This document shows positions 1 through 64,000 of a stretch of 64,000 nt of DNA, in pieces; the stretch's first letter is position 1, and the number at the start of each line of letters is the position of its first letter. Origin of the DNA: Rebecca billardiae RCC1528 (Eukaryota > Protista > Haptophyta); assembly GCA_965240325.2 (NCBI GenBank), contig OZ251222.1, forward strand, positions 3,348,001 through 3,412,000. Reading direction: 5' to 3'. Both the position numbers and the translations under genes were made by a program. The notes beneath the pieces were generated by a model. That model saw only the letters and a program-made list of their open reading frames with translations, was not told the origin of the DNA and searched no databases.

Positions 1-878
1 TGGACCGCGTCAATGACGACGCCAAGCAGCTCGATGTGCTGGCATGCGGGCACGATCTTGGTCGGCTTGGCCGACGGCGGCAGACCCGCGGCGCGCAGCG
101 TCGAGCAGTAGAGCTGGAATGCCCGATCGAGGTCCCCCCGGTGCGAGCTCCACCCGAAACCGTCATCGACAAAATTCTTGAGCTTGAAGCGCAGCTCCCC
201 CGACCAGCGCGCCACGAACGCGTGCCGCAGCAGATCTGAGAGCCGGCAAAACAGGAACGGCGCGGACGCGGCGCCGAAGGGGAGCGAGGTGTACACGTAG
301 TAGGCGCCCTCCCACCAAATGCAGAGCAGCCACAGATCCTCCGGGCGCACGGCGACGCGCGTGTATGCCGCGTCGATGTCCACCTTGAAGATCCAGGTGC
401 CGGGGGTCAGATCGGCCAGGAGCTCGTCCAGCGACTCAAAGGTGAACCGCGGCGCGCGGATGTCGGCGTTCACGCCCGAGGCCGTCATGTCCACGATGAG
501 GCGGAAGTCGTCCTCGTCCTTCGGTACGCAACCGAGCGGCGACACCGCCACTGGCCGCGGCAGGGGCCGGCCGCCGCGCGCCGGCCCCGCCAGCACGCCC
601 GATGACACATACTCGGCGAGCCGCGCGCGCACAAACTCGGGCTGCGCCAGCGAGGAACGGTGGTTGGGACGGAACCGCGACACGCGCGCGCCGCGGTAGA
701 GCAGATCGACGCCGTCACGCAGCTCCACGGACAGGTCAACGCCGGTGAAGGCATGGATGAAGGACGCCAGCGCCACGTAGTTGCGCTGCATGGCGTTGGG
801 CACGAGACTGTGTGCGAGGTCAGCGCGCAGGCCGGTGCGCGCGACCATCTCGGCGGAGGTGATGGGCGGGCGAGTCAT
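1..878 (-). CDS. Reverse transcriptase (partial; missed by the ORF track because it has no stop codon in the window)
   Basis: Manual translation: ...AVSPLGCVPKDEDDFRLIVDMT...FKVDIDAAYTRVAV...YVYTSLPFGAASAPFLF...KNFVDDGFG...KIVPACQHIELLGVVID. The frame is open from 944 to 1; first ATG at 878. Confidence 0.93.
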   Translation of the reverse strand, partial: MTRPPITSAEMVARTGLRADLAHSLVPNAMQRNYVALASFIHAFTGVDLSVELRDGVDLLYRGARVSRFRPNHRSSLAQPEFVRARLAEYVSSGVLAGPARGGRPLPRPVAVSPLGCVPKDEDDFRLIVDMTASGVNADIRAPRFTFESLDELLADLTPGTWIFKVDIDAAYTRVAVRPEDLWLLCIWWEGAYYVYTSLPFGAASAPFLFCRLSDLLRHAFVARWSGELRFKLKNFVDDGFGWSSHRGDLDRAFQLYCSTLRAAGLPPSAKPTKIVPACQHIELLGVVIDAV

Positions 879-944
879 AGCGAGCGGCGCGCCGCGGAAC
901 GCGGCGGGCACCGACAGGGGATCTCGTCGCGCGCCCACCGCCTC

Positions 945-3052
945 CTAGACGCGGCCCACGCCCGTGTGCTGCTGCACGTGCGCTGTCTCGGCGTGCGCGC
1001 CGGCCAAGTGGCCAAGGCTCCCGCACAGAGCGCACTTGGTGGCGTGCGCGAGCGTGAAGTTGTGCTGCATCTGCGCAGACGGTTGGCCGCCGGCCGACCG
1101 GTACGCGGCGAACAGCGGGCACGCCGCCGCGGAGCAGTCGCCGAATAGCTGGTGCCGTAGGCAGCCGTGCGCGCGGAAGACGCGGTGGTTGGCCTCCGAG
1201 AGCAGGGGCCGCCCGCTCGCGTCGCACACACCCCCGTACCGCGCCAGCTCGCGCGCCAGCGTCAGCGGCGGCACGCCCCCCGCAGAGGCGGCGCCCGGGA
1301 ACGGTTGCGGCAGCGTCCGCGGCGGCCCGCCTGGCGGCGGGGGCGGCGGGCCGGGAGGCGGCGCCTGCGGCCCCGGCGGGTACGGCGCCGGTGTGTACGG
1401 CGCCGGCCCGGGCGCCCAGGCCGAACCCGCCGGCGGCACGTACGTGAGCGCGAGCGGCGCGGGCCCGGGCTGCGCCCCCTGTACCGGCGGCGCCGGCGGG
1501 GCCGGCGCTGCCGCCTGCAGCCCCTGCGGGTACGGCGCCGGCGGGCACAGCGCCGGGCGGGGCGCCCAGGACGATCCTGCCGAGGGTGCGCACGTGAACG
1601 AGAGCGGCACGGGCCCGTGCGGCGCCACCTGCATCGGCGCCGACCACGACCAGCAGCCCCACTCCGCTGCGCCGGGCGCCGCCCCGCCAAAGCCGGGCGA
1701 CAGGTCCTGCACCATCAGCGACGGCGGCGGCGGCGGAATCGGCATGCTCCCACCGTAGACGCGCATCAGCGGGCGCATGGCAAACTTGTCATGGAAGGGG
1801 TTGTCGTTCTTGTAGCAGTCGAAGAACGGCTCCCGCCCGCCACCGATGCTCGCCACCAGCGCCGCCACGCCCGAGCGCGCGTCGAGCACCCGCCCGAGGC
1901 TCTCCGAGAATTCAGAGTGGAACTGTGCCGCCGCCCGCCAGTCGCGCGCCTCAGCGAGCTGCATCACGAAGCCCCTGTACTCGCGCAGCACCTCGGCGTC
2001 ACCCGCGCGCGTGCAGAAGCCCTCGGCCTGCTCGACGAGCAGTATGAAGTGGAGCTGGCTGAGGAGCTGGTAGGCCTCGCGCAGCTCGCCCTTCGTGTTG
2101 AAGTAGACGCTTCGATCGACCTGCGCGTGCGGCACCTCAGCCATGTTGAAGGACTCCCAGACGACCGAACCCGCCGCGTTCGCCGGCACGCCCAAGCCGC
2201 GCCGCATGGACGAAAACGCCCCGCGAGCCGGGAAGCTCGGCCTCCCCCCCCCGGTCCCACGGAGTTGGCCGCCCGCGCCGCCCGCGAGCGCGCAAGCGTT
2301 CGCGAACTCGTGCGCGGCCCCCGCAAGGAAGCCAGCCCCACCGAAGGGGACGGGATGCGGCACGAGCGAGCTGGGCGGGGCGAGGGGCGCCGCCGCGTCC
2401 GGCGCCGGCCGGACGCCCCAGGGCGGCGGCCGCGGCGGCGGGACAGAGGTGGGCCCCGTCGGTGCGCCGTCGGCGGGCGGCGCGCCCGAGTGGCCACCGA
2501 CCGCCCCATCACCCGCACCGTTGCCGTGGACGCCGCGAAGGAAGTCAGTGAGGCTGTTCGCGAGGTCGGGTGGTAGGCCAGTCGGAATGCCCGGCTGGCC
2601 AGCGGGCGCGGCCGGGGGGGCGGGTGCCTGCGGCTGCGCAGCAGCCGCCGTCGACGCGGCGCCGGCCGCTCGCCCGGGCGCGGGCGCGGGAGCAGCCCCC
2701 GCCGTCGTCCTGGCACCGGCCGCCGGCGCGGTCGCGGGCGGCGGCTGGACCGGCAGCGGGCCGAGCTGCTGCACCGGCGCGGCAGGCGGCAGGGTACTTG
2801 CTTGGCGGCCACCCGCGCGCCCACCCCGGCCCCGACCGCGGCCCCCGCCGCCGCGCCCACGAGCGCCGAGGACCTGCTGGTTGACGACGCGGCAGGCGGC
2901 AGGGTACTTGCTTGGCGGCCACCCGCGCGCCCACCCCGGCCCCGACCGCGGCCCCCGCCGCCGCGCCCACGAGCGCCGAGGACCTGCTGGTTGACGACGG
3001 CCGCTGCCGCCGCGCGGCGCCGCGACACGCGTTGGACTGCAGGCACCGCCAT
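945..3052 (-). CDS. Gag-like ORF1 with Pro/Ala-rich regions and C-terminal Cys/His knuckles; N-terminus frameshifted by a 110-bp duplication
   Basis: C-terminal CLRHQLFGDCSAAAC...H..KCALCGSLGHLAGAH. It lies immediately upstream of the RT. The ATG at 3052 (MAVPAVQRV) joins the main frame only if one 110-bp copy is removed. Confidence 0.7.
2778..2997. repeat. Perfect 110-bp tandem duplication
   Basis: 2778-2887 equals 2888-2997, with CG microhomology at the junction. Confidence 0.95.
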
Positions 3053-3523
3053 GTCGCCTGTCGGGACGGCGGGAGGCGGAGGAGCGCAGCTGGTTGTCCG
3101 TGCGGCTGCTCGGCGCCAAGCGTGGCCCGTCGGCTGGGTTTGGTAGTCGGGCGGCGGTCCGGTCGGCGGTCGGGCAGGGCGAGGTGCGCCGTGCGGTCGG
3201 GCGGGAAAGCGGACGGCTGCTGGGCGAAACTCGCAGAACTCGCTCCTGTTCGCCAAAGCCGGTCACTGCCCGTCAACTCCCGGCGCGCGCTCACTTTTCT
3301 GCGGTCCGCGCCAAAAGCGAGCTGCCACACGCTCGGAACGCTGTCCGGGGGCGCGCTGCGAGCTCCGAGCTCCGAGCCCGTCCGGGCGGGGGTGCGGTCG
3401 GAGGGGCGCTGGAGGAGGGTATCGGGCGGCGGCGAAGCGGCGCCGGCAGTCATAACGCGATAACCGCCGCAGACTGCCAAACCCGCCACTCCCGTCGCGT
3501 CGGCCATCGCCCCAAAACACTCA

Positions 3524-4545
3524 GGGTCGTTCTTCCGAGCCCCCCCACGCTTTTTCCCCAGCCCGAGCCCGAACATTGTTGTATGAGGACCTATTGCGAA
3601 CGCGGGGGCGTGGAGGCCTCCCCAGGATGACGAAACTTGGCCGGGACCAAGTGTTGTTGGAAATCCAAACAACACTTGGTCCCGGCCAAATTTCGTCACA
3701 TACTATCTCGTCCCGAAAGATCGCAGGACGGAAGCTTCTGTGACTTCCAACATCGGCCCACGAGAGGGTCGAGAGCATGCCGTGCGTGCGTGCGGCGGTC
3801 GGCGGAGACAAGTACGACCGGCGCGTTCGCGCGCGCGCTCGTATGCTCGGCGGCGGTGGTGTTGAGGCTGGCCAGTCACGTGTGACGCCTGGCTGCGCTC
3901 GCGTGCTTGAGCGCAGCTTGTGCGGCGCAAGCCTCCGTTGTGTGATCTGACGTGCGCAGAATGCACTCGTCGCGCCTTGCGCCCGGAGCGTTTGAATTCG
4001 TAGAAGATTTCGACTCAGCCACGATGCACACGGTCGTGCGTGTCTCCAGAAGACACTTACGAGCAGGGCTCGACCGTGGCATGCCCACCATCTCCTCATA
4101 TCATCTCGCTTAGCTGTCTGCGCACACGCGACCAGCTCCACCGTGCTCGGCTGTCGGCGCCCGCTTGCGCGGTCGGTCGGTGGGACACCTGGTTGCCTAC
4201 ATTGCACACACGAGCTTCTCTTTGCAGATCAAGTGTGCGTTGGCGCTCTGACTGCCGCCCCTCGCCGACATCATGCGCACGAGAAGGGCCTGCACGTGCA
4301 CGACAGGGACGCTAGGGTCGCGGGCTGCCCTCGCTGCTTCTCCTAGGCTCCCTTGGACGAGCAGGTGCCGATCCTCCCGCAATCTCAATAGCTACCGGCG
4401 CAACTCCAAAACGGAAAGGAAATGCTCGCAAGAACGCCCGCGGCCCCTCGTTTTGAGCCCGAACATTTTTGTAAGCCACCCTAGACAAATGCTTCAGGAC
4501 AGATACCCGTCTGGGCGAGCTTGCGGGGGCTCGGAAGAACGACCC
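3524..4545. mobile_element. Non-autonomous PIF/Harbinger-type element (1022 bp)
   Basis: 21-bp perfect TIR GGGTCGTTCTTCCGAGCCCCC (3524-3544 / 4525-4545). 3-bp TSD TCA (3521-3523 / 4546-4548) in a C-TCA-G target context. No transposase ORF. Confidence 0.85.
3628..3698. repeat. Long hairpin/palindrome inside the Harbinger-type element
   Basis: 31-bp arms TGACGAAA(C/T)TTGGCCGGGACCAAGTGTTGTT with one mismatch; 9-nt centre GGAAATCCA. Confidence 0.9.
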
Positions 4546-5329
4546 TCAGCCTCAGCAGTAAGGTCTGGCGTTTGCCACTGGCGACTGCACACGGCAACAG
4601 GGGCGTTTGCGCCCTGTTGTCGTGTGCACACTGGGGCGCAAAAGGGGTCACCCTCAGGGGGTTTCGCACTGCTGTTGCCGTGTGCACCGGCCCGCTGTGG
4701 CCGTGCACACGGCAACAGGGCGCAAACGGCCCTGTTGCCGTGTGCAGGCGTGCATGGCTTGCGATGGCAGCCAGCCGTCAGCAGGGCGCCACGCCCACTG
4801 TTCGTTGGTAGGCTGGCCCGATGGCGTCGCGGAGCTCACGCGTACGGGGGAGGAGGGCATCGACGAGGAGACGACCAAGGGCGAGAAGCAGCAGGGGGCA
4901 CGCAGCACGGGGCTCGGAGCATGCCGCGAGCACGCGTGCCTCCACACCGTCGCACATCAACCTTGCTCGTAGCTGTGCGCTGTGCTGCCACTCATCTCAC
5001 CATCGCCCATGCTACGGGCGCGGCCGGGTGGTGGGCATCTACCTGTCGGCGCAGCACTGGCACCGGTGGTCGCCAGACACTCCTCGACTTGCTCTGCGCG
5101 TCACAGCAAGGAGACGGCAGCGGCACAGCTGTGTGAGCTCACAGATGAAGTGCTCCTCTGCTTTGCGAGGCTGAGAGGCTGAGCACGCGTGGCGAGCGCT
5201 GGCATTCCCCCGCATTCATGAGACCAACAGGTACATAGCCGTGCCCAGGAGCGCAGGACCAACCGCCGGGTGCTGCTTCAAACACCTGCGCCCCACTCTG
5301 CCGGCAGAATGAGGGGCGCTCTACTCTAT

Positions 5330-6750
5330 GCTGCACGCGGCAGCAGCAGCTGGGCCGCTGGGATGGTCCTGCACGGATGACGGCGGTCGCCGCGGCTGAC
5401 AGCTTGGTGTCACTGGTTCGAAGGGCCTGGACGACGGACGCGCCGAGCGTGGTGACGCTGCTCGATGCGCCCACGGCACTGCCAAGCGCACTGGAGCCGC
5501 TGCCTCGAGCACTACTGTGCCCGCGCCCAGCTTGGGCAGCAGCAGCTGCGCTCAACTCCACGCCGCGTGCCGTGGCAGCAGCAGGGATGGAGCCACGGCG
5601 GCCGGCGGCGGTCGACGGAGCTGTCGGCTCGGCGGTGCACGCCCGAGGGGCCTGGGCGGTGGGCGCACCGAACGCGGTGCCGCTGCTCGCCTCGCCCATG
5701 GCGCTGGAGCCGCTGCCATCCGACGCTGCTGCGCCCGCGCCCAGCTTGGGCAGCAGCGGCTGCGCTCGACTCCCCGCCGAGTGCGGCGGCAGCAGCAGGG
5801 ATGGTGCTACGGTGGGCGACGACGGTCGCTAGAGCTGAAAGCTCGGCGGTGCGCGCCCGAGGGGCCTGGGCGGTGGGCGCACCATACGCGGTGCCGCTGC
5901 TCGCCTCGCCCATGGCGCTCGAGCCGCTTCCATCCGACGCTGCTGCGCACGCGCCCAGCTCGGGCAGCAGCGGCTGCGCTCGACTCCGCGCAGAGTGCGG
6001 CGGCAGCAGCAGGGATGGTGCTACGGTGGGCGACGACGGTCGGTAGAGCTGAAAGCTCGGCGGTGCGCGCCTGAGGGGCCTGGGCGGTGGGCGCACCGAA
6101 CGCGGTGCCGCTGCTCGCCTCGCCCATGGCGCTGGAGCCGCTGCCATCCGACGCTGCTGCGCCCGCGCCAAGCTTGGGCAGCAGCGGCTGCGCTCGACTC
6201 CGCGCAGAGTGCGGCGGCAGCAGCAGGGATGCGGCGGCGGTCGACGGAGCTGTCAGCTCGGTGGTGCACGCCCGAGGGGCGTAGGCGCTGGACGCACCGA
6301 ACGCGGTGCCGCTGCTCGCCTCGCCCATGGCGCTGGAGCCGCTGCCATCCGACGCTGCTGCGCCCGCGCCCAGCTTGGGCAGCAGCGGCTGCGCTCGACT
6401 CCGCGCCGCGTGGGGCGGCAGCAGCAGGGATGGTGCTACGGTGGGCGACGACGGTCGCTAGAGCTGAAAGCTCGGCGGTGTGCGCCTGAGGGGCCTGGGC
6501 GGTGGGTGCATTGAGCGCGCTGACGCCTCTCGCCTCGCCCGGCGCGCTCGAGCCGCTGCCATCCGATGCTGCCGCGCCCGCGCCCTGTCGCGCCGAGTGC
6601 GGCTGCAGCATCAGGGATGGCGCCACGGCGGGCGGGCGGCGGTGCATGCAGCTAGCAGCTCGGTGCTGCACGCGCGAGGGGCCTGGGCGGCAGACGCGCG
6701 CAATGCAGTGACGCTGATGCACGCGTCAGGCGCGCTGGCCAGCCCCCGGA
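5330..6750 (+). repeat. Tandem array of a ~214-bp unit, about 6 units (left arm of A1)
   Basis: GCCCATGGCGCT recurs at ~5694, 5908, 6122 and 6323; flanking units are degenerate. Confidence 0.9.
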
Positions 6751-7489
6751 GCTGTTGCTACGACACTTCTTCTGTCCTGCTGCGAGCCGAGCCGCCAGCA
6801 GGTTCAGTGGGGCGGGCAATGCCGGTCAGCTCATATTCATAAGGCCGGCGGCGCAGACCAGTCGTAGCCCGGCAGGTAGGCGATGCAGAAGTTATCAGCA
6901 GCATCATGCATCGTCATCAGCACTACATCAGCATCCGCCTATAGACGAGTCGTACGTATAGAACTAGCTGCTCTTTATTATCCGACTAGCCGTTCAGAGC
7001 GGTAGTATACTCCGACTATACGTCGATCGATGCATTAGCCAGCCCCGGGGCGGCGGCTGTCCGACACTCTGCCGTCATGTGCGTATATAAGTGACTCTTA
7101 CTCCACCTAGCGGTCTATCCGGATCGGTACCCTGGCGGCGGTGTTGTCGTCTGTCCGCCGAGTCACAGCCTGACTCGCGTAGCTAGTCACTTATCAGTGA
7201 TGTGATGGTCTCGTCGTCCGCGTCCGGACCGTGTCGACGACAAGTCGTGCCGTGGGCCTGGCGGCTCACAGTGTAAGTTAGTAGTAGCTAACTCATCATC
7301 AATGTAAGAGCATCAGTAGTGAGCAGCAGCAGTAGCAGCTCGACTGCTGGCGTCATCACGACCGTGCTACACTCCGGCCGGCGCGACACGGTCACGGTCA
7401 GCTGGTCAGCAGTATATATGATACTTACACCGGGACCGTAGTACTGTAGAGTAGAGTACGTATACGTAGTTTTAATAACGACGACCGGT

Positions 7490-9620
7490 CGTCGGCGCGC
7501 GTGCCAAGCAGCACTCAGCACCGCCCGACCACCGCCGCCGGCCTGGCCGTGGCACCTCCCTGCTGCTACCACCGCATGCGGCGCGAAGCCTCTGGAGCGC
7601 AGCTGCTGCCAGGCCTGCCAGCTGCAGCCGTGCAGCGGCGCCGGGGCGCGGGCGCAGCGGCATCGGATGGCAGAGGCTCGAGCGCGCTACGGAACGAGGC
7701 GAGCGGCTACACCGCGCTCGGTGCGTCCAGCGCCCACGCCTCTCGGGTGGGCGCTGCCAAGCTTTCAGCTGCTGCGGCCGCCCGCCGTGGCACCATCCCT
7801 GCTGCTGCTGCCGCACGCGGCGCGGAGTCGAGCGCTGCTGCTGCTGCCCTGGCCGGGCGCGGGCGCAGCAGCACCTGATGGCAGCGGCTCCAGCGCTATG
7901 GGCGAGGCGAGCAGCGGCACCGCGCTCGGTGCGTCCAGCGCCCACGCCCCTCGGGCGTGCACCGCAGAGCTGCCGGCTGCAGCAACCGCCGCCGCCCGCC
8001 GTGCCACCATCCCTGCTGCTGCTGCCGCACGCGGTGCGGAGTCGAGCGCAGCCGCTGCTGCCCAAGCTGGGCGCGGGCGCAGCAGCGTCGGATGGCAGCG
8101 GCTCCAGCGCCATGGGCGAGGCGAGCAGCGGCACCGCGTTCGGTGCGCCCAGCGCCCAGGCCCCTCGGGCGTGCGCTGCCGAGCTTTCAGCTCTAGCGAC
8201 CGCCGCCGCCCGCCGTGGCACCATCCCTGCTGCTGCCGCCGCACTCTGCACGGAGTCGAGCGCAGCTGCTGCTGCCCAAGCTGGGCGCAAGCGCAGCAGC
8301 GTCGGATGGCAGGGCTCCAGCGCGCTGCGGGAGGCGAGCGGCGATGGCGCGCTCAGCGCGTCTGCAGCCCAGGCCCCTCGGGCGTGCGCCGCCGAGCTGC
8401 CGGCTGCAGCAACCGCCGCCGCCCACAGTGGCACCATCCCTGCTGCTGCTGCCGCACGCGGCGCGGAGTCGAGCGCCGCTGCTGCTGCTGCCCCAGCTGG
8501 GCGGGCGCACCACCACCGGATGGCAGCGGCTCGAGCGCGCTGCGGGAGACGAGCGGCGATGGCGCGCTCAGCGCGTCTGCAGCCCAGGCCCCTCGGGCGT
8601 GCGCCGCCGAGCTGCCGGCTGCAGCAACCGCCGCCGCCCACAGTGGCACCATCCCTGCTGCTGCTGCCGCACGCGGCGCGGAGTCGAGCGCCGCTGCTGC
8701 TGCTGCCCCAGCTGGGCGTGGGCGCACCAGCACCGGATGGCAGCGGCTCGAGCGCCATGGGCGAGGCGAGCAGCGGCACCGCGCTCGGTGCGTCCAGCGC
8801 CCACGCCCCTCGGGCGCACACAGCCGAGCTTTCAGCTCCAGCAACCCACGCCGCCCGCCGTGGCACCATCCCTGCTGCTGCCGCCGCACTCGGCGCGGAG
8901 TCGAGCGCAGCCGCTGCTGCCCAAGCTTGGCGCGTGCGCAGCAGCGTCGGATGGCAGCGGCTCGAGCGCCATGGGCGAGGCGAGCAGCGGCACCGCGTTC
9001 GGTGCGCCCACCGCCCAGGCCCCTCGGGCGCGCACCGCCGAGCTTTCAGCTCTAGCGACCGTCGTCGCCCACCGTAGCACCATCCCTGCTGCTGCCGCCG
9101 CACTCTGCGCGGAGTCGAGCGCAGCCGCTGCTGCCCAAGCTGGGCGCGGGCGCAGCAGCGTCGGATGGCAGCGGCTCCAGCGCGCTGCGGGAGGCGAGCA
9201 GTGACACCGCGCTCGGTGCATCCAATGCCCGGGCCCCTCGGGCGCGCACCGCCGAGCTGACAGCTGCGCCGACCCACGCCGCCCGCCGTGGCACCATCCC
9301 TGCTGCTGCAGCCAATGCGGCGCGGAGTCAAGTGCAGCTGCAGCTGGGCCCCAGCTGGGTCGGGCACAGCAGCACCAGATGGCAGCGGCTCCAGCGCGCT
9401 GGGCAGTGCCATGGTCGTGTGGAGCAACGTCACCGCGCTCGGCGCGTCCATCGACGAGGCCCCTCGAGCGAGCGACACCGAGCTGTCATCTGCGGCGAAA
9501 GCCGTCATCCGCCGCGGGACCATTCCAGCAGCTGCTGCCGCATGCAGCGCAGACTCGAGCGTGGCTGCCGCTGGTGTTGGCGGCCCGGATGGGCGCGGGT
9601 GCAGCATCATCAGGTGCCCG
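7490..9620 (-). repeat. Inverted tandem array of the same ~214-bp unit, about 9 units (right arm of A1)
   Basis: GATGGCAG(C)GGCT recurs at ~212-217 bp spacing from ~7665 to ~9378. Confidence 0.9.
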
Positions 9621-10781
9621 CGACCCCATCGCGGCGGGCGCGATGGGCCAGGTCGCTGCGTTTGGCGCGCCATTGCCCAGGCCGTTCAAGCGAGCACCAC
9701 CGAGCTGTTAGTTGGAGCAACTGCTGCCGCCCGTCATGATACTGTACGTACTGCTGCTGCAGCATCAACAGCGCCGCTGTTACCAGCAGCGCTGCGCTCG
9801 TGTATCCGAAGCAGCACCGCATTGATGGTCCTGCGGTCTGAGTAGGGGAGTATGCCAGTAGCTCGCATGCACCTGGAGTGCAGTCCATGCCTGTACTGCC
9901 TCGCCGAGTACTACTAGAGTAGTAGGACCTCATGTGCTCACGCAGCTGAGCCGCTGCCGTCTCCTTGCTGTGACGCGCAGAGCAAGTCGAGGAGTGTCTG
10001 GCGACCACCGGTGCCAGTGCTCTGCCGACAGGTAGATGCCCACCACCCGGCCGCGCCCGTAGCATGGGCGATGGTGAGATGAGTGGCAGCACAGCGCACA
10101 GCTACGAGCAAGGTTGATGTGCGACGGTGTGGAGGCACGCGTGCTCGCGGCATGCTCCGAGCCCCGTGCTGCGTGCCCCCTGCTGCTTCTCGCCCTTGGT
10201 CGTCTCCTCGTCGATGCCCTCCTCCCCCGTACGCGTGAGCTCCGCGACGCCATCGGGCCAGCCTACCAACGAACAGTGGGCGTGGCGCCCTGCTGACGGC
10301 TGGCTGCCATCGCAAGCCATGCACGCCTGCACACGGCAACAGGGCCGTTTGCGCCCTGTTGCCGTGTGCACGGCCACAGCGGGCCGGTGCACACGGCAAC
10401 AGCAGTGCGAAACCCCCTGAGGGTGACCCCTTTTGTGGCCGAACCTGCCAAGGTCCATTTCCCGTAGTCGGCATCTGGCAACGTGCCCGCGAGCCATTTT
10501 TTTATTCCGCGACGCGCCATTTCGCCTATTTGGCACCTCGCAAGGTGCCGCTCCCGCGGCCTCCGGCCCGGACCGATCTTGACCTTGCTGCGCCCCAAAC
10601 AGGGCGCAAACGCCCCTGTTGCCGTGTGCAGTCGCCAGTGGCAAACGCCAAACCTGGCTGGCCTCAGCATGTGATGATGATCATGCGACATGCCCATTGC
10701 CCTGCCGGGCGACGCCGACGGTGCAGCCTGCAGGCCGCGCCTGCTCGTGAAACTCGGATTCGGAAGGGCCGCCGCCGGCGC

Positions 10782-13700
10782 TCAGACCATCGCCTTGAAG
10801 GCGTGGCTCGCGCGCCGCCGCGGGTTGAAGAGTTGGCGTCGCTTCGCGCCCTGCGCCGTCTCGGCGTTGGCTGCCTTGCCCTGCGGGGCGGGGTTCTCCT
10901 TGTCCGAGGCGATGCGCGCATCCGCCGCGCCCGTGCCGCGGGTCACCGACGACGCCCGGCGCGTGCGGCCTGCCGCGACCACCTCGAGCGGCGGGCCGGC
11001 GGTCAGCTCATCCGGTGGCGGCGGCCGCGAGCTGCGGCGCTGCTTGCCGCCGCCGCGCGCGCGCGCGCTCACATCCTCGCCCTTCGGAGCCTCTGCCTCT
11101 TCGCGCGCCTCCTCGTCCTGCTCGGGCGTGAAGCTGCGCTTGCTCGCACGCCGAGAGGGGCGGCCTGCCGCCGGCCCACTGCTCCGCGGCTGAAGCGGCT
11201 GCGCCGGCGGCGCGTGGGCAGCGCCGGCGTCCCTCGCTGCGTCCTGACCAGCAGTGGGACTCCCCGCCTCGACCGCCCTCGACTCCTCCGCGCGCTCCCC
11301 AGCGGTTTCGGCGCGCGCGTCTGCGAGCGCGTTGCGCTTCCGAGCGCCGGCCCGTGGGGCGCTCGCGCGCCCGCTGTGCGCGTCGTCGTCGGCGGCACCA
11401 TCCGTCGCGCCGGCGGCCTCGGCCTGGTGGCGGCCACTCTTGCGTGCGCCCGGCGGCGAGCCCGAGGTGCGCTCGGACTTGGAGCCGCTCCGCGCGCGCG
11501 GCGCGGCAGCGGAGGGCCGAGCGGGGTCGGGCGCCACCCGTGCTGCCTCGGCGGCCGCGCGCCCGGCCACGCCGTGCTTGATGGTGCCCAGCGTCGCCGC
11601 CACGTGCGCGTCCTGCTCGTCGTGCGCGATGCCGAGCACGGCGCTCACGCCCGCCGAGTCGAAGGGCGAGCGCGCGGCCGCACCCTCCACAGGCGATGGC
11701 GAGGCGGGCTGCGCCAGCGCCGCCGCCGGCTCGGGCGCGCGCGCGGCGGGCGGCGCGGAGCGGGAGTGCGGCTGCGCCGGCTCGGCAGCCGCCCCGCCGG
11801 GCGGCAGCTGGGCTGAGAGCACGCGCGCGCTCGCCGCGATCCCGCGCAGCCGCGTCTGCAGCGCAGGCAGCGCGCGCGCCTCGGCCACGCACGCGTCCAG
11901 CTGCGCGAGCGCGGCGTGGCCATGCTGCAGCCGCCCCTCGAGGGCGCCCAGCCGTCGGCGCAGCGTGCCCTCGGCGACAGTGCGCGCGTCGAGCGCGTCG
12001 CGAGCGTCCTGCGCGTCACGCTGCGCGCGCTCTGCCGCCTCGCGCGCCTTGGCCACCTCCGCCTGGCTCGCGCTGAGCTCCGCGCTCAGCTTGGCGCGCT
12101 CGCGCTTGCCCGCCTTGGCCGCGTCCTGCGCGTCACGCTGCGCGCGCTCTGCCGCCTCGCGCGCCTTGGCCACCTCCGCCTGGCTCGCGCTCAGCTCCGC
12201 GCTCAGCTTGGCGCGCTCGCGCTCGCCCGCCTTGGCCGCCTCCTCGCCCGCCTGCTGCCGCCCGCCGAGCTCCGCCTCGAGCTGGCGCGCGCGCCCGAGC
12301 GCCGTCTCGAGCGCGGACCGGTCCGCCTGCGCGGCGTGGCGCGCGGCGCGTGGCGGCGTGGAGACGCGACTCAGCGCCCGCGCGGTCGGCGGCGCGGTCG
12401 CGCGCGACAAAAGGGTCGCGGACCGCGCGGCGAGGCGCGCGCGCACCTGCCAGCCGCCCAGAGCCGCCTCGAGCGCCGCCCCGTCCTCGGCGTGGCGCGC
12501 ATGCGCGGCGGAGAGCTGTGCGCGCACGCCCTGCAGCGCGCGACACTTGCCCAGCGCGTCGTCCAGACGGTCCTGCGCGGGCAGCCCGCGCGCGCGCGCG
12601 GCCGGCGCGTGCGCGTGAGCGCAAGTGCGCGCGGGCGCGCTGCGCGCGCGGCGCGCGTGGGCGGATCGCACCTGCAGCCGCTCTGCGTCCTCCAGCATCG
12701 AGCACTGCTCGACGCGCGCGGCGTGCAGCTCGCCCTCGCGCGCGCGGAGCTGCAGCTCGAGCCGCGCGTGGCGGTACCGCCCCTCCGCCACGTCGACCGC
12801 GCGCAGGTGGTGCACCTCGGACAGCCGCTGACCCAGACGCTCCTGGTCGCGCCGACGCGCGCCGTCCAGCGCCTCGAGCCGAGCGCGCAGCGCCGAGGCC
12901 TCGGCCTCGCTGCGCTCCGCGCTTGACTGCGCGGCGAGGCGGGACGCGGCAACGCAGCGCGCGGCGAGGGCGCGGGGGGTGGGGTGAGGGGTCGAGCGCA
13001 CGCGTGAGCACGCGCGCTGCGTCCGCGCGCGCGCCCGGCCGCAGCGCGCGCGCGGACACGGAAGGTGCGCGGACACGCGCGCGGCCGCGCACCTTCTCGA
13101 TGAGCGCAATCTCGAGATCGCGCTGCCGCAGCTTGGCCTTGAGCGACTCGACCTCGGTGCGCAGCTGCGCGAGCATGCCGGACTCGTCGACGTCCTCGTT
13201 GACGACCGGCGCGGCGTGCGCGCGGATCGCGCGCGCGCGCGCGGCGAAGTGCACCGCCATGAGCGTCTGCCGGTGGCACGCGCCGAACGGCAGCACGGTC
13301 GTGAGCATCAGCGTCTTCGAGTTGCCGCCGATCGAGTCGGCGAGCAGCCGCGTGAGCTTGTGGTTGCGGTACGGGATGGGCGTGGCGGCGGCGGCGGCGC
13401 GGCCTCCGGCGGCCGCCGCGGTCGAGCGCTTGGACAGCGCCTCGAGCACGTCGCACAGCGCGGTGAGCGACGAGTTGATCGCCTGCGCCTCGGCGCGCAC
13501 CGCGCCCTCCGCGCCCGAGAGCGTGAGGTTCTCCGAGCCGGCGAGGTCGACCAGGTGCAGCTTGCCCAGCCGGCACACGGCCGCGTCCGCCGAGCGCGAC
13601 TCGACGTGCAGCGTGAGCACGGCGTGCGAGCGCGACGAGTGCTCGTTCAGCCGCGTCGCACCGGTCGCGCGCGCCGCCGCGCCGTAGCCGATCAGCTCGT

Positions 13701-14466
13701 GCAGCTCGGCAGCGGAGCGGACGGGCGTGCGCAGCGTCTGTGAGCCCGAGAGGAAGGCGGCGGGCGGGTGGCCGCGCGCGCTGGGCAGCTCGTGGAGCGA
13801 GATGGGCGGCCGGCGGCGGCGCTCCTCCAGCTCGAAGGGCAGCTCGCGCGCGCGGCCGGGCTGGTTCTCCGGGCTGAGCAGGTCCTTGAACTCGTTGTTG
13901 TAGAGCTCGACGTACGTGCACGAGAGGTGGAACTCGGTGTCTGGCCGCGCGCCCACGCCGGCAAAGAGGGCGTCGCACACGCGCGGCACGACGCCCGGCG
14001 CGGAGCGGTCGCCCAGCATTGTGTGCGTCTTGCCCGAGCCCGTCTGCCCGTACGCGAAGATGCACGCGTTGTACCCGTCGAGCGCCGCGTCGACGTACGG
14101 CGCGCAGAGCGCCCACACGTCATCCTGCGACGCCGACGGCGGCAGCACGCGGTCGAAGGTGAAGGCGCGCGGCCCGGCGCCGTCCACGCCCGGCGTGCGC
14201 ATGCCGGATGGCGTGCGCGCACCGCGCGCGCTCGGCGACGCGTGCGGCGTGCGGAGGCCGTTGGCCGCGTGCGAGCGCTGTGGCGTCTCGGCGCGCCGCG
14301 TGGGCGTGGCCGGCGCGTTCGCCGACGCCGCCGCGCCGGCCGGGCGCACCGTGAGCTGGCGCTCGCCGTCAAGGGTGAGGCATGGCTCTGCCTCCGCCCG
14401 AGCGTCGCCAATGGCAGGGCGGACGCGGACGACGCAGCGGATGCGATCGCCGGCGTGAGCGCTCAT
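10782..14466 (-). CDS. Kinesin motor protein (N-terminal motor, coiled coil, disordered tail); exons 14466-13093, 12926-12672, 12572-12447, 12326-10782
   Basis: GQTGSGKT P-loop, SSRSHAV and LVDLAGSE motifs. GTGCG...CAG introns of 166, 99 and 120 bp join the two ORF-track frames. A 117-bp in-frame duplication lies at 12004-12237. Confidence 0.9.
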
Positions 14467-14692
14467 CGCCAGGGCTTCCCCGGCGAGGGAGGTGTGCAGG
14501 CGTCCGCCAGCGCGGCTCCCGACCTGGATCGAACATCAGGGCCATTCAAATCGGGTTGACGGCTCAATTCGCATGGCAGTAGGCAGTTTGTTTGCTGATC
14601 AAGAGTGCTTCCGGACCAGGGCCGGGCCATGGAGTCCGGGACCGTACCGGACGCACGGGCCTCGTAGTGGCAGGGCGTCACTGCATCGCGCT

Positions 14693-17600
14693 ATGCCCCG
14701 TGACGTGCGCCTGCCCGGCAAGCCCAAGCGCAAGGCGCCGCAGCTCGTCGCGATCCCGGCGGAGTTCGCGGCGTCGCTCGCGGCGCTTGAGGAGAGCCCC
14801 GTCGTGAGCACGGCGCGCTCGCTCGTGGAGGCGCGCTCGCTCGAGCTCCAGGCGAACGCGCTGCGCCGGCTAGTGGGCACGCTCGCGCGCGCCGAGCAGC
14901 GCTCGACGGACGAGCTCGTCGAGGTGGCGCGCGCGCTCGCGGGCCTCATCTTCGTCCCGCAGCCCCCCGCCTTCCACACCCACCTGCTCGGCGCGCTCGG
15001 CTGCGTCCGCGAGCCGCGTGCGAGCGCGGCGGTGCGCGAGGTGCTGCGCGCGCGCCTCGAGACCGTGCTGCTCGCGCACGACACGCTCGCGCCGGAAGGG
15101 TGGCCGCTGCGCGGCTGCTTGCGCGTGGAGTACATGCCGGGCTGGCTCGACTCCGTCCTGCACACGCCCGCCTGCTGCGAGCTGCTCGTGCCCTCCGCCC
15201 CGCGGCTGCTCGGCATCCTCGCGCGGACCGCGCGCGAGATGGCCGCAGCGCTCGGCGTGCGCGCGCCCGGCGCGGGCGCGCGCGGCGAGGACGCGGCGCG
15301 GCGGCCGGTGGCGATCGACGTGCTGCGCGTGCCGCCACTCACCGACCTGTTCAAGCAGTGCACCATCGTCCTGCGCCAGGCGCTCCCCCCGCCGCCCGCG
15401 GCGGACGCGGACGGTCCGTTGCGCGCCGCCCTGGGCACGCTGCTCAGCGCGGCGCTTCCGGTGCTCGAGGCGTCCGAGCTGCCGGCGGACGCGCGGCGCG
15501 GCGCGGCGATGGTCGCGGCGATGTGCGCGACCATCTCGCGCAGCGCGCACGACGGCGCGCGCGAGCTCGCCGCCCTGCTGCGCGCCGCGCGCGCGCGCGC
15601 GCCGCCCGCGGGCGGCGCGCCGGTCGATCCTTCCGAGGTGCTTCTGCTGCGGCTGAGCGCGGCGTGTGCGCCGCTCAGCCTGCTGCTCACGCCGTGCGCG
15701 GGCGCGGCGGGCGGCGCGGGGTGCGAGGCGCGCGCGCCGCTGCTCTTCGCCACGCTCCTCCCGCGCCTCTGCCTCGCGCTCGGCGGCAAGCCGGACACGC
15801 CCAGCCGGATGAACGCGCTCGAGGGGCTGGTGAGTGCGCTCGAGCACGCGCGCGCGGCGCTGCGGCTGCCGAGCGTGCGGCGCGCGCACGCGGCGGCCGT
15901 GCGCGAGGCGTGCGACGCGGTGATGGAGGCGGCGTGGATGCAGTGGGAGGGCTCGGCGAACGCGCTCGCCGCCCTCTTCAACGCCGCCTTCCGCGCCGCG
16001 CTCGCGCTGCGCTCGAGCAGCGAGCTGCTCGAGCGCGCGCCCGCGGGCGCGATGAGCGCGCCGCTGGCCGCGGTGATCGCGCGCGCGCGCACGCTCGACT
16101 GGACGCGCGCGGCGAAGCTGCGCGCGCTGCAGTGCGCGCTGCCGCTGCTCTCGCTCGCGCAGCTCCGCGCGGCGTGGCCCGAGCTGCCCTCCGAGCTCTT
16201 CCACGCCGTCGCCGTCACGCAGGTGCGCGGGATGGCGCGCGAGGCGCTGGACTCGTTGCTGAGCGCGGGCAAGGCGCACGCGCGCGCGCGCGCGGCGCTC
16301 AGCGTCGCGCGCGCGCCGGGCGGCGCGCCGACGTGCCGGCTGCGCGTGTGCGCCGTGCCCGCGGCCGACGACGCCGCCGAGCTCCTCGCCGCGTGGCTCG
16401 TCCCGCCGCTCGCGCGCACCGCCGCCTCCCCGGACGAGGCGGTCCGGGAGGGCGTCGGTACTTACGTGCTACCCACATTACTCGGCGAGCTGCCGTGGAT
16501 GCTGCCCCGGCTGCTCGAGGCGGCGACCGCCGGGCTCGGCGCCGAGCGCGGCGCGGCGGGCGGCGGCGACGCGGCCGGCGCCGCCGCCGCGCCGTCGGGC
16601 GCGACGCTGTGCAGCGTCATCCTCCTGCTGCGCGCCGCGCGCGCGCACGGCCTCGCGACGCTTGGTATGGACGGCGACGCGGGCGGCGGCGGCGACGCGG
16701 CCGGCGGCGGCGACGAGCGCGGCGGCGTGCGCGAGTGGCGGCGGAGCGACAGCGGCGGCGAGAGCGCGCGCGCGGTGCAGCTCGTCGGCGCGGGCTCCGC
16801 CGTGCCCCCGTCCCTCCTCCACGCCGCCGCGTGCGCCGCCGACGACGGCCTCGCTCTGGACACGCTCGAGCTCGCGTGCTGTTCGCGCTCGTACACCGAG
16901 CCGGTGAGCGCGCTGGAGCTGGCGCTGGCGCGCGCGGCGCTGAGCGTGCAGCTGTGCGGGCACGCGGGCAGGCGCGCGCGCGACCGGTGCACCGCGTCGC
17001 TCCGCCGGCTGCTCGCGCGCTGCTTCTCGTGCACCTACCTGAGCGCGGGCACGCGCCGCCACCTCGCGGAGGCGAGCGCGCTCCGAGCGCGCGCCGGGCC
17101 GGTCGGCGCCGAGCTGCCCGCGCGCTGCGTCACGGCGGAGGCGAGGGCGCGCGCGGCGGAGCGGATCGCGCCGTTCCTCGCGTGGCTCGGCTCGACGCTC
17201 GGCGCCTCGCTCTACCCGGGCGCGCCGAGCGCCCGGCTGATCATGGCCCTCGAGCTGAGCGCGGAGCTGGTGGAAGGATGGGCCTTCCCCGCGCACGCGC
17301 CGCCTGTCTCGGACGCGCGCGAGAGCGCGGGCACGCTCGCCGCGCGCGCGGCGGCGGCGGGCAAGCCGGCGGCGGCGGCGGTGCGCGAGGCCGCGCTGCC
17401 GCCGGGCGCGCGCGCCCGCGTGCCCGGCCGCGGCGGCGCGCCCGCCGCCGCGGCCGACGCGCCGGACGGCGGCGGCGCGCACGGCGGCGCGGAGACGCCT
17501 TGGCCGCCCTCGCTCGCGTTTGGACACCTGCGCGCGCCGCTCGTCCCCGAGGCGACGGTGCGCGCGCTGGTGAGCCTGCTCATCGGCGACTGGCACACGG

Positions 17601-20600
17601 TGCGCCGCAGCGCGAGCCTGCTGCTCCTCAAGCTGCCCACGCCGCTGCCCGGCCTCGAGGCGAGGGCGGCCGTGCACGCGGAGGCGGCGCGCGCGCTCGC
17701 GCTCGCCGCCGCGCCGCGCGTGCGCGAGAGCGCGGCGGGCGCGGCGCTGGTGCAGCTGCTGTTCGCCAAGTACTCGCTCGGGCTCGGCTGGCGGATCAGG
17801 CCGGAGGCGACGTCGGCAGCGGCGGCGCCCGCCGGCGCGGCCGACGCGGCCGAGTCGTCCACAGCCGCCGAGCCCACCGCCGCGAGCGGCGCCGCAGCCG
17901 ACGAGGCATCCATCGCCGACGCTGCCGTGGCGCACGTCGAGGCGCTCGTGTGCGCGCTGGCGGCGCGCATGCGCGCCTTCCCGATCTCGGCCGCGCGCCC
18001 CACGCCGCACGCCGCGCTGCACGGCACGCTCGAGGCGCTCGGCCTCGCGCTCGGCGCCCTCGCCCAGCCCGAGCACGGCGGAGTGCTGTGGCGCAGCCGG
18101 CCGCGCGCGCGGCTGCGCGCCGCGCTGGCGGAGATGGCCGCCCTGTGCGCGCAAGCGACGCACGCGGTGCTCGCCATCATCTCGGACCCGTCGCCCGAGG
18201 GCTTCCGCGCCGTCGACCCCGGCGCCGGCGCGGCGGCGGCCGCGGCGGCGCACGCGCACGAGCCGAGCGCGCCGCCGGGCGCGGGCGGCGCGGCGGGCGC
18301 GGCCGGTCCCGCCCCCGTGGCTGTGTGGGACATGGGCGGCGGCTCAGTGCCCGACCTGTGGCGCTCGGAGGAGGCGGACGCGCCGGGCGTGGGCGGCGGG
18401 GCGGGCGGCGCGGGCGGCGCCGCGCTCGCCCGCTCGGGCAAGCTGCTCGTCGTCCTCTGCTGGCTCACGATGAAGGAGGTCTCCGCCTCGCTCGCCGCCC
18501 TCGCCGCGCTCGTCGTGAGCGACACGCGGCGCGCGCTCGAGCGCGCGGGCGTGCAGCCGGGGGAGCAGGGGGGCGAGGAGGCGGAGGAGGCGGAGGAGGG
18601 GGCGGAGGGGGCGGACGCCGACGCGGGCGCGGAGTGCGTGGGCGCCCTCGACGCGGCGCGCCGCCCGCTGATGCCCTCGGCGCAGCTCGCGCGCTGCGGC
18701 TGGCTCCTCGTGCGGCTGCTGCTCACGACGCGCCACAGCGGCGCCATCGAGAAAGCTTCGGTCGGCTTCACCGCGATGTGCGCCGCGCTGCTCGAGGCGC
18801 GCTCGCCCCGGCTGCGCGGCCTCCCCGCCGAGTGGCTCGGCGCCCTGCTCCGCGGCGCGCGCGCGGGCGGCCTCACCGTGCTCCGGCGCAGCGCGGGCCT
18901 GCCGTTCGCCATGCTCTCCGTGCTGCACGCGGACGCGAGCGCGCGCGCCGGCAGCTCGGTCGCTAAGGCGGGCTCCGCCTCGTTGCTGCACGGCACCGCG
19001 CAGGAGCTGCTGCGCATGGCGAGCGCGCCCGACGACGGCGCGCCCGCCGAGGACGCGGGCGAGCACGCCCACGCCCACGAGCACGAGCACGCCCACGACC
19101 ACGACCACGCCGACGCCGACGCCGACGACGACGCGCGCAGCGGGCGCGGCGCCGAGCGCGGCAGCGCGTGGGTGTCGCGCGTGCACGCGCTCAACTTGCT
19201 GCGCCATCTCTTCGCCGACCGCTGCTTCGTCGCGCCGATGGCGCCGCTGATCGGCCACGCGTTCGCCCTCGCGTTCGACGCGCTCGGGAGCCGCAGGTGG
19301 GACGTGCGCAACGGCGGCACCCAGCTCATCGCCGCGCTGCTCGCGCGCGCGGTCCGTCAGCGCCGCGTGCGCGCCGACGAGGCGGTGTGCAACGGCATCT
19401 CGGCGCGCGAACTCTTTGCGCGCGCGCCCTCGCTGCACGTGCGGCTGCTGCACGTGCTGCGCGCGCGCGCGCCGCTGCCGCGCACGGCGGCAGCGCACGC
19501 CGGCGCGCACGCCGCGCCGCCACCCCCGCGCGCGGTCGACACCTCGCTCTACGCCGCGCTGCTCCTCCTCTCGCGGCTGACGCCGCCGCCGCTGCACGAG
19601 CTCGTGCAAGCGGAAGCGGCCGCGCGCGCGGACGGCGGTGGCGCCGGCCTCGCGAACGCCGAGCCGCCGCCCGCCGACGACGGCGCGGAGCACGCGGCGG
19701 CGGGCGGCGCGGCGGAGGGCGCCGCGCCGCAGTTCCCGCTCGCGCCGCTCACGCCGCACGTCGTGGCCGCGTGCGTGCTCCAGCCGTCGTTCCGAGGGCG
19801 AGAGGTCGCGGCGCGCGCGCTGCCGCCGCTCCTCTCAGCCTCTGAGCTGCTGGCACACGCCGTCCGGCTGAGCGCGGCCATGCCCGCGTGCGCGCGCGAC
19901 GAGGCGCGGTGCGCGCACAACGCGTGGCACGGCCGCTGGCTGCAGCTGCGCTCGCTGCTCGGCGCGGCGCGCGTGGCGGCGCCCGCCGCCGCGTCGGCGC
20001 TCGTGTGCCGCCGCGTGCTCGCGCAGCTGATCGTGCTCGGCGGCGGCACGCCCGCGCACGGCGCGCCCGCGCACCGACTGCACGCGCTCTCGCCGCGCAG
20101 CGCGTGCGCGATGACGCGCGCGCTCGCCGCCGCGGTCCTGAGCGCAGCCCTGACGGGCGCGGGCGTGCTGCCCTCCGACTGGCGAGCCTTCGCCGCGGCG
20201 GGCGGCGCGGCCGCGGCCGAGCGCGCGGAGGAGGACGGCGGCGCGTACTCGCGCGCGCTGTGCCGCGCGCTGCTCGCGCTCCTCGCGCCGTACGGCTCGC
20301 TCGACGCGGCCGAAGCACACGCGCACGCACACGCACACGCCGAGGCGCACGCCAGCGTCTCGGCAGCCGAGTCGCGCGCTGCCGCCCGCGCGCTGCTGCT
20401 GCAGGGCTCGCGGGCGCTGGGCGGGTGCGAGGCGCTCGCGGCCGCGCTCGAGCTGCGCGCCGCGCTGCTGCTCCGCGCGGGCGCAGCCGACCGGCCACTC
20501 GACATCGCGCCGCCGCCGGCCGCGCGTCCGGCCGACGTCGCCCTCGCCGCGATGCTGAGCAGCCCGATCGACGACGTGCGCGTGCGCGCGCTCGCCCTGC

Positions 20601-22264
20601 TGCACGCGTGCACGGGCGCGCGCGGCAACGTGGGCGGCGGCGCGGCGGCCGACGACGCCGACGAGGTCGACAGCGCGCTGCTCGCCGCGCCGGTGCGCAC
20701 GGACGAGGCGTGCGCGGTCGAGCTGCGCGGCGGCGCGCTCAACGCCGCGCTGCTGCGCCTCGCCGCCACCGAGCGCGCGCCCCTCGTCGCGCACTCGCTG
20801 CTGCAGCTGCTCGCGCGATGCGCGCCGCTGCTGTGCGCAGCCGGCGCGGACGTGGCGGCCGGCGCGCCGCGCGCACAGCTGCTACTCACGCTGCGCGCGT
20901 GCAGCACGCGCTGGCTCGGCGACTCGCGCGACAGCGCGGCGCACGCGCCCGCCCTCCTGCTCGGCGCGCACCTGCACGAGGCGGCCGCGCACGCCGAGCC
21001 GACGGCAGCGACGGGGGCGGGGCCCTCGCGCGGAGGCGCGGCGACGGGCGCGGCGGCGGGCGCGGCAGCGGGCGTGGGCGCAGAGGCGGAGGCGTGGCTC
21101 GTGCACGTGCGCCGATGCGCGCACCCGGCACAGCCACTCCGGCTGCGCACTGCGGCGCACGCGTGCCTGCTCCACGCGCCCTCGCTGCTGCGCGCGCCGG
21201 CCGCGGCCGACGGCGGCGCGTCCGGCTCGCAGCCCGCCGTGCGCCTCAGCCTGAGCGCTCGGCTCTGGCTGGTGGCGGTGGCGGGCGCGCAGGACGACGA
21301 CCAGATTGTGCGCGAGATCGCGACGCGATCGCTCAGCGCGGCCCTGCACGGCGCGGGCGAGCATGCGCCGCCCGCCGCCGCCGCCGAGCCCCCTGCGGCG
21401 ATGCCTCTCGTCACGCAGCGCGCGCTGCACCGCCTGTGCGCTGCTCTCGCGCCCACGCGCGCCGGGCTCGCCGCGCTCACGCACGCGCTCGTCGCGGGCC
21501 CGGCGTCCGCGGCGTGCGGCGAGGGTGCAGAGCGCACGGTAGGCGCGGAGGCGCCCGCGGCCGTCGATGAGCTGGCGCGCGCGGTCGCGGCCATCCGCGC
21601 CTGCCTCGCCGAGGTCACGGCGGCGGTGCGCACGCTCGACGGCGCGCGCGCGGCGACGGAGGCGGAGGCGGAGGAGATGGGCGAGGCCGACGGCAGCGCC
21701 GAGCCGTTCGAGCTCTTCGAGCGCGAGGATGCCAACCTCTTCGTCGACGCGCTGTGGCACGCGCAGCTGTGCGCGTGCGCGCTGCAGGGGCAGCTGCGCA
21801 GCGCGCGCGCGCTCGTCGGCGCGGCCGCTCGCGAGGGCGCGCGCGAGCTGGCAGCCGCTGTGCGCGAGGGCGTGGGGTGTGTGCTGCTCGAGCTCGCGCA
21901 CGCCGACGCGGGGCTCGTCGCGCGCGCCGGGTGGGACCCCGCCGTCCTCTCGCCGCTGTGCCGCGCGCTGCTCGCGCTGCACGCGCTGGCACCTCTGCTG
22001 CCCCGCGCTGAGCTGCGCATACCTCTGCCCCCGGCCGCGGAGGGCGGGCGGGACGCGGCATCGATCGCCGCCGCGCTGACCCAGCCGACGCTCAGCCGGC
22101 TCCTCGAGCCGCTGGTACGGGCTGGTGGCATCCACGCCGCCGCTCCCGACGAGCAGCCGCCCCTGGACGGTGGCGGTGGCGATGGAGTGGCGCACGGCCC
22201 GAGTGAGGCATCGTACTTGTCGGCGGAGGCGCTGGCTGACGCGGTGGCACTTGTTGGCTGGTAG
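14693..22264 (+). CDS. THADA: THADA/Trm732-like ARM-repeat protein (tRNA 2'-O-methylation cofactor, DUF2428)
   Basis: Motifs CWLTMKE, RHSGAIE, RRSAGLP, RVHALNLLRHLF and WDVRNGGTQL. Strong GC3 bias from the ATG at 14693. Confidence 0.88.
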   Translation: MPRDVRLPGKPKRKAPQLVAIPAEFAASLAALEESPVVSTARSLVEARSLELQANALRRLVGTLARAEQRSTDELVEVARALAGLIFVPQPPAFHTHLLGALGCVREPRASAAVREVLRARLETVLLAHDTLAPEGWPLRGCLRVEYMPGWLDSVLHTPACCELLVPSAPRLLGILARTAREMAAALGVRAPGAGARGEDAARRPVAIDVLRVPPLTDLFKQCTIVLRQALPPPPAADADGPLRAALGTLLSAALPVLEASELPADARRGAAMVAAMCATISRSAHDGARELAALLRAARARAPPAGGAPVDPSEVLLLRLSAACAPLSLLLTPCAGAAGGAGCEARAPLLFATLLPRLCLALGGKPDTPSRMNALEGLVSALEHARAALRLPSVRRAHAAAVREACDAVMEAAWMQWEGSANALAALFNAAFRAALALRSSSELLERAPAGAMSAPLAAVIARARTLDWTRAAKLRALQCALPLLSLAQLRAAWPELPSELFHAVAVTQVRGMAREALDSLLSAGKAHARARAALSVARAPGGAPTCRLRVCAVPAADDAAELLAAWLVPPLARTAASPDEAVREGVGTYVLPTLLGELPWMLPRLLEAATAGLGAERGAAGGGDAAGAAAAPSGATLCSVILLLRAARAHGLATLGMDGDAGGGGDAAGGGDERGGVREWRRSDSGGESARAVQLVGAGSAVPPSLLHAAACAADDGLALDTLELACCSRSYTEPVSALELALARAALSVQLCGHAGRRARDRCTASLRRLLARCFSCTYLSAGTRRHLAEASALRARAGPVGAELPARCVTAEARARAAERIAPFLAWLGSTLGASLYPGAPSARLIMALELSAELVEGWAFPAHAPPVSDARESAGTLAARAAAAGKPAAAAVREAALPPGARARVPGRGGAPAAAADAPDGGGAHGGAETPWPPSLAFGHLRAPLVPEATVRALVSLLIGDWHTVRRSASLLLLKLPTPLPGLEARAAVHAEAARALALAAAPRVRESAAGAALVQLLFAKYSLGLGWRIRPEATSAAAAPAGAADAAESSTAAEPTAASGAAADEASIADAAVAHVEALVCALAARMRAFPISAARPTPHAALHGTLEALGLALGALAQPEHGGVLWRSRPRARLRAALAEMAALCAQATHAVLAIISDPSPEGFRAVDPGAGAAAAAAAHAHEPSAPPGAGGAAGAAGPAPVAVWDMGGGSVPDLWRSEEADAPGVGGGAGGAGGAALARSGKLLVVLCWLTMKEVSASLAALAALVVSDTRRALERAGVQPGEQGGEEAEEAEEGAEGADADAGAECVGALDAARRPLMPSAQLARCGWLLVRLLLTTRHSGAIEKASVGFTAMCAALLEARSPRLRGLPAEWLGALLRGARAGGLTVLRRSAGLPFAMLSVLHADASARAGSSVAKAGSASLLHGTAQELLRMASAPDDGAPAEDAGEHAHAHEHEHAHDHDHADADADDDARSGRGAERGSAWVSRVHALNLLRHLFADRCFVAPMAPLIGHAFALAFDALGSRRWDVRNGGTQLIAALLARAVRQRRVRADEAVCNGISARELFARAPSLHVRLLHVLRARAPLPRTAAAHAGAHAAPPPPRAVDTSLYAALLLLSRLTPPPLHELVQAEAAARADGGGAGLANAEPPPADDGAEHAAAGGAAEGAAPQFPLAPLTPHVVAACVLQPSFRGREVAARALPPLLSASELLAHAVRLSAAMPACARDEARCAHNAWHGRWLQLRSLLGAARVAAPAAASALVCRRVLAQLIVLGGGTPAHGAPAHRLHALSPRSACAMTRALAAAVLSAALTGAGVLPSDWRAFAAAGGAAAAERAEEDGGAYSRALCRALLALLAPYGSLDAAEAHAHAHAHAEAHASVSAAESRAAARALLLQGSRALGGCEALAAALELRAALLLRAGAADRPLDIAPPPAARPADVALAAMLSSPIDDVRVRALALLHACTGARGNVGGGAAADDADEVDSALLAAPVRTDEACAVELRGGALNAALLRLAATERAPLVAHSLLQLLARCAPLLCAAGADVAAGAPRAQLLLTLRACSTRWLGDSRDSAAHAPALLLGAHLHEAAAHAEPTAATGAGPSRGGAATGAAAGAAAGVGAEAEAWLVHVRRCAHPAQPLRLRTAAHACLLHAPSLLRAPAAADGGASGSQPAVRLSLSARLWLVAVAGAQDDDQIVREIATRSLSAALHGAGEHAPPAAAAEPPAAMPLVTQRALHRLCAALAPTRAGLAALTHALVAGPASAACGEGAERTVGAEAPAAVDELARAVAAIRACLAEVTAAVRTLDGARAATEAEAEEMGEADGSAEPFELFEREDANLFVDALWHAQLCACALQGQLRSARALVGAAAREGARELAAAVREGVGCVLLELAHADAGLVARAGWDPAVLSPLCRALLALHALAPLLPRAELRIPLPPAAEGGRDAASIAAALTQPTLSRLLEPLVRAGGIHAAAPDEQPPLDGGGGDGVAHGPSEASYLSAEALADAVALVGW

Positions 22265-22719
22265 TGATGGACGACATCATTGACGCTGCAGCACACCGTA
22301 GTCGTGGTTGATGATGATGCCGATGATGACGATCTAATATGAATTGCATGTATGCTGGCGCGACGATGTCCTGCTACTAGCACGGTCTACTCAGGCTGGC
22401 GAGCGTGCTTGGCGCTGATGAGTGCGACTGGCCGACTGCGCTGATGTCGATGATGAGTGATGACGCGATAGATGCGCTATACTGGCATGATGTCGTGTGA
22501 CAGTAGTGAACATGCACTGATGATGCTACAGTAGTGACAACGAGTGACATCAACGACTGCCGCTGACATATATATAGTTATCGATGCTGACGACGAAGAT
22601 CGTCATATCATGACATCAAGCGATGCGTGATGATGATGACGTCGTCACACGCGCGACAATATGATGACGACTACGATCCGGTCACGATTCAAGAGCATCA
22701 GCATCGTAGTCGCCGCCGG

Positions 22720-24840
22720 CTACTGCGTGAAGTAGTCTTCCACGCGCCCGCCTTTCTCCAGCGGCAGTGTGCTCAGGTTGGCGCATGGCTCGTACGCCTT
22801 CAGCTCGCCTCCGGTGCCGATCCGGTCCTTGCGCCGGAGCTTGAGCGGGAGCACAAGCGGAACACCGCGGCGCGCGCCAGGCTTCGACGCCGCGAGCTGC
22901 GAGCGCGACACGAGCTCGTCAAAGTCGCCGTGCAGGGCCGTGCACGCCACGGAGGGGCACGGCAGAAGGTGCGCCCGCGGGTCCCCCAGCGCGCCCGTGT
23001 CGAGCGGCGCCGGCTCGAACGCGGCGGCGCCCAGCGAGCGCAGGCAGGGCGCGTCACGCCGCAGCTGGCCGCTCGCTTGGAGTAGTCGGGCCGGCACAGC
23101 GGCGCGCGGCGTGCCCCTGACGACGCGCGGGGCGCGCCTGGCGCTCCTCGCGAGCCTGTGCGCGCGCGTGCCCGCCGCAGCCGCCCCCGCGCCCTCGCAC
23201 CGCTCCAGAAGCGCGCGTTGGCCGCCAGCGCGCACCGCGGCCGCAGCCCCCCGGGCGGCAGCAGTGGCTCGCCCGGGCGAGGGTGCGCCCAGCTCGATCG
23301 GAGCGTCGCCAAGAAGAATCCCGTCGCCGCCCGCCGTGCCCCAGAACGCGTCCTCGCGGTACCACCCGCGCCGCAGGTACCCCGTGCCCGGGAGGGGGCC
23401 GAGCACGACGTTGAGCACCGGCCGGGTGCGCAGCTCGTCCCGGCCGGCCAGCAGCTCGGCCGTCATCGGGCAGTACCAGCGCAGCAACGAGCCGACGTCA
23501 CGCGCGCGCTGGGCGGCGAAGCGGGAAGCGTCGGCCGCGAGCCCACGCGCTCCGCCGGAGAGTCGGCAGACGTGCTGTGGGCGCAGGAGCGCGCCGTGTC
23601 CGGCGGCCAAGTCTCGCTCGAGCGCGACGAGCAGGCACGACGGCGGACGGTCGGCACGGGCGGGATGGGCGCGCGCCCCCTCCGGGCATGCGCCTGAGAG
23701 CTGCTCCGCACACGCGCAGTGCGCCTGCAGGTGCGCGAGGCCTGGCCATGGCTGCCGGTTGGAGACGGAGCGCCCGTACCCCCACGCGTTGGTGATGGCG
23801 AGATTCCACCAGAACGCGAGCGACGACTCGGCTCGTGCGAGCTCCAAGGACGCACCTGTGGGCGCTCGGCCGGCAGCGCGCGCGCCTGTGCGCGCGTGGG
23901 CCTCTCGCGCGGCCGCGGCCGCGCGGACACCTTGCAGCGCGAGCTCGAACGGACGCGCGATGTCAGCCTCGTACGCGCCCGCAGAGGTGAGCAGCAGGAA
24001 GTCGCCCTGCGCGCGCGTCTCCATGGTGAGCACGAGGTGGCGGCCCAGGGCGCACCCATCGCGCAAGGAAGTGCCATTGGCCGCGGCATCCACACCCACA
24101 CCTCCGGCAGGGGAAGCAGTGCTGCCGGCGCGCGGCCGTCCGCCCGAGGCGTACGCGGCGTGGAGGTGGGCTTGGAGCCTGGCCACGTCAAAAGGCTCTT
24201 CGAGGAGTATGTCCGGGCGCAAGCGTATGACGAGCGCATCCTCAGCCACCGCCACGCCGGCCACGGCGGCAGCCCATCTCGCGACCGCCCACACCGCATG
24301 CCAGCCGAATGCCAACGCATCCGGGTAGCGATCCAGCGTGCCGGTGCGGCGCACGACGGCATACGCGAGCAGGGGACCGAACCGCGTGTGCCGAAGCACG
24401 TCGCGCGCGCGGAGCTCCCGCGCGCCCGAAGGCGGGACCACGCCATCGCGCAGCGCGGTCGCCTCGTACGCGCGCACATCGAGGGCGGTCGAGGAGAGCT
24501 CATCGGAGGTGCACGCGGCGACAGCGTAGCATCCCTTCGCGGCGCGCTCGGCGGCCGCGTGTAAGCGGTACTGCGTCTGTGTGAAGCCGCGCATCTGGCC
24601 CGGGAGGAGGAAGAGCACACGGGGCCAGCCACTGCAGGCTGTCGCGCTCGCGGCCGATAGGTCTGCCCAGCCACCGGGGGAGGCGTGCAGGACCGTTGCA
24701 TTGCCGTGCGGGCTACCCCACACGCCCTCGATCTGACCGCGCAGCTGTGCGTCGATCGTCCGCGTCCCACTCCCTCCCGCCAGCTGCCCGTGCAGCACGG
24801 CATATGATAGCAACGCGATGGCGACCAGGTCGCACGCCAT
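22720..24840 (-). CDS. Hypothetical secreted or type II membrane protein, possibly glycosyltransferase-like
   Basis: Hydrophobic N-terminus (MACDLVAIALLSYAVLHG). Motifs VLFLLPGQMRGF and LVIRLRPDILL. The function is inferred. Confidence 0.55.
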   Translation of the reverse strand: MACDLVAIALLSYAVLHGQLAGGSGTRTIDAQLRGQIEGVWGSPHGNATVLHASPGGWADLSAASATACSGWPRVLFLLPGQMRGFTQTQYRLHAAAERAAKGCYAVAACTSDELSSTALDVRAYEATALRDGVVPPSGARELRARDVLRHTRFGPLLAYAVVRRTGTLDRYPDALAFGWHAVWAVARWAAAVAGVAVAEDALVIRLRPDILLEEPFDVARLQAHLHAAYASGGRPRAGSTASPAGGVGVDAAANGTSLRDGCALGRHLVLTMETRAQGDFLLLTSAGAYEADIARPFELALQGVRAAAAAREAHARTGARAAGRAPTGASLELARAESSLAFWWNLAITNAWGYGRSVSNRQPWPGLAHLQAHCACAEQLSGACPEGARAHPARADRPPSCLLVALERDLAAGHGALLRPQHVCRLSGGARGLAADASRFAAQRARDVGSLLRWYCPMTAELLAGRDELRTRPVLNVVLGPLPGTGYLRRGWYREDAFWGTAGGDGILLGDAPIELGAPSPGRATAAARGAAAAVRAGGQRALLERCEGAGAAAAGTRAHRLARSARRAPRVVRGTPRAAVPARLLQASGQLRRDAPCLRSLGAAAFEPAPLDTGALGDPRAHLLPCPSVACTALHGDFDELVSRSQLAASKPGARRGVPLVLPLKLRRKDRIGTGGELKAYEPCANLSTLPLEKGGRVEDYFTQ

Positions 24841-24993
24841 CGCTGCTTTTCCTTCACCCACCGGCCGGCCGGCCTCCATCAGCCTCGATCCCGCAGGAGC
24901 CCGCAGCCGTCCGAGCGCCCACGGCTGGCGACGAGCATGGCGCCGGCCCTCCCAACATCCCGAGGCGGGCAAGGCCGCTTCTCGCGTCGAGGG

Positions 24994-25947
24994 ATGAAGT
25001 TGCCATGGACAAAGAGTGAGGCGAAGGCAGGCACGAGCACGCGCTTCCCGTCGTTGGCCTCCCGACTTCCAGGCAGGCGCAAGCGACCGGTTGGCGGTGG
25101 AAGCATGAGCGGTGGCGCAGGTGGCTCAGAGCTTGCGATCTCTGCAAAGAAGCACTCGCTGGGAATTCTTCTCGTCGTGATTTGTCTCGTTGATGGCATC
25201 AGTGGCTTCATCTTCGTCATCTTGGCTGCCAGCCTGTGGGTGGCAGCTGCATCGCCTGATGACTTGGACGGCCCTGTCAACTCCTCGGCCTCCTCGGCCG
25301 ACGACGGCTTTGACAATGATGAGGGCCAAGAGCGGGGCGAGGACGCGCTCTTCGCCGATGGAGTGTCGTCAGGCGAGGCCGGTGCGCTTGGGCTCGTGCT
25401 CTTCGTTCTCGGCGCATTCATGCTCGCCATCGCCACCATCACCGCCTCGGCGGCGCGCGGGACCGGGACGCGTACGCGGTGCGAGAGGCTGAGCTCGATG
25501 GCGCTCACGTCGTCTGCGTGGCTCACGCTGCCCCGCGCAACGGCACTGCTGGTGCTGTGCTTCTACGCGCTCGTTCGAGCGCCGAACGCCAGCGCGCTCC
25601 TTTGCCGGCACAGCGACGCTGTGCTCCGCGGCTGCACATCGAGCCCCCGGCTCGTGGGCAGCCTGTTCGCCCTCACGCTCGCTGCCGTCCAACTGTGCGA
25701 GCTGTGCGCTGTGCGCGCATTCAACGCGGCCGTGCGCGCAAGTGCGGAGCGCTATGCGCAGATGACCGAGATGGAGAGCATCACCGATCGTATTGCGCGT
25801 GAGGAGAGGCGAGCCAACATCTCCTCGAAGCACAACGCCCTTCGTGAGAAGTACCGCGCGCGCGGCTGGATTCCGAGTGACGGCGCAGACGCCGGTGGAG
25901 CTGCTCATGCTGGCGGCACGACAGCAGCAGCGGCGACAAGGGCCTGA
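24994..25947 (+). CDS. Four-TM tetraspanin/TOM2A-like membrane protein (start uncertain: 24937, 24994 or 25105)
   Basis: Four hydrophobic segments, an acidic loop and a charged C-tail containing LREKY. Confidence 0.55.
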   Translation: MKLPWTKSEAKAGTSTRFPSLASRLPGRRKRPVGGGSMSGGAGGSELAISAKKHSLGILLVVICLVDGISGFIFVILAASLWVAAASPDDLDGPVNSSASSADDGFDNDEGQERGEDALFADGVSSGEAGALGLVLFVLGAFMLAIATITASAARGTGTRTRCERLSSMALTSSAWLTLPRATALLVLCFYALVRAPNASALLCRHSDAVLRGCTSSPRLVGSLFALTLAAVQLCELCAVRAFNAAVRASAERYAQMTEMESITDRIAREERRANISSKHNALREKYRARGWIPSDGADAGGAAHAGGTTAAAATRA

Positions 25948-26160
25948 CTGAGACTCGCCGCGCAGGCGCGCACACGCACGTTCGTCGTACCGTACGATGA
26001 CTCATCATCATCAGCGCCGAACAGTGCTGACGATGATCCGGACGCACCGCCATATATATATATCTGGCGGCTGAGAAGTGAGACGATGAGTGAGCTAGCG
26101 AGGCAGACTTATTAGCAGTTATTCGCGTGGCCCAGTCACTGTCGTCTGTCAGACTTTGCC

Positions 26161-28722
26161 TCACTCAAACTCGGACCACGAGAAGCCATCCGCCTCTGGC
26201 GCGAGGGAGAAGAAGACGTGGTCGCGGATGGGGTCCTCGGGGTCGATGCCAAGCCGCTCGTCCTTGGCGACGGCGACGAGCTGCGCGACAAACAGCTTGA
26301 GGTCCATCGACGCGTGCGCCATCTCCATCACACGCGCCGAGCGGTCGGGCCGGTCCCGGATCGCGGCGTACACGCTCTCGACGGTCGGGCCGTCGAAGAG
26401 GCGCTGTGTCGTGACGAGCTCGTAGATGACGCAGCCCAGCGCCCAGTACTCGGACGCGAACGAGTAGTCGCTCGCGGTGACCACCTCTGGCGCCATGTAG
26501 GGCGGTGTGCCCACGCGCGTCGCCTGCTCGGCCTGCTCGGTGCTCGAGTTGCGACGGACCGCCGCGCCCCCGCCCGAGCTGCCGCCGTCCTGCACGGCCT
26601 GGCCGACCGAGTCAAGCGCCGAGACGCCGACCGTGGTCCCGAGGCCCTGCGAGTTGGAGCTGCCCCGGCGCACGTAGAAGGACTTGGCCTTCGCGCCGGC
26701 CTTGGAGGGCGAGGACGGCAGGGCGGGCGAGCCCGGCGAGCCCGGCGAGCCGCCGCCTTCCGAGTCCTTCAGCTCGAGCGTGTTCGGCCGCTGCGCGAGG
26801 GAGACGGCGTTGGGCGTGGGGTCGATGGGCGCGGTGTCGCGCGTGGCGCCCTTGCGCACGCACAGCGCCCTGCGCATCGCGCCCGGGCTCTCGAAGGGCG
26901 GCAGCGGCCCCTCGGCGCCGTCCTCGGCCGCGCGCGCCTTGCTCGAGTCGGACGCGCGCCGCGGGGCGGCCGGCCGCAGCCGCGAGGTGGACATCGAGAC
27001 GCGGCGCTCCGCCTGGCGCTCGTCGGCGGCGGAGGGCGTGGGCACGGCGGGCGAGTCGGCGGCGGGCGCCGCGCCGCTTGCCTGCAGCGCCGCGGCGGCC
27101 GCCTCTCGCGCGAAGCAGCTCGGCCGCATCGTCGCAGAGTTGCTGCGCGAGCCTCGGTTGGACGCCGACACGGCGCGCGACTTGCGCCGCGCGCGCGCCT
27201 CCGCGCGGTAACGGTCGCGCACGGCGATAAGGGCGGAGCTGAGCGCGGCGCTCGCGCGGTCGAGCCTCGCGTCAGACAGCGGTGCAAAGAGGAAGTCCTG
27301 CACCAGGCCCTGCTCCAGCCAGCCCAGCACCGCGGAGAACGGCACGCTGGCCGCGGCGGCGCGCGGCTCGGCGACGAACGAGCCGCCGGCCTGCCGCTCC
27401 GCGTGCTCCGCGCGCTCCAGCCGCACCTGCAGCACCGCGGAGTCGACGGTGGCCGCGCGCAGCGGGCTGGGCGGCACGGCCGCCCGGGTGGGCATCAGCT
27501 GCGGCGAGCGCCCCGTCGCCGGCGAGTGCTGCTCCGCGCTGCGCGGCACGAGCACGACGATCGGCGAGTCCGCGTGGGAGAGGAGCCAGCGCACGGGCGG
27601 GGAGCGCTGCGGCCGCAGCGGGTCGAGGCCCGAGGAGGCGGCCGGGGAGCCGCCGACCCCGCCGCCGTTGGGCGCGAGGCGCAGCTCGTGCGGCTCGGCC
27701 AGCTCGCTCGCGTCGACCAGGATCACGTCTGCGATGATGCGCGTCATCGTCGGCCCGCTCGTGTGCAGCTCGTGCAGGTGGGACAGCGAGTTGTACGGGC
27801 TGACGACCACGCCGAGGTCGGTGAGCACGAGCGCCGTCTCTTGCGCGTTCGGGCTGACGAGGACGACGCGCATGATCGGCTGCGCGCTCGCCGAGTGCGG
27901 CCGCGCCAGCGTGCCCGACTTTGCGACCGAGTGCGTCCAGCGCGGGCCCATCACCTTCTGAAGCGTCGTGAGCGCACCAAACGCGCCCAGCTCGGGCACC
28001 GACGGGCGCCGCTGCGCGAGCGGCGAGGGCGCGTCGGCGCCGCCGGCGGCGTCGGCGCCGGCGGCCGCGGCGGGCAGCTGCATCGGCGGCGGCGGCGGCT
28101 CGCTGTTTGCGCGCTGCATCGGCGGCGAGGGCGGGTCGCCGTGCGCGCCCTCCTCCGCGAGCCCCTGCACAATCACCGAGAGCCCAAAGTCGACGATCTT
28201 GATCGTGTACTCGCCCACCAGGATGGCGTTCTCCGGCTTGATGTCGCGGTGCAGCACGCCCAGCGAGTGGATGCACTCGAGCGCGAGGACGAACTGCGCG
28301 GCGATCTTGCGCACCGTCGCCTCGGGCACGCGCACAAAGCGCGGCCGGTTGCACAGCTCGGAGAGAGGCACACCCTTCACGTACTCGAGGACGAGGTGGA
28401 TCGTGTCCGCCTCGGGCACGACCTGCAGCAGCCGCACGATCTGCTTGCCGCGCAGCGAGGCGAGGATCTTGAGCTCCGCCTGCACGTGCTCCATCTGCAG
28501 CGTCGACTTGCGCAGCGTCTTGATCGCCACGCGCTCGCCGGTCGTCATCGACGTGCCAAGCCGCACGCGCGAGAAGGCGCCGCGCCCAAGCGGCCGGCCG
28601 ATGATGTACTGCAGGTGCAGCGTGGTGGGCGCGCCGTCCGAGACGGAGAGCGAGTCCTGGCCGGTGCGGTGGTACGCGAACACCACCAGCACCGCCTCCG
28701 TCGCGACGGGCGCGCTCGCGCC

Positions 28723-28759
<37 letters not shown>

Positions 28760-31700
28760 CCAAACGAGCCCCCGAGCGCCTCCGCCACCGAGCGCGCGAC
28801 CAGCGGCGAGCCGCGCCCGCCGGCGACGAGCGGCGAGCCGCGGCGCGCCGAGCCCGAGCCGAATGAGCCGTCGCCCTTCGCGCCGGGCGTCTCGAGCGAC
28901 AAGCGCGCGCCGCGGCTCAGCCGCGACTGCCGGATCTCCTGCCGGATGTCCTTGGAGCCGCGCGCGCCGCGCGCCCCGGCCGCGGCGTGCGGCTGCGGCA
29001 GCACGACGCGCTCGTCGTGCACGCGCGCGATGCGCGCAAAGCACAGGCGCTGCTTGAGCGGGCGCGAGAGCGCGGCCGCCTGCGCGCCCGAGAGCACCAC
29101 CGCGACGCCCAGGTCGCGCGTCGACGGCTCGGCGCGCTCGAGCGTGTCGAACGGCCGGCCCCACGCGCAGTACGCCAGCCGCTCGCCCGCGACCAACACG
29201 CCTCGCACGAGCGTGCCGTAAGTGATCGAGACCGTCACCTGCAGCCCGACGCGGTGCCGGTCGTTGAAGAGCTGCAGCGCGCGCTCGAACTTGTCGACGA
29301 GGAGCAGGCACGTCTGCAGCGCCTCGTTCAGCGCGCGCGGCTCGAACGGCGCCTCGTCGTCCGCAGGCGCGGGCAGCTGCCTGGCGGCCGCGCCCGGCGA
29401 GCCCGCGCCCGCGCTGCCGCAGCGCTCGGCCGCGCCGCCGCCGCTCGCCGCCGCGCCGCCGCGGCCGCTGCCGCCGTTGCCGCCGGCCGCCGTCCCGCAC
29501 GCGCTGGGCGGGTTGGACGGGTTGGACGCGGAGCAGAACGACGACGGCAGGGACGCGGGCTCGGAGGTGTGCTCGTGGCGCGAGTGGAAGGAGGAGGCGC
29601 GCACGTCCCGATCGTCCGCGCCCGCGTGCCTGAACCTGCCCGAGGCACACTCGGGAGAGCCCGAGCCGGAGCCGCTGCCGCCCGCGCCCGCGGAGCGCGG
29701 GGTGCGGAGCGGCGGGAGCGTCGAGAGCGCGCTCGTGAGCGAGTCCTGCCGGCTCCCACGCCCGCCGGACGGGGCGGACGAGACGACCGAGTTGACGCGC
29801 TCGTCACGCGAGCCGGAGCGATCCTCGCGCGGGCCTGGCGCGGGCTCTGCGGCGCGCGTGCGCGCCGGCCGCCTCGGCGTCGGGTGGACGAGCAGCAGGT
29901 ACTCGGAGCTCAGCCCGAACGTGCTCGCCTTCTCGCAGCGCGCCGTGTCCTCCAGCAGCGCGTCGAGCATCGCGTACAGCTCGGTGTACACGGTGAGCAC
30001 GTCCGAGGCGGAGAGCAGCTTGTACAGGGACGCCTCGCCCGCGAGCCGCACCGCAATCAGCCCCGTGTCCACCGCAGCCATGTCCGACTTCTCGAGCGCC
30101 GAGAGCGTGAGCGGGAAGGAGCGCGGCAGCAGCGAGCGCTGCAGGGCGAGCTCGTTGCGCACGCGCTCCGCGAGCTCGGCGCGCGCGACCGCCCCCTCCA
30201 GCTCCGTCCAGACGAAGGAGACGGCCTCGCCCGCGCTCACGTGCTTGGCGTGCGCGCTCAGCGCGAGCGCGAGCGCGCCGCCGCCGAGCGCGCGCGCCGC
30301 GAGCGAGCCGCCCTCCGCACCCGCGTGCAGCTCGAGGGCGCCGCGCGCCGCGAGCGCGCCCGCGAGCGCGCCCGCGCCGCCGAGCGCGCCCGCGCTCGCC
30401 GCGCCGCCGTGGCCGAGCACGCTGAGCGCGGGCAGCTTGGCCGCCGCCCACAGCAAAAGGGCCGTCCACGCGCCGACCGCGACGCGCAGCGCGGCGTGCG
30501 CGGCCGGGTGGCGGTCGTCGAGCAGCAGGACGAGGCACAGGGCGCGCGCGAGCGCGAGGGCGCACAGCGCGCACAGCGCCGCGCCAAACGCGTGCGCACC
30601 CGCGCGCTCGGCCAGCGCGCGCCCCGCCGCCGCGTCGGCGAGCGGCTGCTGCTCGGACGCGCCCATGCGCGACGCGGACGTCGGGCTGCTGCGCTGCGCC
30701 GAGCGGGCCGGTGAGCCGAGGAAGCGAGGGGACGCCATCGAGGCCGAGGCGAGGGAGGCGGCGTCGTCCGCCGTCGCCGAGCGGGCGGGGGAGCGCGGGC
30801 GCTCCACGCTGCTGCTGCCGCCCGTGTCAGACATGCGCCCGAGCGTGCCCGAGCCGCTGCCCAGCGCGAGGTGCTCGTCCGACTCGCGCGGACTCGGCGG
30901 CGCGGGCTGGACGCCTGAGGCGCGGCCACTTGCGAGCCGGCTGACTGCGGGCTCGGAGGAGGCGAGGACGCGCGCGACCGCGCGCGGCATCTGCGGCGAA
31001 GGGACGAGCGGGGCGCTCGTCGTCGCCCAGGACACGCCGTCGCCGGAGGAACACGCGCCCGCGCTGCCGCGTGAGTCGCGCCCGGCCGCCACGCCGCCGC
31101 CATGGCTGCCGGAGCGCCGCTCGGCGTCGCTGCCGCCCGACGCGCCGCACGTCGCCTCCGAGACGCGCTCCCAGCGCAGCTTGCGCGACTGCGAGCCGGT
31201 CGCGCCGGACGCGGTGACGAGGCGGTATCGGTCGGTGAGTACCGCGACAGGCGCGGAGGTCCGCACCGAGCTGCTCGCGCGGCGCACCGCGCGCCTCAGC
31301 CTGCCGAGGGCGGCCAGGATGCGCAGGCGCGCCGAGGGCGGCACCGCGCGCACGAGCCGCCCGCCGAGCGCCGCGCCGAGCGCCATCGCGCCGAGCATCC
31401 CCACCGTCGCCCAGAGCAGCGCGGCGTGCACGGCGCGCAGCGCGTGCGGGGCGGCGCTCGCGCAGAGGCCGCGCGCGCACGGGTCCGCGCCCGCGAGCGC
31501 GAGCAGCGCGAGCTGCAGCGCGGCGCTGAGCGCGATCTGCACGCGCGGCTCGTCCGCGCCCTCACAGACCCACAGCACGTGCGTGCGCATGCGCTGCGCC
31601 AGCCGCTCGTGCACAAAGTACGGGTCGATGGCGAGCCACAGCGCGGAGGCGGCGCATGGCGCGCGCAGGCGGAGTAGGAGGCGCGCGCGCACGTTCGCGC

Positions 31701-34700
31701 TCAGCCAGCGGTGCAGCGCCGCGTTGGAGGAGGAGGACGCCTCGTGAGCCCCCCGGCTGCGCTCGGGCTCGGCCGCGCCGCCCTGCCCGCGCAGGGCCGC
31801 CTGCACCGTCACCGCCTTGTGCGCGCTCGAGCCCTCCGCCTCGCTGGCCACGCTCGTCCGGTCGCTGCGCGAGCACGACATGGAGCCGTCCGCGCCCGGC
31901 GAGACGAGCAGCTCCGAGGAGGCGGAGGGGAGGGCGAGCATCGAGCCGGGCGGCGAGGAGGGCGTCGAGGGCTCGGCGAGAGCGAAGCGCACGCGCCCGG
32001 TGGCGGACGCCTGCCGCTCGACCCCCGGCTCGACGCCGCTTGGCGCGCAGCCGGCGGTGCTCGCCGCGCACGCGGCCATCGCCGCGGCCGGCGACGTCAC
32101 GCCGCCGCCACCGCCGTGCGCACTCTCGCCCCGGAGGCTCGCCGAGCCGCCGAGTGCCGGCGCGTCGACGTCGGCGCCGCCCGACGCCTCTCTCTCGATC
32201 AGCAGCGGCGACGGCATGCCGAGCGGCGAGGGCGCAATCACCGTCTTCGTCGCGAGCGCCGAGAGCTGCGGCGAGGCGAGCGGCGACGGCCGACGCCCGG
32301 CCGCGGGCGAGATCCGACTCGCCGGCGGGCGCCGCGGCGGTTTGCCGAAGCTGCCCCCGCCCGCGAGGTCGCCGAGCGCGTCCGGCTCCGCCTCGTCCCG
32401 CACCTCGTCCCGCACCTCGTCCGCGCCAGCCCCCAGCTGGAGCGTGATGGTCGGGGAGCCGGGCGCGGGCGGGTCGAGAGAGGCGAAGGACGGGCGATCG
32501 GACGTGCCCGTGGGTGAGTTGGGCTCGGCGGAGCGGGCGCTCGCGCAGCTCTCGCGGCGCGTGCTGCTGCAGCTGCCGCGCCCGCTGCCGCCGGCGGCTT
32601 CGCAGCTGTCGCGCCGCGAGCTGAGGCCGCTGCCGCGCGCGCTGCCGCGGCCGCTGCCGCCGTTGTCGCGCTCGGCCTCTGCGCCGCCGGGCACGCTCTC
32701 CGCGTCGTCGGAGCTGTTGCGAGAGCGCCTGGCGAACGTGACCGTCCCCTCGCCCTGCGCCTCCGCCCGGGTCGGGTCCTCGCTCGTGCTCCGTCGCAGG
32801 ATGGAGGGCGGGTTCGGGTGTGACGAGCCGGCCGACGACGAGGGCCGCGGCGAGGACGGAGTCACGCGCACCGACGTGCCGGCGGCGGCAAGGAGGCCGC
32901 GGCCGAACGAGAGCTGGCGCCCACGCCCGCGGCCCGGGCTGGTCGCGCGGCCCGGGCTGGTCGCGCGGGCTGGGCTCGTCGCGCGCCCCGGGCTGCGACC
33001 CCTCGCGCCGCGGCCCGGGCTCTCCGCGCGCACCGCGCCCTCGAGCCACGCCTGGTCGTACATGGGCTCACGCCAGAGCGCGCCGCCCTCGGGCTCAGAG
33101 AGGAGCGCGGAGGAGGCGAGCGAGAGGTCGGCCTCGCGCTCGTGCAGCAGCGCGCGCGCGCGCTCGAGCCGCGAGGTGAACGCGATGCCCGATGCCGAGG
33201 CCGCGTGCGTCAGCACCGAGGGCGGCGGCTGCGTGCGCCCACCGCGCCGCGCGAGCGCGACTCCGTCTGAGACGGTGCGCGCCGCGCGCGTCGCGCCACG
33301 ACGCGAGAAGGGCGAGTAGGGCGCCTTGGGGCCCTCGCTGGCGCCGTGCGTGGCGGCGCCCGCGTCGTCGGGCTCGGCCGACCTGCCCGGCGCCGGCTCG
33401 AGCTCGTCGTCGAGCACGCCCACCACGAGCAGCCCCGTGGGCACGAGCAGCACCTCTGACAGCACCGCGTGCAGCTGCTGCAGCGAGGGCGGCACCGCCG
33501 AGCTCGCGCCCGAGCCCGGGCTGAGGTTGGGCTCGGCGCTCCCCGCCTCCGCGCCCGCGAGGAGCACCGCGCTGGCGGCCGTGGCGCGCGTGGACGCGTC
33601 GGCGAAGGTGCGCAGCTTGAAGCGCGACTCGCGCTCGCGCTCGCGCAGCAGCGCCGCCGTCGTCTCGGTGAGGATCACCCCGCTCTGCTTGCGCCCGAGC
33701 TCGCGCGCCACCGCGGGCATCAGCCCGGAGAGGGCGGACGCCGCCTTGACCGCGTCGCCCCACACGCCGAACGAGGCGCCGGAGGTGGAGAGCTTCGAGG
33801 CGAAGCCCTCGACGACGTGGCCGCAGTGCAGCCCGATGCAGATGTGCGAGCCCCACCATCCGTCCGCATCCGCCGCGCCGCCGTGCGCCGCGCCGCCCGA
33901 CGCCGAGGTCGGCTCAGCGCGCTCCGGGACGGTCGCGGCCTCCGTGCCGAAGAGCATTCGGTGCGTGCGCACGACGGCCATCGCCGCCTCGAGCCCCGCG
34001 ATCACGTCCTTGCTCGGCGAGCTCCGCGCCGAGCGCGACGTCGCGACGAGCGCCGTGCTCGAGATCTGCACGAGCGCGAACTTGTGCCGCGAGAGCTGGC
34101 GCTGCGCGACCGTGAAGAGGTGGGCAAGCAGCTCGGCCGTGCGCAGCGCCATCTCGCGCGAGGAGCCGAAGCGCACGTTGAGCCCGTGCACGCGGCAGTG
34201 CAGCACGACGACGAACTCGTGCCGCAGCACGAGCGGCGTGTTCGACTCGCCGCCGTCGTCCGCGCCCGCCGCCGTGCGCGCGCGCCGTGCGGCGACCTCG
34301 TCGAGAACGGCCGTGTACGCTGAGCGCGGCAGCGTGACGGCGAGCAGCCGGTCCGCCTTGTCCGCGGCGGTCGCCAGGTCGTGGCGCGCCTGGCGCGTCT
34401 CGAGCGAGATCTGCGCGCGTGATCCGGTCAGAGAGCCACGCCGACGGACCAGGTTCGCGCGCGCGCGCGCGCGCGCGCACAGCGGGCAGGGAGCCGGGGT
34501 AGGCAGGTGCGCGGGTGAGCGTGCCGTCAGGACGTGGCAACAGGTGCGCGCGCAGAGCGCGCGAGCCGCGCGTGGCGGGGCGGGCCGCGGGTGTGCCGCG
34601 CGCGCGCACCACGAAGTACAGGCGCTCTGCGCGTTCTCGCGAGAAGGCGACCGTGCCGACGGCGCTCACGAAGAGCGCCAGCGCGCACCAGCCGCCGCAG

Positions 34701-35236
34701 GTGTCAAAGAGCGACGGCAGCGCGGCGCTCGGTGTCGACTCCACCACCGCCTGCACCGCGTGCGCGCCGTAGCCGATCGTGGTGAGGGCGAGGAGCGGAA
34801 GGGAGTGCCGCACGACGAGAGGAGACGACGCAAGCGCCGCCTTCGCCGCGAGCGGCGGCAACGTGTCCACGAGCAACGTGGGCGCCTCGTACAGGCGCTC
34901 GAGCGCGACGATCAGGATGATGGTGAGCGCGTGCGGCACGGAGGCGCACAGCTCGCACGAGCGGAGCGAGAGCCTGAAGCGCTGGCTCCACGCCACACTC
35001 GAGGAGAATCGCTCGAGGAGAAGCCAGGCGGCGACGATGTGCCATGCGCTCAGGCCCAGCCTCTGCTCTGAGCGGAGCGCGCCACCCGTCGGTGGGCTCA
35101 CCAACGCTGCGGCGAGTGCCCACGCCGCCATGAGTGCGTCGAAGGCCAGCGAGGTGGCGCGGCATCGTCGGCGCCTATACAACGCCTCCTGGTCCTCGTC
35201 GTCAAAGCACAGGAGCCCGGGCGGCGCCGCCCACAT
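26161..35236 (-). CDS. Giant membrane protein: TM bundle - class III cyclase-like - TM bundle - cyclase-like - Ser/Thr kinase with a very long activation-segment insert; exons 35236-34610 and 34410-26161
   Basis: A 199-bp GTGCGC...GCAG intron gives ERAERLYFV|ISLE...ADRLLAVTLP. Cyclase-like motifs IGLHCGHVVEG...FGVWGDAV and VSITYGTLVRGVL...AYCAWG. Kinase motifs GRGAFSRV, VAIK, HRDIKPEN, DFG and GTPPYMAPE. Confidence 0.85.
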
Positions 35237-36339
35237 GCCGGGCCGGCGCCTCGCAAGCCGCGCCACACCAGGGCCGGGGCACTGCTGCTAGCCGCACCGT
35301 AACCTGCGTTTACTTGCTTGTGAGGGCTGGCGCCTGGCAGAGGCGCCCCCGTGCAGGCGTGCACTCCTGTGCGAGTGTGCGCGTACCCGCTTTATCTGGT
35401 ATATGATAGATACTCGCGCGGGTGAAGTAGTCAAAACAAAACTTACGGGTATGCTGGCTTATAGGGGAATTTAAAAAGGGTATGCTGGCTTATTCAGCGG
35501 TCGTAACGCTACTATCATATATTCTGGAAACCCACGAGAACAAAGGCACGACTTCACGCTGGGGACCCAGTAAGGTCTGGCGTTTGCCACTGGCGACTGC
35601 ACACGGCAACAGGGGCGTTTGCGCCCTGTTGTCGTGTGCACACTGGGGCGCAAAAGGGGTCACCCTCAGGGGGTTTCGCACTGCTGTTGCCGTGTGCACC
35701 GGCCCGCTGTGGCCGTGCACACGGCAACAGGGCGCAAACGGCCCTGTTGCCGTGTGCAGGCGTGCATGGCTTGCGATGGCAGCCAGCCGTCAGCAGGGCG
35801 CCACGCCCACTGTTCGTTGGTAGGCTGGCCCGATGGCGTCGCGGAGCTCACGCGTACGGGGGAGGAGGGCATCGACGAGGAGACGACCAAGGGCGAGAAG
35901 CAGCAGGGGGCACGCAGCACGGGGCTCGGAGCATGCCGCGAGCACGCGTGCCTCCACACCGTCGCACATCAACCTTGCTCGTAGCTGTGCGCTGTGCTGC
36001 CACTCATCTCACCATCGCCCATGCTACGGGCGCGGCCGGGTGGTGGGCATCTACCTGTCGGCGCAGCACTGGCACCGGTGGTCGCCAGACACTCCTCGAC
36101 TTGCTCTGCGCGTCACAGCAAGGAGACGGCAGCGGCACAGCTGTGTGAGCTCGCAGATGAAGTGCTCCTCTGCTTTGCGAGGCTGAGAGGCTGAGCACGC
36201 GTGGCGAGCGCTGGCATTCCCCCGCATTCATGAGACCAACAGGTACATAGCCGTGCCCAGGAGCGCAGGACCAACCGCCGGGTGCTGCTTCAAACACCTG
36301 CGCCCCACTCTGCCGGCAGGCTGAGGGGCGCTCTACTCT

Positions 36340-38200
36340 ATGCTGCACGCGGCAGCAGCAGCTGGGCCGCTGGGATGGTCCTGCACGGATGACGGCGGTC
36401 GCCGCGGCTGACAGCTTGGTGTCACTGGTTCGAAGGGCCTGGACGACGGACGCGCCGAGCGTGGTGACGCTGCTCGATGCGCCCACGGCACTGCCAAGCG
36501 CGCTGGAGCCGCTGCCTCGAGCACTACTGTGCCCGCGCCCAGCTTGGACAGCAGCAGCTGCGCTCAACTCCGCGCCGCGTGCCGTGGCAGCAGCAGGGAT
36601 GGTGCCACGGCGGCCGGCGGCGGCCGACGGAGCTGTCGGCTCGGCGGTGCACGCCCGAGGGGCCTGGGCGGTGGGCGCACCGAACGCGGTGCCGCTGCTC
36701 GCCTCGCCCATGGCGCTGGAGCCGCTGCCATCCGACGCTGCTGCGCCCGCGCCCAGCTTGCGCAGCAGCGGCTGCGCTCGACTCCGCGCAGAGTGCGGCG
36801 GCAGCAGCAGGGATGGTGCTACGGTGGGCGACGACGGTCGCTAGAGCTGAAAGCTCGGCGGTGTGCGCCCGAGGGGCCTGGGCGGTGGGCGCACCGAACG
36901 CGGTGCCGCTGCTCGCCTCGCCCATGGCGCTCGAGCCGCTGCCATCCGACGCTGCTGCGCCCGCGCCCAGCTTGGGCAGCAGCGGCTGCGCTCGACTCCG
37001 CGCAGAGTGCGGCGGCAGCAGCAGGGATGGTGCTACGGTGGGCGACGACGGTCGCTAGAGCTGAAAGCTCGGCGGTGCGCGCCCGAGGGGCCTGGGTGGT
37101 GGGCGCACCGACGCGGTGCCGCTGCTCGCCTCGCCCATGGCGCTCGAGCCGCTGCCATCCGACGCTGCTGCGCCCGCGCCCAGCTTGGGCAGCAGCGGCT
37201 GCGCTCGACTCCGCGCAGAGTGCGGCGGCAGCAGCAGGGATGGTGCTACGGTGGGCGACGACGGTCGCTAGAGCTGCAAGCTCGGCGGTGCGCGCCCGAG
37301 GGGCCTGGGCGGTGGGTGCACCGAACGCGGTGCCGCTGCTCGCCTCGCCCATGGCGCTGAAGCCGCTGCCATCCGACGCTGCTGCGCCCGCGCCCAGCTT
37401 GGGCAGCAGCGGCTGCGCTCGACTCCGCGCAGAGTGCGGCGGCAGCAGCAGGGATGGTGCTACGGTGGGCGACGACGGTCGCTAGAGCTGAAAGCTCGGC
37501 GGTGTGCGCCCGAGGGGCCTTGGCGGTGGGCGCACCGAACGCGGTGCCGCTGCTCGCCTCGCCCATGGCGCTCGAGCCGCTGCCATCCGACGCTGCTGCG
37601 CACGCGCCAAGCTTGGGCAGCAGCGGCTGCGCTCGACTCCGCGCAGAGTGCGGCGGCAGCAGCAGGGATGGTGCTACGGTGGGCGACGACGGTCGCTTGA
37701 GCTGAAAGCTCGGCGGTGCGCGCCCGAGGGGCCTGGGCGGTGGGCGCACCGAACGCGGTGCCGCTGCTCGCCTCGCCCATGGCGCTGGAGCCGCTGCCAT
37801 CCGACGCTGCTGCGCCCGCGCCCAGCTTGGGCAGCAGCGGCTGCGCTCGACTCCGCGCCGCGTGCGGCGGCAGCAGCAGGGATGGTGCTGCGGTGGGCGA
37901 CGACGGTCGCTAGAGCTGAAAGCTCAGCGGTGTGCGCCTGAGGGGCCTGGGCGGTGGGTGCATTGAGCGCGCTGACGCCTCTCGCCTCGCCCGGCGCGCT
38001 CGAGCCGCTGCCATCCGATGCTGCCGCGCCCGCGCCCTGTCGCGCCGAGTGCGGCTGCAGCATCAGGGATGGCGCCACGGCGGGCGGGCGGCGGTGCATG
38101 CAGCTAGCAGCTCGGTGCTGCACGCGCGAGGGGCCTGGGCGGCAGACGCGCGCAATGCAGTGACGCTGATGCACGCGTCAGGCGCGCTGGCCAGCCCCCG
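36340..38200 (+). repeat. ~214-bp tandem array, about 8 units (left arm of A2)
   Basis: The GAGCCGCTGCC marker recurs from ~36506 to ~38002 at ~214-bp steps. Confidence 0.9.
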
Positions 38201-38961
38201 GAGCTGTCGCTACGACACTTCTTCTGTCCCGTGCTGCGAGCCGAGCCGCCAGCAGGTTCCGGGGCGGGCCAATGCCGGTCAGCTCATATTCATAAGGCCG
38301 GCGGCGCAGACCAGTCGTAGCCCGGCAGGTAGGCGATGCAGAAGTTATCAGCAGCATCATGCATCGTCATCACTACATCAGCATCCGCCTAGACGAGTAC
38401 GTAAGAACTACGACTATCTTTAAATTATATATATATACACGCGTACTACGGCACCGAGCATATATCTCGAATCGTCATCGTCAATCTCCGACTAGCCGTT
38501 CAGAGCGGTACTCCGACTACGACGATGCATCAGCCAGCCCCGGGGCGGCGGCTGTCCGACACTCTGCCGTCAGAATGTGCGTATATAAGTGACTCTACTT
38601 ACTCCACCTAGCGGTCTATCCGGATCGGTACCCTGGCGGCGGTGTTGTCGTCTGTCCGCCGTCACAGACTGACTCGCGTAGCTAGTCACTTATCAGTGAT
38701 GTGATGGTCTCGCCGTCCGCGTCCGGACTGTCGACGACAAGTTGTGCTGGGCCTGGCGGCTCACAGTGTAAGTTAGTAGTAGCTAACTCATCAATGTAAG
38801 AGCAGCAGTAGTGAGCAGCAGCAGTAGCAGCTCGACTGCTGGCGTCATCACCGTGCTACGTACACTCCGGCGCGACACGGTCACGGTCAGCTGGTCAGCA
38901 GTCTATACTCTTACGCCGGGACCGTAGCAGTACTGTAGTAGAGTACGTATACCAATAACGT

Positions 38962-38980
38962 ATATATATATATATATATA
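38962..38980. repeat. (TA)n microsatellite in the centre of A2
   Basis: Read directly; absent at the equivalent position of A1. Confidence 0.85.
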
Positions 38981-38999
38981 GTTTTAACGACGACCGGTC

Positions 39000-41770
39000 G
39001 GCGCGCGTGCCAAGCAGCACCCAGCACCGCCCGACCACCGCCGCCAGCCTGGCCGTGGCACCTCCCTGCTGCTACCACCGCATGCGGCGCGAAGCCTCCG
39101 GAGCGCAGCTGCTGCCAGGCCTGCCAGCTGCAGCCGTGCAGCGGCGCCGGGGCGCGGGCGCAGCGGCATCGGATGGCAGAGGCTCGAGCGCGCTACGGAA
39201 CGAGGCGAGCGGCTACACCGCGCTCGGTGCGTCCAGCGCCCACGCCTCTCGGGTGGGCACTGCCAAGCTTTCAGCTGTTGCGGCCGCCCGCCGTGGCACC
39301 ATCCCTGCTGCTGCTGCCGCACGCGGCGCGGAGTCGAGCGCTGCTGCTGCTGCCCTGGCCGGGCGCGGGCGCAGCAGCACCGGATGGCAGCGGCTCCAGC
39401 GCTATGGGCGAGGCGAGCAGCGGCACCGCGCTCGGTGCGTCCAGCGCCCACGCCCCTCGGGCGTGCACCGCCGAGCTGCCGGCTGCAGCAACCACCGCCG
39501 CCCGCCGTGGCACCATCCCTGCTGCTGCTGCCGCACGCGGTGCGGAGTCGAGCGCAGCCGCTGCTGCCCAAGCTGGGCGCGGGCGCAGCAGCGTCGGATG
39601 GCAGCGGCTCCAGCGCCATGGGCGAGGCGAGCAGCGGCACTGCGTTCTGTGCGCCCAGCGCCCAGGCTCCTCGGGCGTGCGCTGCCGAGCTTCCAGCTGC
39701 GTCGACCGCCGCCGCCCGCCGTGGCACCATCCCTGCTGCTGCCGCCGCACGCGGCGCGGAGTCAGGCGCGGCTGCTGCTGCCAAAGCTGGGCGCGGGTGC
39801 AGCAGCATCGGATGGCAGCGGCTCGAGCGCGCTGCGGGAGGCCAGCGGGGACACCGCGCTCGGTGCGTCCAACGACCAGGCCCCTCGGGCGCACACCGCC
39901 GAGCTTTCAGCTCCAGCGACCGCCGCCGCCCGCCGTGGCACCATCCCTGCTGCTGCTGCCGCACGCGGCGCGGAGTCGAGCGCAGCCGCTGCTGCCCAAG
40001 CTGGGCGCGGGCGCAGCAGCGTCGGATGGCAGCGGCTCGAGCGCCATGGGCGAGGCGAGCAGCGGCACCGCGCTCGGTGCGCCCACCGCCCAGGCCCCTC
40101 GGGCGCACACAGCCGAGCTTTCAGCTCCAGCGACCGCCGCCGCCCGCCGTGGCACCATCCCTGCTGCTGCTGCCGCACGCGGCGCGGAGTCGAGCGCAGC
40201 CGCTGCTGCCCAAGCTTGGCGCGTGCGCAGCAGCGTCGGATGGCAGCGGCTCGAGCGCCATGGGCGAGGCGAGCAGCGGCACCGCGCTCGGTGCGCCCAC
40301 CGCCCAGGCCCCTCGGGCGCACACAGCCGAGCTTTCAGCTCCAGCGACCGCCGCCGCCCACAGTGGCACCATCCCTGCTGCTGCTGCCGCACGCGGCGCG
40401 GAGTCGAGCGCCGCTGCTGCTGCTGCCCCAGCTGGGCGTGGGCGCACCAGCACCGGATGGCAGCGGCTCGAGCGCCATGGGCGAGGCGAGCAGCGGCACC
40501 GCGCTCGGTGCGTCCAGCGCCCACGCCCCTCGGGCGCACACTGCCGAGCTTTCAGCTCCAGCGACCCACGCCGCCCGCCGTGGCACCATCCCTGCTGCTG
40601 CCGCCGCACTCGGCGCGGAGTCGAGCGCAGCCGCTGCTGCCCAAGCTTGGCGCGGGCGCAGCAGCGTCGGATGGCAGCGGCTCGAGCGCCATGGGCGAGG
40701 CGAGCAGCGGCGCCGCGTTCGGTGCGCCCACCGCCCAGGCCCCTCGGGCGCACACAGCCGAGCTTTCAGCTCCAGCGACCGCCGCCGCCCACAGTGGCAC
40801 CATCCCTGCTGCTGCTGCCGCACGCGGCGCGGAGTCGAGCGCCGCTGCTGCTGCTGCCCCAGCTGGGCGTGGGCGCACCAGCACCGGATGGCAGCGGCTC
40901 GAGCGCCATGGGCGAGGCGAGCAGCGGCACCGCGCTCGGTGCGTCCAGCGCCAACGCCCCTCGGGCGCACACTGCCGAGCTTTCAGCTCCAGCGACCCAC
41001 GCCGCCCGCCGTGGCACCATCCCTGCTGCTGCCGCCGCACTCGGCGCGGAGTCGAGCGCAGCCGCTGCTGCCCAAGCTTGGCGCGGGCGCAGCAGCGTCG
41101 GATGGCAGCGGCTCGAGCGCCATGGGCGAGGCGAGCAGCGGCGCCGCGTTCGGTGCGCCCACCGCCCAGGCCCCTCGGGCGCACACAGCCGAGCTTTCAG
41201 CTCCAGCGACCGCCGCCGCCCACCGTGGCACCATCCCTGCTGCTGCTGCCGCACGCGGCGCGGAGTCTAGCGCAGCCGCTGCTGCCCAAGCTTGGCGCGG
41301 GCGCAGCAGCGTCGGATGGCAGCGGCTCCAGCGCGCTGCGGGAGGCGAGCAGTGACACCGCGCTCGGTGCATCCAATGCCCGGGCCCCTCGGGCGCGCAC
41401 CGCCGAGCTGACAGCTGCGCCGACCCACGCCGCCCGCCGTGGCACCATCCCTGCTGCTGCAGCCAATGCGGCGCGGAGTCAAGTGCAGCTGCAGCTGGGC
41501 CCCAGCTGGGCGCGGGCACAGCAGCACCAGATGGCAGCGGCTCCAGCGCGCTGGGCAGTGCCGTGGTCGTGTGGAGTAACGTCACCGCGCTCGGCGCGTC
41601 CATCGACGAGGCCCCTCGAGCGAGCGACACCGAGCTGTCATCTGCGGCGAAAGCCGTCATCCGCCGCGGGACCATTCCAGCAGCTGCTGCCGCATGCAGT
41701 GCAGACTCGAGCGTGGCTGCCGCTGGTGTTGGCGGCCCGGATGGGCGCGGGTGCAGCATCATCAGGTGCC
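39000..41770 (-). repeat. Inverted ~214/217-bp tandem array, about 12 units (right arm of A2)
   Basis: The marker recurs from ~39171 to ~41530; spacing alternates 217/214 in the 40300-41200 part. Confidence 0.9.
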
Positions 41771-43764
41771 AGCGACCCCATCGCGGCGGGCGCGATGGGC
41801 CAGGTCGCTGCGTTTGGCGCGCCATTGCCCAGGCCGTTCAAGCGAGCAACACCGAGCTGTTAGTTGGAGCAACTGCTGCCGCCCGTCATGATACTGTACG
41901 TACTGCTGCTGCAGCATCAACAGCGCCGCTGTTACCAGCAGCGCTGCGCTCGTGTATCCGAAGCAGCACGGCATTGATGGTCCTGCGGTCTGAGTAGGGG
42001 AGTATGCCAGTAGCTCGCATGCACCTGGAGTGCAGTCCATGCCTGTACTGCCTCGCCGAGTACTACTAGAGTAGTAGGACCTCATGTGCTCACGCAGCTG
42101 TGCCGCTGCCGTCTCCTTGCTGTGACGCGCAGAGCAAGTCGAGGAGTGTCTGGCGACCACCGGTGCCAGTGCTGCGCCGACAGGTAGATGCCCACCACCC
42201 GGCCGCGCCCGTAGCATGGGCGATGGTGAGATGAGTGGCAGCACAGCGCACAGCTACGAGCAAGGTTGATGTGCGACGGTGTGGAGGCACGCGTGCTCGC
42301 GGCATGCTCCGAGCCCCGTGCTGCGTGCCCCCTGCTGCTTCTCGCCCTTGGTCGTCTCCTCGTCGATGCCCTCCTCCCCCGTACGCGTGAGCTCCGCGAC
42401 GCCATCGGGCCAGCCTACCAACGAACAGTGGGCGTGGCGCCCTGCTGACGGCTGGCTGCCATCGCAAGCCATGCACGCCTGCACACGGCAACAGGGCCGT
42501 TTGCGCCCTGTTGCCGTGTGCACGGCCACAGCGGGCCGGTGCACACGGCAACAGCAGTGCGAAACCCCCTGAGGGTGACCCCTTTTGCGCCCCAGTGTGC
42601 ACACGACAACAGGGCGCAAACGCCCTGTTGCCGTGTGCAGTCGCCAGTGGCAAACGCCAAACCTGGCTGGGGGACCAGCCCGTCGCAGGCCTTTTTTTGA
42701 CGCCCCCCTAACCCGTCTGTCTGTCTGTTTGTCGGTCACATAAGCGCAATTCGCGTACCCGCTTACGCGCTCGATAGGACAAAAGCCGCTCGTCGTTCGG
42801 TCAAAAGCCGCTCGTCGTTCGGCGCTTTGCGTACTCACATTCGCGCGAATCGCATCGGCCCATTCGTCGTGTCGCGAGTTCACACTTCACATTCACACGA
42901 ACCGTCACTTTCTCGCTAGACATTTCACGAGCGAAAGGGCGCGCTGATATTGGCACGCGGGTATCATCTTGCATTTGACATACGAGCGTCGGAGCGGCAA
43001 GCCAGCAACCTCGCGCGGCCTCGGCGTCCCGGGTCCGAAGCCGACAGAGAGCGAGAGCCCACGAGCCCGAGGCGCCCTCGTCCTTGCGGTCGGTCGCGCG
43101 ACGAACGGCTCGCGTGCGGGGCCAGCGAGCAACGCGGGGCGCGCGGCGGGCTCACGCGCGATGCCGCCCACCACGCGCACGCGTGCGAACCCGCCGGCTC
43201 GGGCGACACGCGCCGCCTCAGCTCGAGCACGAGCGCGAGGCGTGGCGCCGGCCCGGTCGGGCGGCGGAGGGCTCGAGCTGCCGACTGCGCGCGACGAGCG
43301 CCCTCGCGTGCGGTGCCAGCGGATGAAGCGGCACGCGCGGCGGGCGCATACGCGCAGGGCCGCCATCCACGCGCGAGCGCGCGACTGCGTGCCTTCCACG
43401 AGCTGCAGCAGGCGGCCGCGGGTTGGTCGGCGGACGGCAAGGTCGGCGGAGTGCCGCCCGTCCGGCGTTTCGCTTGGGCGCGGGCCACACTCTCACTCAC
43501 AGCGCGGGGCGTGGTGCTGCAGACGGGACAGAGACGTGCACACGCGCGCGCGTCGTCAGCCCCGCCGCTGCGCCCCTGTGGCGCCCATGGCCGAGCGTCG
43601 GAATTCCGAGCTGGGCCACCGGCCCGGCGTGCCATCGTGCGTTTCAGAAACAGGTTTCCAGCCCAAGTTGACGCGCAGCGCCAACCCATATATATAGTGG
43701 GTAACTGCGCGACTCAATATAATGACAGAACGATAGTGGCAACCGCCGCCGTCGTCGTCGCGCT

Positions 43765-44925
43765 ATGTTCGCGCGATTCGCGAACGTGGGCGTCCTGGCC
43801 GCTGTCGCTTCTGCAACTCGCTTGCCGATGGCGCCGAAGCGCGCGCTCGCGGCACGTTCAGCTCGTGCCGAGGTGTCCGCGATAGCAGTGCCGGCACCCG
43901 ATGGCGATGGCGATGAGAATCCGCCGTCGAAGAAGCCGGCCAAGAAGTCGCGCGCAGACATGCTTGCCGCGCGTGAGCCCGTCGCGCGCGCGCCGACCCC
44001 GCGGCGCGAGCCGCCTGCGGCCAACCTGGACGCCCTCACGATCTGCGCATGGAATCTTGGCGGCCTGCGCGCGTGGCTCAAGGACGACGCACGCCGCGAG
44101 GAGCTGCGGGCGACCGCACTCGCCGCGCAGCCAGATGTTCTGTTCCTGCTCGAGACGAAGCTCAACCCTGGCGAGATGGAGGACAGCGTTGGGGCGCAGC
44201 TCGCGGAGGTGTTCGGTGCGGGGTTCGAGATGCACTTCTCGTCGTGCTCGGCGCGTAAGGGCTATAGCGGCGTGTGCGCTCTCGTCGGCGAGCGTGCGCG
44301 AAAGGCGCGCGTGACTAAAGGCATCGGCGAGTGTGACGAGGAGGGTCGCGCGCTCATGCTCAGCTTCGAGGCGGAGGGCGCAGCGCCCCTGGATGTGCTG
44401 TGCGTCTACGTGCCGAACTCGGGAGACGGCCTCAAGCGCCTCGACTACCGCCTCGATGCCTGGGATCCGGCACTTGCCGCATGGGTCGACAAGCGGCACG
44501 CAGCGGGCGCGCAGGTCGTCGTCGTCGGCGATCTCAACGTCGCCCACCTCGACGCCGACATCTGGAACTGGGGCGAGAGCAAGTCGAAGAACACGGCCAT
44601 CGGCAAGAACGCGGGTACGACGCCCCAGGAGCGCGAGTCGTTCACAAAGCTGCTCGGCGGCGGGGCCGATGAGCCGCGGCTCGTTGATGCCTTCCGAGCC
44701 CGTCATCCTGACGCTTCGGGGTGCTTCTCGTACTGGAGCGTGCGCAGCAACGGCCGCCCGGTGAACCGGGGCCTCCGCCTGGACTACACGCTCGTGTCGC
44801 GAGCCATTGCCGACGCGAGTGCCGTTGACGAGTGGGGCCTGTACGACGCGTACATCCTCGACGAGTGCAACGAGCGTGGTGACCACTGCCCAGTGGGCAT
44901 CACGCTGGTCCGTGCGGCCCCATAG
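43765..44925 (+). CDS. AP endonuclease / exodeoxyribonuclease III family (APE1/Xth-like)
   Basis: Motifs WNLGGLRA, LETK, GYSGV, YVPNSG, GDLNVAH, FSYWS, GLRLDY and DHCP. Confidence 0.95.
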   Translation: MFARFANVGVLAAVASATRLPMAPKRALAARSARAEVSAIAVPAPDGDGDENPPSKKPAKKSRADMLAAREPVARAPTPRREPPAANLDALTICAWNLGGLRAWLKDDARREELRATALAAQPDVLFLLETKLNPGEMEDSVGAQLAEVFGAGFEMHFSSCSARKGYSGVCALVGERARKARVTKGIGECDEEGRALMLSFEAEGAAPLDVLCVYVPNSGDGLKRLDYRLDAWDPALAAWVDKRHAAGAQVVVVGDLNVAHLDADIWNWGESKSKNTAIGKNAGTTPQERESFTKLLGGGADEPRLVDAFRARHPDASGCFSYWSVRSNGRPVNRGLRLDYTLVSRAIADASAVDEWGLYDAYILDECNERGDHCPVGITLVRAAP

Positions 44926-45956
44926 GCTGGCCGAGCGGGTGGCCCGACCCGGGGGTGGGACTCGGTGCCGGTGGCCACGACTCGACTCGCCACTCGGTCT
45001 CGGCGGCCGGGACGACTCGAATTCCGGGAACGAATCGTCGTATCATGTATCATCATCGCCGCAGTCGTCAGTGTCGTCATGGCGAGTGACTCACATGCCG
45101 CCCGTCACATCGGAGTGCGGCATCACCGAGTGATTCATGTCACTACTACCTGCTGTATCCGATCGTCCGGAATCCGGGACCGGGCGCCCCGCTGATGACC
45201 GAGCGTCGTCTTAGACTAGCTTAGAGTCATCCGGTCCCGTGTCCGTGACCCGGTGACCGTGCGGATCGAATTTTCGACGTGATGGTCAGACGACTGGACT
45301 ACTGTGGCCGAGTGCAGAGTACTGGCGTGCTCTCGCGTCTGAGTGAGGTCCGATGGGAGTTCAAACTACTACCAGCGTTTCCGCAGGTCTCTCTTCGGAG
45401 AACGTGCGATGAATCAAATATTGCGCGATGAAGGATGCGGCGGCGCGGCAACCTGCCACCGGCACCGTGAGCCAAGTTACGGCTTACGCACAATAGTTAA
45501 CAATAAATGAACTGATACATATACCAAAGGAAGTACATACTCGTCTGTGACTACTTAGTCTACTACTCGCGTCGTCATTCTATGGTTTAACGACACAGCG
45601 CACTCGGGTCATCCCCCGCGCTGCTGCAATATAAACTAAGTTCGGTCGTCGCGCCGTCGTCATGCAGAGTCGCGCGGCGGCCGCGGAACAATAGTGTCAA
45701 TACAGTGAAGGGCCGCGCCATCGGAACATCACTGCTCATTCATGTCTCATCTTATATTATTATAATAAGGCTAAGGAGTAAGGCCGCACCGCGGCACCGG
45801 ACTACGGAGTCTCTGTTATACGGTACGCTCGGCGCAGTCGCCTCGTCCGAATCGTCGTCGAATAATATTAATAGATCTGCGCTGCTGACTCACTCTGCCT
45901 ATCACTGATAGTATGGCGGTATCACGGGCTATCAGCACTTACTGTACATATCACTG

Positions 45957-45957
<1 letters not shown>

Positions 45958-45986
<29 letters not shown>
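45958..45986. repeat. (TA)n microsatellite
   Basis: Read directly from the sequence. Confidence 0.9.
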
Positions 45987-45991
<5 letters not shown>

Positions 45992-46091
45992 CACACTGTA
46001 CGTAATGTATATTATTATTTATTAGGCAGCCGGCCCGAGCTGCTCCGCGACCTGCTGCTATTATCAGTCGGACCGTCGCGCCGCGATATGA

Positions 46092-48344
46092 TTATGAATC
46101 GGATGATGGCTGACCCCTGTGCGATGGATCGGATGCTGTCCTCGCCGGCCACTGCTCCTGCTGGCCAATGCGGCTGCTGCTTCGGCTGCTGGCAGCCCGG
46201 TGCGGCGGTCGTGTCGCACCGAGGCCTCCGCTGGTACTCCCACCTGTGCTGGCATAGGCGTCCGGTGTCACCGGGCTCCCGCTGAGGCCAGCTGGCCCAG
46301 AAGTCGGGCGGGACATCCCCGGCCGCCGCCACCGGGGCGCGCGATTCAGCTCCCGGAGCAGGTGCTGCGGGAGGGAGATGTCGCCGCCGTGCTTCCCCGC
46401 CTTGAGCGCTTGCAAATATGCGTTTGCGAGCGCGAGCGCGTCCGGGTCGTCCATGCCCGTCGGCGAGCGCGCCACCACCTTCTCCCACAGGCGGAAGAGA
46501 CGGCCGATCTGGCGCGGCGCCTGCACGATGGCCGGGTTCGTCAGGTGCTCGTGCACTCGCCCAAGGTCGAGCCCCGACACGGCCGGCTCTGCCGGCGCTG
46601 CAGACGGCGTGCCCGCCGGCCGAGCCGGCGGCACCGGCTCCGCCGCAGCCAGCGCAGGGCGTGTGGTCAGCGCAGGCAGCACGAACTGCTCGTCCCAGCA
46701 GCAGAAGTACAGGTCGCCGTCGAGGTCGCCGCCGCCGCACACCTCAGGCAGCGGGCGCGCGCCTCGCACCGAGAAGATGAGGGTGCCGAATGGCAGCGCG
46801 CGCAGCCATGCCCACTGCTCCTCGGTAAGCGAAGGCGGCTTGGTCGTGACGAGGGGCAGCACGCGCCCATCCGCCGGGCGCACGCATGGGAAGCGCGTCA
46901 CAAACATGCGCTCGCCCGGCACGCCGGGCGCAAACACGCTGCCCGTCGGCAGCGACGCAAACGGGTCGGCAACGCCCGACAGGGACGCATGCGGCACCTG
47001 CGCGGGCGGAGTGCCCGGCGCGCAGCGCGCCTCGTACGCGGCCAGCGCCTGCGGCGACAGGCCGAGCGCGCGCCACAGGTGCCGGACCATCGGGCTCAGC
47101 GGCCGAGGACCCGGCACGGGAAAGATGCCAGCGCCCGCCCCCGCCGGCACAGCCCCGGGCTGCTGGGCGGCCGTCGCGCGCTCACCACCGCGGACGCCGT
47201 TCGGCAGGATCTGCGCGGGAGCAAAGCGCTCGCGGTTGGCACGAGACGGGTGGACGAGCTTGACCAGCACGAGCGCCTCTGCGGCGCCCAGGCCGGTGGG
47301 AAGCACGTCGGCGGGCACCGGCACACCGCGCGCCGGCGCGGGCAGCACCTTGCGCATCGACGGCCGCAGCTGCACCCTGTCGATGCCCGGCCTCCGCAGC
47401 AGCATGCCCTTGAACACGCCGTGTTGTGCGCTGAACACGCGCACCTGCAACGCGCTCACGCTGCGCACGTCCAGCACGCCCGCGCGCCGAGCAAAAGAGT
47501 CCACGAGCGAGTCGGGCGCGAAGCCACACCCGTCGGACATGGCAGCGCCACCAGCGGCGGGCGGGCTGTTGTCCGGCAGAAGCCGCAGCAAGTCGGACGG
47601 CACGCGCTGGGCGAGCGCGGCGGTGGGCGCGCGTGAGCACAGCAGCTCGAGCCTCGCGACCTGCTTGCTCATGGGCTGGACGGATGCAAAGTCGCCCACG
47701 CGCTGGAGCTCGGTGGGTAGATTGAGCGCGGGGAGAGCCGCGCCTCGTGTCGCGACGTAGTGCCAGGCGACCGGCTCGGTCGCGCGTGAGACGATCGCCG
47801 CCTGCTGCGTGCCTCGTGACGCCGTGCGCACCAGCGTATCGAGAGGCACCTTCTTCGGGCTCGTGCCCGCCTTGGAGCACACAAGCTCGTACTGCAGGCC
47901 GCCGATGGTAAACGAACGAGGTGGCACGGGCTCGTCACTGTCCGCATGCGCTGTCTCGAGGGTGAGCACGCGATGCGAGCCAAAGTGTGCCGTGAGGAAC
48001 GTGCATCCACGCGCCGGGCGCGGGAGGTCAAGCACGATGGCGCCAGTGGCATCGAGCGAGGCTCGAACGTCGATGCTCCCACCTGCTCGAAGAAGCTTCT
48101 CTAGCCTTTCTACGTAGTACATCTGCGGCCTGCTGTCACACGCGTTGAGGAGCGCGGCTAGCACGCACAGCGCACGCTCGGGACTGTTGGCCACTGGCCT
48201 GGGCTCGCGCGCGCCACCGGTGCTGAAGGAGGCGGCATAGAGCGGTGCGCGAGGAGTCCTCGCGAGCCTGGCCGCTGAGTACCATGACGGGCTGGACAGC
48301 CGCATCGATGTCACGTGTGCGAGCACGATGACCGAAGACAGCAT
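46092..48344 (-). CDS. Cellular (RNAi-type, two-barrel) RNA-dependent RNA polymerase, compact
   Basis: Motifs SDGCG, QVR...GVFKGML, LRPSMRK, GVADP, VTRFPC, IFS..GARP, GGDLDGDLYFCCWD and ALKAGKHG. Confidence 0.92.
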   Translation of the reverse strand: MLSSVIVLAHVTSMRLSSPSWYSAARLARTPRAPLYAASFSTGGAREPRPVANSPERALCVLAALLNACDSRPQMYYVERLEKLLRAGGSIDVRASLDATGAIVLDLPRPARGCTFLTAHFGSHRVLTLETAHADSDEPVPPRSFTIGGLQYELVCSKAGTSPKKVPLDTLVRTASRGTQQAAIVSRATEPVAWHYVATRGAALPALNLPTELQRVGDFASVQPMSKQVARLELLCSRAPTAALAQRVPSDLLRLLPDNSPPAAGGAAMSDGCGFAPDSLVDSFARRAGVLDVRSVSALQVRVFSAQHGVFKGMLLRRPGIDRVQLRPSMRKVLPAPARGVPVPADVLPTGLGAAEALVLVKLVHPSRANRERFAPAQILPNGVRGGERATAAQQPGAVPAGAGAGIFPVPGPRPLSPMVRHLWRALGLSPQALAAYEARCAPGTPPAQVPHASLSGVADPFASLPTGSVFAPGVPGERMFVTRFPCVRPADGRVLPLVTTKPPSLTEEQWAWLRALPFGTLIFSVRGARPLPEVCGGGDLDGDLYFCCWDEQFVLPALTTRPALAAAEPVPPARPAGTPSAAPAEPAVSGLDLGRVHEHLTNPAIVQAPRQIGRLFRLWEKVVARSPTGMDDPDALALANAYLQALKAGKHGGDISLPQHLLRELNRAPRWRRPGMSRPTSGPAGLSGSPVTPDAYASTGGSTSGGLGATRPPHRAASSRSSSRIGQQEQWPARTASDPSHRGQPSSDS

Positions 48345-48841
48345 CGGCGCCGGCCTGGACCGTCGCGGGCCTCGCGCCCTGCTGGCTCGCGCCGCTGACG
48401 AACTCCGAGCCGCCCGGATCGAGCTGGCCAGGTCGCCAGGAGCGGAGCAGGGAACAATGACAGACTACGATAAAGGGCGGGGTCTACGATCTGATGCACG
48501 GTGGGTCGTCGTCGCGTACTGTACACTTATCATTGTCATTTGATTCTCTCTTCGGATCAAGACGCCTCGAATCAGTCTGCTGTTGTCACCGCAGGGAGAG
48601 GCCACTCGAGCGACTCCGTGTCAGGCGAGGCAGATCGCGCCAGTGCGAGGCGAGGCAGACGCTCGCCTGCCTCGCCTCGTGGCCTCAGGGAGTGACGACG
48701 GGCTGCTTCTGTCTCGTCTTGATGCAGCCGCATCGGCCCGGCCCCGGTCCCCGATGATCATGATCGCACTGAGCCGATAGGGCTCGTGGACTAAGCGCGC
48801 ACGGTCGAGGGCCGCGCACCGCTGCGCTTGCGAGCTCGGGC

Positions 48842-50733
48842 TCATCCGACACGGACGGCCGGCACGGGCGGCGGCCCCGCCGAGTAGTTGACCGCGCGCA
48901 GCCACCAGTCCGGGTACGGGTCTGTCTTGGCCGTGTACGTGCCGTCTGCCGAGAGCTCGGCGAGGAAGCCATCGCCGAACTTGAAGATGAGCAGGTCCAC
49001 GAGCTTCCAGAGCGAGTCCAGGACGGCGGCGGCGTGCGTGGCGAACGCCGACTCGAGGTCGTCGGGCGCGCCGCCCGGCTCGCTCCCAACCTTGTCGAGC
49101 AGCTCCACCGCGCGCGCGTGCATGTGCTCCTGCAGCCTGCGCACCTCGGGCGCCATGCGCGAGTACTTGAGCTGCACCACGTTGAAGACGTAACGGCACG
49201 CCCAGAAGAGCGTGCGCTTGTCGAGCTGCTCGTAGTGGCCGAGGGTCAGGTGCGGGAGCCAGCGCATGCCCGACGGGAACGGCACGTACACCGTCGTCGG
49301 CGCCGCGTGCGCGCCCCACCACAGGATCCCGCGCAGCGCGTCGGGCCCGTGCGCGCGAGCCTGCACGACGTGCGAGTCCGACGTGCGGAACAGCCCGATG
49401 GTGCGCTCCCAGTTGCCGCGGACCGCGGCCGAGCCGCCGGCCATGGCGTGGTCGGGCGTGCCCCACGGACCGGCGGCGAGCCCCATGGTCTGGTCGTACG
49501 GCGTGCCTTCGTAGTAGCTGCGCATCACGGCGGCCATCTCCGGGATGCCCACCTTGGCGTCCGGGCGGAGGGTGGGCGGGTACGGCCGCGAGCTGCGCCA
49601 CTCCGAGTACTCGGCGGGCAGCTCGCGCGAGGGCGCGAGCATGCGGTACGCGCCCCAGACGCGGCGCCCGCTGTAGTACTTGTGCAGGTACTCCCCGTCC
49701 GAGAACGCGGCCGTAAAGTCCAGCGCGCCACGCCCGTCCCACAGCCCGTGCGCGCGCGCGATCGCGTGCATGTTAGCGCTGCCGAGGAAGTTGCGCGGGT
49801 CCGTCAGGTTCACCTCACGCACCATGAACGCGTTCGCCACCACGCCCACTGCGGCGCAGGCGCGCGCGCGCGCGCGCGCGGCGTCAGGGTGGGGCAAGAT
49901 ACGGCGTGGAGCGCGAGACGCGCGCGCCGCGGCGGAAGCGCGCGCGCGGCGTGCTGTGATGTGCGCGGCCGCGCGCACCGTGGTCATCCGGCACGCGCTG
50001 GGCGACCCAGATGGCCGATCGGCCGGTGTCGTCGGGCAAGACGTGGAAGATGAAGGCCTCGCGCGGGTCGATCAACATCAGCGACTCAGCCGAGCCTTCC
50101 GTAGCGTTCGCTGCGCCGTAGAAGCCGTGCTTCACCGCAAGGCCGCCCATCAGCTGCACCGCCTCGCGCGCTGTGCGCGCGCGCTCCATCGCCAGCTGCG
50201 AGAGCTGGTCGACCGAGAAGAGCGCATGGCCGCCCATGCCGATGGGCTGCGCGCCGAAGCGCCCCGAGCACGTCGATTCGCCGATGCCGACGCCGTGCTC
50301 GTTCAGCGCCCCGTACGTCTGCGGGCGCGGCAGCGGGCGCGGGGAGGGCCGTGATTGGAGGGCGAACGCAGCGCGAGGCCGCGTGCAACGCAACGGCGAC
50401 GCGCACCTGCTCATGGTAAGAGTACGTGTGCGCGACCTCCTCGATAAAGCCGAGGGGTACCGATGGCTTCTGCGTGTGGGCCGGCCGATACGCTGGGACA
50501 CCGCGCTCGCCGACATAGCGCGGGTACGACTCCGGCGAGAAGTACACCGGCCGGCGTGAGCCCGGCGCGTGGTCCTTGGCCGGCACGTGCACGAGACGAG
50601 GATCCACGTTGGCCTCGCCGTCGTTCGAGTGAGTAGCAAGCACGCTGCCATCTACGGTCGCAAGCCGTCCAGCGATGAGAGTCGTGCAGCCAGGCGCAAA
50701 CAGCGGGGCTACCGCAAGCACGCCGGCCAGCAT
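48842..50733 (-). CDS. Peptidase C69 family dipeptidase (Ntn hydrolase) with signal peptide; exons 50733-50407, 50318-49979, 49848-48842
   Basis: N-terminal nucleophile motif CTTLIAGRLATVDGSVLATHSND, plus YGALNEHGVGIGESTC, WVAQRVPDDH and ERTIGLFRT. Introns of 88 and 130 bp restore the frame. Confidence 0.92.
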
Positions 50734-50814
50734 GGATGGTGACGATGACGGCCGCCCGCTCGGTGCTCGCGCCACTGTGCCGTCTCGGACTCCGGTTGCC
50801 CAATCTTCACGCCC
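50734..50814. promoter_or_regulatory. Very short divergent intergenic region (putative bidirectional promoter)
   Basis: 81 bp separate the ATGs of the C69 peptidase (-) and the zinc-finger gene (+). Confidence 0.45.
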
Positions 50815-53800
50815 ATGGCGCGACGGATGCGCCCCGGGGCGTCAGGTGCAACCACCACGGTGCATAAGATTGCGCAGCCCCGCGCGCTTATCTGCCACCT
50901 GTGCGGGCGGCAGTACGGCTCGGCATCGCTGTCGATCCACCTGAAGACGTGCGAGCAGCGGTACGAGCAGGAGCATGGCAAGCGTGCACCGCGACCGCCG
51001 GACGTGCCGCTGTCCGCAGGCGCGGACGCGCAGAACGAGGCGGCGTTTGCGACGTTTCAGAACGAGGCGTTGGTGCCGTGCGAGCACTGCGGGCGCACGT
51101 TCCTGCCGGACCGCCTGCAGGTGCACCTGCGCAGCTGTCGGCCGAAGGGCTCGCCGTATGGCCCGCCGCCTCGGCAGCCGTCCAGCCAGCTGCGCTCGAC
51201 CATGCCCGCCTCGGCGACTCCCTCGCCCAGCGGGCGCGCGTCGTCGCCGGGCCCGGGCAGCCGCGCTCCGCGGATGCTGATCTGCCACCTGTGCGGGCGG
51301 CAGTACGGCTCGAGCTCGCTGTCCATCCACCTGAAGACGTGCGAGCAGCGGTACGAGCAGGAGCACGGCAAGCGCGCACCGCCACCGCCGGACGTGCCGC
51401 TGTCCGCAGGCGCGGACGCGCAGAACGAGGCGGCGTTTGCGACGTTTCAGAACGAGGCGTTGGTGCCGTGCGAGCACTGCGGGCGCACGTTCCTGCCGGA
51501 CCGCCTGCGGGTGCACCTGCGCAGCTGCAGAGGCGACAGCTCGAGCCGCCGCCCATCGACCGCGCGCAGCCGGCTGCCGTCGATGGACGATGGTGGCGGC
51601 GCGGAGGGCCGGCGATCGGCGCCGCCTGCGTCGAGACGCATGTCTTCTCCAGGCCCTGGCAGCCGTGCTCCGCGGATGCTGATCTGCCACCTGTGCGGGC
51701 GGCAGTACGGCTCGAGCTCGCTGTCCATCCACCTGAAGACGTGCGAGCAGCGGTACGAGCAGGAGCACGGCAAGCGTGCACCGCCACCGCCGGACGTGCC
51801 GCTGTCCGCAGGCGCGGACGCGCAGAACGAGGCGGCGTTTGCGACGTTTCAGAACGAGGCGTTGGTGCCGTGCGAGCACTGCGGGCGCACGTTCCTGCCG
51901 GACCGCCTGCGGGTGCACCTGCGCAGCTGCAGAGGCGACAGCTCGAGCCGCCGCCCATCGACCGCGCGCAGCCGGCTGCCGTCGATGGACGATGGTGGCG
52001 GCGCGGAGGGCCGGCGATCGGCGCCGCCTGCGTCGCGGCGCATGTCTTCTCCAGGCCCTGGCAGCCGCGCTCCGCGGATGCTGATCTGCCACCTATGCGG
52101 GCGGCAGTACGGCTCGAGCTCGCTGTCCATCCACCTGAAGACGTGCGAGCAGCGGTACGAGCAGGAGCACGGCAAGCGCGCACCGCCACCGCCGGACGTG
52201 CCGCTGTCCGCAGGCGCGGACGCGCAGAACGAGGCGGCGTTTGCGACGTTTCAGAACGAGGCGTTGGTGCCGTGCGAGCACTGCGGGCGCACGTTCCTGC
52301 CGGACCGCCTGCAGGTGCACCTGCGCAGCTGTCGGCCGAAGGGCTCGCCGTATGGCCCGCCGCCTCGGCAGCCGTCCAGCCAGCTGCGCTCGACCATGCC
52401 CGCCTCGGCGACTCCCTCGCCCAGCAGCAGGCGCATGTCTTCTCCAGGCCCGGGCAGCCGCGCTCCGCGGATGCTGATCTGCCACCTGTGCGGACGGCAG
52501 TACGGCTCGAGCTCGCTGTCCATCCACCTGAAGACGTGCGAGCAGCGGTACGAGCAGGAGCATGGCAAGCGTGCACCGCGACCGCCGGACGTGCCGCTGT
52601 CCGCAGGCGCGGACGCGCAGAACGAGGCGGCGTTTGCGACGTTTCAGAACGAGGCGTTGGTGCCGTGCGAGCACTGCGGGCGCACGTTCCTGCCGGACCG
52701 CCTGCAGGTGCACCTGCGCAGCTGCAGAGGCGACAGCTCGAGCCGCCGCCCATCGACCGCGCGCAGCCGGCTGCCGTCGATGGACGATGGTGGCGGCGCG
52801 GAGGGCCGGCGATCGGCGCCGCCTGCGTCGCGGCGCATGTCTTCTCCAGGCCCTGGCAGCCGCGCTCCGCGGATGCTGATCTGCCACCTATGCGGACGGC
52901 AGTACGGCTCGAGCTCGCTGTCCATCCACCTGAAGACGTGCGAGCAGCGGTACGAGCAGGAGCACGGCAAGCGCGCACCGCCACCGCCGGACGTGCCGCT
53001 GTCCGCAGGCGCGGACGCGCAGAACGAGGCGGCGTTTGCGACGTTTCAGAACGAGGCGTTGGTGCCGTGCGAGCACTGCGGGCGCACGTTCCTGCCGGAC
53101 CGCCTGCAGGTGCACCTGCGCAGCTGTCGGCCGAAGGGCTCGCCGTATGGCCCGCCGCCTCGGCAGCCGTCCAGCCAGCTGCGCTCGACCATGCCCGCCT
53201 CGGCGACTCCCTCGCCCAGCGGGCGCGCGTCGTCGCCGGGCCCGGGCAGCCGCGCTCCGCGGATGCTGATCTGCCACCTGTGCGGGCGGCAGTACGGCTC
53301 GAGCTCGCTGTCCATCCACCTGAAGACGTGCGAGCAGCGGTACGAGCAGGAGCACGGCAAGCGCGCACCGCCACCGCCGGACGTGCCGCTGTCCGCAGGC
53401 GCGGACGCGCAGAACGAGGCGGCGTTTGCGACGTTTCAGAACGAGGCGTTGGTGCCGTGCGAGCACTGCGGGCGCACGTTCCTGCCGGACCGCCTGCAGG
53501 TGCACCTGCGCAGCTGTCGGCCGAAGGGCTCGCCGTATGGCCCGCCGCCTCGGCAGCCGTCCAGCCAGCTGCGCTCGACCATGCCCGCCTCGGCGACTCC
53601 CTCGCCCAGCGGGCGCGCGTCGTCGCCGGGCCCGGGCAGCCGCGCTCCGCGGATGCTGATCTGCCACCTGTGCGGGCGGCAGTACGGCTCGAGCTCGCTG
53701 TCCATCCACCTGAAGACGTGCGAGCAGCGGTACGAGCAGGAGCACGGCAAGCGCGCACCGCCACCGCCGGACGTGCCGCTGTCCGCAGGCGCGGACGCGC

Positions 53801-53919
53801 AGAACGAGGCGGCGTTTGCGACGTTTCAGAACGAGGCGTTGGTGCCGTGCGAGCACTGCGGGCGCACGTTCCTGCCGGACCGCCTGCAGGTGCACCTGCG
53901 CAGCTGTCGGCCTCGCTGA
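50815..53919 (+). CDS. Tandem C2HC zinc-finger protein (zf-C2HC_2, ZNF474/ZC2HC1-like): 8 units with 2 fingers each
   Basis: CHLCGRQYG...SLSIHLKTC and CEHCGRTF.PDRL.VH.RSC repeat eight times. Unit spacings 390, 402, 402, 393, 402, 390 and 390 bp are all multiples of 3. Confidence 0.92.
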   Translation: MARRMRPGASGATTTVHKIAQPRALICHLCGRQYGSASLSIHLKTCEQRYEQEHGKRAPRPPDVPLSAGADAQNEAAFATFQNEALVPCEHCGRTFLPDRLQVHLRSCRPKGSPYGPPPRQPSSQLRSTMPASATPSPSGRASSPGPGSRAPRMLICHLCGRQYGSSSLSIHLKTCEQRYEQEHGKRAPPPPDVPLSAGADAQNEAAFATFQNEALVPCEHCGRTFLPDRLRVHLRSCRGDSSSRRPSTARSRLPSMDDGGGAEGRRSAPPASRRMSSPGPGSRAPRMLICHLCGRQYGSSSLSIHLKTCEQRYEQEHGKRAPPPPDVPLSAGADAQNEAAFATFQNEALVPCEHCGRTFLPDRLRVHLRSCRGDSSSRRPSTARSRLPSMDDGGGAEGRRSAPPASRRMSSPGPGSRAPRMLICHLCGRQYGSSSLSIHLKTCEQRYEQEHGKRAPPPPDVPLSAGADAQNEAAFATFQNEALVPCEHCGRTFLPDRLQVHLRSCRPKGSPYGPPPRQPSSQLRSTMPASATPSPSSRRMSSPGPGSRAPRMLICHLCGRQYGSSSLSIHLKTCEQRYEQEHGKRAPRPPDVPLSAGADAQNEAAFATFQNEALVPCEHCGRTFLPDRLQVHLRSCRGDSSSRRPSTARSRLPSMDDGGGAEGRRSAPPASRRMSSPGPGSRAPRMLICHLCGRQYGSSSLSIHLKTCEQRYEQEHGKRAPPPPDVPLSAGADAQNEAAFATFQNEALVPCEHCGRTFLPDRLQVHLRSCRPKGSPYGPPPRQPSSQLRSTMPASATPSPSGRASSPGPGSRAPRMLICHLCGRQYGSSSLSIHLKTCEQRYEQEHGKRAPPPPDVPLSAGADAQNEAAFATFQNEALVPCEHCGRTFLPDRLQVHLRSCRPKGSPYGPPPRQPSSQLRSTMPASATPSPSGRASSPGPGSRAPRMLICHLCGRQYGSSSLSIHLKTCEQRYEQEHGKRAPPPPDVPLSAGADAQNEAAFATFQNEALVPCEHCGRTFLPDRLQVHLRSCRPR

Positions 53920-54427
53920 CAACGAGGCCGGGCAAGTCTGATGATTAATAATCGCGGACACGACCCGGGCCCAGCGCATCACTACCGTGCTACTCTTATT
54001 TGCAGCAGTGCGCGTCCGGTTATACTCGTTTAATTAGCTGCTGCTTATTCATCACGACTCTCTGACGGAGCAGTACTACTACAGTACAGTCACAATATAT
54101 ATATAGCTACTAATAGCAGTAATAAGCGTCGTCAGTAGTCAATATGATCGACGACGGTCTAAGCCGAGTCGTCAGCAGAGTGAGAGGCAGAGAGTTACTC
54201 ACTACCGAGACCGACTGCTACGAATACAATAAATTATGACACGCACTCACGCAGTCAGTCACTTTCACAATTGATCTGAGTCTCAATGATGGTCGTCAGA
54301 CACCGTACTATCGCGGGACCTGCGGACGACTGGCATCCCCGGGGGGGACCCGGATGAGCTCGACTGTGTTGGGCAAAGCATTCCGGTGCGACCCAGACCG
54401 CGGCGGTGTGTCATCGTGCGCACGTCC

Positions 54428-55489
54428 TCAAACTTCGATGTTTGTGATCTCGACGGTCTTGTCGATGCGCTTGAGGATGCCAGCGAGCACCTTGCCCGGG
54501 CCGAGCTCGTAGCCGCTCTTCATGCCGCGCTCGAGCAGCATTGCGACGGTGGTCTCCCACTGCACGGGCGACGTGACCTGCTTCGCAAGCAGCTGCTTGA
54601 TAACGGCAGGATCCGAGTGCGGCGCCGCATCGACGTTCGAGATCACCGGGATGCGCGGCTTGCTGATTGTCACGCCCTCGAGCACCTCCACGAGCGTCGG
54701 CACAGCTGGCGCCATGAAGTCGGTGTGGAACGCGCCCGCGACGGCGAGCGGCACAGTCATGCGTGCCTTGAACTCTGGCTTGGCGAGCTCGGCCACCTTC
54801 TCGCACGCCGCGAGTGCGCCCGAGACGGCATAGTTGCCGTTGCAGAGCAGGTTTGCCAGCTGGATCTTCTCGCCCGACTGCTCCGCCGCCATCGCGCACA
54901 GCGCCGCCACCTTCTCCTTGTCGAGGCCGATCACAGACACCATGCCAGACTTGGTCGCATCCGCGGCCGCCTGCATGGCCTCGCCGCGAGCCTTCACAAT
55001 CTTGACCCCGTCCTCGAAGGAGAAGGCGCCGGCGAAGGCGAGCGCGGTGTACTCGCCAAGCGAGAGTCCAGCGGCGACGTCGGCCTTCATGACCGCCTCG
55101 TCGCCTCCCTCCGCGCGCAACTTCTCGACGGCCGCCAGGCTCGCGACAAAGATGGCCGGCTGACTCACGACTGTCGAGTCGAGCGACTCCTTGGGCCCGT
55201 TCGCGCACTTGTCAAGTAGGTCGTAGCCGAGCACCTCGGACGCCTGCTCAAACAGCGCCTTCGCCGCTGGCACGCTCGCGCATGTCTCCACCGCCATACC
55301 CACCGCCTGCGCACCCTGCCCCGGGAAGAGGAACGGGCAGGCCGCCGTGTACGAGTCGAAGTCGGAGTCCGACGCGCGCACGGTGGACACGCGGCGGGCG
55401 ACACGCCGCACGGTCAACGGCCCGAGCGACGACGCCATCCTGGTGCTGGTGGCGCCAAGGATCATCGCAGCCACGCAGCTGGTGAGCAT
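54428..55489 (-). CDS. fabD: Malonyl-CoA:ACP transacylase with probable plastid-targeting presequence
   Basis: Motifs FLFPGQGAQ, GLSLGEY, VAGAFHT and ELGPGKVL. The longer ORF-track call runs into transposon B1; the real start is probably the ATG at 55489. Confidence 0.95.
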   Translation of the reverse strand: MLTSCVAAMILGATSTRMASSLGPLTVRRVARRVSTVRASDSDFDSYTAACPFLFPGQGAQAVGMAVETCASVPAAKALFEQASEVLGYDLLDKCANGPKESLDSTVVSQPAIFVASLAAVEKLRAEGGDEAVMKADVAAGLSLGEYTALAFAGAFSFEDGVKIVKARGEAMQAAADATKSGMVSVIGLDKEKVAALCAMAAEQSGEKIQLANLLCNGNYAVSGALAACEKVAELAKPEFKARMTVPLAVAGAFHTDFMAPAVPTLVEVLEGVTISKPRIPVISNVDAAPHSDPAVIKQLLAKQVTSPVQWETTVAMLLERGMKSGYELGPGKVLAGILKRIDKTVEITNIEV

Positions 55490-55711
55490 GGCGATGGACG
55501 ACACGCGGCTGATTGCGCCGTCAGATCCCCGCGCCGCTGCCGACCAGGCGGCCCGCGCGCCCGGACTCATGAACACCTGCACTCTCTCGATCGGCTGCGG
55601 TTCCCGTCGGAAGTTCCTCTTCCTTCCAACCGACGACAGGGGTAGCGTTCCACGGTTGGCCCTCCCCGGCTCCCCCCCCCGCCCGGCCCGGTTGTTCAGC
55701 GGGCGCGCGGG

Positions 55712-56818
55712 CAAGGGAGGTCCGGGCCGGGAGCTCCCAGCGAGCGGCCAGCGCGACATCACCTCAAGGTTTTTTCCTGAGCGCCGGGCGGCAGCGGCGG
55801 CGAGGGCGGTGCTCCGCTGGCGGGGCGCGCACGGGGCACGGCGCTGCGGGCGCGGATGTGCCCGCAGAGCCGGCGCGTGCGGACGGGCTGTTGCGGGAGA
55901 GCATCTGGCGCCCTCCTGCGCCGCGCGCATTGCGCCACGCCTCTTTCGCCTTGACTCAGGGCAGCGCGCACATGCGCGCCGCGTCAAGGCCAGCCTTGCC
56001 GCGCCGCAGCCGACCGCGCGCGCGCCGTGCGCGGCGTGGTCGGGAAGGAACGGGCGCGGCTGCCGGGCGAGATGGCGACATCACGTGCGCACGCCATGCC
56101 GCCCCGCCACGCCTTGACGAGCGTGTCGCCGGTCCGTTTGCACGCCTCTTCGAGTTGTCTCAAATGGTCTGCACGGCCTCGCGGTCGCGACCCTTGTCGG
56201 GACGATCATTGAGACACAGAACAGTGCCAGACGGGCACGCGGACTACTCTTACATGAATGTCCATCACCACGTGGCCATGTAGAAGTGCTGGGTGCGACG
56301 CTTTCCTCGCGCTGATGCACTTTCATCATCTTTTTCGAGCTCAGGTCTGGCTTCAGGCACGGCAAGAAATCAGCACTCGTCAACAGCTGTGCGGATCCGT
56401 TATCGCGCCCTTTCGCGGCGCCGCGGGACGACATGGCGTGCGCACGTGATGTCGCCATCTCGCCCGGCAGCCGCGCCCGTTCCTTCCCGACCACGCCGCG
56501 CACGGCGCGCGTGCGGTCGGCTGCGGCGCGGCAAGGCTGGCCTTGACGCAGCGCGCATGTGCGCGCTGCCCTGAGTCAAGGCGAAAGAGGCGTGGCGCAA
56601 TGCGCGCGGCGCAGGAGGGCGCCAGATGCTCTCCCGCAACAGCCCGTCCGCACGCGCCGGCTCTGCGGACACATCCGCGCCCGCAGCGCCGTGCCCCGTG
56701 CGCGCCCCGCCAGCGGAGCACCGCCCTCGCCGCCGCTGCCGCCCGGCGCTCAGGAAAAAACCTTGAGGTGATGTCGCGCTGGCCGCTCGCTGGGAGCTCC
56801 CGGCCCGGACCTCCCTTG
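55712..56818. mobile_element. Small foldback DNA transposon, family B copy 1 (1107 bp)
   Basis: 387-bp TIRs beginning CAAGGGAGGTCCGGGCCGGG (55712-56098 / 56432-56818) around a 333-bp core. 7-bp TSD GCGCGGG (55705-55711 / 56819-56825). Confidence 0.93.
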
Positions 56819-56890
56819 GCGCGGGCGCTCTGAGAGCGGGACCCGTCCACTTGCTGCCGACCAGCCCTCCCCCCGCGGTGAGGACCACGC

Positions 56891-58348
56891 ATGGGCGCCT
56901 TCCCGTCGAGAAAGGTGACTCCCGATAGCGCCATGGCCGACGGCTCTTGCGCCACCGACAGCTTTGAACTCCTTCATGCTCTCGCGTCGACGGACGGGGC
57001 GTTCGAGATCGCCCAGCTCCTGGACGTGCGCTCGCTGTGCCGGCTCGCGCAGACGTCTCACGGGTGGCGCGCACACGTGCAGGCAGACGTGCAGGCATGG
57101 CGCGCGCGCGCGCTCGAGCTCGGGCTGGATGCGGCGAGCGACAGCGCGAGGGTGGCTACATGCCCCGCTGGGGCGTACCGCTCGGTGATCCGCGAGGCTT
57201 GGAGCGTCCGCATCGGCGACGCACTCGAGGTCCTCGACACGTGCGGTCAAGTCGGGGTCGCCCGTGTGCTGGCCAAGGTGGACGACCCGTCGCATGGCCC
57301 GCTCCTGCTCCTCGGCTTCGAGTCGCGAACTCAGGACTGGATGACATGGGTGCACCGCGTGCACGATCGCGATCGTCTGCGCCCGCTCACGCCGGACTCC
57401 GCGGTGATGGATGCGGACGCTGGGCTCGCGCGGGCCGACTTTGAGCGGCTCGTGCGCAGCGTGCAGGCCAAGCTCTTGCGCGGCACCTCGACGTGGGCGC
57501 CGCCGTGCGGGTCGCGCGACGGCCGGTGGCCATGGCCGTACAAGCAGCTTGATGGCGGCACCACGCTGGGCGCCTTCAAGATCGGCATCGGCTTTAGCGC
57601 CAAGCGTGCTTGGTATGCAAGCCAGGTGACCCGGCCATTCAAGCCGGCTGCGCAACTCGCCCGGGACCGAGTGGCGTGCATCAGCATGTGGCTCGCGGCG
57701 ACGGCTATGGACGGCGCGGGCGATCGTCCGATCGCGCACGAGCTCCTGTCGCGACCATGGCCCCCCGAGCGACCGCTTGCCGATGCCCACCCGCGGACGC
57801 CGATGTCTTTCGAGATGCGTGCTTCGGACTCGGCCACGACCCGCACACGCGTGGGGCACGAGTGGCAGGCTGGCGAGCGGCTCGAGGCGCGCGATCACTG
57901 CGGCTACTGGTACGTCGCCCGGATCGTAAGCTACGATCGGGAGACGGGCTACGTGCATGTCCACTTTGAGGGCTGGGATGATCGATGGGACGAGTTCCAC
58001 ACCGCGGAGGCCCTGACCATCCGCCCTTACGCAGGCCTGCAGCGCTACGGCGCGCGCGGCGACGAGGAGCATGACACTCGCTGGGGTGGCGACCCAGCTG
58101 AGGCCATCGCTGCCGCCGCCGCGGCACCCCCCCCGCCGTACGCCATCGGCCAGCGCGTTGAGGCGCAGGACTACATGGGCGTGTGGTACGCCGCACGCAT
58201 CGTCGAATGGCTGCCGCACAACCATTGGCGCATGCGCGTGCACTTTTGCGGGTGGAGCGAGGCCTTTGACGAGTGGCACGACGCGAGCTCGCCAACACTC
58301 CGGCCATTCGCCGGCCTGCAGCACTACGGGCCGAACGGGGCGGAGTAG
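56891..58348 (+). CDS. F-box-like protein with three Tudor/chromo-barrel (PHF20/MBT-like) domains (start 56891 or 56933)
   Basis: EIAQLLDVRSLCRLAQTSHGWR resembles an F-box. GERLEARDHCGYWYVARI...VHVHFEGWDDRWDEF and GQRVEAQDYMGVWYAARI...VHFCGWSEAFDEW are two barrels; a third is degenerate. Confidence 0.8.
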   Translation: MGAFPSRKVTPDSAMADGSCATDSFELLHALASTDGAFEIAQLLDVRSLCRLAQTSHGWRAHVQADVQAWRARALELGLDAASDSARVATCPAGAYRSVIREAWSVRIGDALEVLDTCGQVGVARVLAKVDDPSHGPLLLLGFESRTQDWMTWVHRVHDRDRLRPLTPDSAVMDADAGLARADFERLVRSVQAKLLRGTSTWAPPCGSRDGRWPWPYKQLDGGTTLGAFKIGIGFSAKRAWYASQVTRPFKPAAQLARDRVACISMWLAATAMDGAGDRPIAHELLSRPWPPERPLADAHPRTPMSFEMRASDSATTRTRVGHEWQAGERLEARDHCGYWYVARIVSYDRETGYVHVHFEGWDDRWDEFHTAEALTIRPYAGLQRYGARGDEEHDTRWGGDPAEAIAAAAAAPPPPYAIGQRVEAQDYMGVWYAARIVEWLPHNHWRMRVHFCGWSEAFDEWHDASSPTLRPFAGLQHYGPNGAE

Positions 58349-58389
58349 CCGGGCGTGACGAGCGCCTCGAGTCTCCTCAAAGGCGCCGC

Positions 58390-59127
58390 TCACGGCGCGT
58401 CGCGCTCAGACGGTTGCACGGTGAACGGCGGGCTTTCGTCGAACGGATCGCGCCGCTCGCGCTGGCGCCGGCATGCGCTTCCCCACCACTCGAGCTGCGC
58501 CCAGCTCCGACCCGCGTACCCGACCCACCGTGCCCGAGCCTCGTCATCCCCGATGACCTCGCCGTTCGCGTCAAAGACAGTTTGCACGCTGGGCACGAGC
58601 ATCAACGCACTGACGGGCAGGCAGCCGAGCTCAGAGAGCACAGGGCGCAGCGCGACAGCAGCGCGCGACCCTCCCCACTGACCTGCGCTGTAGCATACAA
58701 TCGCAGACGGCTTGAAGGCAAAGAGGCTCGAACCAAAGTGATTGAGCACATTCAATAGCGCCGGGCTCGGCGCGTGGTTGTACTCGGGTGAGAGCATCAC
58801 GTAGGCATCGGCCCGCTTGATCGCGTCCGCCAGCGTGGTGAGCACCGAAGGCGCTTTGCCGGCTGGGTAGAAAAAGTGCGGGCGGAACTCGGCCGTGCTC
58901 ATGTCGAGCGTCCGCGCGTCGAAGACGTTCACATCGTGCCCACGCTCGCGCAAGGTTGAGGCACAGAACTTGCTCACTCGCGGCCCCACGCGGCCTGCGC
59001 GAACAGAGCCCTCAATGACCAGAATGTTCAGAGCATCATTCCCAGGCGATGGGGCGCCCGTGGTGCTCATCGCCGCGAGCGTGCGTGCGCCTACAGCCGC
59101 AAGGCGCAGCTGCGACGACGGCCTCAT
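58390..59127 (-). CDS. NADPH-dependent FMN reductase (flavodoxin-like fold); start uncertain
   Basis: Motifs ILVIEGSVRAGRVG, SPEYNHAPSPALLN and YSAGQWGGSRA. Confidence 0.92.
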   Translation of the reverse strand: MRPSSQLRLAAVGARTLAAMSTTGAPSPGNDALNILVIEGSVRAGRVGPRVSKFCASTLRERGHDVNVFDARTLDMSTAEFRPHFFYPAGKAPSVLTTLADAIKRADAYVMLSPEYNHAPSPALLNVLNHFGSSLFAFKPSAIVCYSAGQWGGSRAAVALRPVLSELGCLPVSALMLVPSVQTVFDANGEVIGDDEARARWVGYAGRSWAQLEWWGSACRRQRERRDPFDESPPFTVQPSERDAP

Positions 59128-59390
59128 CCCGATCGGCGCGCCTCTCGAGTGCGCGATGAGAAGGACGACGAAGACGTGCACGCCTGCAGAAGTCGTCGTG
59201 GCGGCGAGCGATCACGTGCTGCGCGACGTGAAGGCGACCACGCGGCGGCAGAACGCAGAAGTCGATACGCAGCTGTTCAGGGTTCGCGGCCGCGCGCCCT
59301 CGCGGTCGGGGCTGCCCAGCCGCTAGCTAAAAAGGGCGCCCGCCCTGGCCAGGCCGTGCGTCCAAAGAATGTCCTGTGTTTCGGGTAGCC

Positions 59391-60502
59391 CAAGGGAGGT
59401 CCGGGCCGGGCCGGGAGCTCCCAGCGAGCGGCCAGCGCGACATCACCTCAAGGTTTTTTCCTGAGCGCCGGGCGGCAGCGGCGGCGAGGGCGGTGCTCCG
59501 CTGGCGGGGCGCGCACGGGGCACGGCGCTGCGGGCGCGGATGTGTCCGCAGAGCCGGCGCGTGCGGACGGGCTGTTGCGGGAGAGCATCTGGCGCCCTCC
59601 TGCGCCGCGCGCATTGCGCCACGCCTCTTTCGCCTTGACTCAGGGCAGCGCGCACATGCGCGCTGCGTCAAGGCCAGCCTTGCCGCGCCGCAGCCGACCG
59701 CACGCGCGCCGTGCGCGGCGTGGTCGGGAAGGAACGGGCGCGGCTGCCGGGCGAGATGGCGACATCACGTGCGCACGCCATGTCGTCCCGCGGCGCCGCG
59801 AAAGGGCGCGATAACGGATCCGCACAGCTGTTGACGAGTGCTGATTTCTTGCCGTGCCTGAAGCCAGACCTGAGCTCGAAAAAGATGATGAAAGTGCATC
59901 AGCGCGAGGAAAGCGTCGCACCCAGCACTTCTACATGGCCACGTGGTGATGGACATTCATGTAAGAGTAGTCCGCGTGCCCGTCTGGCACTGTTCTGTGT
60001 CTCAATGATCGTCCCGACAAGGGTCGCGACCGCGAGGCCGTGCAGACCATTTGAGACAACTCGAAGAGGCGTGCAAACGGACCGGCGACACGCTCGTCAA
60101 GGCGTGGCGGGGCGGCATGGCGTGCGCACGTGATGTCGCCATCTCGCCCGGCAGCCACGCCCGTTCCTTCCCGACCACGCCGCGCACGGCGCGCGCGCGG
60201 TCGGCTGCGGCGCGGCAAGGCTGGCCTTGACGCGGCGCGCATGTGCGCGCTGCCCTGAGTCAAGGCGAAAGAGGCGTGGCGCAATGCGCGCGGCGCAGGA
60301 GGGCGCCAGATGCTCTCCCGCAACAGCCCGTCCGCACGCGCCGGCTCTGCGGGCACATCCGCGCCCGCAGCGCCGTGCCCCGTGCGCGCCCCGCCAGCGG
60401 AGCACCGCCCTCGCCGCCGCTGCCGCCCGGCGCTCAGGAAAAAACCTTGAGGTGATGTCGCGCTGGCCGCTCGCTGGGAGCTCCCGGCCCGGACCTCCCT
60501 TG
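59391..60502. mobile_element. Small foldback DNA transposon, family B copy 2 (1112 bp), inverted relative to B1
   Basis: Near-identical to B1 with the core reversed and an extra 5-bp GCCGG in one TIR. 7-bp TSD GGTAGCC (59384-59390 / 60503-60509). Confidence 0.93.
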
Positions 60503-60695
60503 GGTAGCCTGGGGCCGGACCAAGTCCTTGGCCGGACCTTGGAACGCCCGTTTGAATCGCCAATCGGCCATCGTCCACGCGAGCGGGCGCGACGCCGGCG
60601 CGGCCGGCGCTCCCCCCTCTGAAGTCTCGCCCTCGTCTGACATCTGCACGGTTGAGAACATCGCAGGCACTCACGCACACGCAGTACACTTCGTC

Positions 60696-61187
60696 ATGGC
60701 AACTGAACCGAGCGCGCCGAGTGGCGTGACTGAGCTGGAGATGAAGATGTCGCGACTCATGCCGGCAAAGCGCACGACCCGGCCCTTCAACTCACCCGCG
60801 GTGTGTGCACGGATGTGTCACGAGCATGGTTGCCTGCCCTGCAGGGCCAACATGACGCCTCGTCCACACCCAACGCCCGCGCCCGCGCAGGAACAACCAC
60901 CGCGCCTTCGCGCTTGCGCAGGGACAGGCGCCGCGCAAGCAGGAAGGCTCGCTCCACTCAGAATGTCTGCGCTGAACGCACCAGAGGAGGGCAGCCTCAA
61001 GCCACACACTCCGAGAGCTGCCACCTGCCTCACCCCGGCGACAACCTCTGGCGTGCCATCGGCGCCCACGACCAAGCGGAGCGAACGCCGTACGGGTGAC
61101 CGTGAGGACCATTTGGAGCGCAAGCTGCCCTTGATCGTCACGCCGTCAGCCTCGTCGTCGCCGACGCAGAAGCTGAGATTCGACTGA
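60696..61187 (+). CDS. Small hypothetical low-complexity protein, possible 90-bp intron at 60801-60890
   Basis: ATG at 60696, a phase-0 GTGTGT...CGCAG candidate intron and an AT-rich 3' region downstream. No recognisable domain. Confidence 0.35.
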   Translation: MATEPSAPSGVTELEMKMSRLMPAKRTTRPFNSPAVCARMCHEHGCLPCRANMTPRPHPTPAPAQEQPPRLRACAGTGAAQAGRLAPLRMSALNAPEEGSLKPHTPRAATCLTPATTSGVPSAPTTKRSERRTGDREDHLERKLPLIVTPSASSSPTQKLRFD

Positions 61188-62178
61188 TGCAACAGGTCTT
61201 TGTCAGCATGGCACGGGGGATCGCTCGCTCGGGCTCACGACTCTCTGTTCTTCGCTTCAAGGTCGAGCTGCTGTGCTGAGAGTATGAGTCCGCCAGCACG
61301 GAGTGAGCGCGCGGTGGTCCGGTTGGCCCGGGCGGCGGCGGACTGGGCACTGGCCACTGGGCCGGACTCGCCGCCGCCCGACAGTCCCAAGGCCGAGGCC
61401 CGCGGCGCCTGCCGTCGGCGTCAGGGCCAGGTCGGCTGCGCGACTGCTCGCGCGCCGTCCATCCAGCCTCCAGACGACCGTCCGAATCGGAATATGCGCC
61501 GCTGGCACCGCTGGGCAGAGTGCAGACCATGTATTTATTCATGTATCATATATATATATGTATATTAATAAAATATCATCTCAGTTTTTACAATCAAACT
61601 GAACCCTATTAAAGTATTTATAATCAAGCTATAAGCTCAAGACGTCGTAATACGATTACGACGACAGTCTTATGATACAGAGTCAGACATCAATATACTT
61701 CCGCGTCCGCCGGCGGCGTCCGCGCGCCACGACGCCGCCGTTCATTACGCCGTTCTGCCGTTCAGTGAGTGATTCACTATGATTCACTAATCACTGTCTG
61801 AGACTGTAGCTAGTCATGCACTGTCGAGTCGGTAACTACGTTGACTCATGTGACTGATGTCTGATGAATTCAGTCAGATGTACGCAGTGACGAGAGTTAC
61901 TCCGTGAGTGAGAGCTTATAAATCATATGGCTTAGCAGAATAAATATCAGTCTCACTGCTGAGTATGACAGTCATATATATAACGAGTAATATATGACCG
62001 CGTTCCGCGGTCTTTTTCCGTAGAACTAACGTAGTTCGGGGCCCGCGGTGCACCCTCCGTCGGCTGCTGTCTCAGTCTGACATGTGTAACAGTTCGCCTG
62101 AGCTGCCACCGCCAACTCAGTCACTGCCGCCCACCGGGCCGGCGGGCCGAGGACTGTCGCCGCGGGCCGCCGCGGGGA

Positions 62179-63345
62179 CTAGCGGCCGGCGCGCGCGCGC
62201 AGGCAGGGCGAGAGGCGCTGGCGCGGCGCGAGCCGGCGCGTGCGCGCGAGCGGGCGCACCTGCTTGAGGTACTCGCCCTGCGCCATGCGCTCGACGACGG
62301 GCCGCTGGTCGCTCAGCCGGCACGCCTCGTGCCGGCAGAGCGAGAGCGCGCGCCACTGCAGACTGCTGGCCCGCCGGCCTGCCGGCTGCGCAGCCGCGCA
62401 CCGAGACCGACCGAGCGGAGCTCGGGGCGGTGGAACGAGGCGAGCGGCGCGTCGCGCCTGCCGCCGCGCGTGCGCGCCTGCTCCACCGCGCCGCCGTGCT
62501 CGCCCGCCGCCTCCTCCGCCGCGTCGGCCTCGAAGACGGCGGCTGCCAGCGGCAGGCTGAGCTGCGCGCGGCTCACTCACACTGTCTGTGAGTCCTCACG
62601 CTGCTGCCGGACCTCCGCGCCGCCGTCGACCGAGTTGAGGAGGAGCTCGGGCTCGGCGTCGAGGCGCGAGCTCGCGTGCTCGAGCTCGCCCTTCAGCCGC
62701 GCGAGCTCCGGGCGCATCCGGCTCATCAATCAGCTCTGCCGCGCCGCTCGCTCGGCGGCGGCGGGCGGCGCGCTCTGCTCCGGTCGGCGAGCGACGAGCT
62801 CGCGTGCTCCGGACTCGGCTCGCCCTTGCGCGCTGCTCCTCGAGTGACGAACGCGCCCGCGGGCAGGTTGTTGCCCGTCGCCCCCGCCGCGATCTCGCCG
62901 CCCCCGCCGCGATCTCGTCGCCCGCCGCCTCCTCCGCCGCGTCCGGGCCTCGAAGACGGCGGCTGCCAGCGGCAGGCTGAGCTGCGCGCGGCTCACTCAC
63001 ACTGTCTGTGAGTCCTCACGCTGCTGCCGGACCTCCGCGCCGCCGTCGACCGAGTTGAGGAGGAGCTCGGGCTCGGCGTCGAGGCGCGAGCTCGCGTGCT
63101 CGAGCTCGCCCTTCAGCCGCGCGAGCTCCGGGCGCATCCGGCTCATCAATCAGCTCTGCCGCGCCGCTCGCTCGGCGGCGGCGGGCGGCGCGCTCTGCTC
63201 CGGTCGGCGAGCGACGAGCTCGCGTGCTCCGGACTCGGCTCGCCCTTGCGCGCTGCTCCTCGAGTGAAGAACGCGCCCGCGGGCAGGTTGTTGCCCGTCG
63301 CCCCCGCAGCGATCTCGCCGCCCCCGCCGCGATCTCGTCGCGCAT
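62179..63345 (-). pseudogene. Degraded gene fragment containing a ~420-bp tandem duplication (~62501-63341)
   Basis: Coding-like stretches (MRPELARLKGELEHASSRLDAEPELLLNSV; LPLAAAVFEADAAEEAAG) are broken by TGA codons and frameshifts. CCTCGAAGACGGCGG occurs at 62528 and 62948. Confidence 0.5.
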
Positions 63346-64000
63346 GTGTCCGTGGCGCGCGCCTGCGAGGTCGGACGGAGGTGACAGGCGGGCCGCGAGC
63401 TCAGCCTCGGGGAGAGCGGAGCGAGAGGGCGAGACGGACGGAGCGAAAGCCGTGACCGCGGCTGAATCAAGGGCCGGCGCGCCCGGGTTCGTCGCGCTGC
63501 TTTTTTTTACTATTCACAGTTAGAAGTGATCAAGTTTCCCGATCCCTTGCCTTGCCGTTTTTATCGGTTGGCGGTTGGCGGCAATCTCATACTTAAAATC
63601 GCGCTCGTAACGAACCGTTACACTAATGTCACGTCCAGCTGACGTCCAGATCGCACTTTACTGAAGGGAATCAGCTGGGCGCGGTTTTTTTTGGCCTGAT
63701 AGACCTCTCAATGCGATCTCAAAAACTCGAAACTCGGTCTCCGCCAGCCCTAAAAATCGCCCCCCGTCCCTTTTTTCTTGATCAAAGATCTTTTTGAAAC
63801 GTGGTTCGGGCCCGCTGGTGCGGGCCGTCCACGCTGCGCGCTCCGCCCTGCACCGCGGGCCATAATTTATGAGTGAGAGTACGACGACTGTCTCGACTTA
63901 CGTACGCGGACGACTGGCCGCGCAGGCGCCGCAGCCCCGCGCAGCAGCGGTCCGGGACTCACGGTCCGGATGAATGACACCGTGACACTCGGCGCTGCCG

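Follow-up and report, generated by a model that had tools for sequence, protein, structure and literature searches.

The two long elements in the 64-kb window, our name for the whole stretch of DNA analysed (positions 3348001-3412000 of contig C1 in the 72-Mb, 41-contig and very GC-rich assembly of a Pavlovales haptophyte), are almost certainly non-autonomous cut-and-paste DNA transposons with terminal inverted repeats (TIRs), and our evidence supports placing them in a recently mobile family of the foldback type, moved by an enzyme that we infer to be of P type. As in foldback elements generally, very long and internally repetitive inverted arms flank a variable middle, and, as in non-autonomous elements, the 29 copies read are dispersed, end in TIRs, are bordered by a target-site duplication (TSD) of fixed length and show no transposase of their own. 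The host is placed in Pavlovales by one gene of the window, for malonyl-CoA:ACP transacylase, whose product is most similar to Pavlovales proteins (81-85%, Diacronema lutheri and Pavlovales CCMP2436 among them), compared with about 70% for other algae.

Structure of the two elements

Both copies in the window are built in the same order, namely a TIR about 580 bp long, a stretch of arm-specific sequence, an array of 214-bp units, a spacer of 800-850 bp, a longer inverted array, and the opposite TIR. Copy 1 (4556-10660) follows a forward-strand left TSD at 4549-4555 (GCCTCAG, 7 bp) and opens with a forward-strand left TIR of about 583 bp at 4556-5138, the outer 190 bp of which, as in each TIR, form a nested palindrome in which a 14-bp motif, our candidate transposase site, occurs five times (at positions 32, 59, 117, 150, and 177). 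It continues with the forward array at 5354-6716 (7 unit hits, TRF core 5491-6585), a non-coding central spacer at 6716-7514 (57% GC, with many short tandem duplications), the inverted array on the reverse strand at 7547-9622 (11 unit hits), and the reverse-strand right TIR at 9936-10660, closed by the right TSD at 10661-10667 (forward strand, GCCTCAG, 7 bp). This right TIR is interrupted at 10449-10587 by a 139-bp insertion with CAAGGTC-type inverted ends, adjoined by a small deletion. Copy 2 (35568-42669) has its left TSD at 35561-35567 (forward strand, GGGGACC, 7 bp), its left TIR at 35568-36150 and its left array at 36366-38168, both forward (9 unit hits in the array), its spacer at 38168-39020 (56% GC), its inverted array at 39053-41774 on the reverse strand (14 unit hits, including a 428-bp dimer duplication), an intact reverse-strand right TIR at 42088-42669 that is 99.5% identical to its left TIR, and its right TSD at 42670-42676 (forward strand, GGGGACC, 7 bp).

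The coordinates, ends, and 7-bp TSDs given in the first-pass annotation proved exact for both copies, and its other structural claims stand in modified form. The TIR, put at 585 bp, does extend over some 580 bp at 99% identity, but the ends are imperfect mirrors, the left one reading CAGTAAGGTC and the right one CAGCCAGGTT with mismatches at positions 4, 5, and 10 in all copies of the same subfamily, and in copy 1 the insertion described above breaks the right TIR. The array and inverted array are indeed opposed, although they are unequal (7 unit hits against 11 in copy 1, and 9 against 14 in copy 2) and about 80-94% identical between arms, hence not mirror copies, and the spacer called AT-rich is so only in relative terms, with 56-57% GC. 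The long open reading frames that had been dismissed as spurious are products of the GC-rich arrays, the two tested having no Pfam match, and copies of this family are therefore relevant to annotation as a source of long false ORFs.

A dispersed family with 7-bp target-site duplications

A search with the terminal 85 bp recovered 17 complete copies of 5.6-7.4 kb, both window copies included, which we call subfamily A, and a search with terminal 15-mers added subfamilies B (two copies) and C (ten copies), the ends and the 214-bp arrays being common to all three. Subfamily C, with the left end CAATAAGGT, has arms that are 94-96% alike across 2-3.5 kb. Together, the 29 copies read occupy 212.6 kb, or 0.3% of the genome, and the extra length of oversize copies comes from nested elements. 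An inner-TIR 21-mer has 113 matches in the genome vs. 6 for a control, corresponding to about 54 elements. With the terminal motif, only about 57 ends are recovered genome-wide, so that some 25 further elements carry the inner arm without A, B, or C ends. Among these, group D elements are 7-10 kb long with opposed arrays, and group E elements are about 4.2 kb long with near-identical lengths, their copy on C1 having a single array motif. Examples on C1 lie at 199.4-207.5 kb for group D and at 2415.4-2419.7 kb for group E. The same 21-mer gave six matches in a metagenome scan, none extending past 34 bp, which we take as chance.

A perfect 7-bp TSD borders 28 of the 29 copies, the remaining one having 6 bp and none having 8-9 bp, and all 29 have CA..TG termini. 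Two C copies appeared to lack a TSD until a 4-bp insertion shared by their left ends was taken into account. Since a chance 7-mer match is expected in about 1 in 10,000 elements (as estimated from base composition), TSDs at 28 of 29 copies lie far above chance. Three copies are inserted within other repeats, and their empty paralogues carry the 7-mer once, so the duplication was made by the insertion itself; in the case of copy 2, the site is identical to the empty site in a paralogous host repeat on contig C32, at about 897 kb, over the 71 bases displayed. A strain-level empty site was not found, given that the two public sequencing runs with pieces of the TIR had them at low depth and gave no contig across the insertion site. 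Target choice shows a weakly palindromic bias outside the TSD, GCT-N7-AGC, with T/A beside the TSD in 26 of 56 sites (p about 5e-6, an approximate value with strands pooled), and the consensus GTANTAC is absent from the TSDs of the family, its bias adjoining the TSD instead. The genome-wide copies with TSDs of their own and the empty paralogous sites bear out the first-pass view of a recently mobile, non-autonomous foldback family with TIRs.

Variation among copies and candidate cis sites

Among 15 A copies, substitutions amount to 0.2/kb in the left TIR, 7.6/kb in the right TIR, and about 33/kb in the spacer, the latter together with 18 indels/kb, both spacer values being alignment-dependent. 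Variants in the spacer, the inner arm, and the right TIR point to the same lineages of copies, which means that the variants are real and the spread recent, with copies in at least five lineages having spread in this way; sequencing noise was rejected as the source of the spacer differences, given that the variants are common to lineages. The near-invariance of the left TIR compared with the right one possibly reflects constraint or one-way conversion. In subfamily C, private variants are shared by both arms of one copy, a left/right co-variation that reads as the mark of conversion between arms. The arrays hold 5-15 units per arm and grow or shrink by 214 or 428 bp at a time, with duplications of 428-bp dimers among them. 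Short tandem duplications in the spacer are five times as frequent as in shuffled sequence, and three to five times as frequent in two intergenic stretches of the window; the idea of the spacer as a special mutational hot spot is weakened accordingly, as AT-richer ordinary intergenic DNA has a similar excess here.

The five 14-bp motifs of each TIR change in step among subfamilies A, B, and C, and from this pattern we regard them as candidate transposase binding sites. The motif was not found in the 214-bp units at up to 3 mismatches, and the arrays are therefore probably passengers. Two C copies at unrelated loci have one common insertion of 4.6-5.5 kb, placed in the right TIR after its base 38, so that either the element jumped while carrying this insertion or a passenger inserts there site-specifically; if the former is true, little contiguous right end would be needed for transposition.

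Transposase genes of the host genome

No transposase was detected in any of the 29 copies, as had been claimed for the two in the window, whether with the P profile, with the hAT domain, or by tblastn with a P-type protein encoded elsewhere in the genome. This protein comes from a P-type transposase gene at 1.533 Mb of contig C21, a 1322-codon open frame spanning 1532845-1536810 in which PF21787, PF21788, and PF21789 follow each other in order, PF21787 alone above cut-off, and in which the catalytic motifs D, D, DxxH, and E are present. The best fold match of its structural model (pLDDT 82) is the Drosophila P transposase 6P5A (E 7e-18), with RAG1 and Hermes far behind, and the two proteins are alike in fold and catalytic motifs at 17% identity in the structural alignment. 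No THAP domain was found within the 1007 residues of the C21 protein examined. A full HMMER search gave 648 relatives, the closest of them algal or metagenomic at 30-43%, including one from Aureoumbra, while a word-index homolog search came back blank, and two of the relatives showed no TIRs around them on their contigs of 4-7 kb. A second P-type gene lies at 2.636 Mb of contig C11 (position 2635938).

By the Repbase rule, an autonomous partner would have the same TSD and terminal positions 1-11 that align with those of the family. Neither gene is inside a mapped element, and no family ends were found near them with the terminal motif, up to 3 mismatches being allowed, or, among the matches listed, with the inner-TIR 21-mer; consequently, the link between the family and the enzyme is one that we infer. 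The repeat downstream of the C21 gene is a different, unrelated one. Other families with CA..TG ends and 7-bp TSDs exist in this genome and could be the real clients of the C21 and C11 genes. As for hAT, the canonical dimerisation domain has a single match in the genome, and this match contains a stop.

Proposed mechanism and alternative explanations

On balance, the family is probably moved in trans by a transposase of the P superfamily. CA..TG termini are the rule in this superfamily without being exclusive to it, and the TSD, 7 bp in 28 of 29 copies, has the 7-8 bp length characteristic of the superfamily. The P-type enzyme would bind each TIR at the five candidate motifs of its outer 190 bp, excise the element, and join it into a 7-nt staggered cut; sister-chromatid gap repair would then raise the copy number, conversion between arms would maintain and lengthen the TIRs, and the arrays and spacer would travel as passengers. 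That the C21 (or C11) transposase in particular is the living partner of the family is a tentative proposal, which we think has the odds against it. If it is right, the Galileo design arose in this alga separately from that of flies, and the alga harbours a P-type foldback system that is active and would allow the purpose of long foldback TIRs and the role of internal arrays to be tested, the equivalent test for Galileo having failed with no active enzyme (PMC3688188), and groups D and E would then be the same arms under different ends.

The main rival is a divergent hAT-type enzyme that makes 7-bp TSDs, such as those of the Repbase hATv (e.g., Shanks of Tisochrysis lutea) or hATw groups, and the family ends do start with CAG or CAA, as many hAT ends do, with T. 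lutea Ace beginning with CAGTG. The terminal rule of hAT elements is YARNG, and the family ends violate it at position 5. Repbase includes hAT families with 7-bp TSDs (PMC4455052), and hATv, reported in three haptophytes and only in haptophytes, combines such TSDs with non-identical TIRs and proteins invisible to Pfam (PMC10138859). Shanks, the one hATv member compared, starts with TAGGG and has 26-bp TIRs, whereas the family starts with CAGTA, CAGCC, or CAATA, and none of its ends has an 11-base terminal match to TAGGGCGGTCA of Shanks. Overall, we consider a hAT-type enzyme unlikely, while keeping in mind that the P superfamily proposed in the first-pass annotation, though likely and backed by P-type genes in the genome, has no such gene with family ends and shares its 7-bp TSD with hATv (PMC10138859).

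An undescribed or very divergent transposase is less likely still. It might come from the group E elements, at least eight of which, near-identical in length, share the inner TIR motif and, with a single array motif in the C1 copy, leave 2-3 kb unexplained. These elements have no match to the P profile or to the hAT domain; their outer ends differ from those of A and C, which makes them poor partner candidates. In favour of a Mutator/Foldback-type element such as Tetris or FB is the three-part arm plan with tandem repeats of about 220 bp, and most foldbacks have been assigned to Mutator (PMC4079207). Tetris TSDs are variable at 8-10 bp (PMC4079207), and set against them are the exactly 7-bp TSDs of 28 of 29 copies and the CA..TG ends; TSDs of 8-11 bp, as in Mutator- or Tetris-like elements, are not found in this family, and we hold this origin to be very improbable. 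Lastly, long hairpins may trouble long-read assembly, and the elements would then be an assembly artefact, or else a satellite duplication without transposition; against such readings, the 29 copies sit amid flanks unrelated to one another and have TSDs of their own, paralogous sites exist in the empty state, spacer variants are common to lineages, and the TIR sequence is also present in independent public runs, so that we give them practically no credence.

Comparison with known elements

The Galileo family is defined by its transposase, which has a THAP domain, and the resemblance claimed for the window elements holds for architecture alone, the GTANTAC target consensus of Galileo not being that of our family. 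Galileo of Drosophila, a member of the P superfamily, has 7-bp TSDs, TIRs of up to 1.25 kb, internal tandem repeats of about 210 bp, and copies that for the most part are non-autonomous with two TIRs (PMC3573991, PMC4168063), its TSD being also given as 7-8 bp with a preference for GTANTAC (PMC4168063) and its tandem repeats holding secondary THAP sites (PMC3688188). The family described here resembles Galileo in the 7-bp TSD, the long TIRs, the variable number of repeats of about 210 bp, and the predominance of two-TIR copies, as well as in having several subfamilies per genome, TIR extension, and a palindromic target motif. It differs in arms of 2-3.5 kb (subfamily C) vs. at most about 1.26 kb, in 5-15 units per arm vs. 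0-3, in the absence of the GTANTAC preference, of the candidate motif from the tandem repeats, and of transposase remnants, and in its haptophyte host. With Tetris of Drosophila virilis, it shares an outer domain, an array of repeats of about 220 bp, an inner domain, a non-coding middle, and the lack of a known transposase, and it is set apart by 7-bp TSDs and GC-rich repeats, compared with the 8-10-bp TSDs and AT-rich repeats of Tetris, for which Mutator was suggested (PMC4079207). The 7-bp TSD, the non-identical ends, the haptophyte host, and the non-autonomous derivatives are also those of hATv and Shanks, whereas Shanks has TAGGG ends, 26-bp TIRs, and two ORFs, and foldback arms or arrays are undescribed for it (PMC10138859).

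A search of the literature, Repbase Reports and most subscription journals excepted, turned up no account of Pavlovales carrying elements of either the P type or the foldback type. Near-identical copies of 6-7 kb could seed rearrangements in this genome, as Galileo does in flies. In summary, nothing in the architecture, TSD, or likely superfamily departs from known kinds; the family is Galileo-like in its working and Tetris-like in its build, and it extends the foldback-with-satellite design of Galileo and Tetris to a haptophyte, as a known kind of element in a new host group.

Other Elements, Including Families with 7-bp Target Site Duplications

A second foldback family, 1.1 kb long, was found in the window in two mutually inverted copies (55712-56818 and 59391-60502), with TIRs of 400 bp, ends CAAGGGAGG, and the 7-bp TSDs GCGCGGG and GGTAGCC. 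One copy of subfamily C, within the main foldback family, harbours a nested relative with the TSD GCAGAGC. Additionally, the left TIR of the main-family copy L011 carries an element of ~730 bp, nested after base 103, with inverted ends CTTGCAAACC and a 7-bp TSD, CCTCAGG; this element is a third family with 7-bp TSDs, and its ends are not CA..TG. We also found at least eight elements of ~4.2 kb with near-identical lengths, which carry the inner TIR motif (a 21-mer from the inner arm of the main family) but lack the main-family ends, for instance, at G000:C1:2415731-2419405, with similar sites on contigs C3, C5, C16, C19, and C20.

Insertions in and Beside Main-Family Copies

The left TSD of copy 1 is adjoined by a 1-kb element (window 3521-4549) with inverted ends of 25 bp starting GGGTCG and possibly a TCA duplication; judged by eye, it is PIF/Harbinger-like. 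Two subfamily C copies (L019/L020 and L026/L027) share an insertion of 4.6-5.5 kb with long direct repeats, the ends of which resemble window 3414-3518, located near a DIRS/Ngaro-type element. In the spacers of the subfamily C copies L018 and L028, other TIR elements sit in (TA)n runs.

Tandem Repeats and a Contig Junction

In AT-richer intergenic sequence (window 54000-54330 and 61540-62000), tandem duplications of 3-6 bp were 3-5 times commoner than in shuffles, and the main-family element spacer likewise exceeded its shuffles, an excess that may be a genome-wide mutational signature. A contig of the public sequencing run X1 links window 3102 directly to 3444, omitting 341 bp, with only 31 bases on its short side. 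Within an open frame, window 50886-53912 holds a tandem repeat with a 402-bp unit, probably coding; every 134-codon unit starts, in a by-eye reading, with a C2HC-like zinc-finger pattern.

P-Superfamily Transposase Genes

This haptophyte genome contains two P-superfamily transposase genes, one at G000:C21:1532845-1536810 (L036; open frame of 1322 codons) and the other at G000:C11:2635938-2636564 (open frame of 926 codons), and the closest relatives are algal or metagenomic, at 30-43%.

What the first reader, a model, noticed from the sequence alone, without database searches (positions are those of the whole stretch)
26161..35236. Membrane adenylyl-cyclase-like architecture with two apparently dead cyclase domains fused to a protein kinase
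Seen in sequence: a TM-cyclase-TM-cyclase order like transmembrane adenylyl cyclases, followed by a kinase with intact catalytic motifs. Both cyclase-like domains lack the metal-binding Asp (VLHCRVHG and IAVRLAG instead of FxDIxGF). Both also lack the canonical transition-state N...R motif (WGDAVKAASAL and WGRPFDTLER instead of GDTVNxASR). Inference: a pseudo-cyclase pair acting as a nucleotide or conformational sensor that controls the kinase. This is the reverse of receptor guanylyl cyclases, where a pseudokinase regulates an active cyclase.
Basis: partly seen in the sequence, partly recalled or inferred. Interest (0 to 1): 0.78.

Follow-up and report, generated by a model that had tools for sequence, protein, structure and literature searches.

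The report
Dead cyclase scaffold fused to kinase
A very GC-rich alga encodes a 2,958-residue membrane protein built like a 12-helix adenylyl cyclase, but both cyclase domains have lost their catalytic residues and the chain ends in an intact protein kinase; only one other sequence like it turned up in billions searched.

Summary
On the minus strand, a two-exon gene (35236-34610 and 34410-26161, GT-AG intron 34609-34411) encodes 2,958 residues. The order is membrane block, cyclase-homology domain 1 (CHD1), a disordered linker of about 620 residues, a second membrane block, CHD2, then a Ser/Thr kinase split by a 546-residue insert.

One ortholog (P0001, a Logan contig) has the same order, the same intron position and the same C-terminus. 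Its domains are conserved and its linkers are scrambled.

CHD2 is a class III cyclase domain by Pfam, profile-profile comparison and reciprocal search. CHD1 falls below the Pfam threshold, but language-model features, profile alignment and a confident AlphaFold model all support it.

Neither domain keeps either metal-binding Asp, in either species. CHD1 keeps 0 of 6 canonical catalytic residues. CHD2 keeps only the transition-state Arg, which is Lys in the ortholog. All kinase motifs are intact.

The best reading is a receptor-like kinase that reuses a dead cyclase scaffold as its membrane-coupled input module. That mechanism is inferred, not shown.

The receiver-like look of the kinase insert got no statistical support. 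I rate it a new variant of a known kind, of moderately high interest.

The parts
34610..35236 (-). Exon 1 (model residues 1-209): short N-terminus plus the first membrane block, with hydrophobic segments between residues ~25 and 201
   Evidence: ATG at 35236 and 209 codons. GC1/2/3 is 0.67/0.55/0.89. Hydropathy peaks. Aligns with the upstream ORF of the ortholog contig, L001 83-727, including the shared RERAER.YF ending. No Pfam hit.
34411..34609 (-). GT-AG intron, 199 nt, phase 0
   Evidence: The sequence starts GT and ends AG and restores the frame. Base composition is flat by codon phase, 0.81/0.79/0.80. The ortholog has a 228-nt GT-AG intron at the same codon position, L001 728-955.
34303..34359 (-). 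Helical stretch before CHD1 (residues 227-245, KADRLLAVTLP...), resembling a cyclase-transducing element
   Evidence: Conserved between the orthologs. It contains an xLP centre; CTE_1 of mammalian cyclases has SxL/MP (PMC9552081). The match is by inspection only.
33598..34230 (-). CHD1, cyclase-homology domain 1 (residues ~270-480), catalytically degenerate
   Evidence: Pfam Guanylate_cyc 18.4 bits, E 0.0017, below the cut-off. Atlas features 0.96 with 176 shared, and 27 of 30 hits are Guanylate_cyc. hhalign of the C-terminal half against 121 cyclases gives 70.7%, E 3.8e-5. AlphaFold with a cyclase alignment gives pLDDT 80.8 and pTM 0.78. Best Foldseek hit is 1azs_A, the adenylyl cyclase C1 domain, E 1.5e-9, TM 0.74 by target. 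Catalytic positions read R282, T328, Q324, G424, K431 and A435.
31738..33597 (-). Linker 1 (residues 481-1100): low-complexity Ser/Gly/Ala/Arg/Pro-rich region, in the position of C1b in mammalian cyclases
   Evidence: GC3 is 0.93-0.96, so it is coding. Only 35% identity to the ortholog, with 255 residues unaligned. No credible Pfam hit.
30247..31683 (-). Second membrane block (residues ~1119-1597), with a loop of ~250 residues between its early and late hydrophobic segments
   Evidence: Hydropathy peaks fall at 1163-1188, 1199-1230, 1478-1510, 1511-1545, 1544-1568 and 1577-1597. The late helices are 50% identical to the ortholog.
30094..30165 (-). Helical stretch before CHD2 (residues 1625-1648, ...NELALQRSLLP...), resembling a cyclase-transducing element
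   Evidence: Almost invariant between the orthologs. Its SLLP centre fits the SxL/MP pattern quoted in PMC9552081. The Pro lies ~26 residues before the first-metal position, as in the bacterial cyclase P0034. The match is by inspection.
29023..30075 (-). CHD2, cyclase-homology domain 2 (residues ~1655-2005), catalytically degenerate, with a disordered insert of ~175 residues (29353-29877)
   Evidence: Pfam Guanylate_cyc 23.9 bits here and 34.6 bits in the ortholog, against a cut-off of 21.9. hhalign against cyclases gives 96.4%, E 1.1e-9, 38% identity over 76 columns. The only non-ortholog hits of its profile in 1.84 billion representatives are two true cyclases. Atlas features 0.95. Catalytic positions read R1664, L1710 or S1875 depending on the alignment, C1957, D1964 and R1968. 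The AlphaFold model from 2 sequences failed, pLDDT 34.
28162..28620 (-). Kinase N-lobe through DFG (residues 2140-2292)
   Evidence: Pfam Pkinase positions 2-149. The G-loop GRGAFS, VAIK, the alphaC Glu, HRDIKPEN and DFG are all present. 78% identical to the ortholog. The best solved relatives are CAMK and AGC kinases.
26524..28161 (-). 546-residue insert between DFG and APE (residues 2293-2838)
   Evidence: It lies between the two Pkinase stretches. GC3 is 0.94-0.99. Identity to the ortholog is 28-43%. No Pfam family at E up to 10 for residues 2385-2625. hhalign against four receiver domains gives 0.15%.
26164..26523 (-). Kinase C-lobe (residues 2839-2958), followed by the stop codon at 26161-26163
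   Evidence: GTPPYMAPE and the C-lobe match AGC kinases (PKN2, PKA, GRK5, PKC) at E about 1e-9. 73% identical to the ortholog, which ends at the same position.

Best explanation
This is one gene for a multi-pass membrane receptor-like Ser/Thr kinase whose input module is a complete but catalytically dead transmembrane adenylyl cyclase scaffold.

Shown: the chain runs membrane block 1, CHD1, long disordered linker, membrane block 2, CHD2, then a kinase with a large insert between DFG and APE. Both CHDs have the class III cyclase sequence signature. CHD1 also has a confident cyclase-fold model. Neither CHD has either metal-binding Asp, and together they keep at most one of the twelve canonical catalytic positions. 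The kinase motifs are intact. The domains, and the helices that lead from each membrane block into its CHD, are conserved between two diverged species while the linkers are not.

Inferred: CHD1 and CHD2 pair head-to-tail, like C1 and C2 of mammalian cyclases, but make no cyclic nucleotide. A signal sensed by the membrane helices would pass through the two transducer-like helices and change the geometry of the CHD pair. That change would be relayed through the ~130-residue linker to the C-terminal kinase, which phosphorylates unknown substrates. The two degenerate inter-domain pockets carry conserved basic residues (R1664 in CHD2, K431 in CHD1) and could bind a small anionic ligand. Nothing here tests that.
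For: Gene model: exact GT-AG intron and frame. GC3 is 0.85-0.99 across the whole of exon 2, against a flat intron. Ortholog P0001/L001 has the same order, the same intron position and the same C-terminus.

CHD2 identity.

CHD1 identity.

Loss of catalytic residues in both species.

Constraint: amino-acid identity is 73-78% in the kinase, 61-71% in CHD2 and 49-65% in CHD1, against 22-36% in linkers. dN is 0.25-0.30 in CHD2 against 0.8-1.1 in linkers.

Kinase: motifs are intact in both orthologs.

Transducer-like helices: LP-centred helices are conserved before both CHDs, and the literature treats such elements as the membrane-to-CHD relay in cyclases (PMC9552081; PMC4821796, listed).
Against: CHD1 is below the Pfam threshold in both species (18.4 and 12.4-15.5 bits). 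Its AlphaFold model was built on an alignment made mostly of true cyclases, so the fold is not an independent result.

CHD2 could not be modelled (pLDDT 34), and its N-terminal half is aligned by inspection; MAFFT placed the second-metal hairpin elsewhere.

CHD1-CHD2 pairing, ligand binding and control of the kinase are untested. dN/dS for CHD1 is high (0.7-0.9), although dS is compressed by extreme codon bias. Only two sequences exist, so conservation statistics are thin.
Confidence: 0.55

Rival explanations
1. The CHD pair is a structural relic that only anchors or dimerises the protein. The kinase would be regulated by other means, such as phosphorylation of or binding to its 546-residue insert, with no signal passing through the cyclase-like domains.
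For: All catalytic residues are gone. CHD1 is only moderately conserved, at 49-65% identity. Large inserts between DFG and APE are regulatory in Greatwall/Rim15-type kinases (established knowledge; the fungal RIM15 proteins are the top non-ortholog hits).
Against: CHD2 and the helix before it are nearly as conserved as the kinase, at 61-71% identity with an almost invariant pre-CHD2 helix. That is more than a passive spacer would need. The kinase insert itself is as poorly conserved as the linkers, at 28-43%.
Confidence: 0.25
2. The gene model is wrong. The 8.25-kb open frame would be partly a by-product of GC-rich sequence, and the locus would really give two or more transcripts or proteins, for example a cyclase-like membrane protein and a separate kinase.
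For: There are no RNA data. GC-rich DNA here yields ORFs of up to 882 aa in non-coding frames. No annotated protein for this gene is on record.
Against: Third-position GC is at least 0.85 in every 40-codon window of the frame, whereas the true intron is flat. The ortholog keeps all domains in one frame despite hundreds of residues of indels in the linkers. There is no in-frame stop in either species. An internal promoter cannot be excluded.
Confidence: 0.08
3. One or both CHDs still make a cyclic nucleotide or carry out another nucleotidyl-transfer reaction using non-canonical residues, so the protein is a bifunctional cyclase-kinase.
For: The fold and the GxxxxG/WGD core are retained. CHD2 keeps the transition-state Arg and has Cys at the base-specifying position, as guanylyl cyclases do. 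Conserved His/Cys residues sit at the former metal site of CHD1.
Against: Both metal-binding Asp positions are replaced in both domains and both species, by Arg/Gln, Thr, Arg, and Leu or Ser/Cys. The two-metal mechanism of class III cyclases needs these residues (established knowledge). The Arg is Lys in the ortholog.
Confidence: 0.07

Closest known systems
Mammalian-type transmembrane adenylyl cyclases (class IIIa pseudoheterodimers: TM1-CTE-C1-C1b-TM2-CTE-C2)
   Same: The order of parts is the same: a membrane block, a helix with an xLP centre, a cyclase-homology domain, a long non-conserved linker, then a second membrane block, helix and cyclase-homology domain (PMC9552081). The best structural match of CHD1 is the C1 domain of 1azs.
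   Different: Both metal Asp residues, the substrate-specifying pair and the Asn are missing. The Arg survives only in CHD2. A protein kinase is fused at the C-terminus. Sequence similarity to solved cyclases is too low for HMMER to detect. The helix count per membrane block is not established.
Receptor guanylyl cyclases (ligand domain - one TM helix - pseudokinase - active cyclase)
   Same: A kinase-fold domain and a cyclase-fold domain share one membrane protein, and one is an inactive regulatory copy of an enzyme (established knowledge).
   Different: The roles and order are reversed: here the cyclase domains are dead and N-terminal, and the kinase is intact and C-terminal. There are two multi-pass membrane blocks instead of a single helix with an extracellular domain.
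[quoted passage not shown]
   Same: These are cyclase-kinase fusions in membrane proteins of protists, so a cyclase-kinase fusion as such is not new.
   Different: Their order is kinase-cyclase-kinase with a single cyclase domain, not a 2x(TM-CHD) scaffold. No sequence relative of that kind came up in my searches.
Greatwall/Rim15-type kinases
   Same: The kinase domain is split by a very large insert exactly between DFG and the GTPxYxAPE segment. Fungal RIM15 proteins are the best non-ortholog matches among long proteins, at 40% identity over the N-lobe.
   Different: The N-lobe scores higher against CAMK-group kinases (CIPK24 86 bits, MELK 81 bits) than against Greatwall (71 bits). The chain ends 8 residues after the kinase core, with no AGC tail. 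Family membership is not established.
P4-ATPase-guanylyl cyclases of alveolates and stramenopiles
   Same: They are another protist lineage in which the 2x(6TM-CHD) cyclase scaffold is fused to a second large module (PMC6592433 and PMC13466520, listed).
   Different: There the partner is an N-terminal flippase-like domain and the cyclase is active. Here the partner is a C-terminal kinase and the cyclase is dead.

Membership tests
Class III nucleotidyl cyclase, catalytically competent | Cyclase-homology domain (Pfam PF00211 signature and fold) | tested here: met
   CHD2 scores 23.9 and 34.6 bits against a cut-off of 21.9 and gives hhalign 96.4%. CHD1 scores 18.4 bits, below the cut-off. It is supported by Atlas 0.96, hhalign 70.7%, a model with pLDDT 80.8 and Foldseek E 1.5e-9 to 1azs_A.
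Class III nucleotidyl cyclase, catalytically competent | Two metal-binding Asp residues in at least one domain of the dimer | tested here: not met
   In CHD1 the two positions are R282 (Gln in the ortholog) and T328. In CHD2 they are R1664, plus L1710 or S1875 depending on the alignment.
Class III nucleotidyl cyclase, catalytically competent | Substrate-specifying pair (Lys + Asp/Thr for ATP, Glu + Cys for GTP) | tested here: not met
   CHD1 has Q324 and G424. CHD2 has Ser or Glu at the Lys position and C1957 at the second position. No complete pair is present.
Class III nucleotidyl cyclase, catalytically competent | Transition-state Asn and Arg (GDTVNxASR) | tested here: not met
   CHD1 has K431 and A435. 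CHD2 has D1964 and R1968, with Lys at the Arg position in the ortholog.
Transmembrane adenylyl cyclase architecture (TM1-CTE-C1-linker-TM2-CTE-C2) | Two membrane blocks, each followed by a cyclase-homology domain in one chain | tested here: met
   Hydropathy blocks lie at residues 25-201 and 1119-1597, and the CHDs at about 270-480 and 1655-2005.
Transmembrane adenylyl cyclase architecture (TM1-CTE-C1-linker-TM2-CTE-C2) | Six helices per membrane block | tested here: inconclusive
   Kyte-Doolittle windows give about 5-6 segments in block 1 and 6-7 in block 2. No dedicated topology predictor was available, and there are no Pfam hits to these blocks.
Transmembrane adenylyl cyclase architecture (TM1-CTE-C1-linker-TM2-CTE-C2) | Conserved cyclase-transducing element before each CHD (centre SxL/MP or NxLP) | tested here: inconclusive
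   VTLP (ATLP in the ortholog) precedes CHD1 and SLLP precedes CHD2. Both lie in helices conserved between the orthologs, and the pattern is taken from PMC9552081. This is inspection only; no CTE profile was available. The spacing to CHD1 is longer than usual.
Active eukaryotic protein kinase | Gly-rich loop, VAIK Lys, alphaC Glu, HRD, DFG and APE motifs | tested here: met
   Pkinase scores 171.5 bits. All motifs are read directly and are identical in the ortholog.
Greatwall/Rim15 kinase family | Large insert between DFG and APE | tested here: met
   The insert is 546 residues, 2293-2838.
Greatwall/Rim15 kinase family | Closest sequence relatives are Greatwall/Rim15/MAST kinases | tested here: inconclusive
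   RIM15 proteins lead among long proteins. CAMK-group kinases outscore Greatwall among solved structures. The C-lobe is AGC-like. No tree was built.
Greatwall/Rim15 kinase family | AGC C-terminal tail after the kinase core | tested here: not met
   Both orthologs end 8 residues after the conserved Trp that follows HVFF.
Receiver (CheY-like) domain inside the kinase insert | Sequence match to Response_reg and a conserved phospho-acceptor Asp | tested here: not met
   No Pfam family at E up to 10. hhalign against four receiver domains gives 0.15%. The candidate acceptor Asp (ILVD) is Ser in the ortholog. A fold-level test was not run.
Receptor guanylyl cyclase | Extracellular ligand domain, single TM helix, pseudokinase N-terminal to an active CHD | tested here: not met
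   The domain order and the activity status are both reversed.

The most novel reading that the evidence does not exclude
An entire 12-helix adenylyl cyclase has been converted into the sensing and transducing input of a Ser/Thr kinase. The membrane helices would bind a ligand, and the dead CHD1-CHD2 pair would convert that into a conformational change, or bind a nucleotide-like ligand in its basic degenerate pockets, to switch the kinase. This would be a natural case in which cyclase membrane anchors and transducer helices signal with no cyclic nucleotide made. It would bear directly on the debated receptor role of cyclase membrane anchors.
Probability: 0.3. Interest if true: 0.8.

Novelty: new variant of a known kind. 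Interest (0 to 1): 0.6.

Why it matters
Pseudoenzyme domains that regulate an active partner are well known for kinases, the pseudokinase of receptor guanylyl cyclases being one example. I found no description of the opposite arrangement, a full transmembrane cyclase scaffold with both catalytic domains dead, placed upstream of a live kinase.

The dead domains and the helices coupling them to the membrane are conserved between two diverged algae. That argues the scaffold still does something other than make cAMP or cGMP.

If that role is signal transmission, the protein is a natural experiment on whether the membrane anchors and transducer helices of adenylyl cyclases are receptors. The readout would be phosphorylation, which is independent of cyclase chemistry. 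It also adds a signalling architecture to haptophyte-type algae, whose signalling proteins are poorly annotated. This gene has no annotated product on record.

Tried and rejected
An exact-product look-up of the big ORF found nothing.

2. Solved structures by sequence. Two-sequence profiles of CHD1 and CHD2 found no cyclase in the PDB. They gave only weak, spurious designer-PPR hits of 9.5 bits per domain.

3. AlphaFold of CHD2 from the two orthologs alone failed, with pLDDT 34. Both folding jobs are now used, so CHD2 has no usable model.

4. hhalign of full CHD1 against two cyclases, and of CHD1 against CHD2, gave nothing. Only the larger 121-sequence cyclase profile and the C-terminal half gave signal.

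5. More relatives. Word searches over lengths 1479-4706 and 454-1445 aa, an exhaustive profile search of 1.84 billion representatives with CHD2 and a metagenome scan found no family member besides P0001. Fragments shorter than 454 aa, and sequences clustered under P0001 at 50% identity, could have been missed.

6. Receiver domain in the kinase insert: no Pfam or hhalign support.

7. Greatwall/Rim15 membership: left open.

8. MAFFT placed the second-metal hairpin of CHD2 in the low-complexity insert. I prefer the ortholog-conserved RCEKASTFGL..EYLLLV segment. Neither placement gives an Asp.

9. Joined protein. It was not sent to any database search; exons and domains were searched by reference. 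The joined translation was used only inside local scripts for numbering, hydropathy and one local HMM scan, whose matches all lay in exon 2.

10. Literature. Searches found no description of this architecture. The nearest case is the amoebozoan kinase-cyclase-kinase family.
Full report
**What is there.** The window is 60-81% GC. On the minus strand, an ATG at 35236 opens a 209-codon exon that ends at 34610. A 199-nt GT-AG intron (34609-34411) follows, then a single open frame from 34410 to the stop at 26161-26163. The product has 2,958 residues.

**Is the frame coding?** A long ORF means little in such DNA, because other frames over the same stretch give ORFs of up to 882 aa. I therefore tested the frame two other ways.
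- Composition: third-position GC is 0.92-0.99 in 150-codon windows and at least 0.85 in every 40-codon window of exon 2, while second-position GC is 0.43-0.77. The intron is flat at 0.81/0.79/0.80. The low-complexity linkers are therefore coding, and no sizeable hidden intron is likely.
- Comparison: a word search with CHD2 plus the kinase N-lobe found one strong relative, P0001 (2,598 aa, E 8e-140), on an 8.9-kb Logan contig, L001. It has the same domain order in one frame and ends at the same residue.
- Its membrane exon lies upstream in another frame. The break sits at the same codon as here: exon 1 ends ...RERAER.YF+1 followed by GTGCG, and exon 2 begins 16 codons before [D/Q]KADRLL. The L001 intron is 728-955, 228 nt.

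**No transcript data.** The single-transcript model rests on comparative and compositional evidence alone.

**The cyclase-like domains.** Pfam Guanylate_cyc is the only family that hits either segment.
- CHD2 scores 23.9 bits here and 34.6 bits in the ortholog, against a cut-off of 21.9.
- CHD1 scores 18.4 bits here and 12-15 bits in the ortholog, below the cut-off.

For CHD2 the assignment is firm.
- Profile-profile comparison with two true cyclases gives 96.4% probability, E 1.1e-9 and 38% identity over 76 columns.
- An exhaustive search of 1.84 billion representatives with the CHD2 profile returned only the ortholog and two proteins. Pfam calls both of those cyclases, at 90 and 83 bits.
- Language-model features point to Guanylate_cyc at 0.95.

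For CHD1 the evidence is weaker but consistent.
- Language-model features give 0.96 with 176 shared features.
- hhalign of its C-terminal half against a 121-sequence cyclase alignment gives 70.7%, E 3.8e-5.
- MAFFT aligns the whole domain with cyclases in the expected register.
- AlphaFold on that alignment gives pLDDT 80.8 and pTM 0.78, with the expected strand and helix order.
- The model's best matches are cyclase catalytic domains, led by the C1 domain of 1azs (E 1.5e-9).

The CHD1 model leans on an alignment made mostly of cyclases, so it shows compatibility and is not independent proof. CHD2 could not be modelled from two sequences (pLDDT 34). Neither domain is close enough to any solved cyclase for HMMER to see it.

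**Are they dead?** I read each catalytic position off the alignments with about 100 cyclases in which those positions are 88-100% conserved.

| Position | CHD1 | CHD2 |
|---|---|---|
| First metal Asp | R282 (Gln in ortholog) | R1664 (both species) |
| Second metal Asp | T328 | L1710 (my placement) or S1875 (MAFFT's; Cys in ortholog) |
| Substrate Lys | Q324 | Ser or Glu |
| Substrate Asp/Thr | G424 | C1957 |
| Transition-state Asn | K431 | D1964 |
| Transition-state Arg | A435 | R1968 (Lys in ortholog) |

The CHD2 readings for the Asn and Arg positions also appear. No domain in either species can supply the two-metal site, and that holds under either alignment.

**Are they still under constraint?** Amino-acid identity between the two species, by segment:

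| Segment | Identity |
|---|---|
| Kinase lobes | 73-78% |
| CHD2 halves | 61-71% |
| CHD1 halves | 49-65% |
| Late helices of membrane block 2 | 50% |
| Linkers, CHD2 insert, kinase insert | 22-43% |

Hundreds of linker residues cannot be aligned at all. dN is 0.25-0.30 in CHD2 against 0.8-1.1 in linkers. dN/dS ratios are inflated because codon bias holds dS down, so I rely on the relative values. The helices leading into each CHD are among the best conserved stretches. They carry an xLP centre: TLP before CHD1 and SLLP before CHD2. That resembles the cyclase-transducing elements described for membrane adenylyl cyclases, whose centres are SxL/MP and NxLP (PMC9552081). I matched these by eye only.

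**Membrane blocks.** Hydropathy gives about 5-6 segments in residues 25-201 and about 6-7 in residues 1119-1597. The second block is interrupted by a loop of about 250 residues that is much shorter in the ortholog. That fits a 6+6 design but does not prove it.

**The kinase.** Pkinase scores 171.5 bits in two pieces. The Gly-rich loop, VAIK, alphaC Glu, HRDIKPEN, DFG and GTPPYMAPE are all present and identical in the ortholog.
- The two lobes are separated by 546 residues, exactly between DFG and APE. That is the position of the large insert in Greatwall/Rim15 kinases, and fungal RIM15 proteins are the best non-ortholog matches among long proteins.
- Among solved structures, however, CAMK-group kinases outscore Greatwall for the N-lobe. 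The C-lobe looks AGC-like, and there is no AGC tail. I leave family membership open.
- The insert was noted separately by the scan as receiver-like (s1-358069). I found no Pfam match at E up to 10 and no profile match to four receiver domains. The candidate acceptor Asp is Ser in the ortholog, and the region is only 28% conserved. No fold-level test was run.

**Relatives and literature.** No other family member appeared in any of these searches:
- proteins of 1479-4706 aa or 454-1445 aa;
- the exhaustive CHD2 profile search;
- JGI metagenome contigs.

No gene product for this locus is on record. Shorter fragments, and sequences hidden in the P0001 cluster, could have been missed. Paper searches found no description of this architecture. 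Cyclase-kinase fusions as such are known: Acanthamoeba and Physarum have large families of membrane proteins with one cyclase domain between two kinase domains (PMC4758236). Earlier AI notes from this scan call the genome a pavlovophyte (haptophyte) alga and report cyclase-type 6TM modules fused to other outputs elsewhere in it. I did not check either claim.

**How it most likely works.** What is shown is a single chain joining a transmembrane-cyclase-like scaffold that cannot cyclise nucleotides to an intact kinase, with selection acting on both.

The rest is inferred. CHD1 and CHD2 would pair like C1 and C2. The membrane helices would sense something, and the transducer-like helices would pass that to the CHD pair. 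The pair's conformation, or a ligand bound in its degenerate and rather basic pockets, would set kinase activity.

I put 0.55 on this overall. The anatomy alone is about 0.85; the control mechanism is about 0.4. The rivals are:
- a passive anchoring or dimerising relic (0.25);
- a wrong gene model (0.08);
- residual non-canonical catalysis (0.07).

**Verdict.** This is a new variant of a known kind: a pseudoenzyme module regulating an active enzyme, built from known domains in an arrangement I could not find described. Interest 0.6.

Noticed in passing
window 27163-27885 (-), model residues ~2385-2625: This part of the kinase insert looks receiver-like by eye. It has no Pfam hit at E up to 10 and no hhalign match to four receiver domains. 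The candidate phospho-acceptor Asp (ILVD) is Ser in the ortholog, and the region is only 28% identical between the two species.
   Followed up: partly
window 34180-34221 and 33727-33843 (-), model residues 280-284 and 404-407: CHD1 carries His/Cys-rich motifs conserved in both orthologs: LHCxxH at the former first-metal site and GxHCGH in the following core strand. They might form a different metal or redox site. Distances in the model could not be measured with the tools at hand.
   Followed up: no
window 28720-28776 (-), model residues ~2088-2106: A run of about 19 consecutive Gly codons lies in the linker between CHD2 and the kinase. It is absent from the ortholog.
   Followed up: no
window 32917-33018 (-), model residues ~674-707: Linker 1 contains a tandem peptide repeat of SPGRAT/SPARAT units followed by GRGRGR. 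It is not present in the ortholog.
   Followed up: no
window ~35445-35495: Just upstream of the start codon, in a locally AT-richer stretch, the 16-mer ATAAGCCAGCATACCC (minus-strand reading) occurs twice about 30 nt apart. It could be a promoter element or the end of a mobile element.
   Followed up: no
window 26218-28866 (+) and other frames across 26161-35266: Many long ORFs of 400-880 aa overlap the gene in other frames and on the other strand. They are by-products of the stop-poor, GC-rich sequence and show no coding GC3 pattern.
   Followed up: partly
window 24937-25947 (+): A 336-aa ORF with several hydrophobic segments converges on the 3' end of the gene. It is probably the neighbouring gene.
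   Followed up: no
L001 1-8942 (Logan SRR30872636): The only ortholog lies on a genomic-looking contig that still contains the intron, at 73% GC and with GC3 of 0.86. It comes from a different and clearly diverged organism, 45% identical overall. Its identity is unknown.
   Followed up: partly
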